DNA of 64,000 nt from Takakia lepidozioides (lineage: Eukaryota; Plantae; Bryophyta): assembly GCA_030704615.1 (NCBI GenBank), contig CM060732.1, positions 58,032,001 to 58,096,000 on the forward strand, in the 5' to 3' direction. The notes beneath the pieces are model-generated. The model did not search any database and had not been told where the DNA came from. It saw only the letters and a program-made list of their open reading frames with translations. Position numbers and translations under genes: made by a program. The stretch's first letter is position 1. The number at the start of each line of letters is the position of its first letter. Below, piece after piece: positions 1 through 64,000 of the stretch.

Positions 1-477
1 CGACGAAGTCGTAGTGCGGCTTCGACGTGTTCCCGTACCTCAGGCCAGCATTCCAAGGCAGACCCAATTGTAATGATTGGGGCGCACGGTTGGTTCAAGG
101 TTATCTTCCTAGTCAAAGAGGGTTCCAGGTGAACCCTTGCTCAAGGTGATGCCAAAAGCGACATCATGAGCGGTCGCAAGCAATGTTGTTGAAGTAAGGC
201 GATTCGATCCTCGGGGAGGATCGTTCCTTGGCCTTCAAGTAGGCCAAGAAGAGTGCACTGGGAGGAGCTGGAGAGGCTCCACCCTTGGCCGGGACTTGGA
301 GGAAGTCGGCCGAACTAGCTAGTGGAGAGTAGAGTCAAGTGTGGGGTTTGGTTCTTTGCCATGGGACGCCATGGTACGGAAACAAACTCCTTGATGTGGG
401 ACGCCACAACTTGGATGTTCGTTTCTACAAAATGGACAAGTCGATGAGGACATCGACTCCCTGTTGGCAAGGGTGTG

Positions 478-1201
478 TGTCGCGCCCCCTTGCCTTGAGA
501 GCAGGGGGGTCGGGACACATGAGGGGCTGCCCCTGTGGTGGGGGGAGCGGCAGCGATAGGTATGGGGGGTTGAAGCACCCTTGAGTGCCCAAGGCACTCA
601 AGGAGGCGGAGGCGCTCACTAGGTGGAGCCCCCACACCGGGTTGCGGTGGGGGTGGCTCCACAAGGGGTGGTGGTAGCTTAGAGGGACTTAGTGGGGTGG
701 CATAGGACTCACCATGGGGCGGAGACCTCATGGTGGGAGTCGTGGGGAGTCTTGGGACTCATCACGGTCCATAGGGGCCGTGGTGAGTGGGCCAAGACTC
801 ACTGCGACTCATCACCGGGAGTCGAGGGTTTTCGTGGTGGTTCGCCATAAAATGGCATGGCTGGTTGTGAAGCCCCCGCGGACAGCTACAGAAGTATATA
901 TAGGGAGTAGTAACCCTGAGAACGGTGCAAGCCCGTTGGTGACCAAAAACTAGTGAGTAAGCGAGCGAGCCGGAAAGTGACCAAAGAGTGGGGAGCTGTT
1001 CCGGACTGCCATCTACCAAAGGGAATTCCACTAGGCCCAAATAGGTGGAGGGTTTAGTGGGGGAGCGAAGGGGGACCGTTATGTCCCGGTGAGCAGCCGA
1101 AGCTCCAAGTTGGCCCGGCGGCCAGGTTGGGAGTCAGGCGCACGCATCAAACCGAGTAACTATGACTTGAAGGGGAGTTTACCGAAGTGAGGTGCGCAAC
1201 A
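478..1201 (+). mobile_element. 3' LTR of a plus-strand Ty3/gypsy chromovirus copy; its 3' UTR occupies 1-477 and the element continues left of the window
   Basis: TGTCGCG...GCGCAACA termini; purine tract GGCAAGGGTGTG immediately upstream (466-477); reverse complement of the LTRs at 12407-13148 and 20127-20849. Confidence 0.9.
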
Positions 1202-2175
1202 CTATGGCAGCCAACCTTCAAGGCCCAAACCCTGCCTGCCTGATGTGCAACTATGGTTACAATGAAACTATGGAGCATGTTTTGCTCACATGCCAACTTC
1301 CTGCTAGGATTTGGACTATAGTGGCAGGCTTCTATTCCCATTGGCAGGCCCTCCCACCCCTATCAGCTCCTCTCATGTTGCTTAATTTACATAGAAGCGC
1401 TGCTTGGAACAGATGCCCGATCTGGGTCTGTTTTAGAGCACATACGCTATGGGCAACATGGAAGGCCAGATGTGTTTTGATCTTTGAGGGAAAACGCCCC
1501 AGCATCAGACTGATCCTCTGCAAAATTTATTCAGATCTAATGACTGAGAGGTGTAAGGCTTGGGTGTCCTTGCAAACAGCCATCAGCAGGTGCAGTGAAG
1601 GCAGGAGCCAGCAGCTGCTTGCGGATTTCGACACCACCTGGGCCAAAGACGACATCCTCTGCTCCAGAATCGATGACTCTCGAATTACATGGCACGACCT
1701 CATCCCCGTTTCTTGGCAAGTCACCGGCTGAATCGGACGCACCAGACATCAATTGGAAGCACAGCAAGACCCACAGTTCTAAATCTAAAGTGCATCTAGA
1801 TTTTGGTCGTTGATAGTCTCTTTGTTTTCATGACATGTTATACTGTTAACCTTCCCCTAGGATTGGTAGCATACTACAGCCCTCTACCCCTTCTTTTGGT
1901 TCCTTTCAAGACTTGGGGCTCCTTCATCATCCTGGAGCTCCTTCTTTTGGCTCATCTCAAGACTTTGGGCTTTTTCATCATCATCACTCAGGCACCATAA
2001 TTTAGCCACGATCTGGCTTGTTCATGCTGTTCCCCCCCGTTCCTATCAGTGCTGGGTGTTCCCAATGTGATACGCCTTTATGGCCTCCCTGGAGGTTATT
2101 TTTTCCTCCGCTCTCTTGTTTTCCCCTCTTTTCAATAAACTTGGCCAAGGCCTCTGTCCCCTGTTCATAAATAAT
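1202..2175 (+). mobile_element. 3' end of an L1-like LINE (ORF2 C-terminal zinc-binding region plus 3' UTR), truncated by the LTR insertion
   Basis: ORF 1192-1731 contains CLMC..ETMEHVLLTC..IW and LWATWKARC..IFEG, typical of the zf-RVT region of plant LINE ORF2; pyrimidine-rich tail with AATAAA and a short A-rich end. Confidence 0.7.
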
Positions 2176-2286
2176 GGAGAATGTTAATAATAATGCATGA
2201 AGTTAATGCATGTGTAATGTCTGACAAGACGGTAGGCTGGTCTCCGGCATATTGAATTTTTATCACCCTTCCTTGAGAGTGACAGG

Positions 2287-5200
2287 TGTCGCGCACCTCA
2301 CTTCAGTAAGCTCCCCTTCAAGTCATAGTTACTCGCTTTGATGCGCGCACCTAACTCCCCAACTGGCCGCCGGGCCAACTCGGAGCTTCGGCTGCTCACC
2401 GGGGTATAACAGTCCCCCTTTGCTCCTCCAACAGACCCTCCACCAATTTGGGCCTAGTGGAAAATTCCCTTTGGTAGATGACAGTCCGGAATAGCTCCCC
2501 ACTCCTTGGTCGCTTTCCGGCTCGCTCACTCACTCACTAGTTTTTGGTCACCAACGGGCTTGCACCGTTCTCGGGGTTACTACTCCCTATATATACTTTT
2601 GTGACTGTCCGTGGGGGTTCCACAAACAACACCATCCTTTTATGGCGAACCACCACGAAGACCCTCGATTCCCGGTGATGAGTCGTGATGAGTCCCAAGA
2701 CTCCCCACGACTCCCACCACAAGGTCTCCGCCCCATGGTGAGTCATATGTCACCCCACTAAGACCCACTAAGCTACCACCTCCCGTCGTGGACCCACTCC
2801 CATCTCAAACCGGTGTGCGGGGCTCCACCTAGTGAGCGCCTCCGCCTCCTTGAGTGCCTTGGGCACTCAAGGGTGCTTCAGCCCCCGTACCTATTGTTGT
2901 CACTACCCCCACCACAGGGGCAGCCCCTCTTGTGTCCCGGCCCCCTGCCCTCAAGGCGAAGGCCCGCAACACACACCCCTACCAACGGGGAGTCAATGTC
3001 CTCATCGACTTGTTCATTTTGTAGAAACAAACATCCCAGTTGTGGCGTCCCACATCAAGGAGTTTGTTTCCGTACCATGGCATCCCATGGCAAATAATCA
3101 AACCCCCACTTGACTCTACTCTTCACTAGCTAGTTCGGCCGACTTCCTCCAAGTCCCGGCCAAGGGTGGAGCCTCTCAAGCTCCACCAAGTGCACTATTC
3201 TTGGCCCACTTCAGGGCCAAGGAACAATCCTCCCCGAGGATCGAATCGCCTTACTGCAACAGCATTGCTTGCGACCGCTTATGATGCCGTTTTTGGCATC
3301 ACCTTGAGCAAAGGTTCATCTTGAACCTTTTTTTTTACTAGGAAGATAACCTTGAACTAACCATGCGCCCCAATCATTACAATTGGGTCCGCCTTGGAAT
3401 GCTGGCCTGAGGTACGGGAACATGCTGAAGCCGCACTACGACTTCGTCCCGATGCTACACGATTATAGTACGTGAACGGAAGCACGTAGCTTCCGCGTTA
3501 GCCCGCACTACAAGGCAAACCCCTCGATAGCGCAGTTATAGTACGCGCACGTGCCAGGTTCGCACTAGCACGTGAACTCCCAAGGAAGGCGCAAGTTTCC
3601 TTGCCCCTTGGATGGGAGTCACTCGATTTTGGCACTACGCAAACACACGATTAACCCAATTTACCTCTTCCACTTTTGTAAGCTAGGATGCATTCTACAC
3701 ATTAGCCAACCATACCATGCATCACCATCCAAACAAAATAGGACGCACAACATTTGGAAACCATTTCATTTATAACAAAATTTGTACAAGTTTTGCAATC
3801 GGATTCCTGAGCTAGCTAAGCCCGGGCTAAGCATGTATTTCCTCTCCCACGCTCCAAGGTTGATGTCCCCATCAACGCTTCTTCCATTTTTTAGGTCGCC
3901 ATTCGAAAGCTGCAACCGCCTCGGATGCGTTTCCCATTTCTGAGGCACACACCCAATATGCATCCACATGATGATAGCCCTTCCATTTCACGAGATACTT
4001 CGTTTCTCGATTCTTGAACCTCCTCGACTTAAGCACTGCCTCCACCTCGTACTCAGGTTCATTTTCATGATCAAACATCACAGATGGCGGACACAATCAT
4101 CTTTGAAGTAAGGCTTCAAAAGGGAGACGTGGAATACCGGATGCACCTTGCTGTTTGCCGGCAGCTCCAATTCATACACATCCTCATTCATAACCTTCCG
4201 GATGCGAAAAGGTCCCGCATACGAAGGTACGAACTTCGGACTCACTTCCGGAGGTAGTCGAAAATTCTTGATTCAACCAGACCTCCGTGCCTGCCTCAAA
4301 CTTAACTTCCCTCCGCTTCCGATTCGCTGCCATTCATACCGTTTCCTAGCTTTGGCAATGTTGTACTTTGCGAGTTTCAATAAACGCTCGCGTTCTTCCT
4401 GCACCGCTGATACTGCCGGTTCCTCAACGTCTTGGGCAGCCCAACTTGTCGGCACCAGAGGTGCTTTTCCATAGACCAATACAAAAGGGGAAACTCCCGT
4501 TGCGTGTTATTATAACAGAACTCTGCCACATCCAAGTGCTCCACCCAGTCCGATTGGTCTGCCGACACGTAATTCCGCAAAATCTGTTTCACTACGGAAT
4601 TCACCATTTCCGTTTGGTGAAGGCGGTGCTCATCTTGAGCCTCGTCCCCATTTTCTTCCAAAGTGTCCTCCAAAATTTACTTGTAAACTTTGGATCGCGG
4701 TTCGAGACAATATCCTTCGGGAGTCCATGATGCTTGAAGACGTGGGCGAAGTAAGTCGCCCCGTCTCCTGCGCCGTTGCCGTCTCCCTGGTGGTGGGGAT
4801 GAAATGACCCATTTTACTGAACCTATCCACACCACCATGATTGCATCGAATCCTTTTTGACAACGGCATAGCAGTCATGAAATCCATCGAGACACTTTCC
4901 CAAGACCCCTCTGGAATCGGTAGGGTTGTAACAGCCCCGCTTGCTTTTTGTACTCGCTCCGGTTTTGTTGGCATGTGGTGCATGTCTTGACATACTCCTC
5001 GGCCTCCTCCCTCAGTTTGGGCCAGAAATACTCTTTTTTCAGGAGTGCCGCGGTGCGCTTGGTTCCGCCGTGGCCCGCAAGCGGGCCATCGTGACATTTC
5101 TCAAGAGACTATCTCTGATCCCTCCCTCGGCACGTAGAGACGTTTTTGCTTGTACCGAAGCAGTCCATTGTGCAAGTGGAACTGCGATTTAACCCCCATC

Positions 5201-7451
5201 CTCAAGTCCCGCATCACGGACTTCGCCATATCATCATTCCGGTAAGCCTTCCGGATCTTCTTTTGAAGCGTCATCTCGCCCCTGTACACAAACATGAGCT
5301 GCTGCTTTCTACTTAAAGCATCGACCCACACATTGTCTTGTCCCGGTTTGTACTAGATATCCACGTCGAACACCGCCAGTGTCTTGCCACCTAAGTTGTT
5401 TTTGGGGACAACTTAGGCTGCGTGGCAAAATACTTCACCGTGACATGTCCGTGACCACCTTTACCGGGTTGGAACCAACATAGTGGCGCCAAAGCTCAAG
5501 GCAATGCACCACCGCCTTCATTTCTTTCTCGTGCGTAGACCACCTTCGCTCCACTTCATTCAGTTTCTTACTTTCGTAAGCCACTGGACGTACATCCTGC
5601 TGATGAGAAACCCCCTATTGCGAAGTCCGACGCATCTGTATGAATCTCAAATGGACGGTCGAACTCCGGGATTTTGAGGACTGGGGCTTCCGCCATCCGC
5701 TGCTTCAACTTGGCGAAAGCTTGGCCACAAAAGGCGTTCCATACCCAGACGTTTGGATTACACAGAAGTAGAGGTCTAACAGCGGCCCCCGCGATCTTGG
5801 CGAAATTTCTCACATACTTCCGCTAATAGGAGGCGAGTCCTAGGAAGGATCGCACTCCCGGGACCGAAGTCGGAGGCTCCCAGTCCAAGATCGCCCTCAC
5901 CTTTCTGTCATCCATTTTGATCATATCCTGTGTAATCACATGCCCCAGGAACTCCACTTTTGTGACCCCGAATTCGCACTTTGAAGCTTTGGCATATAGC
6001 TTCCCTTCCTACAATTTCTGGAACACCATTTTGAGGTGTTCTAGGTGCTCTTCCTTTGTTTTCGAGTTACACGCGGTCTTCTCCTCATCTCCTTCTGCCA
6101 CTCGGATTTAATGGTCGCCGAGCGCAAATCGATCCGGCTAAAATACTTCGCTCCTGCCAACCGATTGAAGAGGTCATCGATCCTTGGCAAAGGGTACCGG
6201 TTCTTGATAGTCATCTTATTCAGAGCCTTGTAATCGACACACATCCGCAGCGTCCCATCCTTCTTATCTGCGAATTGTCTCACGTAAAGCAAAAATTAGG
6301 GCTCGTGTGGCTCCGCTTGTCGCGGCCCTTTGCCTTGAGGGCAGGGGGTCGGGACACGAGAGGGGCTGCCCCTGTGGTGGGGGCAGTGGCAACAATAGAT
6401 GCGGGGGCTAAAGCACCCTTGAGTGCCAAGGCACTCAAGGAGGCGGAGGCGCCTCACTAGGTGGAGCCCTGACACACCGGGTTGCGGTGGGGGTGGTTCC
6501 ACGAGGGGTGGTGGTAGCTAGTGGAACTTAGTGGGGGTGGCATAGGACTCACCATGGGTGCGGAGAGACTAGTGGTGGTAGTCGTGGGGAGTCTTGGACC
6601 TCATCACGGTCCAATGGGACCGTGGTGGGTGGGCCAAGACTCACCGCGACTCATCACCGGGAATCGAGGGTTTTCGTGGTGAATCATCATAAAATGGCAT
6701 GGTTGTTTGTGAAACCCCCGCGGACAGTCACAGAAGTATATATAGGGAGTAGTAACCCCAAGAACGGTGCGAGCCCGTTGGTGACCAAAAACTAGTGAGT
6801 AAGCGTACGAGCCGGAAAGCGACCAAGGTGTGGGGAGCTGTTCCGGACTGCCATCGACCAAAGGGAATTTCCACTTGGCCCAAAATTGAGGGAGGGTCAG
6901 TGGAGGAGTAAAGGGGGACCGTTATGTCCCGTGAGCAGCCAAAGCTCCGAGTTGGCCCGGCGGCCAGTTTGGAGGTTAGGCGCGCGCATCAAAGCGAGTA
7001 ACTATGACTTGAAGGGGAGCTTACCGAAGTAAGGTGCGCGACACCTCCACGGCCCACTCCTTTGCTCATAGTAGGTTTATTCGCCATCCCACTGGGTTGG
7101 GCGTTTCCGAAACTCGTAAAACTTCGCCACCATTCCCACACGGTAGTATGAATACTCTTTTGCGGCCATCTATGACCGCTCCGGACTTGCTCAAAAAGAT
7201 CATCCCCAAAATGAGATCCACTCCATCGATCTCGCAAATGGTGAAGTTCTTACGTCCCTCCCAACTCCCGAGCTGAAGAGGAACATCGAACGCCAACCTC
7301 GTCGCCAATTGTGGTTCTGTTTTTTGGCAGAACGCACTTCAATGGAGGCCCCCACATCACTTATCGGGAGCCCCAGCTTCCGTGCCATTGCCAGTGTCAT
7401 GAAGGAGTGTGACGCTCCTGTGTCCACCAACAACGACACGTTAGTTCCGGA
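2287..7451 (-). mobile_element. Degenerate chromovirus copy A (3' LTR 2287-2971, PPT, chromodomain-integrase, RNase H, RT, protease fragments; no 5' end)
   Basis: LTR with TG..CA ends followed by CACACCCCTACC (PPT complement); many short frameshifted ORFs matching the intact copies ([42 protein letters not shown]); internal deletions. Confidence 0.88.
6318..7043 (+). mobile_element. Solo LTR of the same family inserted in opposite orientation inside pol of copy A
   Basis: TGTCGCGG...GTGCGCGACA; the pol sequence GGGCTCGTGTG..CCTCCACGGCCCACTCC resumes on both sides; no clean TSD. Confidence 0.85.
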
Positions 7452-10400
7452 GAGTTATAGTAAGCGCACGCGCCAGGTGCGCACTAGCACGTGAACTCCC
7501 AAAGAAGGCGCAAGTTTCCTTGCCCCTTGGATGGGGGTCACCCGATTTCGGCACTACGCAAACACACGATTAACCAATTTACCCTCCCCCTTTTATAAGC
7601 TAGCATGCATTCTACACACTAGCCAACCATACCATGCATCACCATTCCAAACAAAATAGGACGCACAACATTGGAAGCCATTTCATTATAGCATGTTTAT
7701 ACAATACAAGTTTTGCAATCGGATTCCTAAGCTAGCTAAGCCGGGCTAAGCATGCATTTCCTCCCCCACGCTCCAAGGTTGATGTCCCCATCAACGCTTC
7801 TTCCGCTTTTGAGGTCGCCCTTCGAAAGTTGCAACCGCCTCGGATGCGTTTCCCATTTCTGAGGCACGCCACCAAGATGCCTCCACCTGATGATAGCCCT
7901 TCCATTTGACGAGATACTCCGTTTCTCGGTTCTTGAATCTCCTCGACTTAAGTATTGCCTCCACCTCGTACTCAGGTTCATTTTCATGATCCAACAGCAT
8001 AGGTGGCGGACGCAACACTTGATGCCGATTTGGACGCGCTTTATCTTTGAAGTAAGGCTTCAAAAGGGAGACATGGAATACTGGGTGCACCTTGCTCTTT
8101 GCCGGCAGCTCCAATTCATACACATCCTCATTCATAACCTTCCGAATGCGAAAGGGTCCCGCATACGGAGGTACGAAACTCGGACTGACTTCCAGAGGTA
8201 GTCGGAAATTTTGATGTTCAACCAGACCTCTGTGCCTGCCTCAAACTTCACTTCCTCCGCTTCCGATTCGCCTGCCTTTCATACCGTTTCCTAGCTTTGG
8301 CAATGTTGTACTTTGCGAGCTTCAACAAACGCTCGAGTTCTTCCAGTACTGCCGCTACTGCCGGTCCGTCAACGTCCTGGGCGGCCCAACTTGTCGGCAC
8401 TAGAGGTGCTTTTCCATAGACCAATACGAAAGGGGAAACTCCCGTTGCGGAGTGTTCTGTGTTATTATAACAGAACTCTGCCGCCGTCGAAGTGTTCCCA
8501 CCCAGTCTGTTTGGTCTGCCGACACGTAATTCCACAAGATCTGCTTCACTACGGAATTCACTCTTTCTGTTTGGCCGTCGGTCGTAGGTCGGAAAGCGGT
8601 GCTCATCTTCAGCCTCGTCCCCATCTTCTTCCAAAGTGCCCTCCAAAATTTACTCGTAAATTTTGGATCGCGGTCCGAGACAATATTCTTCGGGACTCCA
8701 TGATGCTTTAAGACGTGGGCGAAGTAAAGTCGCTCTGTTTCCTGTGCCGTTGCCGTCTCCTTGGTGGGGATGAATGACCCATTTTACTGAACTATCCACC
8801 ACCACCATGATTGCATCGAATCCTTTTGACAGCGGCATAGCAGTCATGAAATCCATCGAGACGCTTTCCCAAGTCCCCTCTGGAATCAGCAAGGGTTGTA
8901 ACAGCCCCGCTGCTTTTTGTACTCGCTCCGGTTTTGTTGGCATGTGGTGCATGTCTTGACATACTCATCGGCCTCCTCCTCAGTTTGGGCCAGAAATACT
9001 CTTTCTTCAAGAGTTGCCGCAGTGCGCTTGGCTCCGCCGTGGCCCGCAAGCGGGCCATCATGGCATTCTCTCAAGAGGCTATCTCTGATCCCTCCCTTCG
9101 GCACGTTAGAGACGCTTTTGCTTATACCGGAGCAGTCCATTTTGCAAGTGGAACTGCGATTTAACCCCCATCCTCAAGTCCTGCATCACGGACTTTGCCA
9201 GCTCATCCTTCCGGTAAGCCTTCTGGATCTTCTTTTGGAGCGCCGTCTCGCCCTTGTACACCAACAAGAGCTGCTCCTTTCTACTTAAAGCATCGGCCAC
9301 CACGTTGTCTCGTCCCGGTTTGTACTGGATATCCACGTCGAACACCGCCAAAGTATCTTGCCACCTAAGTTGTTTTGGGGACAACTTGGGCTGCGTGGCA
9401 AAATACTTCACCGTGACATTGTCCGTGAACACCTTTACTGGGTTGGAACCAATATAGTGGTGCCAAAGCTCAAGACAGTGCACCACCGCCTTCATCTCTT
9501 TCTCGTGCGTCGGCCACCGTCGCTCCACTTCATTCAGTTTCTTACTTTCATAAACCACTGGACGTCCATCTTGCATCGGTACACCCCCAATCGCGAAGTC
9601 CGACGCATCTGTATGTATCTCGAACGGACGATCGAACTCCGGGATTTTCAAGACTAGAGCTTCCGCCATCCGCTGCTTCAATTCAGCAAAAGCTTGGCCA
9701 CAAAATGTGTTCAATGCCCAGACTTTAGATTTACACAGAAGGTCTGACAACGGCCCTGCGATCTTGGCGAAATTTCTCACATACTTCCGATAATAGGAGG
9801 CGAGTCCAAGGAAGGATCGCACTCCCGGAACCGAAGTTGGAGGCTCCCAGTCCAAGATCGCCCTCACATTTCTATCATCCATTTTGATCCCATCCTGTGT
9901 AATCACATGCCCCATGAACTCCACTTTTATGACCCCGAATTCGCACTTTGAAGCTTTGGCATACAGCTTCCCTTCTCGCAATTTCTGGAACACCCTTTTG
10001 AGGTGCTCCAGGTGCTCCTCCTTTGTTTTCGAATACACCAAGATGTCGTCGATGTACACGATCACAAAGTCATCCAACCACTCCTGGAAAAGGCTGTTCA
10101 TCAGCGTGCTAAAGGTCGCGGGTGTGCGTTGGTGAGCCCAAAAGGCATCACCAAGAACTCATACGAACCATACCTCGTCCTGCACGCAGTCTTCTCCTCA
10201 TCTCCTTCCGCCACTCGAATTTGATGGTAGCCGGAGCGCAGATCGATCCGGCTGAAATACTTCGCTCCTGCCAACCGATCGAAAAGGTCGTCGATCCTTG
10301 GCAAAGGGTACCGGTTTTTGATAGTCACCTTATTCAGAGCCCTGTAATCGACACACATCCGCAGCGTCCCATCCTTCTTGTCTGCAAATAGCACCGGGGC

Positions 10401-13148
10401 TCCGTAAGGTGACTTACTCGGCCGGATGTACCCCTTTGACATTAGATCCTTGAGCTGAGTCTTCAGCTCGACCAACTCTCTGTGGCTCAACCGGTAGGGC
10501 GCCTTGGCAGGCGGTTCCGATCCCGGTATCACCTCAATCTTGTGGTCAACTCCTCTTCGCGGTGGCAAGCCGCTTGGCAAATCCTCCGGCATCACATCAT
10601 GGTATTTCTCCAAATCCCCTTGATCCAATCTGGGCTCGGCTCTCCATCGCCTTCTCCCTTCACTTCTCTAATGTAGAGCAAAAACTGGGGCTCGTGTGCC
10701 TCCTCCACGGCCCACTCCCTTGCTGACAGAAGGTTTATTCGCCCTCCCACGGGTTTGGGCGTTTCCGAAACTCGTAAGACCTCGCCACCATTCCAACATG
10801 GCAGCGTGACTACCCTCTTGCGGCCATCTATGACCGCTCCGGATTTGCTCAAAAAGGTCATCCCCAAAATGAGATCCACTCCATCGATCTCGCAGACGGT
10901 GAAGTTCTCACGTCCCTCCCAACTCCCCAGTTGAAGAGGAACATCGAACGCCAACCTCGTCACCAATTGCGGTTCTCCTTTTGCAGAACGCACCTCAATA
11001 GAGGCCCCTACGTCAGTTGTCGGGCGTCCCAACTTTTGTGCCGTTGTCGGTGTCATGAAGGAGTGCGACGCTCCTGTGTCCACCAACAATGACACGTTAG
11101 TTCCAGATATTATCCCATCAACGAACAATAAGTGACTCCCTTTACGCAATGCGCCAGTTTCCTGATACAACTCACAAAAATATTTGCGTACCTTGCAAGT
11201 CCTGGCGACTACCGCTTCCACCAAACGACTGATGGTATCTTCCGACAGCTCCGTGGTTGCCCGAGTCATGTTCAATTGTCGGGGTTTTGTGCACTTCTTG
11301 GCCATGTGCCCGGGCTCTCCGCAATTGAAACACACTCCATCAAAGGTCGCCTTCTGTCCGCCATAAGCCGCTCCACCCGCTTTTCCTTTCGAAGCACCGG
11401 GTGCCGCCTTGACGTGTGAAGGCCCTCCCTTCGATTTCCACGTGCCATTGTTGCCGCGTGGCCTATCCCACTTCTTTTCCGGTCGGAAGGAGTCACCTTC
11501 CCGCGGGTCTTCTTGTGGTTCAGCTCCGTACGGCCTTGTCTTTCACCCCTAGGGACATCTGAGAAACATTCAGCCCTCTCAATTGCCTCGTTCAAATTCT
11601 TAGGTGGCTTCTCCTCCAACTTCCGCCTGGCCCATGGGGCCAGTCCCGCCACAAAGTTGAAGACCATTTCCGGTTCTGCCATGTCCGCGACTTTGAGCAA
11701 AAGCACATTGAAAGCCTGGACATATCCCCGAATGTCGTCTGTTTGCTTCAAATTCCTCATCTTGTCCCAAGCAAGCCAGGACGCGTTGAGCGGCACAAAC
11801 TGTCTCTTCATCAATTCCTTGAACCCACTCCAGTTCAAGGTTTCCGGGCTTGGACCTCGGTCATGAAGGCGTTTCTGCCACCATTGTTGAGCATAGCCCC
11901 TCAAATAGGTGGGAGCCACTTCCACCCGATCCTCGTCACTCAACTTGGCCGCCCGGAAGTACTGCTCTAGCTCCAAGAGCCAGGTGTTGAGTGCCTTCCG
12001 ATTTCGGACGCCCTCGAAGGTGCCTGGTTCCTTAGGCTTCACCTTAAACTTTGCCTTAGTGGAAATGGCATTAGCCGCCCTCAACACGTCTTTCAACGTC
12101 CCGCCAAACTGCGCCAACAACCCTTCCCAAAAGGCTGCCGGCATGGGAGACATCTGTTGGTCGGTCGGAGCTCTCACGGATTCCTCGGGCTCCGACTCCT
12201 CGGATTTCTCCCGCTATTGAGCGGCCTCGTTTTCGGAAACATGCATCGCTTCCTCAAACGGCCGCCTCGGTGACACGTCGCCCCCATTGGGCTCACCAGG
12301 ATCATCATCTTTTGGGCCGTTCCACTTTCGCTTTGGCTTGCCCGACCCCATGATGAGGCCAATCCCAAGGACAATCGCGTACTGAACTCTAAGCTCTGAT
12401 ACCAAGTGTCGAGCACCTCACTTCGTTAAACTCCCCTTCAAGTCATAGTTACTCGCTTTGATGCGCGCGCCTGACTCCCAACCTGGCCGCCGGGCCCACT
12501 TGGAGCATCGGCTACTCACCGGGACATAACGGTCCCCCTTCGCTCCCCCACTAAACCCTCCACCTATTTGGGCCTAGTGGAATTCCCTTTGGTAGATGGC
12601 AGTCCGGAACAGCTCCCCACTCTTTGGTCGCTTTCCGGCTCGCTCACTTACTGGCTCGCTCGCTTACTCACTAGTTTTTGGTCACCAACGGGCTTGCACC
12701 ATTCTCGGGGTTACTACTCCCTATATATACTTCTGTAGCTGTCCGCGGGGGTTTCACAACTAGCCATGCCATTTTATGGCGAACCACCACGAAAACCCTC
12801 GACTCCCGGTGATGAGTCGCGGCGAGTCTTGGCCCACTCACCACAGCCCCTATGGACCGTGATGAGTCCCAAGACTCCCCACGACTCCCACCACGAGGTC
12901 TCCGCCCCCATGGTGAGTCCTATGCCACCCCCACTAAGTCCCGCTAAGCTACCACCACCCCTTGTGGAGCCACCCCACCGCAACCCGGTGTGCGGGGCTC
13001 CACCTAGTGAGCGCCTCCCCCTCCTTGAGTGCCTTGGGCACTCAAGGGTGCTTCAGCCCCCCATACCTATCGTTGCTGCTGCCCCCACCACAGGGGCAGC
13101 CCCTCATGTGTCCCGACCCCCCTGCTCTCAAGGCAAGGGGGCGCGACA
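7452..13148 (-). mobile_element. Chromovirus copy B (5' LTR 12407-13148, PBS, frameshifted gag-pol; 3' LTR missing)
   Basis: PBS complement GCTCTGATACCA next to the LTR; gag, CCHC knuckle, protease DTGAS, RT YIDD, RNase H, integrase and chromodomain ORF pieces; abrupt junction with copy A at ~7452. Confidence 0.9.
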
Positions 13149-13154
13149 CACAGG

Positions 13155-14040
13155 GAGGATTTTATTGGCTATCTTCCATAATAAAGCGCTGATTTTGGTA
13201 GAACGGTGCTTTGCCCAAATATCCTTCCAGATTTGCTTCTATCCCTTTTCATGCAGGTTCCATTTTCCATTCCACTTAGCCGTGAAGTCCGTTTTCGTTT
13301 TGCAAGGCGTCCTTCCGAGAGCATTGGGAGAGATGCTGCAACTGCACTGGCGTCTCGTGAGCGTGAAGGGGATGACACGGGTTCCGGTGCACTTTGCGTT
13401 TTGGCGTGAAGAAGCGGAGATAGGCCGCTCAGAGTCCTTTGGTTGGAGATTGCCTTGCGCGGGCACTCTGCAACAACGTGCCTTTACCCATTGCATCCGA
13501 GGCATGTGATGCTTAGCTGCTCCTCTTTGATTTGCACTGAGATGAAAGAGCCGTCTAGAGTAGGAAGTTTGATTGCATTCCCAATTTTTTTACTTTCCGG
13601 CATCATCACCACGATCTTTGGGACCCCCGAATTTTTGCTGGAGTCGAACAGGGAGGGATCCTGATCAACGCTTAGCCCTGCATCGTCAATGGGGTCGAAT
13701 ACATTCAAGTTGCCAATATATGAGCCAAAGTGAGCTCAAATCTCCGGTAGGGAAGCCAGGTAGTTATCTGGAAGAAACGGCAGGGCGATTCTCCGGGGCT
13801 TGCACGTAGTTCCATCCTTGTGGCCCTATGCCGGCGACTAGGGGAAGATGTTCACCTTGAATCTTGATTTGCGCGTGTTGAATGCAAGCGCACTCCTTTG
13901 TGCCAAATTTGACAGAGTAAAAGCCCCTGCCCATTGGGTGACAGTAGTGGTGCGTCAAACCACCTTCGGACCCCAGATGCTTGACAATCCACTTACGAGC
14001 CGAATCCGTATCCTTGGGCCTACCTGGGAAATGCACCAAA
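13155..14040 (-). mobile_element. Decayed LINE ORF1 (DUF4283-like), downstream part
   Basis: VHFPGRP..SARKWIVKHLG..PMGRGFYSVKF resembles plant LINE ORF1; the frame joins ORF 27659-28090 (..KMMQHGLLV|HFPGRP..) when element C is removed. Confidence 0.6.
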
Positions 14041-17000
14041 TGTCGCGCACCTCATTTCGGTAAGCTCCCCCTTCAAGTCATAGTTACTCGCTTTGATGCG
14101 CGCGCCTAACTCCCAACCTGGCCGCCGGGTCAACTCGGAGCTTCGGCTGCTCACCGTGACATAACGGTCCCCCTTTCTTTCCCCAACAGACCCTCCACCG
14201 ATTTGGGCCTAGTGGAAATTCCCTTTGGTAGATGGCAGTCCGGAATAGCTCCCCACTCCTTGGTCGCTTTCCGGCTCACTCGCTTACTCACTAGTTTTTG
14301 GTCACCAACGGGCTTGCACCATTCTCGGGGTTACTACTCCCTATATATACTTCTGTGACTGTCGCGGGGGGTTCCACAAACAACACCATCCTTTTATGGC
14401 GAACCACCACGAAGACCCTCGATTCTCGGTGATGAGTCGCGGTGAGTCTTGGCCCACCCACCACGGCCCCATTGGACCGTGACGAGTCCCAAGACTCCCC
14501 ACGACTCCCACCACAAGGTCTCTGCCCCATGGTGAGTCCTATGCCACCCCCACTAAGACCCACTACGCTACCACCACCCCTCGTGGAACCACCCCCACCG
14601 CAACCTGGTGTGCGGGGCTCCACCTAGAGAGCGCCTCCGCCTCCTTGAGTGTCTTGGGCACTCAAGGGTGCTTCAGTCCCGCATCTATTGTTGCGCTGCC
14701 CCCACCATAGGGGCAGCCCCTCTTGTGTCCCGACTTCCTGCCCTCAAGGCAAAGGGCCGCGACACACACCCCTACCAACAGGGAGTCGATGTCTTCATCG
14801 ACTTATCCATTTTGTAGAAACGTACATCCAAGTTGTGGCGTCCCATAGCAAGGAGTTTGTTTCCGCACCATGGCGTCCCATGGCTAAGAACCAAACCCCC
14901 ACTTGACTCTACTCTCCACTAGCTAGTTCGGCCACCTTCCTCCAAGTCCCGCCCAAGGGTGGAGCCTCTCAAGTTCCTCCCAGTGCACTCTTCTTGGCCT
15001 ACTTCAAGGCCAAGGAACAATCCTCCCCGAGGATCGAATTGCCTTACTGCAACAACATTGCTTGCGATCGCTCATGATGTCGCTTTTGGCATTACCTTGA
15101 GCAAGGGTTCACCTTGAACCCTTTTTGACTAGGAAGATAACCTTGAACCAACCGTGCGCCCCAATCACTACAATTGGGTCCGCCTTGGAATGCTGGCCTG
15201 AGGTACGGGAACACGCCAAAGCCGCACTACGGCTTCGTCCCGAGGCTACACGATTATAGTACGTGAACAGAAGCACGTAGCTTCCGCGTTAGCCCGCACT
15301 ACAAGGCAACCCCCTCGGTAGCGCAGTTATAGTACGCGCACGCGCCAGATGCGCACTAGCACGTGAACTCCTAAAGAAGGCGCAAGTTTCCTTGTCCCTT
15401 GGATGGGAGTCACCCGATTTTGGCACTGCGCAAATACACGATTAATCCAATTTACCTCTCCCACTTTTGTGAGCTAGCATGCATTCTACACACTAACCAA
15501 CCATACCATGCATCACCATTCCAAACAAAATAGGACGCACAACATTTGGGAACCATTTCATTTATACCAAAATTTGTACAATACAAGTTTCTGCAATCGG
15601 ATTCCTGAGCTAGCTAAGCCGGGCTTAAGCATGCATTTCCTCCCCCACGCTCCAAGGTTGATGTCCCCATCAACGCTTCTTCCGCTTTTGAGGTCGCCCT
15701 TCGAAAGCTGCAACCGCCTCGGATGCGTTCCCCATTTCTGAGGCACGCACCCAAGATGCCTCCACATGATGATAGCCTTTCCATTTCACGAGATACTCCA
15801 TTTCTCGATTCTTGAACCTCCTCGACTTAAGCACTGCCTCCACCTTGTACTCAGGTTCATTTTCATGATCCAACAGCACAGGTGGCGGACGCAACACTTG
15901 AGGTCGATTCGGACGCGCTTCATCTTTAAAGTAAGGCTTCAAAAGGGAGACGTGGAATACTGGATGCACTTTGTTGTTCGGCGGCAGCTCCAACTCATAC
16001 ACGTCCTCATTCATAACCTTCCGGATGCGAAAGGGTCCCATATACGGAGGTACGAACTTCGGACTCACTTCCGGAGGTAGTCGAAAATTCTTGATGTTCA
16101 ACCAGACCTCCGTGCCTGCCTCAAACTTCACTTCCCTCCGTTTCCGATTTGCTTGCCGTTCATACCGTTTCCTAGCTTTGGCGAAGTTATACTTTGCGAG
16201 CTTCAACAAGCGCTCGCGTTCCTCCAACACCACTGCTGCTGCCGGTTCCTCTACGTCTTGGGCGGCCCAACTTATCGGCACTAGAGGTGCTTTTCCATAG
16301 ACCAATACGAAAGGGGAAACACCCGTTGCGGAGTGTTTTGCGTTATTATAACAGAACTCTGCCGCGTCCAAGTGCTCCACCCAGTCCGATTGGTCCACCG
16401 ACACGTAATTCCGCAAGATCTGCTTCACTACGGAATTCACCTTTTCCGTTTGGCCGTCCGTCGTAGGTCGGAAGGCGGTGCTCATCTTGAGCCTCGTCCC
16501 CATTTTCTTCCACAGTGCCCTCCAAAAGTTACTTGTAAACTTTGGATCGCGGTCCGAGACAATATCCTTCGGGAGTCCATGATGCTTGAAGACGTGGGTA
16601 AAGTAAAGTCGCCCCGTCTCCTGCGCCGTTGCCGTCTCCTTGGTGGGGATGAAATGGCCCATTTTACTGAACCTATCCACCACCACCATGATTGCATCGA
16701 ATCCTTTTGACAACGGCATAGCAGTCATGAAATCCATCGAGACACTTTCCCAAGACCCCTCTGGAATCGGCAAGGGTTGTAACAGCCCTGCTTGCTTTTT
16801 ATACTCGCTCCGGTTTTGTTGGCATGTGGTGCATATCTTGACATACTCATCGGCCTCCTCCCTCAGTTTGGGCCAGAAATACTCTTTCTTCAAGAGTGTC
16901 GCGGTGCGTTTGGCTCCGCCATGGCCCGCAAGCGGGCCATCATGGCATTCTCTCAAGAGACTATCTCTGATCCCTCCCTTCGGCACATAGAGACGTTTTT

Positions 17001-20000
17001 GCTTATACTGGAGCAGTCCATTTTGCAAGTGGAACTGCGATTTAACCCCCATCCTCAAGTCTCGCATCACGGACTTTGCCATCTCATCCTTCTGGTAAGC
17101 CTTTCGGATCTTTCTTTGGAGCGCCGTCTCGCCCTTGTACACCATCATGAGCTGCTGCTTTCTACTTAAAGCATCGGCCACCACATTGTCCCGTCCCGGT
17201 TTGTATTGGATATCCACGTCGAACAGTGCCAAAGTGTCTTGCCACCTAATTTGTTTTGGGGACAACTTAGGTTGCGTGGCAAAATACTTCACCGTGACAT
17301 TGTCCATGAACACCTTCACCGGGTTGGAACTAATATAGTGGCGCCAAAGCTCAAGGCAATGCACCACCGCCTTCATTTCTTACGCCACCGTCGCTCCACT
17401 TCATTCAGTTTCTTACTTTCGTAAGCCACTGGACGTCCATCCTGCATGAGTACACCCCCAATTGCGAAGTCCGACGCATCTGTATGAATCTCAAATGGAC
17501 GGTCGAATTCCGGGATTTTGAGGACTGGAGCTTCCGCCATCCGCTGCTTCAACTCAGCAAAAGTTTGGCCACAAAATGTGTTCCATACCCAGACTTTGGA
17601 TTTACACAGAAGGTCTGACAACGGCCCCGCGATCTTGGCAAAATTTCTCACATACTTCCGATAATAGGAGGCGAGTCCAAGGAAGGATCGCACTCCCGGA
17701 ACCAAAGTCGGAGGCTCCTAGTCCAAGATCGCCCTCACCTTTCTGTCATCCATTTTTATCCCATCCTGTGTAATCACATGCCCCAGAAACTCCACTTTTA
17801 TGACCCTGAATTCGCACTTTGAAGCTTTGGCATACAGCTTCCCTTCCCGCAATTTCTGGAACACCTTTTTTAGGTGCTCCAGGTGCTTTTCCTTTGTTTT
17901 CGAGTACATCAAGATGTCGTCGATGTACACGATCATAAAGTCATCCAACCACTCCTGGAAAAGGCTGTTCATTAGTGTGCTAAAGGTAGCGGGTGCGTTG
18001 GTGAGCCCAAAAGGCATCACCAAGAACTCATATGAACCATACCTTGTCCTGCATGCGGTCTTCTCATCGTCTCCTTCTGCCACTTGAACTTGATGGTAGC
18101 CGGAGCGCAAATCGATCCGGCTAAAATACTTCGCTCCTGCCAACTGATTAAAAAGGTCGTCGATCCTTGGCAAAGGGTACCGATTTTTTATAGTCACCTT
18201 ATTTAGAGCCCTGTAATCGACACACATCCGCAGCGTCCCATCCTTCTTGTCTGCGAATAGCACCGGGGCTCCGTAAGGTGACTTACTCGGCCGGATGTAC
18301 CCCTTTGACACTAGATCTTTGAGCTGAGTCTTCAGCTCAACCAACTCTCTGTGGCTCAACCGGTAGGGCGCCTTGGCAGGTGGCTCCGATCCCGGTATCA
18401 CCTCAATCTTGTGGTCAACTCCTCTTCGCGGTGGCAAGCCGCTTGGTAAGTCCTCCGACATCACATCCTGGTATTTCTCCAAAATCCCCTTGATCCAATC
18501 TGGGCTCGGCTCCCTATCACTTTCTCCCTTCACTTGTCTTACATAAAGCAAAAACTGGGGCTCGTGTGACTCCTCCACGACCCATTCCCTTGCTGACAGA
18601 AAGTTTATTCGCCCTCCCACGGGGTTGGGCGTTTCCGACACTCGTAAAACTTCGCCACCATTCCCACACGGTAGCGTAACTACTCTCTTGCGGCCATCTA
18701 TGACCGCTCCGGATCTGCTCAAAAGGTCATCCCCAAAATGAGATCCACTCCATCGATCTCGCAAATGGTGAAGTTCTCACGTCCCTCCCAACTCCCCAGT
18801 TGAAGAGGAACATCAAACGCCAACCTTGTCGCCAATTGTGGTTCTTTTTTGGCAGAACGCACCTCAATAGAGGCCCCCACATCACTTGTCGGGAGTCCTA
18901 GCTTCCGTGCCGTTGCCGGCGTCATGAAGGAGTGCGACGCTCATGTGTCCACCAACAACGACACGTTAGTTCCGGAGATTATCCCACTCACAAACATTAA
19001 CTGAGTCCCTTTACGCAAGGCGCCAGTTTCCTGATACAACTCACAAGAATAGTTGCCTACCTTGCAAGTCTTGGCGACCACTGCCTCCACCAAGCGGCTA
19101 ATGGAATCCTCGGAGAACTCCGTGGTTGCCCGAGTCATGTTCAATTGTCGGGGTTTCACGCACTTTTTTGCCATATGCCCAGGTTCCCCGCAATTAAAGC
19201 ACACTCCATTGAAGGTTGTCTTCTGCGCGCCATAAGCCGCCGTACCTGGTTTTCCTTTCGGGGCACCGGGTGCCGTCTTGACGTGTGAGGGCCCTCCCTT
19301 TGATTTCCATGTGCTATTGTCGCTGCGTGGCCTATCCCATTTCTTTTCCGGTCGGAAGGAGTCACCCTCCCGCCGGGTCTTCTTGTGGTTCAGCTCCGTA
19401 CGGCCTTGTCTTTCGCCCCTAGGGACATCCGAGAAGCATTCAGCCCTCTCAATTGCCTCGTTCAAAGTCTTAGGTGGCTTCTCCTCCAACTTCCGCCTGG
19501 CCCATGGGGCCAGTCCCGCCACAAAGTTGAAGACCATTTCTGGTTCTGCCATGTCCGCGACTTTGAACAACAGCACATTGAAAGCCGGAACATATCTCCG
19601 AATGTCATCTGTTTGCTTCAAATTCCTCATCTTGTCCCGGGCGAGCCAGGACGCGTTGAGGGTCATAAACTGTCTCCAGGTGTTGAGTGCCTTCCGATTT
19701 TGGACGCCCTCGAAGGTGCCGGGTTCCTTAGGCTTCACCTTAAACTTTGCCTTAGTGGAGGTAGCATTAGCTGCCTTCAACACGTCTTTCAACGTCCCGC
19801 CAAACTGCGCCAACAACCCTTCCCAAAAAGGCTGCTGGCATGGGGGGCATCTGTTGGTTTGTCGGAGCTCTTAGGAATTCCTCGGGCTCCGACTCCTCAG
19901 ATTCCTCCCGTTCTTGAGCGGCCTCATTTTCAAAAGCATGCATCGCTTCCTCAAATGGCCGCTTCGGTGACACGTCGCCCCCATTGGGCCCACCAGGATC

Positions 20001-21754
20001 ATCATCTTTTGGGCCGTTCCGCTTTCGCTTTGGCTTGCCCGACCCCATGATGAGGCCGATCCCAAGGACGATCGCGTACTGAACTCTAGGCTCTGATACC
20101 AAGTGTTGCGCACCTCACTTCGGTAATGTCGCGCACCTCACTTCGGTAAACTCCCCTTCAAGTCATAGTTACTCGCTTTGATGCGCGCGCCTGACTCCCA
20201 ACCTGGCCGCCGGGCCAACTTGGAGTTTCGGCTGCTCACCGGGACATAACGGTCCCCTTCGCTTCCTCTAAAACCCTCCACCTATTTGGGACTAGGAGAA
20301 TTCCCTTTGGTAGATGGCAGTCCGGAACAGCTCCCCACTCTTTGGTCGCTTTCCGGCTCGCTCGCTTACTCACTAGTTTTTGGTCACCAACGGGCTTGCA
20401 CCGTTCTCGGGGTTACTACTCCCTATATATACTTCTGTAGCTGTCCGCGGGGGTTTCATAACCAGCCATGCCATTTTATGGCGAACCACCACGAAAACCC
20501 TCGACTCCCGGTGGTGAGTCGCGGTGAGTCTTGGCCCACTCACCGCGGCCCCAATGGACCGTGATGAGTCCCAAGACTCCCCACGACTCCCACCTCGAGG
20601 TCTCCACCCCATGGTGAGTCCTATGCCACCCCCACTAAGTCCCACTAAGCTACCACCACCCCTTGTGGAGCCACCTCCACCGCAACCCGGTGTGCGGGGC
20701 TCCACCTAGTGAGCGCCTCCGCCTCCTTGAGTGCCTTGGGCACTCAAGGGTGCTTCAGCCCCCCATACCTATCGCCGCCGCTGCCCCCACCACAGGGGCA
20801 GCCCCTCATGTGTCCCGACCCCCTGCCCTCAAGGCAAAGGGCCGCGACACACACCCCTACCAACAGGGAGTCGATGTCCTCATCGACTTGTCCATTTTGT
20901 AGAAACGAACATCCAAGTTGTGGCGTCCCACATCAAGGAGTTTGTTTCCGTACCATGGCGTCCCATGGCAAAGAACCAAACCCCACACTTGACTCCACTC
21001 TCCACTAGCTAGTTCGGCCGACTTCCTCCAAGTCCCGGCCAAGGGTGGAGCCTCTCCAGCTCCTCCCAGTGCACTCTTCTTGGCCTACTTCAAGGCCAAG
21101 GAACGATCCTCCCCGAGGATCGAATCGCCTTACTGCAACAACATTGCTTGCGATCGCTCATGATGCCGCTTTTGGCATCACCTTGAGCAAGGGTTCACCT
21201 GGAACCCTCTTTGACTAGGAAGATAACCTTGAACCAACCGTGCGCCCCAATCACTACAATTGGGTCCGCCTTGGAATGCTGGCCTGAGGTACGGGAACAC
21301 GCCGAAGCCGCACTACGACTTCGTCCCGAGGCTACACGATTATAGTACGTGAACGGAAGCACGTAGCTTCCGCGTTAGCCCGCACTACAAGGCAACCCCC
21401 TCGGTAGCGCAGTTATAGTACGCGCACGCGCCAGGTGCGCACTAGCACTTGAACTCCCAAATAAGGCGCAAGTTTCCTTGCCCTTGGATGGGAGTCACCC
21501 GATTTCGGCACTGCGCAAACACACGATTAACTCAATTTACCTCTCCTACTTTTGTAAGCTAGCATGCATTCTACACACTAGTCAACCACACCATGCATCA
21601 CCATTTCAAACACAATAGGACGCACAATATTTGGAACCCATTTCCTTTATAACAAATTTTTGTACAATACAAGTTTTTGCAATCGGATTCCTGAGCTAGC
21701 TAAACCGGGCTAAGTATGCATTTCCTCCCCCACGCTCCAAGGTTGATGTCCCCA

Positions 21755-24700
21755 TCAACGTTTCTTCCGCTTTGAGGTCGCCCTTCGAACGCTGCAACTG
21801 CCTCGGATGCGTTTCCCATTTCTGAGGCACGCACCCAAGATGCCTCCACAAGATGATAGCCCTTCCATTTGACGAGATACTCCGTTTCTCGGTTCTTGAA
21901 CCTCCTCGACTTAAGTATTGCCTCCACCTCGTACTCGGGTTCATTTTCATGATCCAACAGCATAGGTGGCGGACGCAACACTTGCTGCCGATTCGGACGT
22001 GCTTCATCTTTGAAGTAAGGCTTCAAAAGGGAGACATGGAATACTGGGTGCACCTTGCTGTTTGCCGGCAGCTCCAATTCATACACATCCTCATTCATAA
22101 CCCTCCGAATGCGAAAGGGACCCGCATACGGAGGTACGAACTTCGGACTCACTTCCGGAGGTAGTCGAAAATTCTTGATGTTCAACCAGACCTCTGTGCC
22201 TGCCTCAAACTTCACTTCCCTCCGCTTCCGATTCGCCTGCCTTTCATACCGTTTCCTAGCTTTGGCAATGTTGTACTTTGCGAGCTTCAACAAACGCTCG
22301 CGTTCTTCCAGCACCGCCGCTACTGCCGGTTCCTCAACGTCCTGGGCGGCCCAACTTGTCGGCACCAGAGGTGCTTTTCCATAGACCAACACAAAAGGGG
22401 AAACTCCCGTCGCGGAGTGTTCTGTGTTATTATAACAGAACTCTGCCGCGTCTAAGTGTTCCATCCAGTCTGATTGGTCTGCCGACACGTAATTCCGCAA
22501 GAATTGCTTCACTACGGAATTCACTCTTTCCGTTTGGCCGTCCGTCGTAGGTCGGAAGGCGGTGCTCATCTTCAGCCTCGTCCCTATCTTCTTCCAAAGT
22601 GCTCTCCAAAATTTACTCGTAAACTTTGGGTCGCGGTCCGAGACAATATCCTTCGGGACTCCATGATGCTTTAAGACGTGGGCGAAGTAAAGTCGCCCTG
22701 TCTCCTGCGCCGTTGCCGTCTCCTTGGTGGGGATGAAATGGGCCATTTTACTGAACCTATCTACCACCACCATGATTGCATCGAATCCTTTTGACAGCGG
22801 CATAGCAGTCATGAAATCCATCGAGACGCTTTCCCAAGTCCCCTCTGGAATCGGCAAGGGTTGTAACAGCCCCGCTTGCTTTTTGTACTCGCTCCGGTTT
22901 TGTTGGCATGTGGTGCATGTCTTGACATACTCCTCTGCCTCCTCCCTCAGTTTGGGCCAGAAATACTCTTTCTTCAAGAGTGCCGCAGTGCGCTTGGCTC
23001 CGCCGTGGCCCGCAAGCAGGCTATCATGGCATTCTCTCAAGAGGCTATCTCTGATCCCTCCCTTTGGCACATAGAGACGTTTTTGCTTATACCGGAGCAG
23101 TCCTTTTGCAAGTGGAACTGCGATTTAACCCCCATTCTCAAGTCCTGCATCACGCGCTTTGCCAGCTCATCCTTCCGGCAAGCCTTCCGGATCTTCCTTT
23201 GGAGCGCCGTCTCGCCCTTGTACACCAACAAGAGCTGCTGCTTTCTACTTAAAGCATCGGCCACCACATTGTCCCGTCCCGGTTTGTACTGGATATCCAC
23301 GTCGAACACTGCCAAAGTATCTTGCCACCTAAGTTGTTTTGGGGACAACTTGGGCTGCGTGGCAAAATACTTCACCGTGACATTGTCCGTGAACACCTTC
23401 ACTGGGTTGGAACCAACATAGTGGCGCCAGAGTTCAAGGCAATGCACCACCGCCTTCATCTCTTTTTCGTGCGTCGGCCACCGTCGCTCCACTTCATTCA
23501 GTTTCTTACTTTCGTAAGCCACTGGACGTCCATCTTGCATAAGTACACCCCCAATCGCGAAGTCCGATGCATCTGTATGAATCTCAAACGGACGATCGAA
23601 CTCCGGGATTTTCAAGACTGGAGCTTCCGTCATCCGCTGCTTCAATTCAGCAAAAGCTTGGCCACAAAATGTGTTCCATACCCAGACTTTGGATTTACAC
23701 AGAAGGTCCGACAGCGGCCCCGCGATCTTGGCGAAATTTCTCACATACTTCCGGTAATAGGAGGCGAGTCCTAGGAAGGATCGCACTCCCGGGACCGAAG
23801 TCGGAGGCTCCCAGTCCAAGATCGCCCTCACCTTTCTGTCATCCATTTTGATCCCATCCTGTGTAATCACATGCCCCAGGAACTCCACTTTTGTGACCCC
23901 GAATTCGCACTTTGAAGCTTTGGCATACAGCTTCCCTTCCCGCAATTTTTGGAACACCCTTTTGAGGTGCTCCAGGTGCTCCTCCTTTGTTTTCGAGTAC
24001 ACCAAGATGTCGTCGATGTACACGATCACAAAGTCATCCAACCACTCCTGGAAAAGGCTGTTCATCAGCGTGCTAAATGTCGCTGGTGCATTGGTGAGCC
24101 CAAAAGGCATCACCAAGAACTCATATGAACCATACCTTGTCCTGCACGCGGTCTTCTCCTCATCTCCTTCTGCCACCCGAATTTGGTGATAGCCGGAGCG
24201 CAAGTCGATCCGGCTGAAATACTTCGCTCCTGCCAACCGATCGAAGAGGTCGTCGATCCTTGGCAAAGGGTACCGGTTTTTGATAGTCACCTTATTCAAG
24301 CCCTGTAATCGACACACATCCGCAGCGTCCCATCCTTCTTGTCTGCGAATAGCACCGGGGCTCCGTAAGGTGACTTACTCGGCCGGATGTACCCCTTTGA
24401 CATTAGATCCTTGAGCTGAGTCTTCAGCTCGACCAACTCTCTGTGGCTCAACCGGTAGGGCGCCTTGGCAGGCGGTTCCGATCCCGGTATCACCTCAATC
24501 TTGTGGTCAACTCCTCTTCGCGGTGGCAAGCCGCTTGGTAAATCCTCCGGCATCACATCCTGGTATTTCTCCAAAATCCCTTTGATCCAATCTGGGCTCG
24601 GCTCCCCATCGCCTTCTCCTTTCACTTCTCTAATGTAAAGCAAAAACTGGGACTCGTGTGCCTCCTCCACGGCCCACTCCTTTGCTGACAGAAGGTTTAT

Positions 24701-26315
24701 TCGCCCTCCCACGGATTTGGGCGTTTCCGACACTCGTAAAACTTCGCCACCATTCCCACATGGCAGCGTGACTACTCTCTTGCGGCCATCTATGACCGCT
24801 CCGGATTTGCTCAAAAAGGTCATCCCCAAAATGAGATCCACTCCATCGATCTCGCAGATAGTGAAGTTCTCACGTCCCTCCCAACTCCCCAGTTGAAGAG
24901 GAACATCAAACGCCAACCTTGTCGCCAACTGAGGTTCTCCTTTGGCAGAGCGCACCTCAATAGAGGCCCCCACGTCACTTGTCGGGAGTCCCAACTTTCG
25001 CGCCGCCGCCGGCGTCATGAAGGAGTGCGACGCTCCTGTGTCCACCAACAACGACACGTTAGTTCCGGATATTATCCCATCCACGAACAATAACTGACTC
25101 CCTTTACGCAGGGCGCCAGTTTCCTGATACAACTCACAAGAATAGTTGCCTACCTTGCAAGTCCTGGCGACCACCGCTTCCACCAAACGACTGATGGTAT
25201 CTTCCGACAGCTCCGTGGTCGCCCGAGTCATGTTCAATTGCCGGGGCTTCGTGCACTTCTTGGCCATGTGCCCGGGCTCCCCGCAATTGAAACACACTCC
25301 ATCAAAGGTCGCCTTCTGTCCGCCATAAGCCGCTCCACCCGCTTTTCCTTTCGAAGCACCGGGTGCCGCCTTGACGTGATGTGAAGGCCCTCCCTTCGAT
25401 TTCCACGTGCCATTTTCGCCGCGTGGCCTATCCCACTTCTTTTCCGGTCGGAGGAGTCACCTTCCCGCCGGGTCTTCTTGTGGTTCAGCTCCGTACGGCC
25501 TTGTCTCTCACCCCTAGGGACATCCGAGAAACATTCAGCTCTCTCAATTGCCTCGTTCAAAGTCTTGGGTGGCTTCTCCTCCAACTTCCGCCTAGCCCAT
25601 GGGGCCAGTCCCGCCACAAAGTTGAAGACCATTTCTGGTTCTGCCATGTCCGCGACTTCGAGCAACAGCACATTGAAAGCCTGGACATACCCCGAATGTC
25701 ATCTGTTTGCTTCAAATTCCTCATCTTGTCCCGGGCAAGCCAGGATGCGTTGAGGGGCACAAACTGTCTCTTCATCAATTCCTTGAACTCACTCCAGTTC
25801 AAGGTTTCCGGGCTTGGGCCTCGGTCGTGAAGGCGTTTCTGCCACCATTGTTGAGCATAGCCCCTCAAATAGGTGGGAGCCACTTCCACCCGATCCTCGT
25901 CACTCAACTTGGCCGCCCGGAAGTACTGCTCTAGCTCCAGGAGCCAGGTGTTGAGTGCCTTCCGGTTTCGAACGCCCTCAAAGGTGCCGGGTTCCTTAGG
26001 CTTCACCTTAAACTTTGCCTTAGTGGAAGTGGCATTAGCCGTCTTCAACACGTCTTTCAACGTCCCGCCAAACTGCGCCAACAACCCTTCCCAAAAGGCT
26101 GCTGGCATGGGAGGCATCTCTTGGTTTGTCGGAGCTCTCAAGGATTCCTCGGGCTCCGACTCCTCGGATTCCTCCCGCTCTTGAGCGGCCTCGTTTTCGG
26201 AAACATTCATCGCTTCCTCAAACGGCCGCCTCGGTGACACGTCGCCCCCATCGGGCTCACCGGGATCATCATCTTTTGGGCCGTTCCGCTTTCGCTTCGG
26301 CTTGCCCGACCCCAT
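21755..26315 (-). CDS. gag-pol polyprotein of copy D (gag, CCHC, protease, RT, RNase H, integrase, chromodomain), broken by several small indels
   Basis: Overlapping ORFs 25557-26369, 25234-25671, 24296-25297, 23037-24317, 21700-23070 give Ty3/gypsy domain order; motifs [51 protein letters not shown]. Confidence 0.9.
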
Positions 26316-26356
26316 GATGAGGCCGATCCCAAGGACGATCGCGTACTGAACTCTAA

Positions 26357-26368
26357 GCTCTGATACCA
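26357..26368 (-). promoter_or_regulatory. Primer-binding site complementary to the 3' end of initiator tRNA-Met
   Basis: TGGTATCAGAGC on the minus strand, 2 nt inside the 5' LTR boundary; also present at copies B and C. Confidence 0.92.
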
Positions 26369-27767
26369 AATGTCGCGCACCTCACTTCGGTAAACTCCCC
26401 TTCAAGTCATAGTTACCGCTTTGATGCGCGCGCCTGACTCCCAACCTGGCCGCCGGGCCAACTTGGAGTTTCGGCTGCTCACCGGGACATAACGGTCCCG
26501 TTCGCTTCCTCTAAAACCCTCCACCTATTTGGGACTAGGAGAATTCCCTTTGGTAGATGGCAGTCCGGAACAGCTCCCCACTCTTTGGTCGCTTTCCGGC
26601 TCGCTCGCTTACTCACTAGTTTTTGGTCACCAACGGGCTTGCACCGTTCTCGGGGTTACTATCCCTATATATACTTCTGTAGCTGTCCGCGGGGGTTTCA
26701 TAACCAGCCATGCCATTTTATGGCGAACCACCACGAAAACCCTCGACTCCCGGTGGTGAGTCGCGGTGAGTCTTGGCCCACTCACCGCGGCCCCAATGGA
26801 CCGTGATGAGTCCCAAGACTCCCCACGACTCCCACCCGAGGTCTCCACCCCATGGTGAGTCCTATGCCACCCCCACTAAGTCCCACTAAGCTACCACCAC
26901 CCCTTGTGGAGCCACCTCCACCGCAACCCGGTGTGCGGGGCTCCACCTAGTGAGCGCCTCCGCCTCCTTGAGTGCCTTGGGCACTCAAGGGTGCTTCAGC
27001 CCCCCATACCTATCGCCGCCGCTGCCCCCACCACAGGGGCAGCCCCTCATGTGTCCCGACCCCCTGCCCTCAAGGCAAAGGGCCGCGACAGGTAAGCTCC
27101 CCCCTTCAGTCATAGTTACTCGCTTTGATGCGCGCGCCTAACTCCCAACCTGGCCGCCGGGCCAAACTCGGAGCTTCGGCTGCTCAACGGGACATACGTC
27201 CCCATTTCTTTCCCCAACAGACCCTCCACCAATTTGGGCCTAGTGGAAATTCCCTTTGGTAGATGGCAGTCCGGAATAGCTCCCCACTCTTGGTCGCTTT
27301 CCCTCTCACTCGCTTACTCACTAGTTTTTGGTCACCAACGGCTTGCACCGTTCTCGGGGTTACTACTCCCTATATATACTCTGTGACTGTCCGCGGGGTT
27401 CCAAAAAACAATACATATTTTATGGGAACCACCACGAAGACCCTCGATTCTCGGTGATGAGTCGCGGTGAGTCTTGGCCCACCCACCACGGCCCTCTTGG
27501 ACGGTGATGAGTCCCAAGACTCCCAACACAAGGTCTCTGCCCTATGGTGAGTCCTATGCCACCCCCACTAAGACCCACTACGGACCACCACCCGACCGCA
27601 ACCGGTGTGCGGGGCTCCACCTAGTGAGCGCCTCCGCCTCCTTGAGTGCCTTGGGCACTCAAGGGTGCTTCAGTCCCGCATCTATTGTTGCCGCTGCCCC
27701 CACCATAGGGGCAGCCCCTCTTGTGTCCCGACTTCCTGCCCTCAAGGCAAAGGGCCGCGACACTAAA

Positions 27768-28720
27768 AGTCCGTGCTGCATCATCTTTGTGGAATGATCT
27801 CTCAGGCATTCAAGGTCCAGGGAGATAACTTCATGTGAGTCAGAGTCGGGAGCAACTGATTCTACCCAAGGGGCTATCTCCTGACTGGATGAAGGTCCAA
27901 GGGCATCAGGGCCTTTTCCTAGAATAGAAGGGGTCTGGGCAGAAGAAGATGATCGAGACAGCCTCTCCCACGGGAGCTGAAGCCAGAGCCTGATCTTTTC
28001 TTGCGGGGGGCACCTCTGGAAGACATGAGGAAATAGCAGAAAAAGAGGCGTATTGAGAAAGCACTTCACTTGGGAAATTAAAACAAACAAGCAGCAGCAA
28101 CAGGGACTACAGGGAGCGATGAAGGAGAGGAGAGAGGAGCGGAAAGTGATGGAGCGATGACACCTTATAAGGAGTTAGGGGCAGCCCACAGCGGAGGCCA
28201 ATCTCAAAACTGTCAGCAAAGCAAGGTCCCAAGTCGACCAGAGAGGCTTGGAGCGATGATACACCAAGAGGTCCACAATCAATGTGGAGTGAAGTGTAGA
28301 GCGGCGCAGTAAGGGCGCTGGTACTCATGAAGAACCTTGAGAGAAGGCCAGGTGAGACTGCTATCAAGGGGAACTCTGACAGAGGCCGAGGGGGGGGAGA
28401 CAACAAATGGAGTTTGGCTGGGGGGGAGGGTTCAGCATGCCAGGTCGAAGATGGTAGAGTGAAAGCAAGGTGGTGGGGCTGACAAGGTGGTGGGGCTGAC
28501 AAGGCGCCAAGAGGAGGTCTAGGCATGCACGCGGGAGATCTTCTCAGTAGCAGTAGGGCGATTAGAAGGGAGTGTGGCGTTGAGAAAAGGTGGCAAGACT
28601 GCAGTCCTGGAGGGCGACGTAGAATAATGAGCCGACAAGACTTGGAGCGGGGAGGGGGGAAGGACGGGGATCAAGCATGCAGATTTAATTAGGATATGCA
28701 TGCAAAGGGCCAACAAAACG
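27768..28720 (-). mobile_element. Upstream part of the decayed LINE ORF1 / 5' region interrupted by copy C
   Basis: Frame continuity across the CCAAA/CTAAA target site with ORF 13764-14039; Pro/Ser-rich low-complexity frames; outer boundary uncertain. Confidence 0.45.
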
Positions 28721-29837
28721 CTTGATGATTACTTAAAAAGCACAATGACACGATTAAGACTTAGGTTAGGGGAGATAGGTTTAGAGAGTCCGGAGTTCGC
28801 TCAGACCTAGCTTCCAAGACTTATTCAGCACACCGGCTGGGAAAAGAGATAGGCAGCATTCCGGCTGGAGAGGAGATGCTGTGTGAGGAAGAAGTACAGC
28901 AAGAAAGGGAGAGGGGGCTGTCGAGGGAAAGGGCGAGGTCGACGTGAGCGTGGAGAGGTCAGAAAAAAACTAAGTCCCAGGCTTGCCTCTCACCGCAAAA
29001 TGCGGAGCGCCATGCCCTTAACATTGGTCAAACCCTCCGTTGTTTTGCCTTTTGTAGTATATAATACTTTTGGGTGTATTAATGTGTTTGATATTTTTTT
29101 TGTTTTTAATATGAATTTGTTTGATTTTATGTATATTTAATTATAATATATATATTCTTAATTGTCCAAAATATAGACAAGAGACAAAAATTCAATTTCA
29201 AGATTTGAATATCAGAATTTCAGAATTTCGAATTTCAGAAATTTATTAAATATTTTCTTCAAAATCATTCTTTGGTAGCTCCAATTCGATGGTCCCGAAA
29301 TTTATTAAATTATTTTTTCAAAATCAAGCTATGGTGATCTCGAATTTTTAAAGAAACCATTTATTAAATCGAGACCGTCAGCTCCAGTGATCTCGAATTT
29401 TCAAGAAAAAAATAAAAATTGAGACAGTCAACTCCGATTTTTATGATTAAAATATAAAATAAGTATTTATATGTATATATAAAATATAATTTTTAATAGA
29501 TAAAACCGGAACAGTCAACACCAAAGGGTTTTATTTTTAAAAAAAAAATATTAATAAAACCCGGACTGCATATATATATATGACGCCAACCCAGACTGCA
29601 CATGGATGAGGATAAGAGGATATAGTTAAGCACGTCATACGCAGAAGTGCCAAAACTTACTTTGTCCTTTAAGGGTTAAATGGGGGATGGTTCAGAAGTA
29701 AATTTGGGGTAGTTATAGTACATTGTCAAGTGGTGGGAGTTGGGGTTTTATAGGGTAGGACACCTATGGGGTCTGAGCGGCCTTCTCAAAGGTTCCGGTA
29801 CTGCTTGACGTGTCAGCCCCCGGCCTCATAGGGTATA

Positions 29838-30640
29838 CAGTCTGCCCTGGATAAATGTTAACAGTTGGGAGTAGAAAAAAAATAACATTTAGACAAGGTT
29901 AACACATTAACAGTTTATGAAGGGGTTAGTTGTAGCACATTAACAATTACAGAATGTAACATTTAACAAATGTAAAAATTATGAAAGTACACTTATGAAA
30001 TAAAGTGTAATATATTCCATTCTCTCTTTGTTTGTGAGCTGTCTTTCATCTTTATTAATCACCTAATATCTAACTTATTAGTGCAACACATCTATTAACA
30101 ACCAAAAAGAAAACTGCATAGGTATTTCAAGAATATTTTAACTACACTCACTAAAAGACCAATCCATACCATCTACTTGCAAAATAGCTAACGCAGGTAC
30201 AACTACTAGATAACTTATGTGATCTCGTCTCTCCAAAACATCCAGCTTGTCAAGTCTCAAAATGCTGAACATACATTTGTTGTATCTCATTGTATTTCAT
30301 AAATAACCTCCATATCCAGTCTCGAAATGTTGCATATACACTTGCTTCATCTATTCACTTTAGTATTACCTCCCACTTACTTCTGGTCTTCTAATTGGTT
30401 ATGTCTTAAGATGGAATCTTATCATAATCTAGTTGGAACTTATACTACTTTCTCTTCTTAGGTGAAGCCTTTATGGTACACTTAACATTTATGGAGGGCA
30501 ACTTAACAAAGAGGGGAGTAAACAATTGTTAACAAATAACTCTTAACATTTGCTAGTGTGCACACTTAGGGGAGTAAAATTTTCTTAACATTTATGACAG
30601 TTTAACGTTTATAGAGGTAACATTTATCCAGGGTAGACTG
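29838..30640. mobile_element. Tc1/mariner (pogo-like) MITE, 803 bp
   Basis: 23-bp TIR CAGTCT(G/A)CCCTGGATAAATGTTA with one mismatch; TA on both sides; AT-rich non-coding interior with subterminal TTAACA motifs. Confidence 0.88.
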
Positions 30641-30923
30641 TATAACGGAGGTGAAGGCCCTTCTCCTTACTACTCTCTATCTATCCCTAAAGTGGGGCTC
30701 TCTCCGGAAGGCCCCAAAAAGATTGCAAACAAAACATGAACCATAATATTTGCATGTGTAAGAAAAGGCCACATAACGTGTCCAGGGGTCGTTATCGAAT
30801 TAAGAGCAACGTTGATGAAAAAATAGAGACCAATTTGTGGGAGTAAAAAACAAAACAAATGTATCAGCAAAATTTTGAATGCTTATATATCCTGATTTGG
30901 CTGTACTTATTGAGTTGGGCTAA

Positions 30924-31288
30924 GAGCATCTCCAGGTGAGAGGGGCACGTCAAACGCTATATGCCCTGGTTACGATAATTTTTGCAGGGACGGGTTGGTT
31001 GGAACTCCACGGTTGGGATGGTAGGAGACATAGCAGAGATAGCCCATGGGTAGGCCCGCCCCTTGATCACAATCTGGGCGCGTTGACTGAGGACATCATA
31101 TCGCATTAACTCCCACATAAGTCGCAAGTTTAATGTACCGTGGTTGGCGGTCCCGGTAGCAAAAGTGCCCAACAGGATGAAGGAGAGGCCGGCAACAAAT
31201 CTGCCGGGCTGAGCCAACCGTGGAGCACTTTTTTGGACCCAGCGCCGGTAGTTTTGGGGGCAAGTGCCGTGGCAATGTGGAGATGCTC
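30924..31288. mobile_element. PIF/Harbinger (Tourist-like) MITE, 365 bp
   Basis: Perfect 11-bp TIR GAGCATCTCCA; TAA TSD at 30921-30923 and 31289-31291. Confidence 0.85.
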
Positions 31289-31650
31289 TAAATGGAAAAT
31301 GCGCTGTTGGCCTACCCATCAATACACTCAGGGATGCACGGTCACGGCCCTTATTACAATCTCCCCCAGACCCATTTTATGAGGGCTCCCACATAAAAGT
31401 GTCAGCATGCGGAACTAGGAGGCGGCATACAATTATATCCTTCCAAATTGAAGCCTTCAGGCCATGCCCTTAGAGGCCTCTAATAACCCATCCAAGTCAA
31501 GGCAGTTTCCAGCCCAACCTTTCACTCCAAAGGGCACTGTTATTTTTCCATCCTCCAAATTGAGGGGCAGGTTTATATCATATTGAAAAAATAAGCCCCC
31601 CAAGTTTGCGTGGGCCCTATCCATTAGAAGGTGGTCCAAGAATTTAAAAG

Positions 31651-32015
31651 GAAGATAATAGGAATAATGTAAGAACTTAATGCACACATGCAATTATGAC
31701 ATGTCAAATCTACCCCACCCTCTCTTGAGAGTGACATGGAACCGAGGGAGTGTCAACTCGAGTTGAGGTTACACGACGAGGTGTGTAACTCCACTTGGGG
31801 TTACATCGGGTTGCACGACGAGGTATGTATCTCCACTTGGGGTTACATCAGGTTACGCAATGGGGTGTGTAAGGCCACTCGGGGTGTGAACGTGTGTACT
31901 TAGTCGCACTCGGGTGAGGATTTGAGAGGCCCTGCCGGATGAGCCCAGGCTGCCGGCAAAAGTACCGTCAGATCACACACGTCCATTAAGTTCTTACATT
32001 ATTCCTATTATCTTC
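31651..32015. mobile_element. Non-autonomous miniature derivative of the large Mutator-like element
   Basis: Perfect 32-bp TIR GAAGATAATAGGAATAATGTAAGAACTTAATG, identical to the ends of 49237-63221; internal GGTTACA/GTGTAAC motifs; no matching 9-bp TSD found. Confidence 0.85.
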
Positions 32016-33064
32016 TTTAATTAATAGAGCAGCTAGCAGCGGGGTCCCAAATTTTGGCACGGATTATCAAAAAAAGGTGAAAGAGGTTTTTTTTTCCTCT
32101 CACTATTAAGGGGCCTGATTTTTATTTATTTTTGGATCCCAAAATCATTTTTTTTTTTGAAAGGGATCGAAGCCCTCGATATTTATTGATAATGGGGGAA
32201 AAAATAAAACCCCCATGGGGCCATAAAGCATACACACCAACATGGCCTGATTTGTGAGCCGTCGCTCCCATGTGTTTCCCTTTTCCAAAAAACAAAAAAC
32301 GAGGAGAGCAATGGAGCAGCCAATGGGGAGGGAGGCCAGTGGGTGTTGGAATGGGAATGTGAGGCCATTGTAGCGGAGAGCATGGAAAATAGGCAGTCGG
32401 CCCTTCTTTTACTATTTGACTCCTCCTGAAGGAAGCATAAATTATGGTGTCTCTTCGCCCTGAAGGGCTAGGAAGGTGGACACCTTTGTGGCACCAATCG
32501 GTGGATTGAACCCACAACCACTTCCGAGGTACAACGTGTTGGCTGTCCCATGAGGGAACATGTAAAGGAGGGCGAGGACAATGCTTCTTCCTCCTCAACC
32601 TTATTATTACTTATTACACATTTGGTGGCCTGTGCAATCATCTACAGTGAGGAACTCTGACCAACCTTCTGACACCTTCACACTGCTACTCGGTCGGAGG
32701 TTCTCGGCTGGAGGTTGTACGCCGGAGAGAGTAGCGTCCTTCTCCAGAGATTAGAGGTGGATCACTAGGCGGTTCTTTGGAGTCTTTGTTTTCCTCAAAG
32801 GTTTACGCTTACCTCAAGATTCTTGCAAGGGTGATATGTTGTTGGCGTGCGTGGCTCACAGAGTCTATGCACTCAGTCGCTCCTCGGACTCCCTGGACAG
32901 ACATCGCAGCTACAGACTTCGAGTGATCAATTTAAATCCAGCTCGTAAGAGGCTTCTTGAGAACTAGGACAGATCATATTTCAGAGCAGCTGTTGCGTGT
33001 GTGCATCTTTACTGCCCTCTTCCAGTGACGGATCTTGTTGTGCACTTGATGCATACAGGATAAT

Positions 33065-36000
33065 ATGGAGCTAGCGTTGAGGCTAAACGCGTCGGGCCCA
33101 GCGAGTGCTAGTATTAGCAATGCCATACCGCATGCTATACCACATGCTGCGGCCTTCAAATCTGGGCTGCCGTCACCGGGCGGTGAATCCACCAAGGCCT
33201 TCAGACATACGAGCAAACGAGTTTTCTCTCATGAAAAGATAGAGAGGCGACGACAGACTGTAGGCGTGCGCGCCTCAGCAGTCGACAACCTGGTGAAAAA
33301 CTTGCAGGGCTGGTTGCAAAAGGGTCAGCAAATTACTAAGGAGGACAGTGATGCGTATGTTAGTCTGAGCGGTACGCTTGTGGTCCAGAAGAAGTGTCTC
33401 CTCAACTACCTTGACACGGGCTGCGACTTTTGGGATGATACCGAGGATCGGGTGCTTGACAAGAAAGTGATTTTGCAGCTTGTCAGTGCTGATCAAGTGA
33501 ATCCAGGTGAGCCACTTTGTCCACAATCTTATTGCGTTAGTCCGATGTAGTAATAGACTGAGCGAAGTCTTCCATTGTGAGTCCTTGAAACTTCCACAGG
33601 GTAGGGCCTGCGCGATTCTAGTGCACGAATATAGCGATATGAGTAGGTGACAATCTTTCTACCTCCTGGAAATGAAACGTTCCAGCGAGCTACCAGGGCT
33701 TGTTCTTCTGAACTTTTGCAACCCTTAAATTCTAGGGACAGCCCGCATAATTTTGGTCAGCGGTAACGTCGGGTCAGCACTCTCTAAGACGGGATGGGCA
33801 AGTTCTCATCTCTATCTGAGCAATGTTGGAACCTTGAGACCTGCTCCTTGCTGAGCTGCAGACACTCAAACCGGGAAGTTGGGCATGGAAACTGTTGTGG
33901 AGAATTGGTTCAAGTCTCACGACACATTGAAGCCGAGTGACATCAGTTACCCTGTCACTTTCAAGGTGCCAAATGACTTCGGGACTCCAGGGGCATTCAC
34001 TGTAAGGAATCGTCACACCCACGAGGTGTTTGTCAAATCTCTTACTCTGACACTTCCGGATGGAAAGGAGGTGTACTTCGGATGCAACTCCTGGGTCTAC
34101 AATGTCGGCAAGTACAAATCCGACCGCATCTTTTTCAGCAATCAGGTACTGCAACTACTTGGTCACATGGGTTGCATTGCAGGTGTTCAACGTCTGGAAA
34201 TTCGAATACTTGGCAATGCTTGTAAAGACACCATAAGTAAGACATGCCCAGACACAGGGCGAAGTTTTGTCGAAAATTTTCTCCAGCTGTCTTTCAGGGA
34301 GTATCCCAGTGGGTAAGGCTTTGTCAGAGGGTCTCTTGTGGTCTGGGGCTCCAATCTGGGGAGGAGTTGTGTTGCTATCCTCCTGCCTTGTCTATGAGCT
34401 GCGATGGCCCGCTGTCAGGAAGGGCGCCGAGGCAGTGTGTGTGGCCAGCCCTAGAGGGGTTTCCCAAGTCCCCCAACAAAAAAGCCTTGCTAAATCTCAT
34501 GGAACTCTTAAGAGTTTGAAATTGTGACTGACAAGTTGAGAAAATATCGCTTTGGGTGCCACAGGTGTACTTACCAGGTCAGACTCCACCAGGGCTTGTG
34601 CAACTCCGTGAGGCGGAAAAGGTAAATCTGAGGGGGGACGGCCATGGTGAAAGGCGGCACTGGGATCGCATTTATGACTATGATGTCTACAATGACTTGG
34701 GTTTCTCTAGATGGCCATCGTTGAAGAGGCCTAACTTGGGGGGCAGTGAAACATTTCCATATCCCCGCCGCTGTCGCACTGGACGCAAGGCCGATCCTGC
34801 AGGTGACTCCAATCAAATTGAAAGATCTTCATTGTTCAGGATTGAACTCCTTGATAACGAGCATTCATGACTGACTAATTTTGTCACTTCTTTGAACGTC
34901 GAAATTGAGGTGTAAGGTGGCACTATCAAACTCTTGCATGGATAGGTAGCATTAAATTATGCAACTCCATCTCCACAATCCAGCAGTGGTGAGTGACGTT
35001 AATGCACGATGCACACACTTGACGTCCTGATTCTGACTGGAAACGGCTTTTGGTCGCAGATCCATCAACTGAGGTAAGAGTGCTTGACCTCTTCTACATC
35101 CCAAGAGACGAATTTTTTGATTCGAGAAAGCAGACGGATTTTCTCAGCGATATTCTGAGGTCAGCTGGCCAGGAACTTGTTCCAGCGATGGAAGCTGTCT
35201 TCTCTGGTAACCACAATGAGTTCAAAAGCTTCAAAGACGTGCACCACCTCTACAGTAGGGGTGTCGATTTGAAGGAGCAGTTGCAGAAACGAGCAGACGT
35301 CCAATCAGAGAAAAAAGCTGCAACCATTGAAGCACCGAGCAGCGACGAAGGAAAGGCTGCTGCACGACATATCAACCCTTTCGAACTGGTCAAGAACATG
35401 GGCGCTGACAACGAATCTAGCGTCCTCAAATTCAAACTGCCTCAAGTCATTCAAGGTAATCCTTAAATAAACCACTCCCCCCCTTCTGTTCTAGATAAGA
35501 CTGGGAATCCAGATCATCGTTGTGAGGGATAGTTCCGTTTAGAGGATTTCATTGATTAACTGCACCTAGAGAATATCTAGAGAATAGCTAGTAATTTATA
35601 TTGCTCATGTCTATTTGCCTGTATGTACCCTCAGATGATGAGGAGGCGTGGATGGAAGATGAAGAGTTTGGGCGCCAGACTCTGGCAGGCGTAAACCCTA
35701 TCCACATTCAGCGCCTGAAGGTAAGACTTCAGATATTCAACAAGCACATGGATGCACAATTGTGAATTTCCCATTCTATAGGTGCTGTACAGGCCGTCAG
35801 GTTCAATATATATGAGGCTCTTGCCACACAGCCTTAATTAATATGTTGTTGCCGAATGGGATTGGCCTTTCTGAAATGGATTGTGTATATCAAACGCATA
35901 TTCAAGATTCATTGTGGTTTCTCACGATGCCAGCTGGTTCTGGGCATGCTCACATTGTGTAGGAATTCCCTCCGGTGAGCAGTTTGGGTGCCGTTGAAAA

Positions 36001-38505
36001 GTATGGGGACCCAACATCAGCCATCAGAGCGGAGCACATTGAGCCATACATGGAAGGTCTCACAGTCCAGCAGGTAAGATAGTTCAGACGTATCATGAGC
36101 TGCTTGGGCCATGCATCTCGTTTGTGTAACTTCTCACTTCAGTCCAAATGTTGCTCTATCTATGTAGGTTTGCACGATGGTGTCCAGGAATTCAATGGGA
36201 AGTTCAGTATTGCTGCAAGGTTACTGACAGACTTTGACGCTCAGAGATGAGTAATTACGAGCCATCTCTCTGGATTATTCTGTGAGGCCCCAGTTCTCTT
36301 CTGAAAGCCATGTTTTGAGACCAATAATGCTGACATCGAATGCCTGGTGTATGGAACTGTTATAGGCATTGAATGAAAAACGGTTGTACACATTGGACTA
36401 CCATGACTTATTTCTGCCCTACATGGAGAAAATCCTCGAGTCTAAAGAGTTCGGTGTCGTCCAGTCCTACGCAACCAGAACTATCTTGTTTCTCATGAGC
36501 GATGGAAAGATGATGCCTGTGGCCATTGAGCTTGCATTGCCGAGAAAGGTGCGGGTGCTTACTCCCCCAAAGGATGGTAAGCGAGACTGGTTGTGGGAGC
36601 TTGCCAAGGCACATGTGCGGGTCAATGATAATGGATATCACCAGCTCTACAGTCACTGGTATGTTGACAAGCTATACGCCTTCTTTCTGATTTCACTGAC
36701 ATGAACATTTCCCTTAATGTCTCAAGGTTGCAGATTGCAAGTTCTCAGTCATCGCGGTGTTTGTTTAAAGAAGTTGGCATGTGTTGCTTTCCATCACAAG
36801 TCCTTCACTAGTACTTGGGAGGTGGAGACAGTTGAGAGGCATTGCAGCACTCGAGTTAAGAGGCATGGTAAGCCACAGATCAATAATCTGATATCAATTT
36901 GTCTTGTGGATTTTTCTAGGGTGCGTACACATGCTACGATAGAACCTGTGGTCATAGCAACAAACAGGCAGTTAAGTGTGCTCCATCCGCTACACCTTTT
37001 ACTCCTGCCACACTTCAAGAATACCCTCACTATCAACTCAGCTGCTCGAACGATCCTCATTAATGCCGGTGGACTCATTGAAAGATGTTTCATGCCTGGA
37101 AGATATTCCGTGGAGGTGAGCTCTGCAATATATGGGGCATTATGGCGCTTCGACAATGAAGCCCTGCCCAATGACTTGATAAAAAGGTGGGTAATTTGGA
37201 TACTGTAATGCACGGCTGTTCCTTGGTCAACATTTTTCATTTGCACACCCCTTACTACCCCGGGGCAACGTGCATGTCTTTCAACATCATCCTCAACCTC
37301 ATTTGCTAGAGGTAATCTGAAAAGTGATAGGATCGATCAGTTAAAGCATACAAATTACTAGGTCTATCTATAATCTATCTTCCTTCGACTCACAGTCTAT
37401 TAATCAGGTGGAGCATTCTGTACTTGGCATCTATGCTGGTGAGGTCTCGACACATTGTTATGTTACCATGTACTGAAGACGGAAAGCTTTGAAACAGCCT
37501 ACATACAACCGTAGACTATCAGAAATTGATCTATGACATTGAAACATAGTTAAAGCATCAGAACTATTAAATACACTGCCACCGCATTGTTGGCAGGGGG
37601 ATGGCAGAACCTGATCAAAACTCTGAGAGTGGTGTAAAGTTGGTGTTTGAGGACTACCCATACGCACTTGATGGCCTTGACATATGGTGTGCCCAGAAAA
37701 GCTGGGTGCAAGACTATGTCAACATACACTATTGCGACGACGATACTGTCCAGCAGGATGCAGAGCTCCAGGAATGGTGGTTTGAGATCCGCACCAAGGG
37801 ACATGCAGATAAGCAAGATGCAGAGGGCTGGCCGACTCCCAATTCCAAGCAAAGTCTCATCCAGATTTTGACAACTATTATTTGGTTGGCTTCGGCTCAT
37901 CATGCCGCTGTGAACTTTGGGCAGTATGCCTACACAGGTTTCATGCCCAACCATGCTACCACAATGCGGCGTCACGTCCCTGAAGAGAATAGTGAAGATC
38001 ACAAAGAGCTGCTATCTGATCCAGAGAAGTTCTTCCTTCAGTCCCACTCAAAGCCTGCACAGGCTACCATTGGCATGGCATCTGTTGAGATCTTGTCAAG
38101 CCACGCAACTGACGAAGTGTATTTGGGCGAAGCTCCAAGAGAGAAATGGACAGAGAATCAGGAGGTAAGTATTTTACTGGTGCCTACATGGACAATGTTA
38201 GAGCAAAGCTTTAGTACTTCAAGTGGAGCAACTTGAGAAAGTGCTCCAAAGAAAATGACATTCCTCATTATTACCTTGTTTTGGAAGTGATGGCTGGTTT
38301 GTTTCTTGGGTTGCAGGTGCTGAAAGCATTTGAGAAGTATGGAGAAAGACTGAAACAAATTGAGCAGACAATCGAAGACAGAAACAATGAGAAAAAGCTT
38401 AGAAACCGTTCGGGCCCTGTCCAAGTTCCCTACACCCTACTGAAGCCCTCCTCTCCCACACATGGTGTGACAGGCATGGGTGTCCCAAATAGCGTCTCCA
38501 TATGA
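33065..38505 (+). CDS. LOX: Plastid-type (type II) 13-lipoxygenase; exons 33065-33506, 33862-34145, 34565-34802, 35060-35455, 35635-35720, 35963-36073, 36366-36658, 36920-37186, 37597-38164, 38317-38505
   Basis: GT-AG introns in compatible phases; PLAT region, [33 protein letters not shown]; iron ligands [17 protein letters not shown] and terminal GVPNSVSI; Ser/Ala-rich N-terminal extension; CF at the positional-specificity site. Confidence 0.95.
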
Positions 38506-39135
38506 GCTCACTTTAATGTGTACATTGATTTGGAGATTACTGCAGGGGAAACAACGGAGTGTTCAAGAAGGTCATGTTGAGCTAATGATTCCGGCCCACA
38601 ATATCTTATCAGCTCTCTAGACTACAGGCCACCCGAAATCCAGGAGTAGTATTATTACTGCAAGATAACTTGTAATGTTCAGATACTACAGTGATGATGA
38701 TGGTTGTTCCCCACTAATACGAATATGACTGCTTTGAGAGTTTGTTCCGGCATAGAAGGGAAGTTTATTTGTAGTTCAAAACATGTTTTTTTTCTTTTGT
38801 AAGCTTCCCTCTCACTCTATGTCACAGCAGTTTGTCACATGGACTGAGAGACCTTTGAACATTGAAGTCACTGTAGAATATTCCCAGTCAATGAAAATAT
38901 TCAATAACCATAATGAATGTATTTATTTCACACATGTAAACACTTTTTTTTTTTTGAAAAAAGGTAATGATGCTCCTGAATAGCATTGCAGCAGGAGGGG
39001 GAAGAAATAACCACCAACGCAGAACAACAATATGACACGGCTGAAATCCCCAGCAATGGTGAATGAACCAAGCAGCCGCATAGCCTTAATGAATGAAGCA
39101 AGACACTAATCACACCTCATAAGCAAAAGATATTT

Positions 39136-42100
39136 TCACCAGTACTCCCGACAAGAACAAACCCCATCTTCGAAATGGTGAAAGCGGTTGGCATCCCGCA
39201 CAACAATTGCTCGCCCAACAATCTTTGAAATGAACTTGGTGGCCGTGTGGCAGTCACCACACATCCCAAGGTTCTTCATGATGCGGAGAAGAAACCCGGG
39301 GGCTGTGCTGATTAGCCCAAAAGCAATGGCCAGTTTCTCACTGTGGTGGCAGGGAGAAAGTTCCTTCTGCTCCTCCACTTCAGGCAATAAAAAGCATGAG
39401 TCAGGCACATACCCTGCCTCCTTCATTTGTCCAGACAATCTCTCCAGCTCTGCATGGATTTCCTGTATATGTGGATGCACTTTGTCATCTACAACAAAGG
39501 TGTGCACCCTGTTGCCAATCTCAATGCAGCAGCGACCTGGCTCCTTTCTGACACCTCTGACCTTCATCATTATTCTCACCTTTGCAGTATCATCCCACCT
39601 GCCAGCTGCAGCATAGATGTTTGATAGCAACACATATGTCGTGGCGTCCGGTTCATCCCACTTGAGAATCGATGTCACCACACGTTCTGCCACCTCCACA
39701 TTGCCATGAATTCTACAGGCACTGAGCAAGGCCTTCCATACCATAGCATCCGGCTTTATTGGCATGTTGTTAATGAAGTCCTCTGCCTCATCCAATCGCC
39801 CTGCACGGCCAAGAAGGTCCACCATGCAACCAAAGTGCTCCACTGTAGGAGTAAGGCCATGATCTTCACTCAGGGAATCAAACAATTGTCTGCCTTCATC
39901 CAGTAGGCCAGCATGGCTACATGCAGAGAGAACAAATATGAAGGTGACACTATCGGGCTTCAAGCCTACCTTCTGCATGCTTTCAAATAATTGCAGGGCC
40001 TCCCTATGAGAACCATGCTGGGCATATCCTGCAATCATTGCACTCCATGACACCACATTTCGTTCAGACATATTGTCGAACACTCTTTTTGCATCCATGA
40101 TACTGCCGCATTTGGCATACATGTCCACAAGGGTCGTGTCCAAAAGAAGATCTGGTACAATTCCAGCTTTAATGATGTCAACATGGACCTCTTTGCCCTT
40201 TTCTAGGGCTCCCAAGCTGGCACACGCATTGCAAATGCAAATGAACGTGGACTGGTCGGGCTTCACCCCTTCCCGTATCATTTGCTCATAGGTCACCAAA
40301 GCCTCAATCCCACACCTGTGCTGGGCATATCCAGCAATCATTGCATTCCAGGACACCACATTTCGTTCAGCCATATTATCGAACACTCCTTTTGCATCTT
40401 TGATGCTCCCGCATTTGGCATACATGTTTACAAGGGCAGTGTCCAGAATCATATTTGGTACAATTCCAGCTTTCAAGATGTCAGCATTGACCTCTTTGCC
40501 CTTTTCCAGGTCGGCCAGGCTTGCACACGCATTGCAAATGCAGACAAACGTGACCTGGTTGGGCTTCACCCCTTCCCTCATCATTTGCTCATATGTCTCC
40601 AAAGCCTCCATCCCACTCCCATGCTGTGTATATCCTGCAATCATAGCACTCCATGAGACCACATCTCGTTCAGCCATGTTGTCAAACACTCCCTTTGCAT
40701 CCATGATGCTCCCGCATTTGGCATACATGTCAACTAGGGTACTGTCCAAGATGATATTTGGCACAATTCCAGCTTTCCTGATGTCACCATGGACCTCCTT
40801 GGCCTTTTCCAAGGCTTTGAGACTGGCACATGAATTGCAGACGCAAATGAATGTGACCTGGTCAGGCTTCACCCCTTCCCGTATCATTTGCTCATAGGTC
40901 TCTAAAACCTCCATCCCGCACCCATGCTGGGCATATCCTGTGATCATCGCATTCCATGACACCACATTTCGTTTAGCCATATTTCCAAACACTCCCTTTG
41001 CATCCTTGATGCTCCCACATTTGGCATACATGTCCACGAGGGTAGTGTCCAAGATGATATTCGGTACGATTCCAGCTTTCATGATGTCAACATGGACCTC
41101 TTTGCCCCTTTCTAGGTCTTCCAGGCTGGCGCAAGCATTGCTTATGCAAATGAAAGTGACCTGGTCAGGCGTCACCCCTTCCTGCATCATTTGCCTATAG
41201 GTCTCCAAGGCCTCTGTTCCGCACCCATGCTGGGCATATCCTCCGATCATCGCATTCCATGACACCACATTTCGTCCAACCATATTGTCGAACACTCTCT
41301 TTGCATCCTTGATGCTCCTGCATTTGGCATACATGTCTACGAGGGTAGTGTCCAGAATGACATCTGGTCCAATTCCAGCTTTCATGATGTCAGCATGGAC
41401 CTCTTTGCCCTTTTCCAGATCTGCCAGGCTGGCATACGCATTACAAACACCAATGAACGTGACCTGGTTGGGCTTCACCCCTTCCCGCATCATTTGCTCA
41501 TAGGTCTCCAAAGCTTCCATCCCGCACCCATGCTGGGCATACCCTGCAATCATCGCACTCCATGACACCACATTTCGTTCGACCATATTGTCAAATACTC
41601 CCTTTGCATCCTCTATACTCCCGCATTTGGCATACATGTCCACGAGGGCAGTGTCCAGGATGATATCTGGCACAATTCCAGCTTTCCTGATGTCAGCATG
41701 GACCTCTCTGCCCTTTTCCAGAGCTGACAGGCCGGCACACGCCTTGAGAATGCAAACAAATGTGACCTGGTTGGGCACCACCCCTTCCTGCAACATTTGC
41801 TCATAGGTCTCAAATGCATTCCTACCACACCCATGCTTGATATATCCTGCCATCATTATAGTCCATGAAAATGTATTTCGTTGAGGCATGTTGACAAACA
41901 CTTGGTGTGCATCCACAATGCTCCCACACTTGACATACATGTTGACAAGAGTATTGTGTAAAAACACACTTGGCCTATATCGACTTTTGATAATGTGGGC
42001 ATGAACCTCCTTTCCCACTGCTAGGCTTTTTATCTTGATGCACTTATGCAAAAGACAGACGTAGGTATCAGAGTCTACGGATGCTCTTCCCTGGTGCAGA

Positions 42101-42450
42101 ATGTGCAGAGCCTCTTCCAGTTGTCCTGACTCACATAGTGTCCTCACGAGCCCACAAGTTCCAAAGGAGACCTTGCGGACTTCCCCTCTTGGTCCTCTTT
42201 CAGAAGCAGTAGTCATGGTGGAGGTGTCTGATCCCATCAACTGTGCTGCTGCTGCTTCCAGTTGAACATCTACCCATGCAGGTTTCTTGTCGCTATCAAT
42301 CCACAGTGCCTCACTGGTACTCTTGTGCTTGAAATCTGGTCCTCTAGGATGGATCTGAACCCACTCCATGTTGCATCCTTCAGTTATCCCTGCCTTGACA
42401 ACAATAATGTATGGATCGTCTCCCTTGCTTCTAGTAGCTGACAATGACAA
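39136..42450 (-). CDS. PLS-class PPR protein with E1/E2 and DYW deaminase domain (organellar C-to-U editing factor); true start uncertain
   Basis: 1104-aa ORF with about 23 P/L/S motifs in 101-aa triplets, P2-L2-S2, PG box (KEPG), HSEKLA, CGDCH, terminal EYW. Confidence 0.95.
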   Translation of the reverse strand: MSLSATRSKGDDPYIIVVKAGITEGCNMEWVQIHPRGPDFKHKSTSEALWIDSDKKPAWVDVQLEAAAAQLMGSDTSTMTTASERGPRGEVRKVSFGTCGLVRTLCESGQLEEALHILHQGRASVDSDTYVCLLHKCIKIKSLAVGKEVHAHIIKSRYRPSVFLHNTLVNMYVKCGSIVDAHQVFVNMPQRNTFSWTIMMAGYIKHGCGRNAFETYEQMLQEGVVPNQVTFVCILKACAGLSALEKGREVHADIRKAGIVPDIILDTALVDMYAKCGSIEDAKGVFDNMVERNVVSWSAMIAGYAQHGCGMEALETYEQMMREGVKPNQVTFIGVCNAYASLADLEKGKEVHADIMKAGIGPDVILDTTLVDMYAKCRSIKDAKRVFDNMVGRNVVSWNAMIGGYAQHGCGTEALETYRQMMQEGVTPDQVTFICISNACASLEDLERGKEVHVDIMKAGIVPNIILDTTLVDMYAKCGSIKDAKGVFGNMAKRNVVSWNAMITGYAQHGCGMEVLETYEQMIREGVKPDQVTFICVCNSCASLKALEKAKEVHGDIRKAGIVPNIILDSTLVDMYAKCGSIMDAKGVFDNMAERDVVSWSAMIAGYTQHGSGMEALETYEQMMREGVKPNQVTFVCICNACASLADLEKGKEVNADILKAGIVPNMILDTALVNMYAKCGSIKDAKGVFDNMAERNVVSWNAMIAGYAQHRCGIEALVTYEQMIREGVKPDQSTFICICNACASLGALEKGKEVHVDIIKAGIVPDLLLDTTLVDMYAKCGSIMDAKRVFDNMSERNVVSWSAMIAGYAQHGSHREALQLFESMQKVGLKPDSVTFIFVLSACSHAGLLDEGRQLFDSLSEDHGLTPTVEHFGCMVDLLGRAGRLDEAEDFINNMPIKPDAMVWKALLSACRIHGNVEVAERVVTSILKWDEPDATTYVLLSNIYAAAGRWDDTAKVRIMMKVRGVRKEPGRCCIEIGNRVHTFVVDDKVHPHIQEIHAELERLSGQMKEAGYVPDSCFLLPEVEEQKELSPCHHSEKLAIAFGLISTAPGFLLRIMKNLGMCGDCHTATKFISKIVGRAIVVRDANRFHHFEDGVCSCREYW

Positions 42451-45400
42451 CCCAATAGTTACCTACTGAACACCCTACCCCTACTTATGATACACTAACT
42501 CCAATCCTGAATTGCAGACAAACATAGAAGTATGTGTTACAGAGAAGTGACATTTTCAAAACAAGTTTTCTGATGCATCTTCTTGTCCTTCTGCTTCTAC
42601 TATAACAAAGTAAGGATTCACCTTTGTGCCTCGTCTGTCCCACCATAGACTGCGGTCAGAAAAATACTCATTCCAAAGCTTCTCCTCGTCTCTATTTTCG
42701 GTTTTGGGACACGTGCCTACAGTCCCATTTGCAGTAACATGTCATACACTTGGCATCCATAGCTCCACCTGACAAGAACTTACAAAAACGATGATGAGTA
42801 GGACAAATCTGAAGGACAAAACGTGTTGAAGAAGATGCCCTTACCACATTGTGCTTGATCTTGTGTACTGGCAGCAGTTAGGTTTTCTTTCACCCAAGGA
42901 GGATTGAACCAACCATCAATCCAAAGGACCTCTTTGTGCTGCTTACGTTTGTAGTCCAATGATCTTGGATTGGTCTGTGAAAACCATCAGGGTGCAGCTG
43001 AGGAGCCATACTTCTAAACACTGCATCCTGAGACCAAGCCGACCCTCCCAAGTAGCTTGTAAACACCAGGAAAAACCTTTAGTCTACTTAGAAGAAACAA
43101 ACTATGATACCAATAGCCTCCTTCACCTCATATGTGAAGAAAGCTGCAGTTTACCAATGCAGTTCTCCCACCGTTATGACAGAATTTCTAAATCCTCTTG
43201 CCCACACCGTTCCATGCTCCATGATTGACCTTTGTCCCAGAACCTCTTAAGAGCATCAAAACTTTGACAGGCTCCTTTCTGGAGGAGTGCTAGTGTAGCC
43301 TTCGACAACATTTGGGACACTATATGAAGTGACACAAGGAGGAACATACAAACATGTCAGAATGTGCTTAACAAGCTTGTGCATGACAGGGCTGCCCCTC
43401 TAGTAAGGCTCATTTCGGTCATACTCACTTTCATTTTCAAGCTTTGAAGGGGCTCCACCATCCACACAAGAAATAGCGCAGCACTCCTTCCACCATCACC
43501 AGACTCACCAGACTGTTCTTCGCCTTGTGTCATGGCTAATAGCTTTTCTTTCACCCAAGGAGGATTCAACGAACCCTGAATCGGAAGGACTTCTTGAGTT
43601 GAGTGTTAATGTAGCCAACTAGCTATCGTCATACCAGAGTCAGTCAAAATCCCTCCTTGACAGAATCCTTCTCATCCTACATGAACAAGGCTTACCTTGC
43701 CCACGCTGAAGTCCCAACATCGTGAAGGATCTTTGCAGAACTCATACCAGCGCTGTTCCATGCTCCAGCCTTGACCTACGTGCCAGAATATCAAACATTT
43801 CAACAGGGCAAGGGTTGCAACTAAAGCCTTTGTATGACCATCCGTGTGATTCTTCGACCAACCTTACATTACTTTCTGCTGTACAGGTCAAAAGACAATT
43901 CCAAACCTGGATCCCTGGTGCATACAACATCGCAGCCCCAAAAAGAACAAACCACAATGTGTTTCTCGTTAGTACCTAACGTCATTGGAACCTCTGAGCC
44001 TTGGGAGGAGGAGACGGAATTGCCGAGGGAGAAGCCGAATTACCCCCAACAGCCCAGGTCCTACATGATGTGAGGCCTCTCGCACATCCCAAACGAGAGG
44101 AGAGGGCCTCGGGTGTGGAGTCCACCTGCGCGCTCAGGAGAACGCTGGAGCACGCTGCCAACGGCACCCGAGCAAGCGACCACGCAGAAGAGCCCACACG
44201 CTCTCAATACCGCATACAACGCTATCCTTGTCGCAAGTGCAGAGCCGTCATATGTAAAATGGACTAGTTCATCACGTATATATAGTGTATGGCACCTGCA
44301 TCTGCGGGCAAACATTAAGGGATACATCCGGAGGAGGGGATACAAGGGGACATTGCGAGATTGCTTGGCTTGCATGCTGCACATCTCTTCGCCTCTAGCA
44401 GGGTTTTTGTAAACATTCATGTCCTATAGCTAGTAAATGTTGGTGGGTTTTTTGGCTGGGTGTGTTCAGTCGATGGGACAGGGCCTGGATTGATAGGTAG
44501 CGTTTGGGGTTTCTGAGGGACATTCGTTTGAGCCTTTCACTCTTGAGTTCACTGCTCTCACCAAACTTTTATGTTCGTGTGTTTGTGTCATGAGCTGTCT
44601 GTTGTAAGGCTGGAAAAAGCACTGCATGCAAGCGCTCTCATCGTCCTGTCCTGATCAACTCATCTCTCCCCCTTTGCTGTGTGCTGGTTGCTCAGTTGAT
44701 ACGTCACCGAGACCAACACATTCTTTCCTTGTCTGTTTTTCCCTCTCTTGTACAGCGGATGTGAAGGTTTGGTTGTTGCGAAACTGTTTGAAGGGGCACT
44801 AGACACAATCCTTTTTTATTATTATTCTTGTGAAATTCAATGGACTCCCGCGATCTGTGCATTCCTCTCCCTGCGGTTGTTGCATTACACTGAGTAGGGG
44901 GCGAAGATTCTGCTGGCGACTCGCAGTCCATCATGGAAATGCCTAGGACAGGCAGAGCAGGCGTTATCGTATGCAATCACAGCCCTCCAAGGGAAGCGCA
45001 AGTGGTCCAAGGCTATCTACCTTGAAGGTTCAATGGCTCTTTCAGGTGTCTCTCTTGTCTCTCTCTATCAATGAGGTTAAGGAGCGGGTTGGGTTTACAA
45101 ATCCGCCCATTTCCCCTCATCCAAGGGACATGGGTGTAGGTGCCCCTCAACATTTGGATATGCTCATTAGCAGTAAAGTTGTAAGCTCTCCATTTGGTTT
45201 AACTCATGCCTTAACCTGCCTTGACTGAATTTGGGCCACATCTGCGGCTTCCACCAAGGGTTTGCAGAGTGCAGAAATATGCATCACTGTTCTTAACAAG
45301 TCTCAACTATTATTTTTCCAATCTCATTCTCCGTTTGCTGTATTGCTACTAGATCAGCACTTCCATACACTCTCAAGCAGTTTTAAAATCTGGCTGCTTC

Positions 45401-45680
45401 TTGTCTTCCTTGAGTTTTTTCTTCATCCTTTAAGGTCTAATTCAGAGGGGCGATTCTGTTGGCAAGGGAACATATTTTGCCCTTGTTTCAGATTGTAGCT
45501 TCCCCCGTTCTGAGCCCTTCTGGCTTATCCTCCCTCCCCTCCTCAACTTCCATTCAAACCATATACACTCTATTGATAGAACTGTCTAACAAACACTGTA
45601 TCTCTCCCTGTCGAAGACCCAAATGTCTCTGTTGTTCAATTTCATCATTTTCACTAGCCCGTGTCTCTCATACACTGTTT

Positions 45681-46895
45681 ATGGTGGGAGCCTCAGATGA
45701 CAGTAAGGCCAAAGTCAATGAGACCTGTGGACCAGACCAACAACTGATTGAGAGATTGTGGAACAAGTTGCCCGATGAGGTTATGGATTTGGTGCTGGCA
45801 TGGCTGCCTCTCTCTTCCTTCTTCCGCATGCATTGTGTGTGCAAGAAATGGGATAATGTGATCTCATTGCCCAGCTTTCTTGAGACATACTCTCGTGTTC
45901 CTTCTGGGAATGCATGTTTCCTTCACCTAATTAGGGTTAATGGAGTTTTAATGGCAGCCTTCCATGATCCCTCAGCCAATCGTTGGCAGCGGTTATCATT
46001 AGATTCCATCCCTGTTAATGCTTCCATTCATGGTGGAGCTGGGGGATTACTCTGTTGCCAGAGGGTAGAAAATGGATTGCTGGTGCTGTCCATTTCAAAT
46101 CCATTGACAAAGGCTTGGAGAGATTTGCCCCCCATGCCTCATCCGTATACGTCCACATGTTTTCTGAAAATGGTGGCCAACAAAGAGACAAATTCCTATA
46201 TGGTTATTCGGGTAGGCCAATTACAGCCACTTCCGCCCGTTCGAAACAATGGTCCTCGCATTGAACTGTGTACAGAAGTATATGAGTCTGCTCATAATAG
46301 TTGGAAATCTTTTGACAACACACCGACAGATCTTCGGTTCATCCAAGGATGTTCTGTGCACAACGGATCACTTCATTGTCGGACTTCCACCACCCGGAGG
46401 ATGATGGTGTACTACTTGAAGCAAAATGTCTGGACAGAGATCTTTGCTCGAAATCTTGACTACATTCTGGATTCAAAGATGGTGGACTGTGACGGCAAGC
46501 CTTTTTTAGTGACAAGGGTTTGGAAAGGTGGACTAATGGAAAGCATTGATATCTGGGGGCAGAAACAGAGACCTCTTTGTAATTATTCTGGAATTGAAGA
46601 GCCAGATGATAATAAGTCACAGCATGATCCCTCCCTTGAAAATGTGGAGTGGGAAGAGGTTGCCATTATGCCTCCCACTTTGTTCCAAGAGTGGAGCTCA
46701 AGTGCAGGCCTATTTTACCATGTCGGTGTTGGTGACTCTATTTACTCCACATGTCTGGCACGTGGGGCCAGCAAGCTTGTAACATACAGTGTACGCCAAA
46801 GGAGATAGCAATTAGTAGATGGCTGCCCTGTTAGCCAAAGCAATACTTATCTTGGGGGTTTTGAGTTCCGGCCAAGGCTGGATGCAGCTGTTTAG
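45681..46895 (+). CDS. F-box protein with kelch-like beta-propeller; in-frame TAG at 46806-46808 followed by 28 more conserved-looking codons
   Basis: LWNKLPDEVMDLVLAWLP..RMHCVCKKW F-box; GGLLC, NPLTKAWRDLPPM, EVYES..SW; after the TAG the frame reads QLVDGCP..GGFEFRPRLDAAV*, a typical family C-terminus. Confidence 0.85.
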
Positions 46896-48439
46896 CGTGG
46901 AGAATCTCTTCACAGTTTGCTAATGGCAAAGATTCTTCTAGCTAGTATTGCCACTCCATCATTTTTACAGTTGGACTGATCCAAACTTTCAATAATGGAG
47001 TTTTTCTGAAACTTCATGGTTGGGAGATTGCAACAGTTGAACCGTCAGAGTGATCACAGACAGGAGACGGGTGTTAGTTGCAAGTCCAGTTTGCCATATC
47101 GTCAGCTCTATCTGATTGCGCGATTAGGCACCTGAGTGGGCTGGCAATGCATGGGTTGGTCTGCCACCATAGTCTTTAACCATACTGGTTCCTGCTGGGG
47201 TTGAAATCCTTCCAATCTCAACCTGGACATTAATGGGCTTAGCAAAAGTGGGCAACGAATCTTCCACAATTTCAGGCATGGTTCAAGATCCGTGATGATG
47301 TTGTTCTTCTACAAGTTGAATCGGTGGAAGGCTACACCTGCAGTGTTGGAGGGCCCTGATGTGAGCCTGATTATTTGTATTGAACCTCGTGCTTGATCTG
47401 ATTTGTCAACCGAATCAGTGGCAGTGTGAGAGGATGTGAACATGGGAGAGCTCTTGAATTTGAGAGTAAGTTACCTTACTGTACATGAAGTGTGCAAACC
47501 TGGTCTTGTTGAACCACCTTGTGCAATACATTTGAGATAACTATCCAGATAAATGTGTGGGTGGATGAGTTCCATCCATTGTTCTGTGCTTTGAAACGCG
47601 GAGCAGACACAGCAAGCAGTTATGGCTGCAGTTGGGAAGGGAAGGTTTCGTGCGTCTCTCGAGTATATGCCTCTCAGATTTTTTCACATCATCGAACTTT
47701 CTTGCAGCTGGAATGCTCTACTTAAAAGAATCCTCTGAAGCACGCATTGCTAGTGTTGAAATTTTGCATGCGGTCTTTACTCGATTTCTGTGGAGTAGTA
47801 GGGGAGCGGTGTCCAAGCGGCTCTATCATTTTGCTCCCCGCAGGGGATTAATTTCTGCATTTAGATTTCAATGTAATTACAAGAATCCTTCAAAGTTCTG
47901 AGTCCCCACGTAGCCAGAGTTGTTTGCTCGGTATCTCTATCCAGGCCTCTGGTGTTCTCACGAGGCCAGGTTTGTTCATTCAAGGGAAAAGGCTTTCACT
48001 TCGGCTCTCTCTTTCATTAGCTTGTATTCTTCTTTTATCTACTATATTGAACAGACGGGGTACAGATTCACTCGCGCTGTGTCAAACCATCTTGAGCAGG
48101 ATATCTGTGCCAGATTGGATCTTAGGATCCTGATTGTTAAGCTCTAAGTTAAGGACCATTAGGCTGTACATGCGTCCCACATGCGTTCTTGTAAGGAAGC
48201 ACTCTGTCGCTCGCCGAACGACAACGTCTTCAAGGACATTGTTGTTGACAAAGAAAAAGATGCTTATAAGTACTATTTGGATGGCGAGTGGAAGGTGTCA
48301 AGCTCGGGGAAATCTGTCCCCATTATTAACCCCTCAAGATCCAGTATAAAGTGCAAGGTTTGTTCTAACAGCTTGACCAGTCCTCTCTTCAAAAGCCCTT
48401 CATCCTGTAAATTGGCACTGCCCGCACATTCTTTTCTCA

Positions 48440-48632
48440 TATGTAGGACCTCATGTTCATGAATGGTGCAAGTCAAAACATCCAGAGCCTCATGAAGTGA
48501 AGAGTGAGCACTATACACCTCAAGGCACTGCCGCACCTTCTTTTATATATGTAGGACCTCATGTTCTGGAATGGTGGACGTCAAAAAACATCCAGAGCGT
48601 CATCAAGTGAAGAGTGAGAACTATACACCTCA
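48440..48632 (+). repeat. Two diverged direct copies of an ~85-bp unit in a GAPN intron
   Basis: ATATGTAGGACCTCATGTTC...CATCCAGAGC.TCAT.AAGTGAAGAGTGAG.ACTATACACCTCA occurs twice about 108 bp apart. Confidence 0.75.
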
Positions 48633-49489
48633 TTCGATCGATATTCGTAGTTCACTATCAAATCATGCACACAACTTAATGATAGTCATGCTGATCATAT
48701 ACATAAAAAATGTGTAACCTGTACATATGTATCTGGCTGTAGCTTGCACCCAAGACGAAGTCAACAAGTGTGTGGACAGTGCAAAAGCTGCACAAACACT
48801 CTGGGCCAAGACTCCTTTGTGGAAGAGAGCAGAAGCACTTCAGAGGGCCACGGCAATGCTCAGAGACCAACAGGCGCCTATCGCAGATTGTCTTGTTAAA
48901 GAAGTTGCAAAGTGTCTAAAAGATGCAATTACGGAGGTGACGATGAACTTTGTTGAAAACCTTCTCGTTTTCCCTCATATAGATCTTCATTTTGGAGCAA
49001 ACCTCAACGTCGAAGAAAATAATAGTCTGTACAACCTCTCATTTTGGATTAATAGCGTCTTGAATGGACACACGTGAGGCCTGTGGACCCCGCCACGTCC
49101 AAACAGGGGTCCCACCATGGCCGGGTCCCCGCCCTAGGGTCTGCCGCTAGTTATCAGGGCAAACCAGATGCCTTATTCCGGACTTAGTATTTTTCAGAGA
49201 TTTTCTGAGTTTTCCATCTTCATCATACTTGTCATGGGAAGATAATAGGAATAATGTAAGAACTTAATGCAAGCGCGTCAGGACGGTCCAGCCCTGACAC
49301 CCGTACCGCCGGTTCTTCGCCTCCGGCAGACATCGAAAGGCAGCCGGCTGGGCTCAGTCAATCCCTCCCCACCCCCGCCCTCATCCCATCGGCGTCGTCG
49401 CCCCCAACGTCATCGTTCTGCGACACTAGTCCGCCGCTTCCAGCAGTCCGCCAGTTCCTTGTAACCCCCGCCCCGGGTTCAACCATCAC

Positions 49490-50285
49490 CCCCATGTAAC
49501 CCTCTGTAACTCCGCCGAGTGTAACCCACACCACCATGTAACCTCTGTAAAACCAAATAACCCATGACCCTCTGTAACCCTCACCACCATGTAACCCTCG
49601 TAACCCATGTAACCCTCTATAACACCGCAGAGTGTACCCCCACCCCTATGTAACCCTCACTACATGTAACCCTCTGTAACCCATGTAACCTCTATAACAC
49701 CGCAGAGTGTCACCCCACCCCTATGTAACCCTCACTACATGTAACCCTATGTAACACCCAGAGCAGAGTGTAACCCTCACGCCATGTAACCCTCTGTAAC
49801 CTTTGTAACCCATGTAATCCTCTGTGACCCTCTGTAACCCATGTAACCCGCTGTGGACCCTTGTAACCCTCACACCATTAACCTCTGTAACACCGTTTGA
49901 GTAGTAGAGTGTCACCCTCACCCATATGTAACCCTCACTCCATGTAACCCTCTCTGACCCTCTGTAACCCTCACCACCATGAACCCTCTGGAACCATGTA
50001 ACCCTCTGTGACCCTCTATATCCCTCACAGGTGTAACCCTTACACCATATAACCCTCTGTAAACACCACAGAGTGTCACCCTCGCCACCATGTAACCCTC
50101 CGTAACCCTCACAAACATCTGTGGACACCGCAGAGTGTCACCCTCATCCCATGTAACCCTCACAAACCCTCTGGGGCTCTGTAACCCATGTAACCCTCTG
50201 TAACACCGTAGAGTGTTGCCCTCACCCCTTATGTAACCCTCACTCCATGTAACCCTCTGTAACCCATGTAACCCTCTATGACCCT
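49490..50285 (+). repeat. Left subterminal minisatellite array (TGTAACCC core)
   Basis: Dozens of TGTAACCC(TC/A) units interspersed with ACACCGCAGAGTGTCACCC. Confidence 0.92.
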
Positions 50286-50444
50286 GCCAGATTTGACAAC
50301 ACCGCGTGCAAACAGTTATCGTCATTGCATAAGTAAGTCACTTATGAGGGTTGTATAACATTCCCAGCCCCCACTTCTTTCTGCTGGCCTAGCAAAGTCG
50401 TATATGGCGATAACCCTCCTCGCTTTTATGTTTTTTTTTTGCAG

Positions 50445-51472
50445 GTACCACTGCTGCTACGGCCCGATAGATAGGCGCACGGACCCGCCGATTGTGAAGA
50501 AGAAAGAAAAACCGATAGCAGCCTCCGATAATCAAAAACCAGTCAAGCGAATCAGACGTAAGGCAGCGGATTTCGGAGAGTCATACAAACGTGGGTGTAC
50601 GTGTAGCTTCAAAGTTGGCCAGTGTTTTCTAGATTCAGAGTTGGCAATCATCACATACTTCCAGAAACAGCATGTGGATGCAAAAGGAAAGCCATGTCAT
50701 GGTTCAGCTGACCCCTCTTCCCATTTCTCGCGATTCGTGCATGCCCCTCGTCTCAGCCAAGATATGAAACAGTGGATCGTCGATAGTCTTCGCAGTGGCC
50801 TATCTCCAGCTATAATTATGACACAACACACTCAACAGCTCCAGGAAGCTTGTGCGTCTCAGCCAGGCATGGAGTGGAGTCGCGATTGTTTCTTGTTCGA
50901 GTACGACGTGAGAAACATTGCCGACAAGCTTGCGATTGAGAGTTACAAAAAACATCCAGATGATGCAAAAAGTGTACGTATGTGGGTCGATAACAATCCT
51001 GAAAGCGTCTTCTTCTACCATGAAGAGACAGCGCCAGTGGCGGGTGATTTGAAGTTCGTAATTGGAATACAAACGGAGTGGCAAAAACAGAAAATGATCG
51101 ACCTGGGACACAACCGTGTGGTATCTTGCGATGCAACATTTGGGACCAATGAAAATAAGGTATTTGTGTCACGTTTTACCTTTCATTGCATTCTGGAATG
51201 TGAGTGCCACGCAACTGTTGCCAATATTATAACACTCACCTTATTCATTTTTGTACCATTGCGACATTGCAGTTCCCAATGTATACCATGATGGTGTTCA
51301 ACGAATGGCTCAACGGCATACATGTTGCTTATATTATATCAGCGAAAAACAAAACGACTGAGCTGAGCCCCTGGATGAAACGTCTTCGCGACCGACTTCT
51401 TCAGAGCAAACCAGATTGGAGGCCAAATGCTTTTGTTGTCGACGATGCAGACGCAGAAATCAATGCTATCAG
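50445..51472 (+). pseudogene. MULE transposase, N-terminal half (exons 50445-51159 and 51273-51472)
   Basis: YHCCYGP..KRGCTCSF..HVDAKGKPCHG DNA-binding region; FVIGIQTEWQ..SCDATFGTN (first D); FVVDDADAEINAIR (second D); GT-AG intron. Confidence 0.88.
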
Positions 51473-51619
51473 GTACACGGCTAGAAGTTACAATGTTCTG
51501 AGTCACACAGTAATTCACACTACAAGTTGCATGCACGAGGGGTTTCATGGATCGGGCTACACTGCTGCTAGTTACACTGAGAATCACAGTAAGAGTTAAA
51601 CTGCCACCGGTATCCGCAG

Positions 51620-51845
51620 TGTCACCCTGAGGTGCAGTGTAACCCTCCTTCCATGTTGCTCCTCTCTGCACAGTGTCACCCTCAGGTGCAGTGTAACCCT
51701 CCTTCCCTGTTGCTCCTCTCTGCACAGTGTCACCCTGAGGTGCAGTGTAACCCTCCTTCCCTGTTGCTCCTCTCTGCACAGTGTCACCCTCAGGTGCAGT
51801 GTAACCCTCGGTTTCAGGGCATCCTCCCCTTGCAGTGTCACCCTG
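51620..51845 (+). repeat. 54-bp minisatellite, about 4 copies, probably intronic
   Basis: GTGTCACCCT(G/C)AGGTGCAGTGTAACCCTCCTTCC(A/C)TGTTGCTCCTCTCTGCACA repeated in tandem. Confidence 0.88.
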
Positions 51846-51931
51846 CGCATCAATGGGACCCACGAAGGCTGGGTCATTCTGAGAGAGGTTGACCACATGA
51901 TCCTGACAAATACTTACATTGCTGCATCGAG

Positions 51932-54445
51932 GGTTCAACCCAACATCTCCAGATTCAAAGTCATACACAGACTTTGGGTCAAGCGGGTCCCTGATTCTTC
52001 GATTAAGACCTTCAAAAGAAATGACTGGGGCTGCGGACAAAAAGGTTCGCACTTGGGTGTTCCACCTTGATGTATCATCTTCAATATCAGTATCAGAATT
52101 CATGGGCAAATCCCGCGCTGACAATGCCGTGAGGGACATTGTCGTGGGTGACACACCATTGCCCGTGAACACTGTAACTTCCGTTGAGAGTGACATTGAC
52201 ATGGGTTACACCCCACAGCCAACCCACATGGCAGATGTCAGTGAGTGTAACACTGCCATGGATGACATTCCACTACCACTAGTCGTGGAAGGTGACACTC
52301 CTTTGCCACGGCCACTAGTCGCGACGGATGACGGTCTTCCGCTAGTCAACATGGTCTTGGAGGGTGCGGAGAAGGGCGACACAATCAAGGATGGCATTGA
52401 GGAGGTTGATGCAAAGAAGAGTGACATCGACATGGGTGACACGGGGAAGGGTGTCACCGAGGAGGTTGTCAGTTGGAAGGGTGACACAAAGCAGGGTCAC
52501 ACTGAGAAGCGTTTCACTGTGGAGAGTCACGAAGAGAAGGATGTTGCGGAGCATCTAGACACTGAGAAGAGTGACACTGCCAAGGGTGACACACATAAGA
52601 TTGTTACTCAGCAGAGTGACACTGGGAAGGAACCCGATGAGAAGGGTGACACTGCGAAGAGTGACACGGATAATGCGGCCAAAGAGAAGGGTGACACTGA
52701 GACCAGTGACACTGAGAAGGTAGCCGGAGAGAAGGGTGACACTAAGATGCGTGACTCTGAGGAGGTAGCTGAAGAGAAGGGTGACACTAAGAAGAGTGAC
52801 ACTGAGGAGGTAGCCGAAGAGATGGTGACATTGAGAAGGAAGCCGAAGAGAAGGGTGACACTGAGAATCGTGACACTGAGGAGGTAGCCGAACAGAACTA
52901 AGAAGCGTGACTCTAACAAGGGGTTTGAACAGAAGGGTGACACTGACAGGGGTAGCACCGAGGAGGTGAGTTGTGACACTTCTGCCCTTGGTCAATCACC
53001 TCCCCAGCACGTCTCAGACGAGGGAGTGCAGTCTTCAGCACTTGCAGCAAACTCAGAACAAGGCACCTCTGGCTCAGAAATTCCCCCTACCGGCAGCATT
53101 GTCAGGGTTGCAGAGAATCCCAGGAGGTCAAAACGGCCGCCTGCTCAAAGAAAGCAGTTGGCTGAACCCCCTAGCGCTGACAAAGAAGTATCTGTTCTTG
53201 TCGCACCCAAAAAACAACGAACCAAACCAAAAGGCAAAAGTGCAGGGGTCTCGGAGGTTGACGTTGTCCATCAGCAAGAGGTCCTTGCCAAGCACTTGCG
53301 GGAGCGTTCGAGGTACCTCATTGTACTTTGATCCTCTCTGATTTTGAATATTGATTATAACTCTTGTATGATGCATCGTAATGTTCGTAATGTGCGGTTT
53401 GTTGTGCAGACTAAAACAACGTTACTTGACAAAGTTCAGAATGGTGTCGGACCCTCCTGGAGCGCCCGAAGTGAAGTTTTATTATGGCGATGCCTTCCTG
53501 GCTTCTAGTCCGTTACAGTTTTACTTGGAAGAGACAGATTTTGAGCCGATGTATAAAATAAGAGCAACTGTCACAGATGCATTGCTCTCGGGTTACAACA
53601 AACTTCTGGAGGCCCAATTGTTTAAGGCTATCGCACCTGAGTTTGTCATCTGTGCTCCTTTCCAATGGCATGTCATGCGTACCAATGGTAACGATCTGCA
53701 GACGCTATTCGGGTTGGTGCAAGAATGGTACACTCAGGATGCCCGAGGGATGGTGTTCACAAAGAATCGAGATCTTGTGGACGTGGTTGTTATCCCTATT
53801 GTCTTTGAGTAAGTAATTTCAGCGTTGACTGAGCATGTTGGGTTACACTCCTCTATTCTAGACTGAGTTGCACTAGTGACTGCTGACTAGTTGTGTAACA
53901 CCGTTTAGAATTATAGTACAAAGGGTTACACTACTGGGTTACACCACAGCCGGGTTACACCACAATGGGTTTCATTGGAGATGTTTTTTTCTATTCTGAC
54001 GTAACGGCTTTGTTTGTGTTGCAGTGATCACTGGAGTGTTGTTGTTTTAGAGCGCCGAGGTCGGATAGTACATTTGGACTCCCATAAAACAATTGCTCGA
54101 CCCAAACTCATTGAAGGAATTTTGCGAAATTTTGCCATAGCGTTCTTTGATTTCATGCCTGGATCTGATGACTTCAGTTACGTCATGGAGAGGATGGAAT
54201 GGTTTGAGACCAGTGTCCCCCATCAACGGAGCTGTTGGGAGTGCGGCTATTATGCACTTTGTTTTGTGCAATTTTACTTGGAGTGGAAGTTCAATGTGAA
54301 AACCACAGAAGATCGAACCCGTCATAGGCGGGCGTTTACTGCAAGTTGGTTCAACGAGTCAACCATGATAGCTTCCCGTACTCATATGATTAGTTGGCTG
54401 TGTGACGAGATGGACAAAGACTTGGTCAGATGGCCAAAGAAATAA
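51932..54445 (+). pseudogene. 3' half of the passenger gene: acidic KGDT/KSDT repeat region plus Ulp1-like (C48) SUMO protease domain; exons ~51932-53312 (disrupted near 52820-52890), 53410-53808, 54025-54445
   Basis: Spliced VVIPIVFD-DHWSVVVL..IVHLDS..PHQRSCWECGYY gives the H, D, Q, C catalytic pattern of C48 peptidases; splice phases compatible. Confidence 0.8.
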
Positions 54446-55823
54446 ATAGCGTCTCTTGATACATTTTTGCTTCTATGTGGTTTGTTCGTAACACTTCACA
54501 GTTTGGGTTTCATGCAATGGGCTTACACACCTTATAAGGTTACATGAAGTGGAATCATAGACAAGTACTTGGGTACACCTTTGGGCCCTGGGGCAATGGG
54601 CTTACACTCTGTGGGTTCACACATAAGTGATGGGTTACACCATGTCGGGTCTCACAACGTGGGGTTACACTTATGGGTTACATACAATGGGCCTAGGGTT
54701 ACATGGTTGGGCCTTCCTGGCTATGTCAGGGTCACGTTGCTGAAACAGTATACTTTTGTGGCATGTAACCCCACCTCGACTATGCGCATTTGTTTTATTT
54801 TTTATTTTTTTCGCACTGAAGTGTTTGTGCACTGAAGTTCTCAGATTTATACTACATGGGGTTACATACATGAGGTCTATGTACAATGGGTTACATACGA
54901 TGGGGTCACAATAGTGTGGGGGTAACATCTGGTCGGGCTACATACTTCTTGGAGTTACAACACTCTGGGTTACACTCACTCAAGAGGGTTACACAGTTCT
55001 AAGTTACACTGTGCTCAATGAAAGTGGGCAGGGTTGCCTATACAAGGGCTACATGTCGTGGGGATACATAAGATGGGGTGATGTAGCATCGGGGTTTATA
55101 GCGTGCACCCCAAATTGTACAATGGGTTACATGCGATGGGGTGACATCAATGGGGGTTACATGTGGTCGGGATACATACTTCTTGGGGTTACACAACAAC
55201 AAGTTACACTCCGGAGGGCTACACTGGTCCATAACATAGGTTGAACGGAATGATTATCTATCTCATGGATTACACGTCCATGGGTTACACACAAATTGGG
55301 TTACACATACAGGGGTTACACATACAGGGGTTAGTGTTGGTGACTAAAGGTGCTCGACTTCAGCATCTTCCCACTCTATATTGAAGGGTCATGTAACCCT
55401 GGCAGACTAACCCAGACCCTGTAGTCACATTGTAGTCATCGACTTATAATTCTCAGAGTTACACCACTGACATCAATATTCTATGGGGTTACATATTGGG
55501 TTACACTGTTGATAGTTACATTGCAGTTACACTTGGAGTTACACCACAATGAGTTACACTGAAGAGGTTCACACTCATCTGTGTTACACTGTGTGGAGTA
55601 CCACAGATGCGAGTTACACTAAGTAGAGCTATGTTACGTTATGAAACCCCAGACGGTGTAACCCTGCGGTGTGTCACCCCAGCCCATGGGTGTCCCATTG
55701 AGTGGGTTACATAGGTTGAATGTGGATGGAATGGCAAAGTGAATAACAACCCATGAACAGACATGTACTTCATATTAAACTTGGTGATCACAAAATAAGT
55801 GTCATTGCCAATGGACTCAATGG

Positions 55824-56970
55824 TCACTTACTACGGAACCGGTCTACAAAATCTACTTTCCTGGCAAGGGACATGTTGTTTCCATCATCATTTTTTATGA
55901 ATGGAACTGCTTAAAGAGGGTGCAACAGACCTTTGTCGATTCTAACTTGTAAAGTGGACAGCCTCCCACGAACACAATGAAGCTCGGCAAGCAGATGTTT
56001 GCGCATTGTTTAACTCTCATTGCCAAGAAGCGACAGGGACTTCAGCTCAGATTCAATTGATGAAACATCCGATGGCTCCTGCCGACCACGCTGGGATGAT
56101 GCTGAGCACTCCGTAGGCTCTGCTAGATTCACAACTTCCTCCTCTGCATCAATATCTGGAAGTTCCGATTTCATCAACATGTGAAGACCTCCATGAATGG
56201 TCCCGAGCTTTGTGCCACAGAGCTTCACAATAAGCCCTTCCTTCAGATTTGGCTTCATCAATTGAAGAACGCGGATTTGATGTTTGCACAAGTTACCCTT
56301 CAAAGCCCATGGACAATCTCAACAAGCCCAGGTGGTTGCAGGTGCATAGATTGTGTAGCTTCGACCGGCCGTTTGAACACTATCCACAATCGCCGGATGA
56401 CCAGGAATAGTGGGCAAATGAACATTGACATCAGGGATCTCCCTTGCAGTCCAAACAACATTACTGATAAATTCCTCCTGTCATACATTCCTTTTGAAGC
56501 CTTTCGATTTCAAGTTATCTCTATACCAATAGTGGGTTAGAACAGGACCCACGAGTTCGCTGATCAGCCAATCGATTCTCCTGCCATCAAGCCTTTGCTT
56601 TCCCGAGCGTAAACGAGCCTTCAAATTTCCGTGCCAAGATTCAATTGCGGCATTAGTATCCTGACTTGCATGGGGAATATAACGAGCCCCCGTGATCCAC
56701 ATGCTCAGTTTTGGGACCCATTCCATTCCGATGTAATGTAGGAAGTCACGCGCAAGCGGATAGGAATAATTCAAATCTTCCAGTCGCTCCAGCGCCCACT
56801 CTTCTTGGGTGACTCCCACACATGTGTTAATGCCGTACATTACGTCGCCAAGCTGTTTCAAAACAGCATTGCGAGTGTATGGATCGGGCATCTTACGCCA
56901 CGAATGTTTCAGCCAAGCGCGGCGAACATGCCAAAGGCATAGAAATATCGCTACGTCCCCAAACGATTCC
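55824..56970 (-). pseudogene. MULE transposase, C-terminal half on the opposite strand, with in-frame stops
   Basis: ESFGDVAIFLCLWHV (CxxH), TNAAIESWHGNLK (catalytic E), SWIM finger C*DC..NLCKHQ; stops at 56481, 56319, 56010 and ~55911 all in one frame. Confidence 0.88.
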
Positions 56971-57601
56971 CTGCACGCACACACATCAAATGCCACCCAA
57001 TCCATCAGTGTAACTCTTGTCAGTGTAACTCTTATCAGAGGAACTCTTCGCAGTGTAACTCGTAGAAGTGTAACTCTTCAAAGTGTCACTCTTAGTAGTG
57101 TGACTCATGTAATCCCTGGTCATGTAACTATCAGTGAACCTCACAGCAGTGTAACCCAACACATATAACCCCTCACAGCGCTGTAACGCAATCCATGTTA
57201 CACCGTGTAACTCTCAGAGCGACCCAACCCATACAACCCTCTGCGATGCTCCCAGTGTAACTCACAGGCTATAGCAGTGCAACCTAATCCATGCAGGACT
57301 GTGGATGACACGCCGTGTAACTCCCAGTGTAACTCGCAGTGTAACCCTCTGTCTACCTCATAGCTGTGTAACCCTCAGTCTAACTCACAGCAGTGTAACC
57401 CTCCGTCCAACTCAAGGCAGTATAACCATCTGTCTAACTGATAATGTAACCCTTAGTGTAACAGACAGCACTGCAACCCAATCCATGTAACCCCTCAAGC
57501 AACTGACAGTGTAACTCCAAGTGTTATAGGCAGCAATGCACCCCCTCGTGTAACTGCTGCTAAGTTCACCCCTAAGTGCAGCTGGGTTGAGTACAATTCA
57601 C

Positions 57602-60210
57602 CAACCTGCGACAAAGATACAACGGCAGATTGGAATGATGTCCTCGTCATGTACATCGTCGCTCTGCGGGGCGGAAATTGGCCCATCGCTCGTCTGCGTG
57701 CCCCCTACGCCCCCTGTATCGCATTGTGGAGGGGCCCATACACAACTTTGTGAAGCTCACGTTGAGCCTCAAAAAGGTTTTTGAATGCATTGGCGACTTG
57801 ATTGGTCATGAGCTCGGACTCATCTGCATCGGGGAAAAGACAAAGGTTTTTAGTCGTGGAACGAGGTTTTTGAAAGTGCAAGGGTTACACTATGTAAAGG
57901 GTTACATTGACTAGGACAAGACAGTGGTTTGGATTACACGATGTGGGTTACACCACCCTGTTAGAGACAGTAGTTTGCAATGGGTTACACTACCATGGGT
58001 TACACTACTGAGATTACACAACGAGAGGGTAACAAATCTAGGGTAACACAGCGAGGGGTACCATTAGGGATACACTGATTACAGGGTTACATACTCCGAG
58101 GGTTACACTGATTACAGGGTTACACACAGCAAGGGTTACACTGAGTACAAGGTTCCACATAGCGAGGGTTACACACAACGAGGGTTACACTGAGTTACAA
58201 GGTTCCACATAGCGAGGGTTACAATGATTACAAGATTACACACAAAGGGGTTACACGACGAGAGGGGTGACAGTGGATGGAGTAACACTTACAGAGATAC
58301 CAAGGCACTACAGACCCAAGGTCTCTCATATACTGGATGCCCAAACGCGCATTGAAGTCCATTTATGTTGGTGATTCGCTGAAGAGGCCACAACACCAAA
58401 GCTGGATAAACGATTCTCTCTGTTGGATCGCAAAGTGATGGGCGGCGCGACGACGGCTTGCCTTGCAAAACTGTATAGCTCCGTTGATCTTAATTGACCG
58501 GTCACCCCACTCTTCTGTACTCAAACTCAATCTTAAGTCTTCGAGCTCAAAATCCAAGGTCGCAATTCCGTCACCAGGTTGTGCAAAGTACATCAGACTA
58601 AAACCGTAATACTCATCGACCAGGTCCTTCACCTTTGAGGCCGTAAGAGCACTTTCCAAAAGTTCGGTCGTGAACCCCAACCTGGGATGCGTTTGGGAAA
58701 CTGACCTGCCATGATTTCTTACATCGTTGTGGGCCAGAATTCTCAAAAGGAGTGGTGGCGGTCCAATGTGCGGTTTGGTGAGATTCTCCATTTGACTGAT
58801 CAATCCTTCGGCAAAACCACGAGTGAATTCCAACGGATCTGGAACAACCAAACCTTTGATTCCATCTACAGTAATAGTGATGACAAGAGGATTTGAAGTT
58901 CTGGCATCGTCAAGGTCGGTATTGCCAACAGCTAGTTCGTCCATCGTGTCATCATCATGTGAGGCTTGGCTCTCTCGATAGACTCGTGTAAGTCTCCCAC
59001 CTTTTTTCTTTTTCTGCTTTGGCATGTCAGGATGCCCAATGCTCTCTAAATACTCCTTCACCCGATTCAATTCCTCTATCATTAACGGACCATGATCCGG
59101 CTGGGCAGTAAACGCCTTGTGGGCAGCAACAACACTGTCCATATCATCGCTTCTAAGATGATATCGAGCTCCCTGTGCAATACAGCGTGAGGGGTTACAC
59201 CAGAGAAAAGGGTTACAGCACGAGGGGTTACACATGAAAATGGGTTACAAACAAGATGAGCTACACGGGGTTACACAGAGGTGGGTTACACACCATAGGG
59301 GTTTTTAAAAGGGGTCCTCTGTAGGTGGGTTACACTCTGGGTTACACGCCACAGGAGAGACAGGGGGGGTAACACAAGGGGTTACATGGATAGAAAACAG
59401 CCCAAAATTTGAAAAACAGAGAAATGGCAGGGAATCCAACTTGATTGTCTGTCGATAGAACCCAACTTGATTTTGCAGCTGTCGCATAGACTGCGCCCTC
59501 GCCTCGCGCAACAAATTCTTGGAATGCCGGCCAAAACCCCTTCTCATTGACATTCGAAAATGGGAACTGAGGAATAAGGCCATGCGGTAGCAGAAGGATT
59601 GAGCCTGGAGTTCGCTTTCGCAAGATGAACCTTGAGCTCTGGTTTCCCCGGTTTCCAATGTTGATTTTCTTTGCAATAGGGACAGGTAGAGGCAGGCTCA
59701 ATCGCCGCTTGTCTCTCTCATTAGAAACCTGCCGAATAGAAGGACCAGGGACAAAAACAGCAGGAGCACCAGAAGATGGAACCTCTGTAGCAGAAATAGC
59801 CAAAGAAGGTACAACAGCAGGCACTTCAATAGGATCTGCAATCTCACCCAAAGCCACCCTATTTTGCAGAATCCATGCATGATATGCATCAACAGAAGAA
59901 GCTGGAACAGAATTCATCACATTTTCAACAGCCATGGCATGCTTGAGCTCCGCATCAGGAAACGGTTTTGTTCCTTTCGGTCTGGCCATACATGCGGCCG
60001 TTCCATCGACAATATGCCGATTCAATCTGCTCTTATCTACCTTTACTGCCCCACAATAAGGACATTTGAACTTAGGCCGGCCCTTTGCTCCCTCCACCTT
60101 GGCCTCTCTACACCTGGTGTGGCAGTACGCAATCATTGTAGCATGCTCATGCTCAGTGTACCAGAAGCGAACTCGTTCGCCATCCCTTTTCAAGTGATCA
60201 AATAGTAGCC
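57602..60210 (-). pseudogene. 5' half of the passenger gene with a zinc-finger-like motif; exons ~60210-59441, 59172-58293, 57823-57602
   Basis: FKCPYCGAVKVDKSRLNRH(x7)C; basic NLS-like PKQKKKKGG; GT-AG introns filled with GTAACCC repeats and in compatible phases; premature stops at 58363 and near 57700; first exon boundary uncertain. Confidence 0.68.
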
Positions 60211-61462
60211 TCTCCAGGGAACAAATAACAATCAGCCATGACAAAAGAAAAAGCTGACAGAAGAGAAGAGAAGAGCAAGAGCAAGAAAAGACAAGACAAG
60301 AAAAGACCAAGACCAAGAGAATTCCGAAGAACGCACAACGGGGAGCACGCACAGCAAAGAGTGCAGGAAGAATATGAAAGGCTGCGAGAAGGGGAAAACT
60401 GAACAATGATCAAAGAACGAAGAACGAAGCTAGCTAGATGTCACCCGTAAGGCACGTCGGTTCATTAAAATTTGGCGGCTTGCAATCAATTATATCCGCA
60501 CTGACTCACACGTGTATGAGTTGCAATCCCGGTGTCACCCGGAATAGCGGAGTGTAACCCGTAACCCTACACTTGTGAGCGCGACAAACCGGCCGTTACC
60601 CGCATGCCAGGCACGTCGAGTGTAACCCTCCGTCAGGTACCCACATATGATGTAACCCTTCGTCACAACTCATGTACCCCTAGTCTATGTGACTCCCGAA
60701 CACAACATCGATGTAACCCTGTCATATCAAACCATTAGTATGCAACCTCCAGGTAAACATGGTCAATGTAACGCCCCACCCATGTAACCCTAGCCTATGT
60801 GGCTCCGCAAGCGCAACATCCACGTAACCCATCAAACATGTCAACCCCATCTAAACCTCCATTACTAAACCGTCTACCAAGCCAGCATGTATTGAGAAAG
60901 AAAACACCGTGTAACCCCCTGTGTGTAACCATAGCACACGTGAGGTAGTCATATAAACCATCAGACATGTAACCGGTTGACAGTGCTTGCAAAACACGCA
61001 TGATTCGATACGTATTGCATCCATAATAGCGATGAGTAGGCTGCCCCGGCTGGTGTGTGAACAAAAGATACACAAGAAGAGAGTGAATGGGCACCCCGTC
61101 AAATGAGCGGCTGCTTGCATGGCTAGACCGAAAGAAACAAAACCCTTTCCTAATGCGGATCTTAGGTTTACCATAGCCATCGGGGACGGTGACAAAACAA
61201 GAAGAATGACATTGAGAAAGAAAAAGAATAGAGATAACCGTATCAATCTTAGAGAAAACCGTAGTAATAGATTTGACGGATCGCTGCGCGGAAAGCGTTG
61301 TCTTGTATGTTGCTGGGATGACGATACTGAACTGAATGAACTACAAATCTTTCGCATTGATGTGTGAAGCCGATTGGGCGCCATGGGAATTGCAGAAAGC
61401 TGATGCCCCAAAGCAAAAAAACGAGCGAGCTAGGAATCTGAAAAACGGATGGAGAGAGCAAA

Positions 61463-61486
61463 TTAGGGTTTTGGCCTCTATTTAAA
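61463..61486 (-). promoter_or_regulatory. Candidate inward-facing promoter: TATA-like TTTAAATA followed by telo-box AAACCCTAA
   Basis: Minus strand reads GGTTTAAATAGAGGCCAAAACCCTAATTTGCTCTCTCC just inside the right array, upstream of the passenger gene. Confidence 0.45.
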
Positions 61487-61534
61487 CCTCCATTCGGCCA
61501 TCAGATAGTTTACACGTGTATGATGTACACGAAG

Positions 61535-62965
61535 CGGTGTTACAGAGGGTTACATGGGTTACAGAGGGTTACATGGTGGTGAGGGTTACAGAGGGTCAGA
61601 GAGGGTTACATGGAGTGAGGGTTACATAGGGGTGAGGGTGACACTCTGCGGTGTTACAGAGGGTTACATGGTGGTGAGGGTTACAAAGGGTCACAGAGGG
61701 TTACATGGGTTATAGAGGGTTACATGGAGTGAGGGTTACATAAGGGGTGAGGGCGACACTCTGCGGTGTTACAGAGGGTTACATAGGTTACAGAGCCACA
61801 GAGGGTTTGTGAGGGTTACATGGAATGAGGGTAACACTCTACGGTGTTACAGAGGATTACATGGTGGTGAGGGTTACAAAGGATCACAGAGGGTTACATG
61901 GAGTGAGGGTTACATAAGGGGTGAGGGCGACACTCTGCGGTGTTACAGAGGGTTACATGGGTTACAGAGCCACAGAGGGTTTGTGAGGGTTACATGGAGT
62001 GAGGGTCACATGGTGGCGAGGGTGACACTCTGCGGTGTTACAGAGAGTTACATGGTGGTAAGGGTTACACCTGGTGAGGGATATAGAGGGTCACAGAGGG
62101 TTACATGGGTTACAGAGGGTTACATGGTGGTGAGGGTTACAGAGGGTCAGAGAGGGTTACATGGAATGAGGGTTACATAGGGATAAGGGTGACACTCTGC
62201 GGTGTTACAGAGGGTTACATGGGTTACAGAGGGTTACATGGAGTGAGGGTTACATAAGGGGTGAGGGCGACATTCTGCGGTGTTACAGAGGGTTACATGG
62301 GTTACAAAGCCACAAAGGGTTTGTGAGGGTTACATGGAGTGAGGGTTACATGGTGACGAGGGTGACACTCTGCGGTGTTATAGAGGGTTACATGGTGGTG
62401 AGGGTTACAAAGGGTCACAGAGGGTTACATGGGTTACAGAGCCACAGAGGGTTTGTGAGGGTTACATGGAGTGAGGGTTACATGGGATGAGGGTGACACT
62501 CTGCGGTGCTACAGAGGGTTAGAGAGGGTTACATGGTGGTGAGGGTTACAGAGGGTTACAGAGGGTTACATACGGGTGAGGGTGACACTCTGCGGTGTTA
62601 CAGAGGGTTACATGGTGGTGAGGGTTACAAAGGGTCACAGAGGGTTACATGGGTTACAGAGGGTCACAGAGGATTACATGGGTTACAAAGGGTTACAGAG
62701 GGTTACATGGAGTGAGGGTTACACTCTGCGGTGTTACATAGGGTTATATGGGTTACAGAGGATTACATAGGGTTACATGGGTTGCAAAGTGTTACAGAGG
62801 GTTACATAGGGGGTGGGGGTGACACTCTGCGGTGTTATAGAGGGTTACATGGGTTACAGAGGGTTACATGGTGGTGAGGGTTACAGAGGGTCATGGGGTT
62901 ATATGGGTTACAGAGGGTTACATGGTGGTGTGGGTTACACTCGGCGGAGTTACAGAGGGTTACAT
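61535..62965 (-). repeat. Right subterminal minisatellite array (GGGTTACA on the plus strand), inverted relative to the left array and longer
   Basis: GAGGGTTACA(T/G) units with GGTGACACTCTGCGGTGTTACA spacers and higher-order repeats. Confidence 0.92.
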
Positions 62966-64000
62966 GGGGGTGATGGTTGAACCCGGGGCGGGGATTACAG
63001 GAAACTAGCGGACTGCTGGAAGCGGCGGACTGGTGTCGCAGAACGACAACGCAGGGGCGACGACGCCGATGGGATGAGGGCGGGGGTGGGGAGGGATTGA
63101 CCGAGCCCAGCCGGCTGCCTTTCAATGTCTGCCGGAGGCGAAGAACCGGCGGTATGGGTGTCAGGGCTGGACCGTCCTGACGCGCTTGCATTAAGTTCTT
63201 ACATTATTCCTATTATCTTCCCTTGTCATGCAAGGTTTGAAACCACAACTAGCAGGACTGCACTACGATACCTATCACTTTCTTCTCAGCCTTCAAACTT
63301 TTTTGATTTATTCTATATTTCGACATGGAATTGAGTATGCACCTAAGGAGAGGCCCTCCCCTAGGTCTGCGGGTCTGCCAGTGGGGCATGAGGAGACCCT
63401 TCAAGCTGCAGACCATCCGTGCAGACCCATGGGCCGTGGGGTGGGGGTCACCCTCTCCTTTTTGCGGGCCCCACCATGTGTGGGCCCGCAGAGCATTCAA
63501 GACGGTATTAATCTAAAATGAGATTTGTCTGTACACACAGCTTGAGACTATGTACTTCTAAGACACATGTGATTAGTTATCCATCGACATTCTTTTGGAA
63601 AACCATGGCTGAGGGATCATCGCGTTTGACGTCATCAGCTTCTTTCCCGAATTGTGTCCATTTTGCAGCACTCATATTTTGCTTCATGCACGGGCATACC
63701 CTGTCGTCGAGCAGTAATTTCAACAGTGAGAGCCTGCTATGTCAATTTTGGTCTCTTCTCCTTAGTTACTGGATTACCACCATGTCACACCATGTCGCAG
63801 TTGCGAGGTCGAGTGTCATGATTTAGATAAGAAGTGGACTGCTAACGTCGTGACTATGGTGTCCGTGGCGTTCAGGTAGTGCGTTCAGCTATCTTATATC
63901 TTACGCCGCAGAGGAGGGAATCAGAATTTTGTCACAAGGGAAATTCATAGTTCCTGACTGCTTTCCAGGAAATGAGAGAAATAAGTATTGTTTTGCATCC

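What the first reader, a model, noticed from the sequence alone, without database searches (positions are those of the whole stretch)
51473..57601. One ~6-kb inversion splits both element genes inside introns; flipping it restores both
Seen: transposase N-half is on + and ends ..AI-AG|gt (51472); the C-half is on - and begins ag|G-GAA (56970), joining in phase as AIR-ESFGDVAIFLCLWH. The passenger 5' half on - ends G|gtgaat (57602, phase 1) and its Ulp1 half on + starts at phase-1 acceptors (51932 or 51953). In the present orientation the cross-splices are out of phase, so both genes are off. Candidate breakpoints: a CTGC microhomology at 51601-51604 / 57578-57581, where motif polarity switches, or a 31-bp inverted pair with 5 mismatches at 51537-51567 / 57466-57496. 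Inference: most simply a one-off repeat-mediated inversion, but the layout is what an invertible ON/OFF cassette, or trans-splicing of convergent half-genes, would look like.
Basis: partly seen in the sequence, partly recalled or inferred. Interest (0 to 1): 0.8.

Follow-up and report, generated by a model that had tools for sequence, protein, structure and literature searches.

The report
Inversion scar in a dead transposon
A 14-kb Mutator-type jumping gene of a land plant has had its middle ~6 kb flipped, cutting its transposase gene in two. That gene also carries four premature stop codons, so this is an ordinary scar in a dead copy, not a genetic switch.

Summary
The inversion is real. The element is a Mutator-like transposon at 49237-63221 with a perfect 9-bp target duplication. 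Its transposase N-half lies on + and ends at 51472. The C-half lies on - and starts at 56970. Fifteen full-length homologues match both halves in their own N-to-C order, 13 of them with no residues skipped at the junction. The split falls in an intron whose position and phase are conserved in an annotated homologue.

"Flipping restores both" fails. The flipped transposase C-half has four in-frame premature stops. One of them replaces the first Cys of the SWIM zinc finger.

The "split passenger gene" is not established. The zinc-finger part reads as a complete two-exon, 501-codon gene with its own stop at 58363. The proposed donor at 57602 lies in a stretch open in two frames. The Ulp1-side ORF is itself interrupted at 52885-52887.

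The proposed breakpoint signatures are weak. The CTGC/GCAG pair is one of 72 such pairs. The 26/31 inverted pair is only slightly above the motif background. The element encodes no recombinase.

Verdict: a one-off two-break inversion in a decayed copy. No sister copy could be fetched, so exact breakpoints and timing remain open. Earlier unchecked notes of this scan report similar internal inversions in other transposon copies of this genome.

The parts
49228..49236 (.). Left copy of the 9-bp target-site duplication (CTTGTCATG). The right copy is at 63222-63230.
   Evidence: Read directly from the flanks. Identical 9/9.
49237..50300 (+). Left terminal inverted repeat plus sub-terminal TGTAACCC arrays ('+' polarity).
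   Evidence: Inverted repeat arms 49230-49404 / 63054-63228 are 97% complementary. Tandem arrays. Polarity map.
50444..51159 (+). Transposase exon with the first catalytic Asp region. It ends AAG|gtattt, phase 0.
   Evidence: tblastn with full-length homologues, E down to 5e-47. Sequence.
51273..51472 (+). Transposase exon with the second Asp (..VVDDADAEINAI). It ends AG|gt, phase 2.
   Evidence: The same intron position and phase occur in homologue locus L001.
51473..51931 (.). Left breakpoint zone. It holds 4 degenerate '-' motifs (51487-51571), then 9 '+' motifs in a 54-bp tandem array (51617-51845).
   Evidence: The exact breakpoint cannot be fixed without an uninverted copy.
51932..52884 (+). 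Low-complexity ORF of motif-derived GDT repeats upstream of the Ulp1 domain. First ATG at 52021. It is closed by TAG at 52885-87, inside a 63-nt stretch out of register with the repeat.
   Evidence: Coding status unverified. The - strand is open here too.
52888..54445 (+). Ulp1-like (C48) protease part. Exons 52888-53311, 53410-53808 and 54025-54445, with canonical GT-AG introns in matching phase. The catalytic His, Asp, Gln and Cys are present.
   Evidence: Splice sites. Pfam PF02902 E 0.0011, 19.3 bits against a cut-off of 20.7. Alignment to SENP8, PDB 1xt9.
54446..55823 (.). Tail-to-tail spacer between the Ulp1 gene and the transposase C-half, filled with '-' polarity motif arrays.
55824..56970 (-). 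Transposase C-half: CLWH motif, catalytic Glu region, SWIM finger and conserved C-terminal tail. It carries four in-frame premature stops: TGA 56483-81, TGA 56321-19, TAA 56012-10, TAA 55913-11.
56971..57601 (.). Right breakpoint zone. 27 of 29 motif hits have '+' polarity (57009-57549). The zone could extend to about 57780, or to 58362 if the zinc-finger gene ends at its own stop.
57602..57663 (-). It is open in two frames. In one frame it ends with TGA at 57600-57598. Exon status uncertain.
58363..60136 (-). Zinc-finger gene readable as complete. Exon 1 is 60136-59441 (C2H2-like finger at 60070-59990). The intron is 59440-59173, full of TGTAACCC. Exon 2 is 59172-58363 and ends in TAA. 501 codons, phase 0/0, GT-AG.
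61534..63221 (-). Right terminal inverted repeat plus sub-terminal arrays ('-' polarity on the + strand).

Best explanation
This is one copy of a roughly 14-kb Mutator-like transposon of a land plant. A block was cut out at two non-coding points and rejoined backwards. The block carries the transposase 3' half, the tail-to-tail spacer and the Ulp1-type protease gene.

The left break lies in the conserved phase-2 intron inside the MULE domain, or up to about 550 bp downstream of that intron's donor. The right break lies in non-coding DNA between the transposase acceptor (56970) and the zinc-finger gene.

The most likely mechanism is two double-strand breaks, or a replication template switch, in motif-array-rich DNA, repaired by end joining. 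Site-specific or long-homology recombination is unlikely.

The event is a scar with no function. The copy is a pseudogene: the flipped transposase half carries four premature stop codons, so neither orientation encodes an active transposase.

Shown: the arrangement, the conserved intron and the stops. Inferred: the repair mechanism, the breakpoints and the timing.
For: All 15 full-length homologues match the two oppositely oriented halves in order. In 13 of them no residues are skipped at the junction. The intron position and phase are conserved in L001.

The tail-to-tail pairing of transposase 3' end and Ulp1 gene is kept inside the flipped block. A single inversion therefore explains everything.

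Nothing is duplicated: the self-comparison finds each coding part once. At the transposase junction nothing is lost at protein level.

The perfect 9-bp TSD and the TIRs show one element, not two.

Four in-frame stops lie in homologue-aligned sequence.

No recombinase was found among the element's ORFs. Only weak, motif-driven inverted similarity is found at the edges.
Against: No uninverted sister copy could be fetched. The family's ancestral gene order therefore rests on distant homologues (about 30-40% identity) and on unchecked notes of this scan.

The breakpoints are not resolved. Two restorations remove equally many polarity switches (own count).

Assembly error cannot be tested without reads.

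The order of inversion and stop mutations is unknown.
Confidence: 0.75

Rival explanations
1. The inversion is older than this insertion. An already inverted, non-autonomous derivative was mobilised in trans by intact relatives, so a sub-family of copies shares these junctions.
For: A perfect TSD and matching termini show that the whole 14-kb unit inserted as one piece. A 367-bp derivative with the same termini lies in the same window, which suggests trans-mobilisation of defective copies in this family. Four stops in about 1.1 kb suggest long decay.
Against: No second copy with these junctions is available. The self-search of the window finds none. The dating is too coarse to order the events.
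Confidence: 0.2
2. Assembly artefact: the middle 6 kb was placed in the wrong orientation.
For: The junction zones are rich in short repeats.
Against: The inverted similarity at the edges is far too short and imperfect (26/31, or 85 bp at about 73%) to confuse a long-read assembler. Unchecked notes of this scan list many kb-scale inversions in transposons of this genome.
Confidence: 0.06
3. Ectopic recombination or gene conversion between two copies lying head to head produced the same layout without an intramolecular inversion.
For: It is topologically equivalent. A note of this scan reports head-to-head copies of the family elsewhere (unchecked).
Against: It needs two exchanges in exactly complementary positions. 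It leaves one clean TSD-flanked element, which a single inversion explains more simply.
Confidence: 0.07
4. Programmed invertible ON/OFF cassette, or trans-splicing of the two half-genes.
For: The layout alone: the halves rejoin in phase on flipping.
Against: Rejoining in phase is automatic for a break inside an intron. There is no recombinase and there are no defined sites. Either route gives a product with four premature stops, including the loss of a SWIM Cys. Direct L/R similarity, which could pair half-introns, is only 19/20 nt of the common motif.
Confidence: 0.02

Closest known systems
Rearranged, defective derivatives of Mutator-family elements (internally deleted or rearranged MuDR copies in maize)
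   Same: A TIR- and TSD-bounded Mutator-type element whose transposase gene is disrupted by an internal structural change and by point mutations. It could move only with transposase supplied in trans.
   Different: The change here is a simple inversion of about 5-6 kb with nothing lost at the transposase junction, not a deletion. The host is a bryophyte-like plant, and the element also carries zinc-finger and Ulp1 genes.
Mu killer, an inverted duplication of mudrA plus TIRA that silences MuDR (abstract of PMC3440606, seen)
   Same: An internal rearrangement of a Mutator element places transposase sequence in antisense orientation relative to a promoter.
   Different: Mu killer is an inverted duplication that gives a hairpin RNA. 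Here nothing is duplicated, so no intramolecular hairpin of coding sequence can form.
Ulp1-carrying MULEs (Kaonashi/KI-MULEs) and VANDAL elements of Arabidopsis (own knowledge; the terms occur in PMC4948706 and PMC6117577)
   Same: A Mutator-like element that carries a C48/Ulp1-like protease gene and a further accessory gene beside the transposase.
   Different: The family is only distantly related. The C48 match is below Pfam's threshold. The element is saturated with a TGTAACCC motif.
Inversions made by alternative transposition of Ac/Ds (abstract of bioRxiv 10.1101/2020.01.07.897926, seen)
   Same: A kb-scale inversion associated with a cut-and-paste element.
   Different: Those inversions have an element terminus at a breakpoint. 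Here both breakpoints are internal, and no TIR terminus lies near them.
Site-specific invertible switches (Hin, Gin, Fim; FLP of the yeast 2-micron plasmid) (own knowledge)
   Same: A DNA segment whose orientation decides whether coding parts are joined.
   Different: There is no recombinase gene, there are no defined inverted sites, and the genes are dead in either orientation.

Membership tests
Mutator-like element (MULE) | Long terminal inverted repeats | tested here: met
   Arms 49230-49404 / 63054-63228 are 97% complementary. About 1 kb of arrays is alignable at 84%.
Mutator-like element (MULE) | Target-site duplication of 9-11 bp | tested here: met
   CTTGTCATG on both sides, 9/9.
Mutator-like element (MULE) | MULE-domain (PF10551) DDE transposase | tested here: inconclusive
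   The separate exon pieces do not reach Pfam thresholds. They do match, in order, homologues that pass: P0029 scores 44.1 bits and P0008 29.1 bits against a cut-off of 27.6. The joined model was deliberately not searched.
Mutator-like element (MULE) | SWIM zinc finger (CxC...CxH) after the catalytic domain | tested here: inconclusive
   The motif region is present (PF04434, E 0.015). The first Cys codon is TGA in this copy.
Ulp1-carrying MULE (KI-MULE / VANDAL-like) | Peptidase C48 domain with the catalytic His, Asp and Cys | tested here: inconclusive
   PF02902 scores 19.3 bits, below the 20.7 cut-off. His, Asp, Gln and Cys align with SENP8 at E 0.09.
Programmed invertible DNA switch | A recombinase encoded in or beside the cassette | tested here: not met
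   The element's ORFs give only transposase, zinc-finger and C48 signals.
Programmed invertible DNA switch | Defined inverted recombination sites at both edges | tested here: not met
   The best match is 26/31, against 19-24 for other motif blocks and a best of 20 for shuffles. The left arm pairs with at least five places in the right zone.
Programmed invertible DNA switch | The ON orientation gives an intact product | tested here: not met
   Four premature stops in the flipped transposase half. The Ulp1-side ORF is interrupted at 52885-87.
Programmed invertible DNA switch | Both orientations present in cells or individuals | not testable with these tools
   No reads and no second haplotype are available.
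Trans-spliced split gene | Mature RNA that joins the separately transcribed halves | not testable with these tools
   No RNA data. The product would be truncated anyway.
Mu killer-type silencer | Inverted duplication of transposase sequence able to form a hairpin | tested here: not met
   Each coding part occurs once. The only internal duplicate is a 117-bp zinc-finger fragment.

The most novel reading that the evidence does not exclude
The family may be inversion-prone. Oppositely oriented TGTAACCC arrays in the non-coding DNA of its convergent genes could make independent flips recur in several copies. An unchecked note of this scan reports a 3.7-kb inversion breaking the same genes in another copy. 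Flipped copies, read through from their promoters, would make antisense RNA to the transposase of intact copies. That RNA could seed silencing of those copies, a Mu killer-like effect without any duplication.
Probability: 0.08. Interest if true: 0.55.

Novelty: new member of a known kind. Interest (0 to 1): 0.15.

Why it matters
It matters little on its own. It is a cleanly documented example of how a large DNA transposon copy decays by inversion plus nonsense mutations.

It also corrects the annotation of this copy. The transposase is a split pseudogene, while the zinc-finger gene looks intact.

It would matter more if a survey of all copies showed that inversions between the two convergent genes recur. 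That would tie the element's polarised motif arrays to structural instability, or to the birth of antisense-producing copies.

Tried and rejected
SISTER COPIES. I could not fetch any.
- The protein word search with the N-terminal transposase exon found only relatives of 45% identity or less.
- The same search with the middle exon of the zinc-finger gene and with the Ulp1 catalytic exon found nothing.
- Exact look-ups of two host genes of the window, an F-box gene and a PPR-DYW gene, were not on record.
- The notes search by sequence was blank.
- The ESM Atlas gave no usable hit for the zinc-finger gene's second exon.
- Contigs of transposase homologues carried no Ulp1 or zinc-finger neighbour (L001), returned no DNA (P0029), or were not examined for one (L002).

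MOTIF POLARITY. I tried to use it to fix the breakpoints and rejected it as decisive.

TRANSPOSASE-MEDIATED INVERSION. I rejected this because no TIR terminus lies near either breakpoint.

LONG-HOMOLOGY RECOMBINATION. I rejected this because no long, similar inverted repeat flanks the block.

JOINED SPLICED MODELS. All searches were exon by exon, by reference.

Full report
CONTEXT
The window is nuclear DNA of a land plant.
- Positions 2-28 kb hold several Ty3/Gypsy chromovirus copies on the - strand.
- 39136-42450 is a single-exon PPR-DYW gene.
- 45681-46805 is an F-box-like ORF.
Earlier notes of this scan guess a moss, perhaps Takakia. I did not test that.

THE ELEMENT
The finding lies inside one Mutator-like element at 49237-63221.
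- The terminal arms 49230-49404 and 63054-63228 are 97% complementary.
- The element is flanked by a perfect 9-bp duplication, CTTGTCATG.
- Its non-coding DNA is packed with the word TGTAACCC and variants, in blocks of alternating strand polarity.

TRANSPOSASE SPLIT: CONFIRMED
- Exon 50444-51159 (+) ends AAG|gt.
- Exon 51273-51472 (+) ends AG|gt in phase 2.
- On the - strand an acceptor, ag|G, opens an exon at 56970.

A full HMMER scan with the first exon gave 495 relatives, several of them full length at 680-1050 aa. I ran tblastn with fifteen of these against the window. Every one places its N-terminal third on + and the following part on -, in its own order. In 13 of the 15 no residues are skipped at the junction. 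The other two skip 45-60 residues, and they lack the exon-2 match.

The alignments read straight across the junction. For example, P0029 has ...VDDAEQEIAALR then VVF..LCLWH where the window has ...VDDADAEINAIR then ESF..LCLWH.

The break falls inside the MULE domain of the homologues: PF10551 covers residues 242-336 in P0029, and the junction is near residue 321. It separates the two catalytic Asp regions from the Glu region and the SWIM finger.

In locus L001, whose called gene encodes P0008, an intron of 117 nt sits at the same codon in the same phase (AG|gt ... ag|G). So the break lies in an old, conserved intron. Rejoining in phase after a flip is then automatic and is not a further coincidence.

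"FLIPPING RESTORES BOTH" FAILS FOR THE TRANSPOSASE
Read in the frame set by the acceptor, the - strand half has in-frame stops at four places before the likely natural stop at 55826-55824:
- TGA at 56483-56481
- TGA at 56321-56319
- TAA at 56012-56010
- TAA at 55913-55911

All four lie inside stretches that align with homologues.
- The first stop sits between two conserved blocks and cannot be spliced out. The nearest possible acceptor is 9 nt away.
- The second replaces the first Cys of the SWIM CxC motif. The window reads WAC*DC where the homologues read WACCTC or WACCDC.
- The last two precede a C-terminal tail motif (DDG.N.SL.R..DF) shared with three homologues.

The copy is therefore a pseudogene whatever the orientation.

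The Ulp1-like part on + is a real, formerly spliced gene piece.
- Exons 52888-53311, 53410-53808 and 54025-54445 join through GT-AG introns in matching phase.
- The last exon has the His, Asp, Gln and Cys of C48 proteases. The Pfam score is 19.3 bits, just under the cut-off, and the exon aligns with SENP8.

Upstream of it, the long + ORF 51907-52884 is built from motif-derived GDT repeats.
- It is open on the - strand as well.
- It ends in TAG at 52885-87, inside a 63-nt stretch that is out of register with the repeat frame.
- The proposed acceptors at 51932 and 51953 are just AGs in phase with that ORF.

On the other side, the zinc-finger part reads as a complete gene.
- It starts at ATG 60136.
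- Exon 1 runs to 59441 (CAG|gt).
- A 268-nt intron is full of TGTAACCC.
- Exon 2 runs 59172-58363 and ends in TAA. The gene has 501 codons in phase 0/0.

That stretch is open in two frames. In the second frame it ends with TGA at 57600-57598, and the cross-splice into the transposase acceptor would be in phase, not out of phase.

So the inversion certainly turns the Ulp1 gene round relative to the zinc-finger gene. Whether it splits a fused gene is open. I put a fused gene at about one half. The scan's earlier notes describe sister copies both as a fusion and as two genes (unchecked).

BREAKPOINTS
- The left break lies between 51473 and the first true Ulp1-side exon.
- The right break lies between 56971 and, at most, 58362.
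- The CTGC/GCAG pair is one of 8 x 9 = 72 such pairs in the two zones.
- The 26/31 inverted pair is the best ungapped match of the left zone to any motif block. Other blocks give 19-24, and shuffles give a best of 20.
- With gaps it extends to 85 bp at about 73%.
- The same left arm also pairs with at least five other places in the right zone.

Polarity switches sharply between 51571 and 51620. It would also turn the 85-bp inverted pair into neighbouring direct repeats of one array, which is a point in its favour. However, a second restoration, with breaks near 51900 and 56990, removes just as many polarity switches. Only an uninverted sister copy can decide.

MECHANISM
- No recombinase is encoded in the element.
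- No TIR terminus lies near the breaks.
- There is no long, similar inverted repeat.
- Nothing is duplicated.
- At the transposase junction nothing is lost at protein level.

The simplest account is two breaks, or a template switch, in array-rich non-coding DNA, followed by end joining in reverse order. Non-coding DNA makes up roughly 45% of the element's interior by my own estimate, so two non-coding breakpoints need no special explanation.

WHAT I COULD NOT DO
- No sister copy of the family was reachable.
- The family's canonical order therefore rests on the homologues, on the tail-to-tail transposase/Ulp1 pairing preserved inside the flipped block, and on unchecked notes.
- Reads and RNA were not available.

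RELATION TO EARLIER NOTES
Unchecked first-reader notes report other cases in the same genome:
- a 3.7-kb inversion breaking the transposase and the zinc-finger/Ulp1 gene in another copy;
- similar kb-scale inversions in other MULEs and retrotransposons.

If these hold, small inversions are common scars in this genome. The different sizes argue against a fixed-site switch. They leave a small chance that the family is structurally inversion-prone, which is the novel case scored above.

VERDICT
This is a real inversion that splits the transposase exactly as described. It sits in a dead copy, it has no sign of being programmed, and the second "split gene" is not established. Low interest.

Noticed in passing
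window 31650-32016: A 367-bp element with the same 20-nt termini as the large MULE (20/20 and 19/20) and a few motif copies inside. It is probably a miniature non-autonomous derivative of the same family. The flanking 9-mers are AT-rich but not identical.
   Followed up: partly
window 61065-61181 (+), beside a '+' polarity motif block at 60500-61000: A fragment of the zinc-finger exon in inverted orientation: 39 aa at 56% identity, and 55 nt at 85% to 59949-60003. It lies just inside the right TIR arrays and points to a second, smaller rearrangement or the remnant of another zinc-finger gene.
   Followed up: partly
window 58363-60136 (-): The zinc-finger gene of this otherwise dead element reads as an intact two-exon ORF of 501 codons with canonical splice sites. 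Its second exon has no detectable relatives in the searches run.
   Followed up: partly
window 51617-51845: A 54-bp unit repeated 3.6 times at 97% identity. It combines a TGTCACCC and a TGTAACCC motif, is much younger-looking than the surrounding arrays, and lies right at the left breakpoint zone.
   Followed up: no
window 2000-28000 (-): A cluster of at least three Ty3/Gypsy chromovirus copies (RT, RNase H, integrase and chromodomain ORFs). It accounts for the GC-rich, strongly skewed first 28 kb.
   Followed up: partly
window 39136-42450 (-): A single-exon PPR gene of about 1,080-1,100 codons with E, E+ and DYW deaminase domains. This is the organellar RNA-editing factor type and fits an early-diverging land plant.
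   Followed up: no
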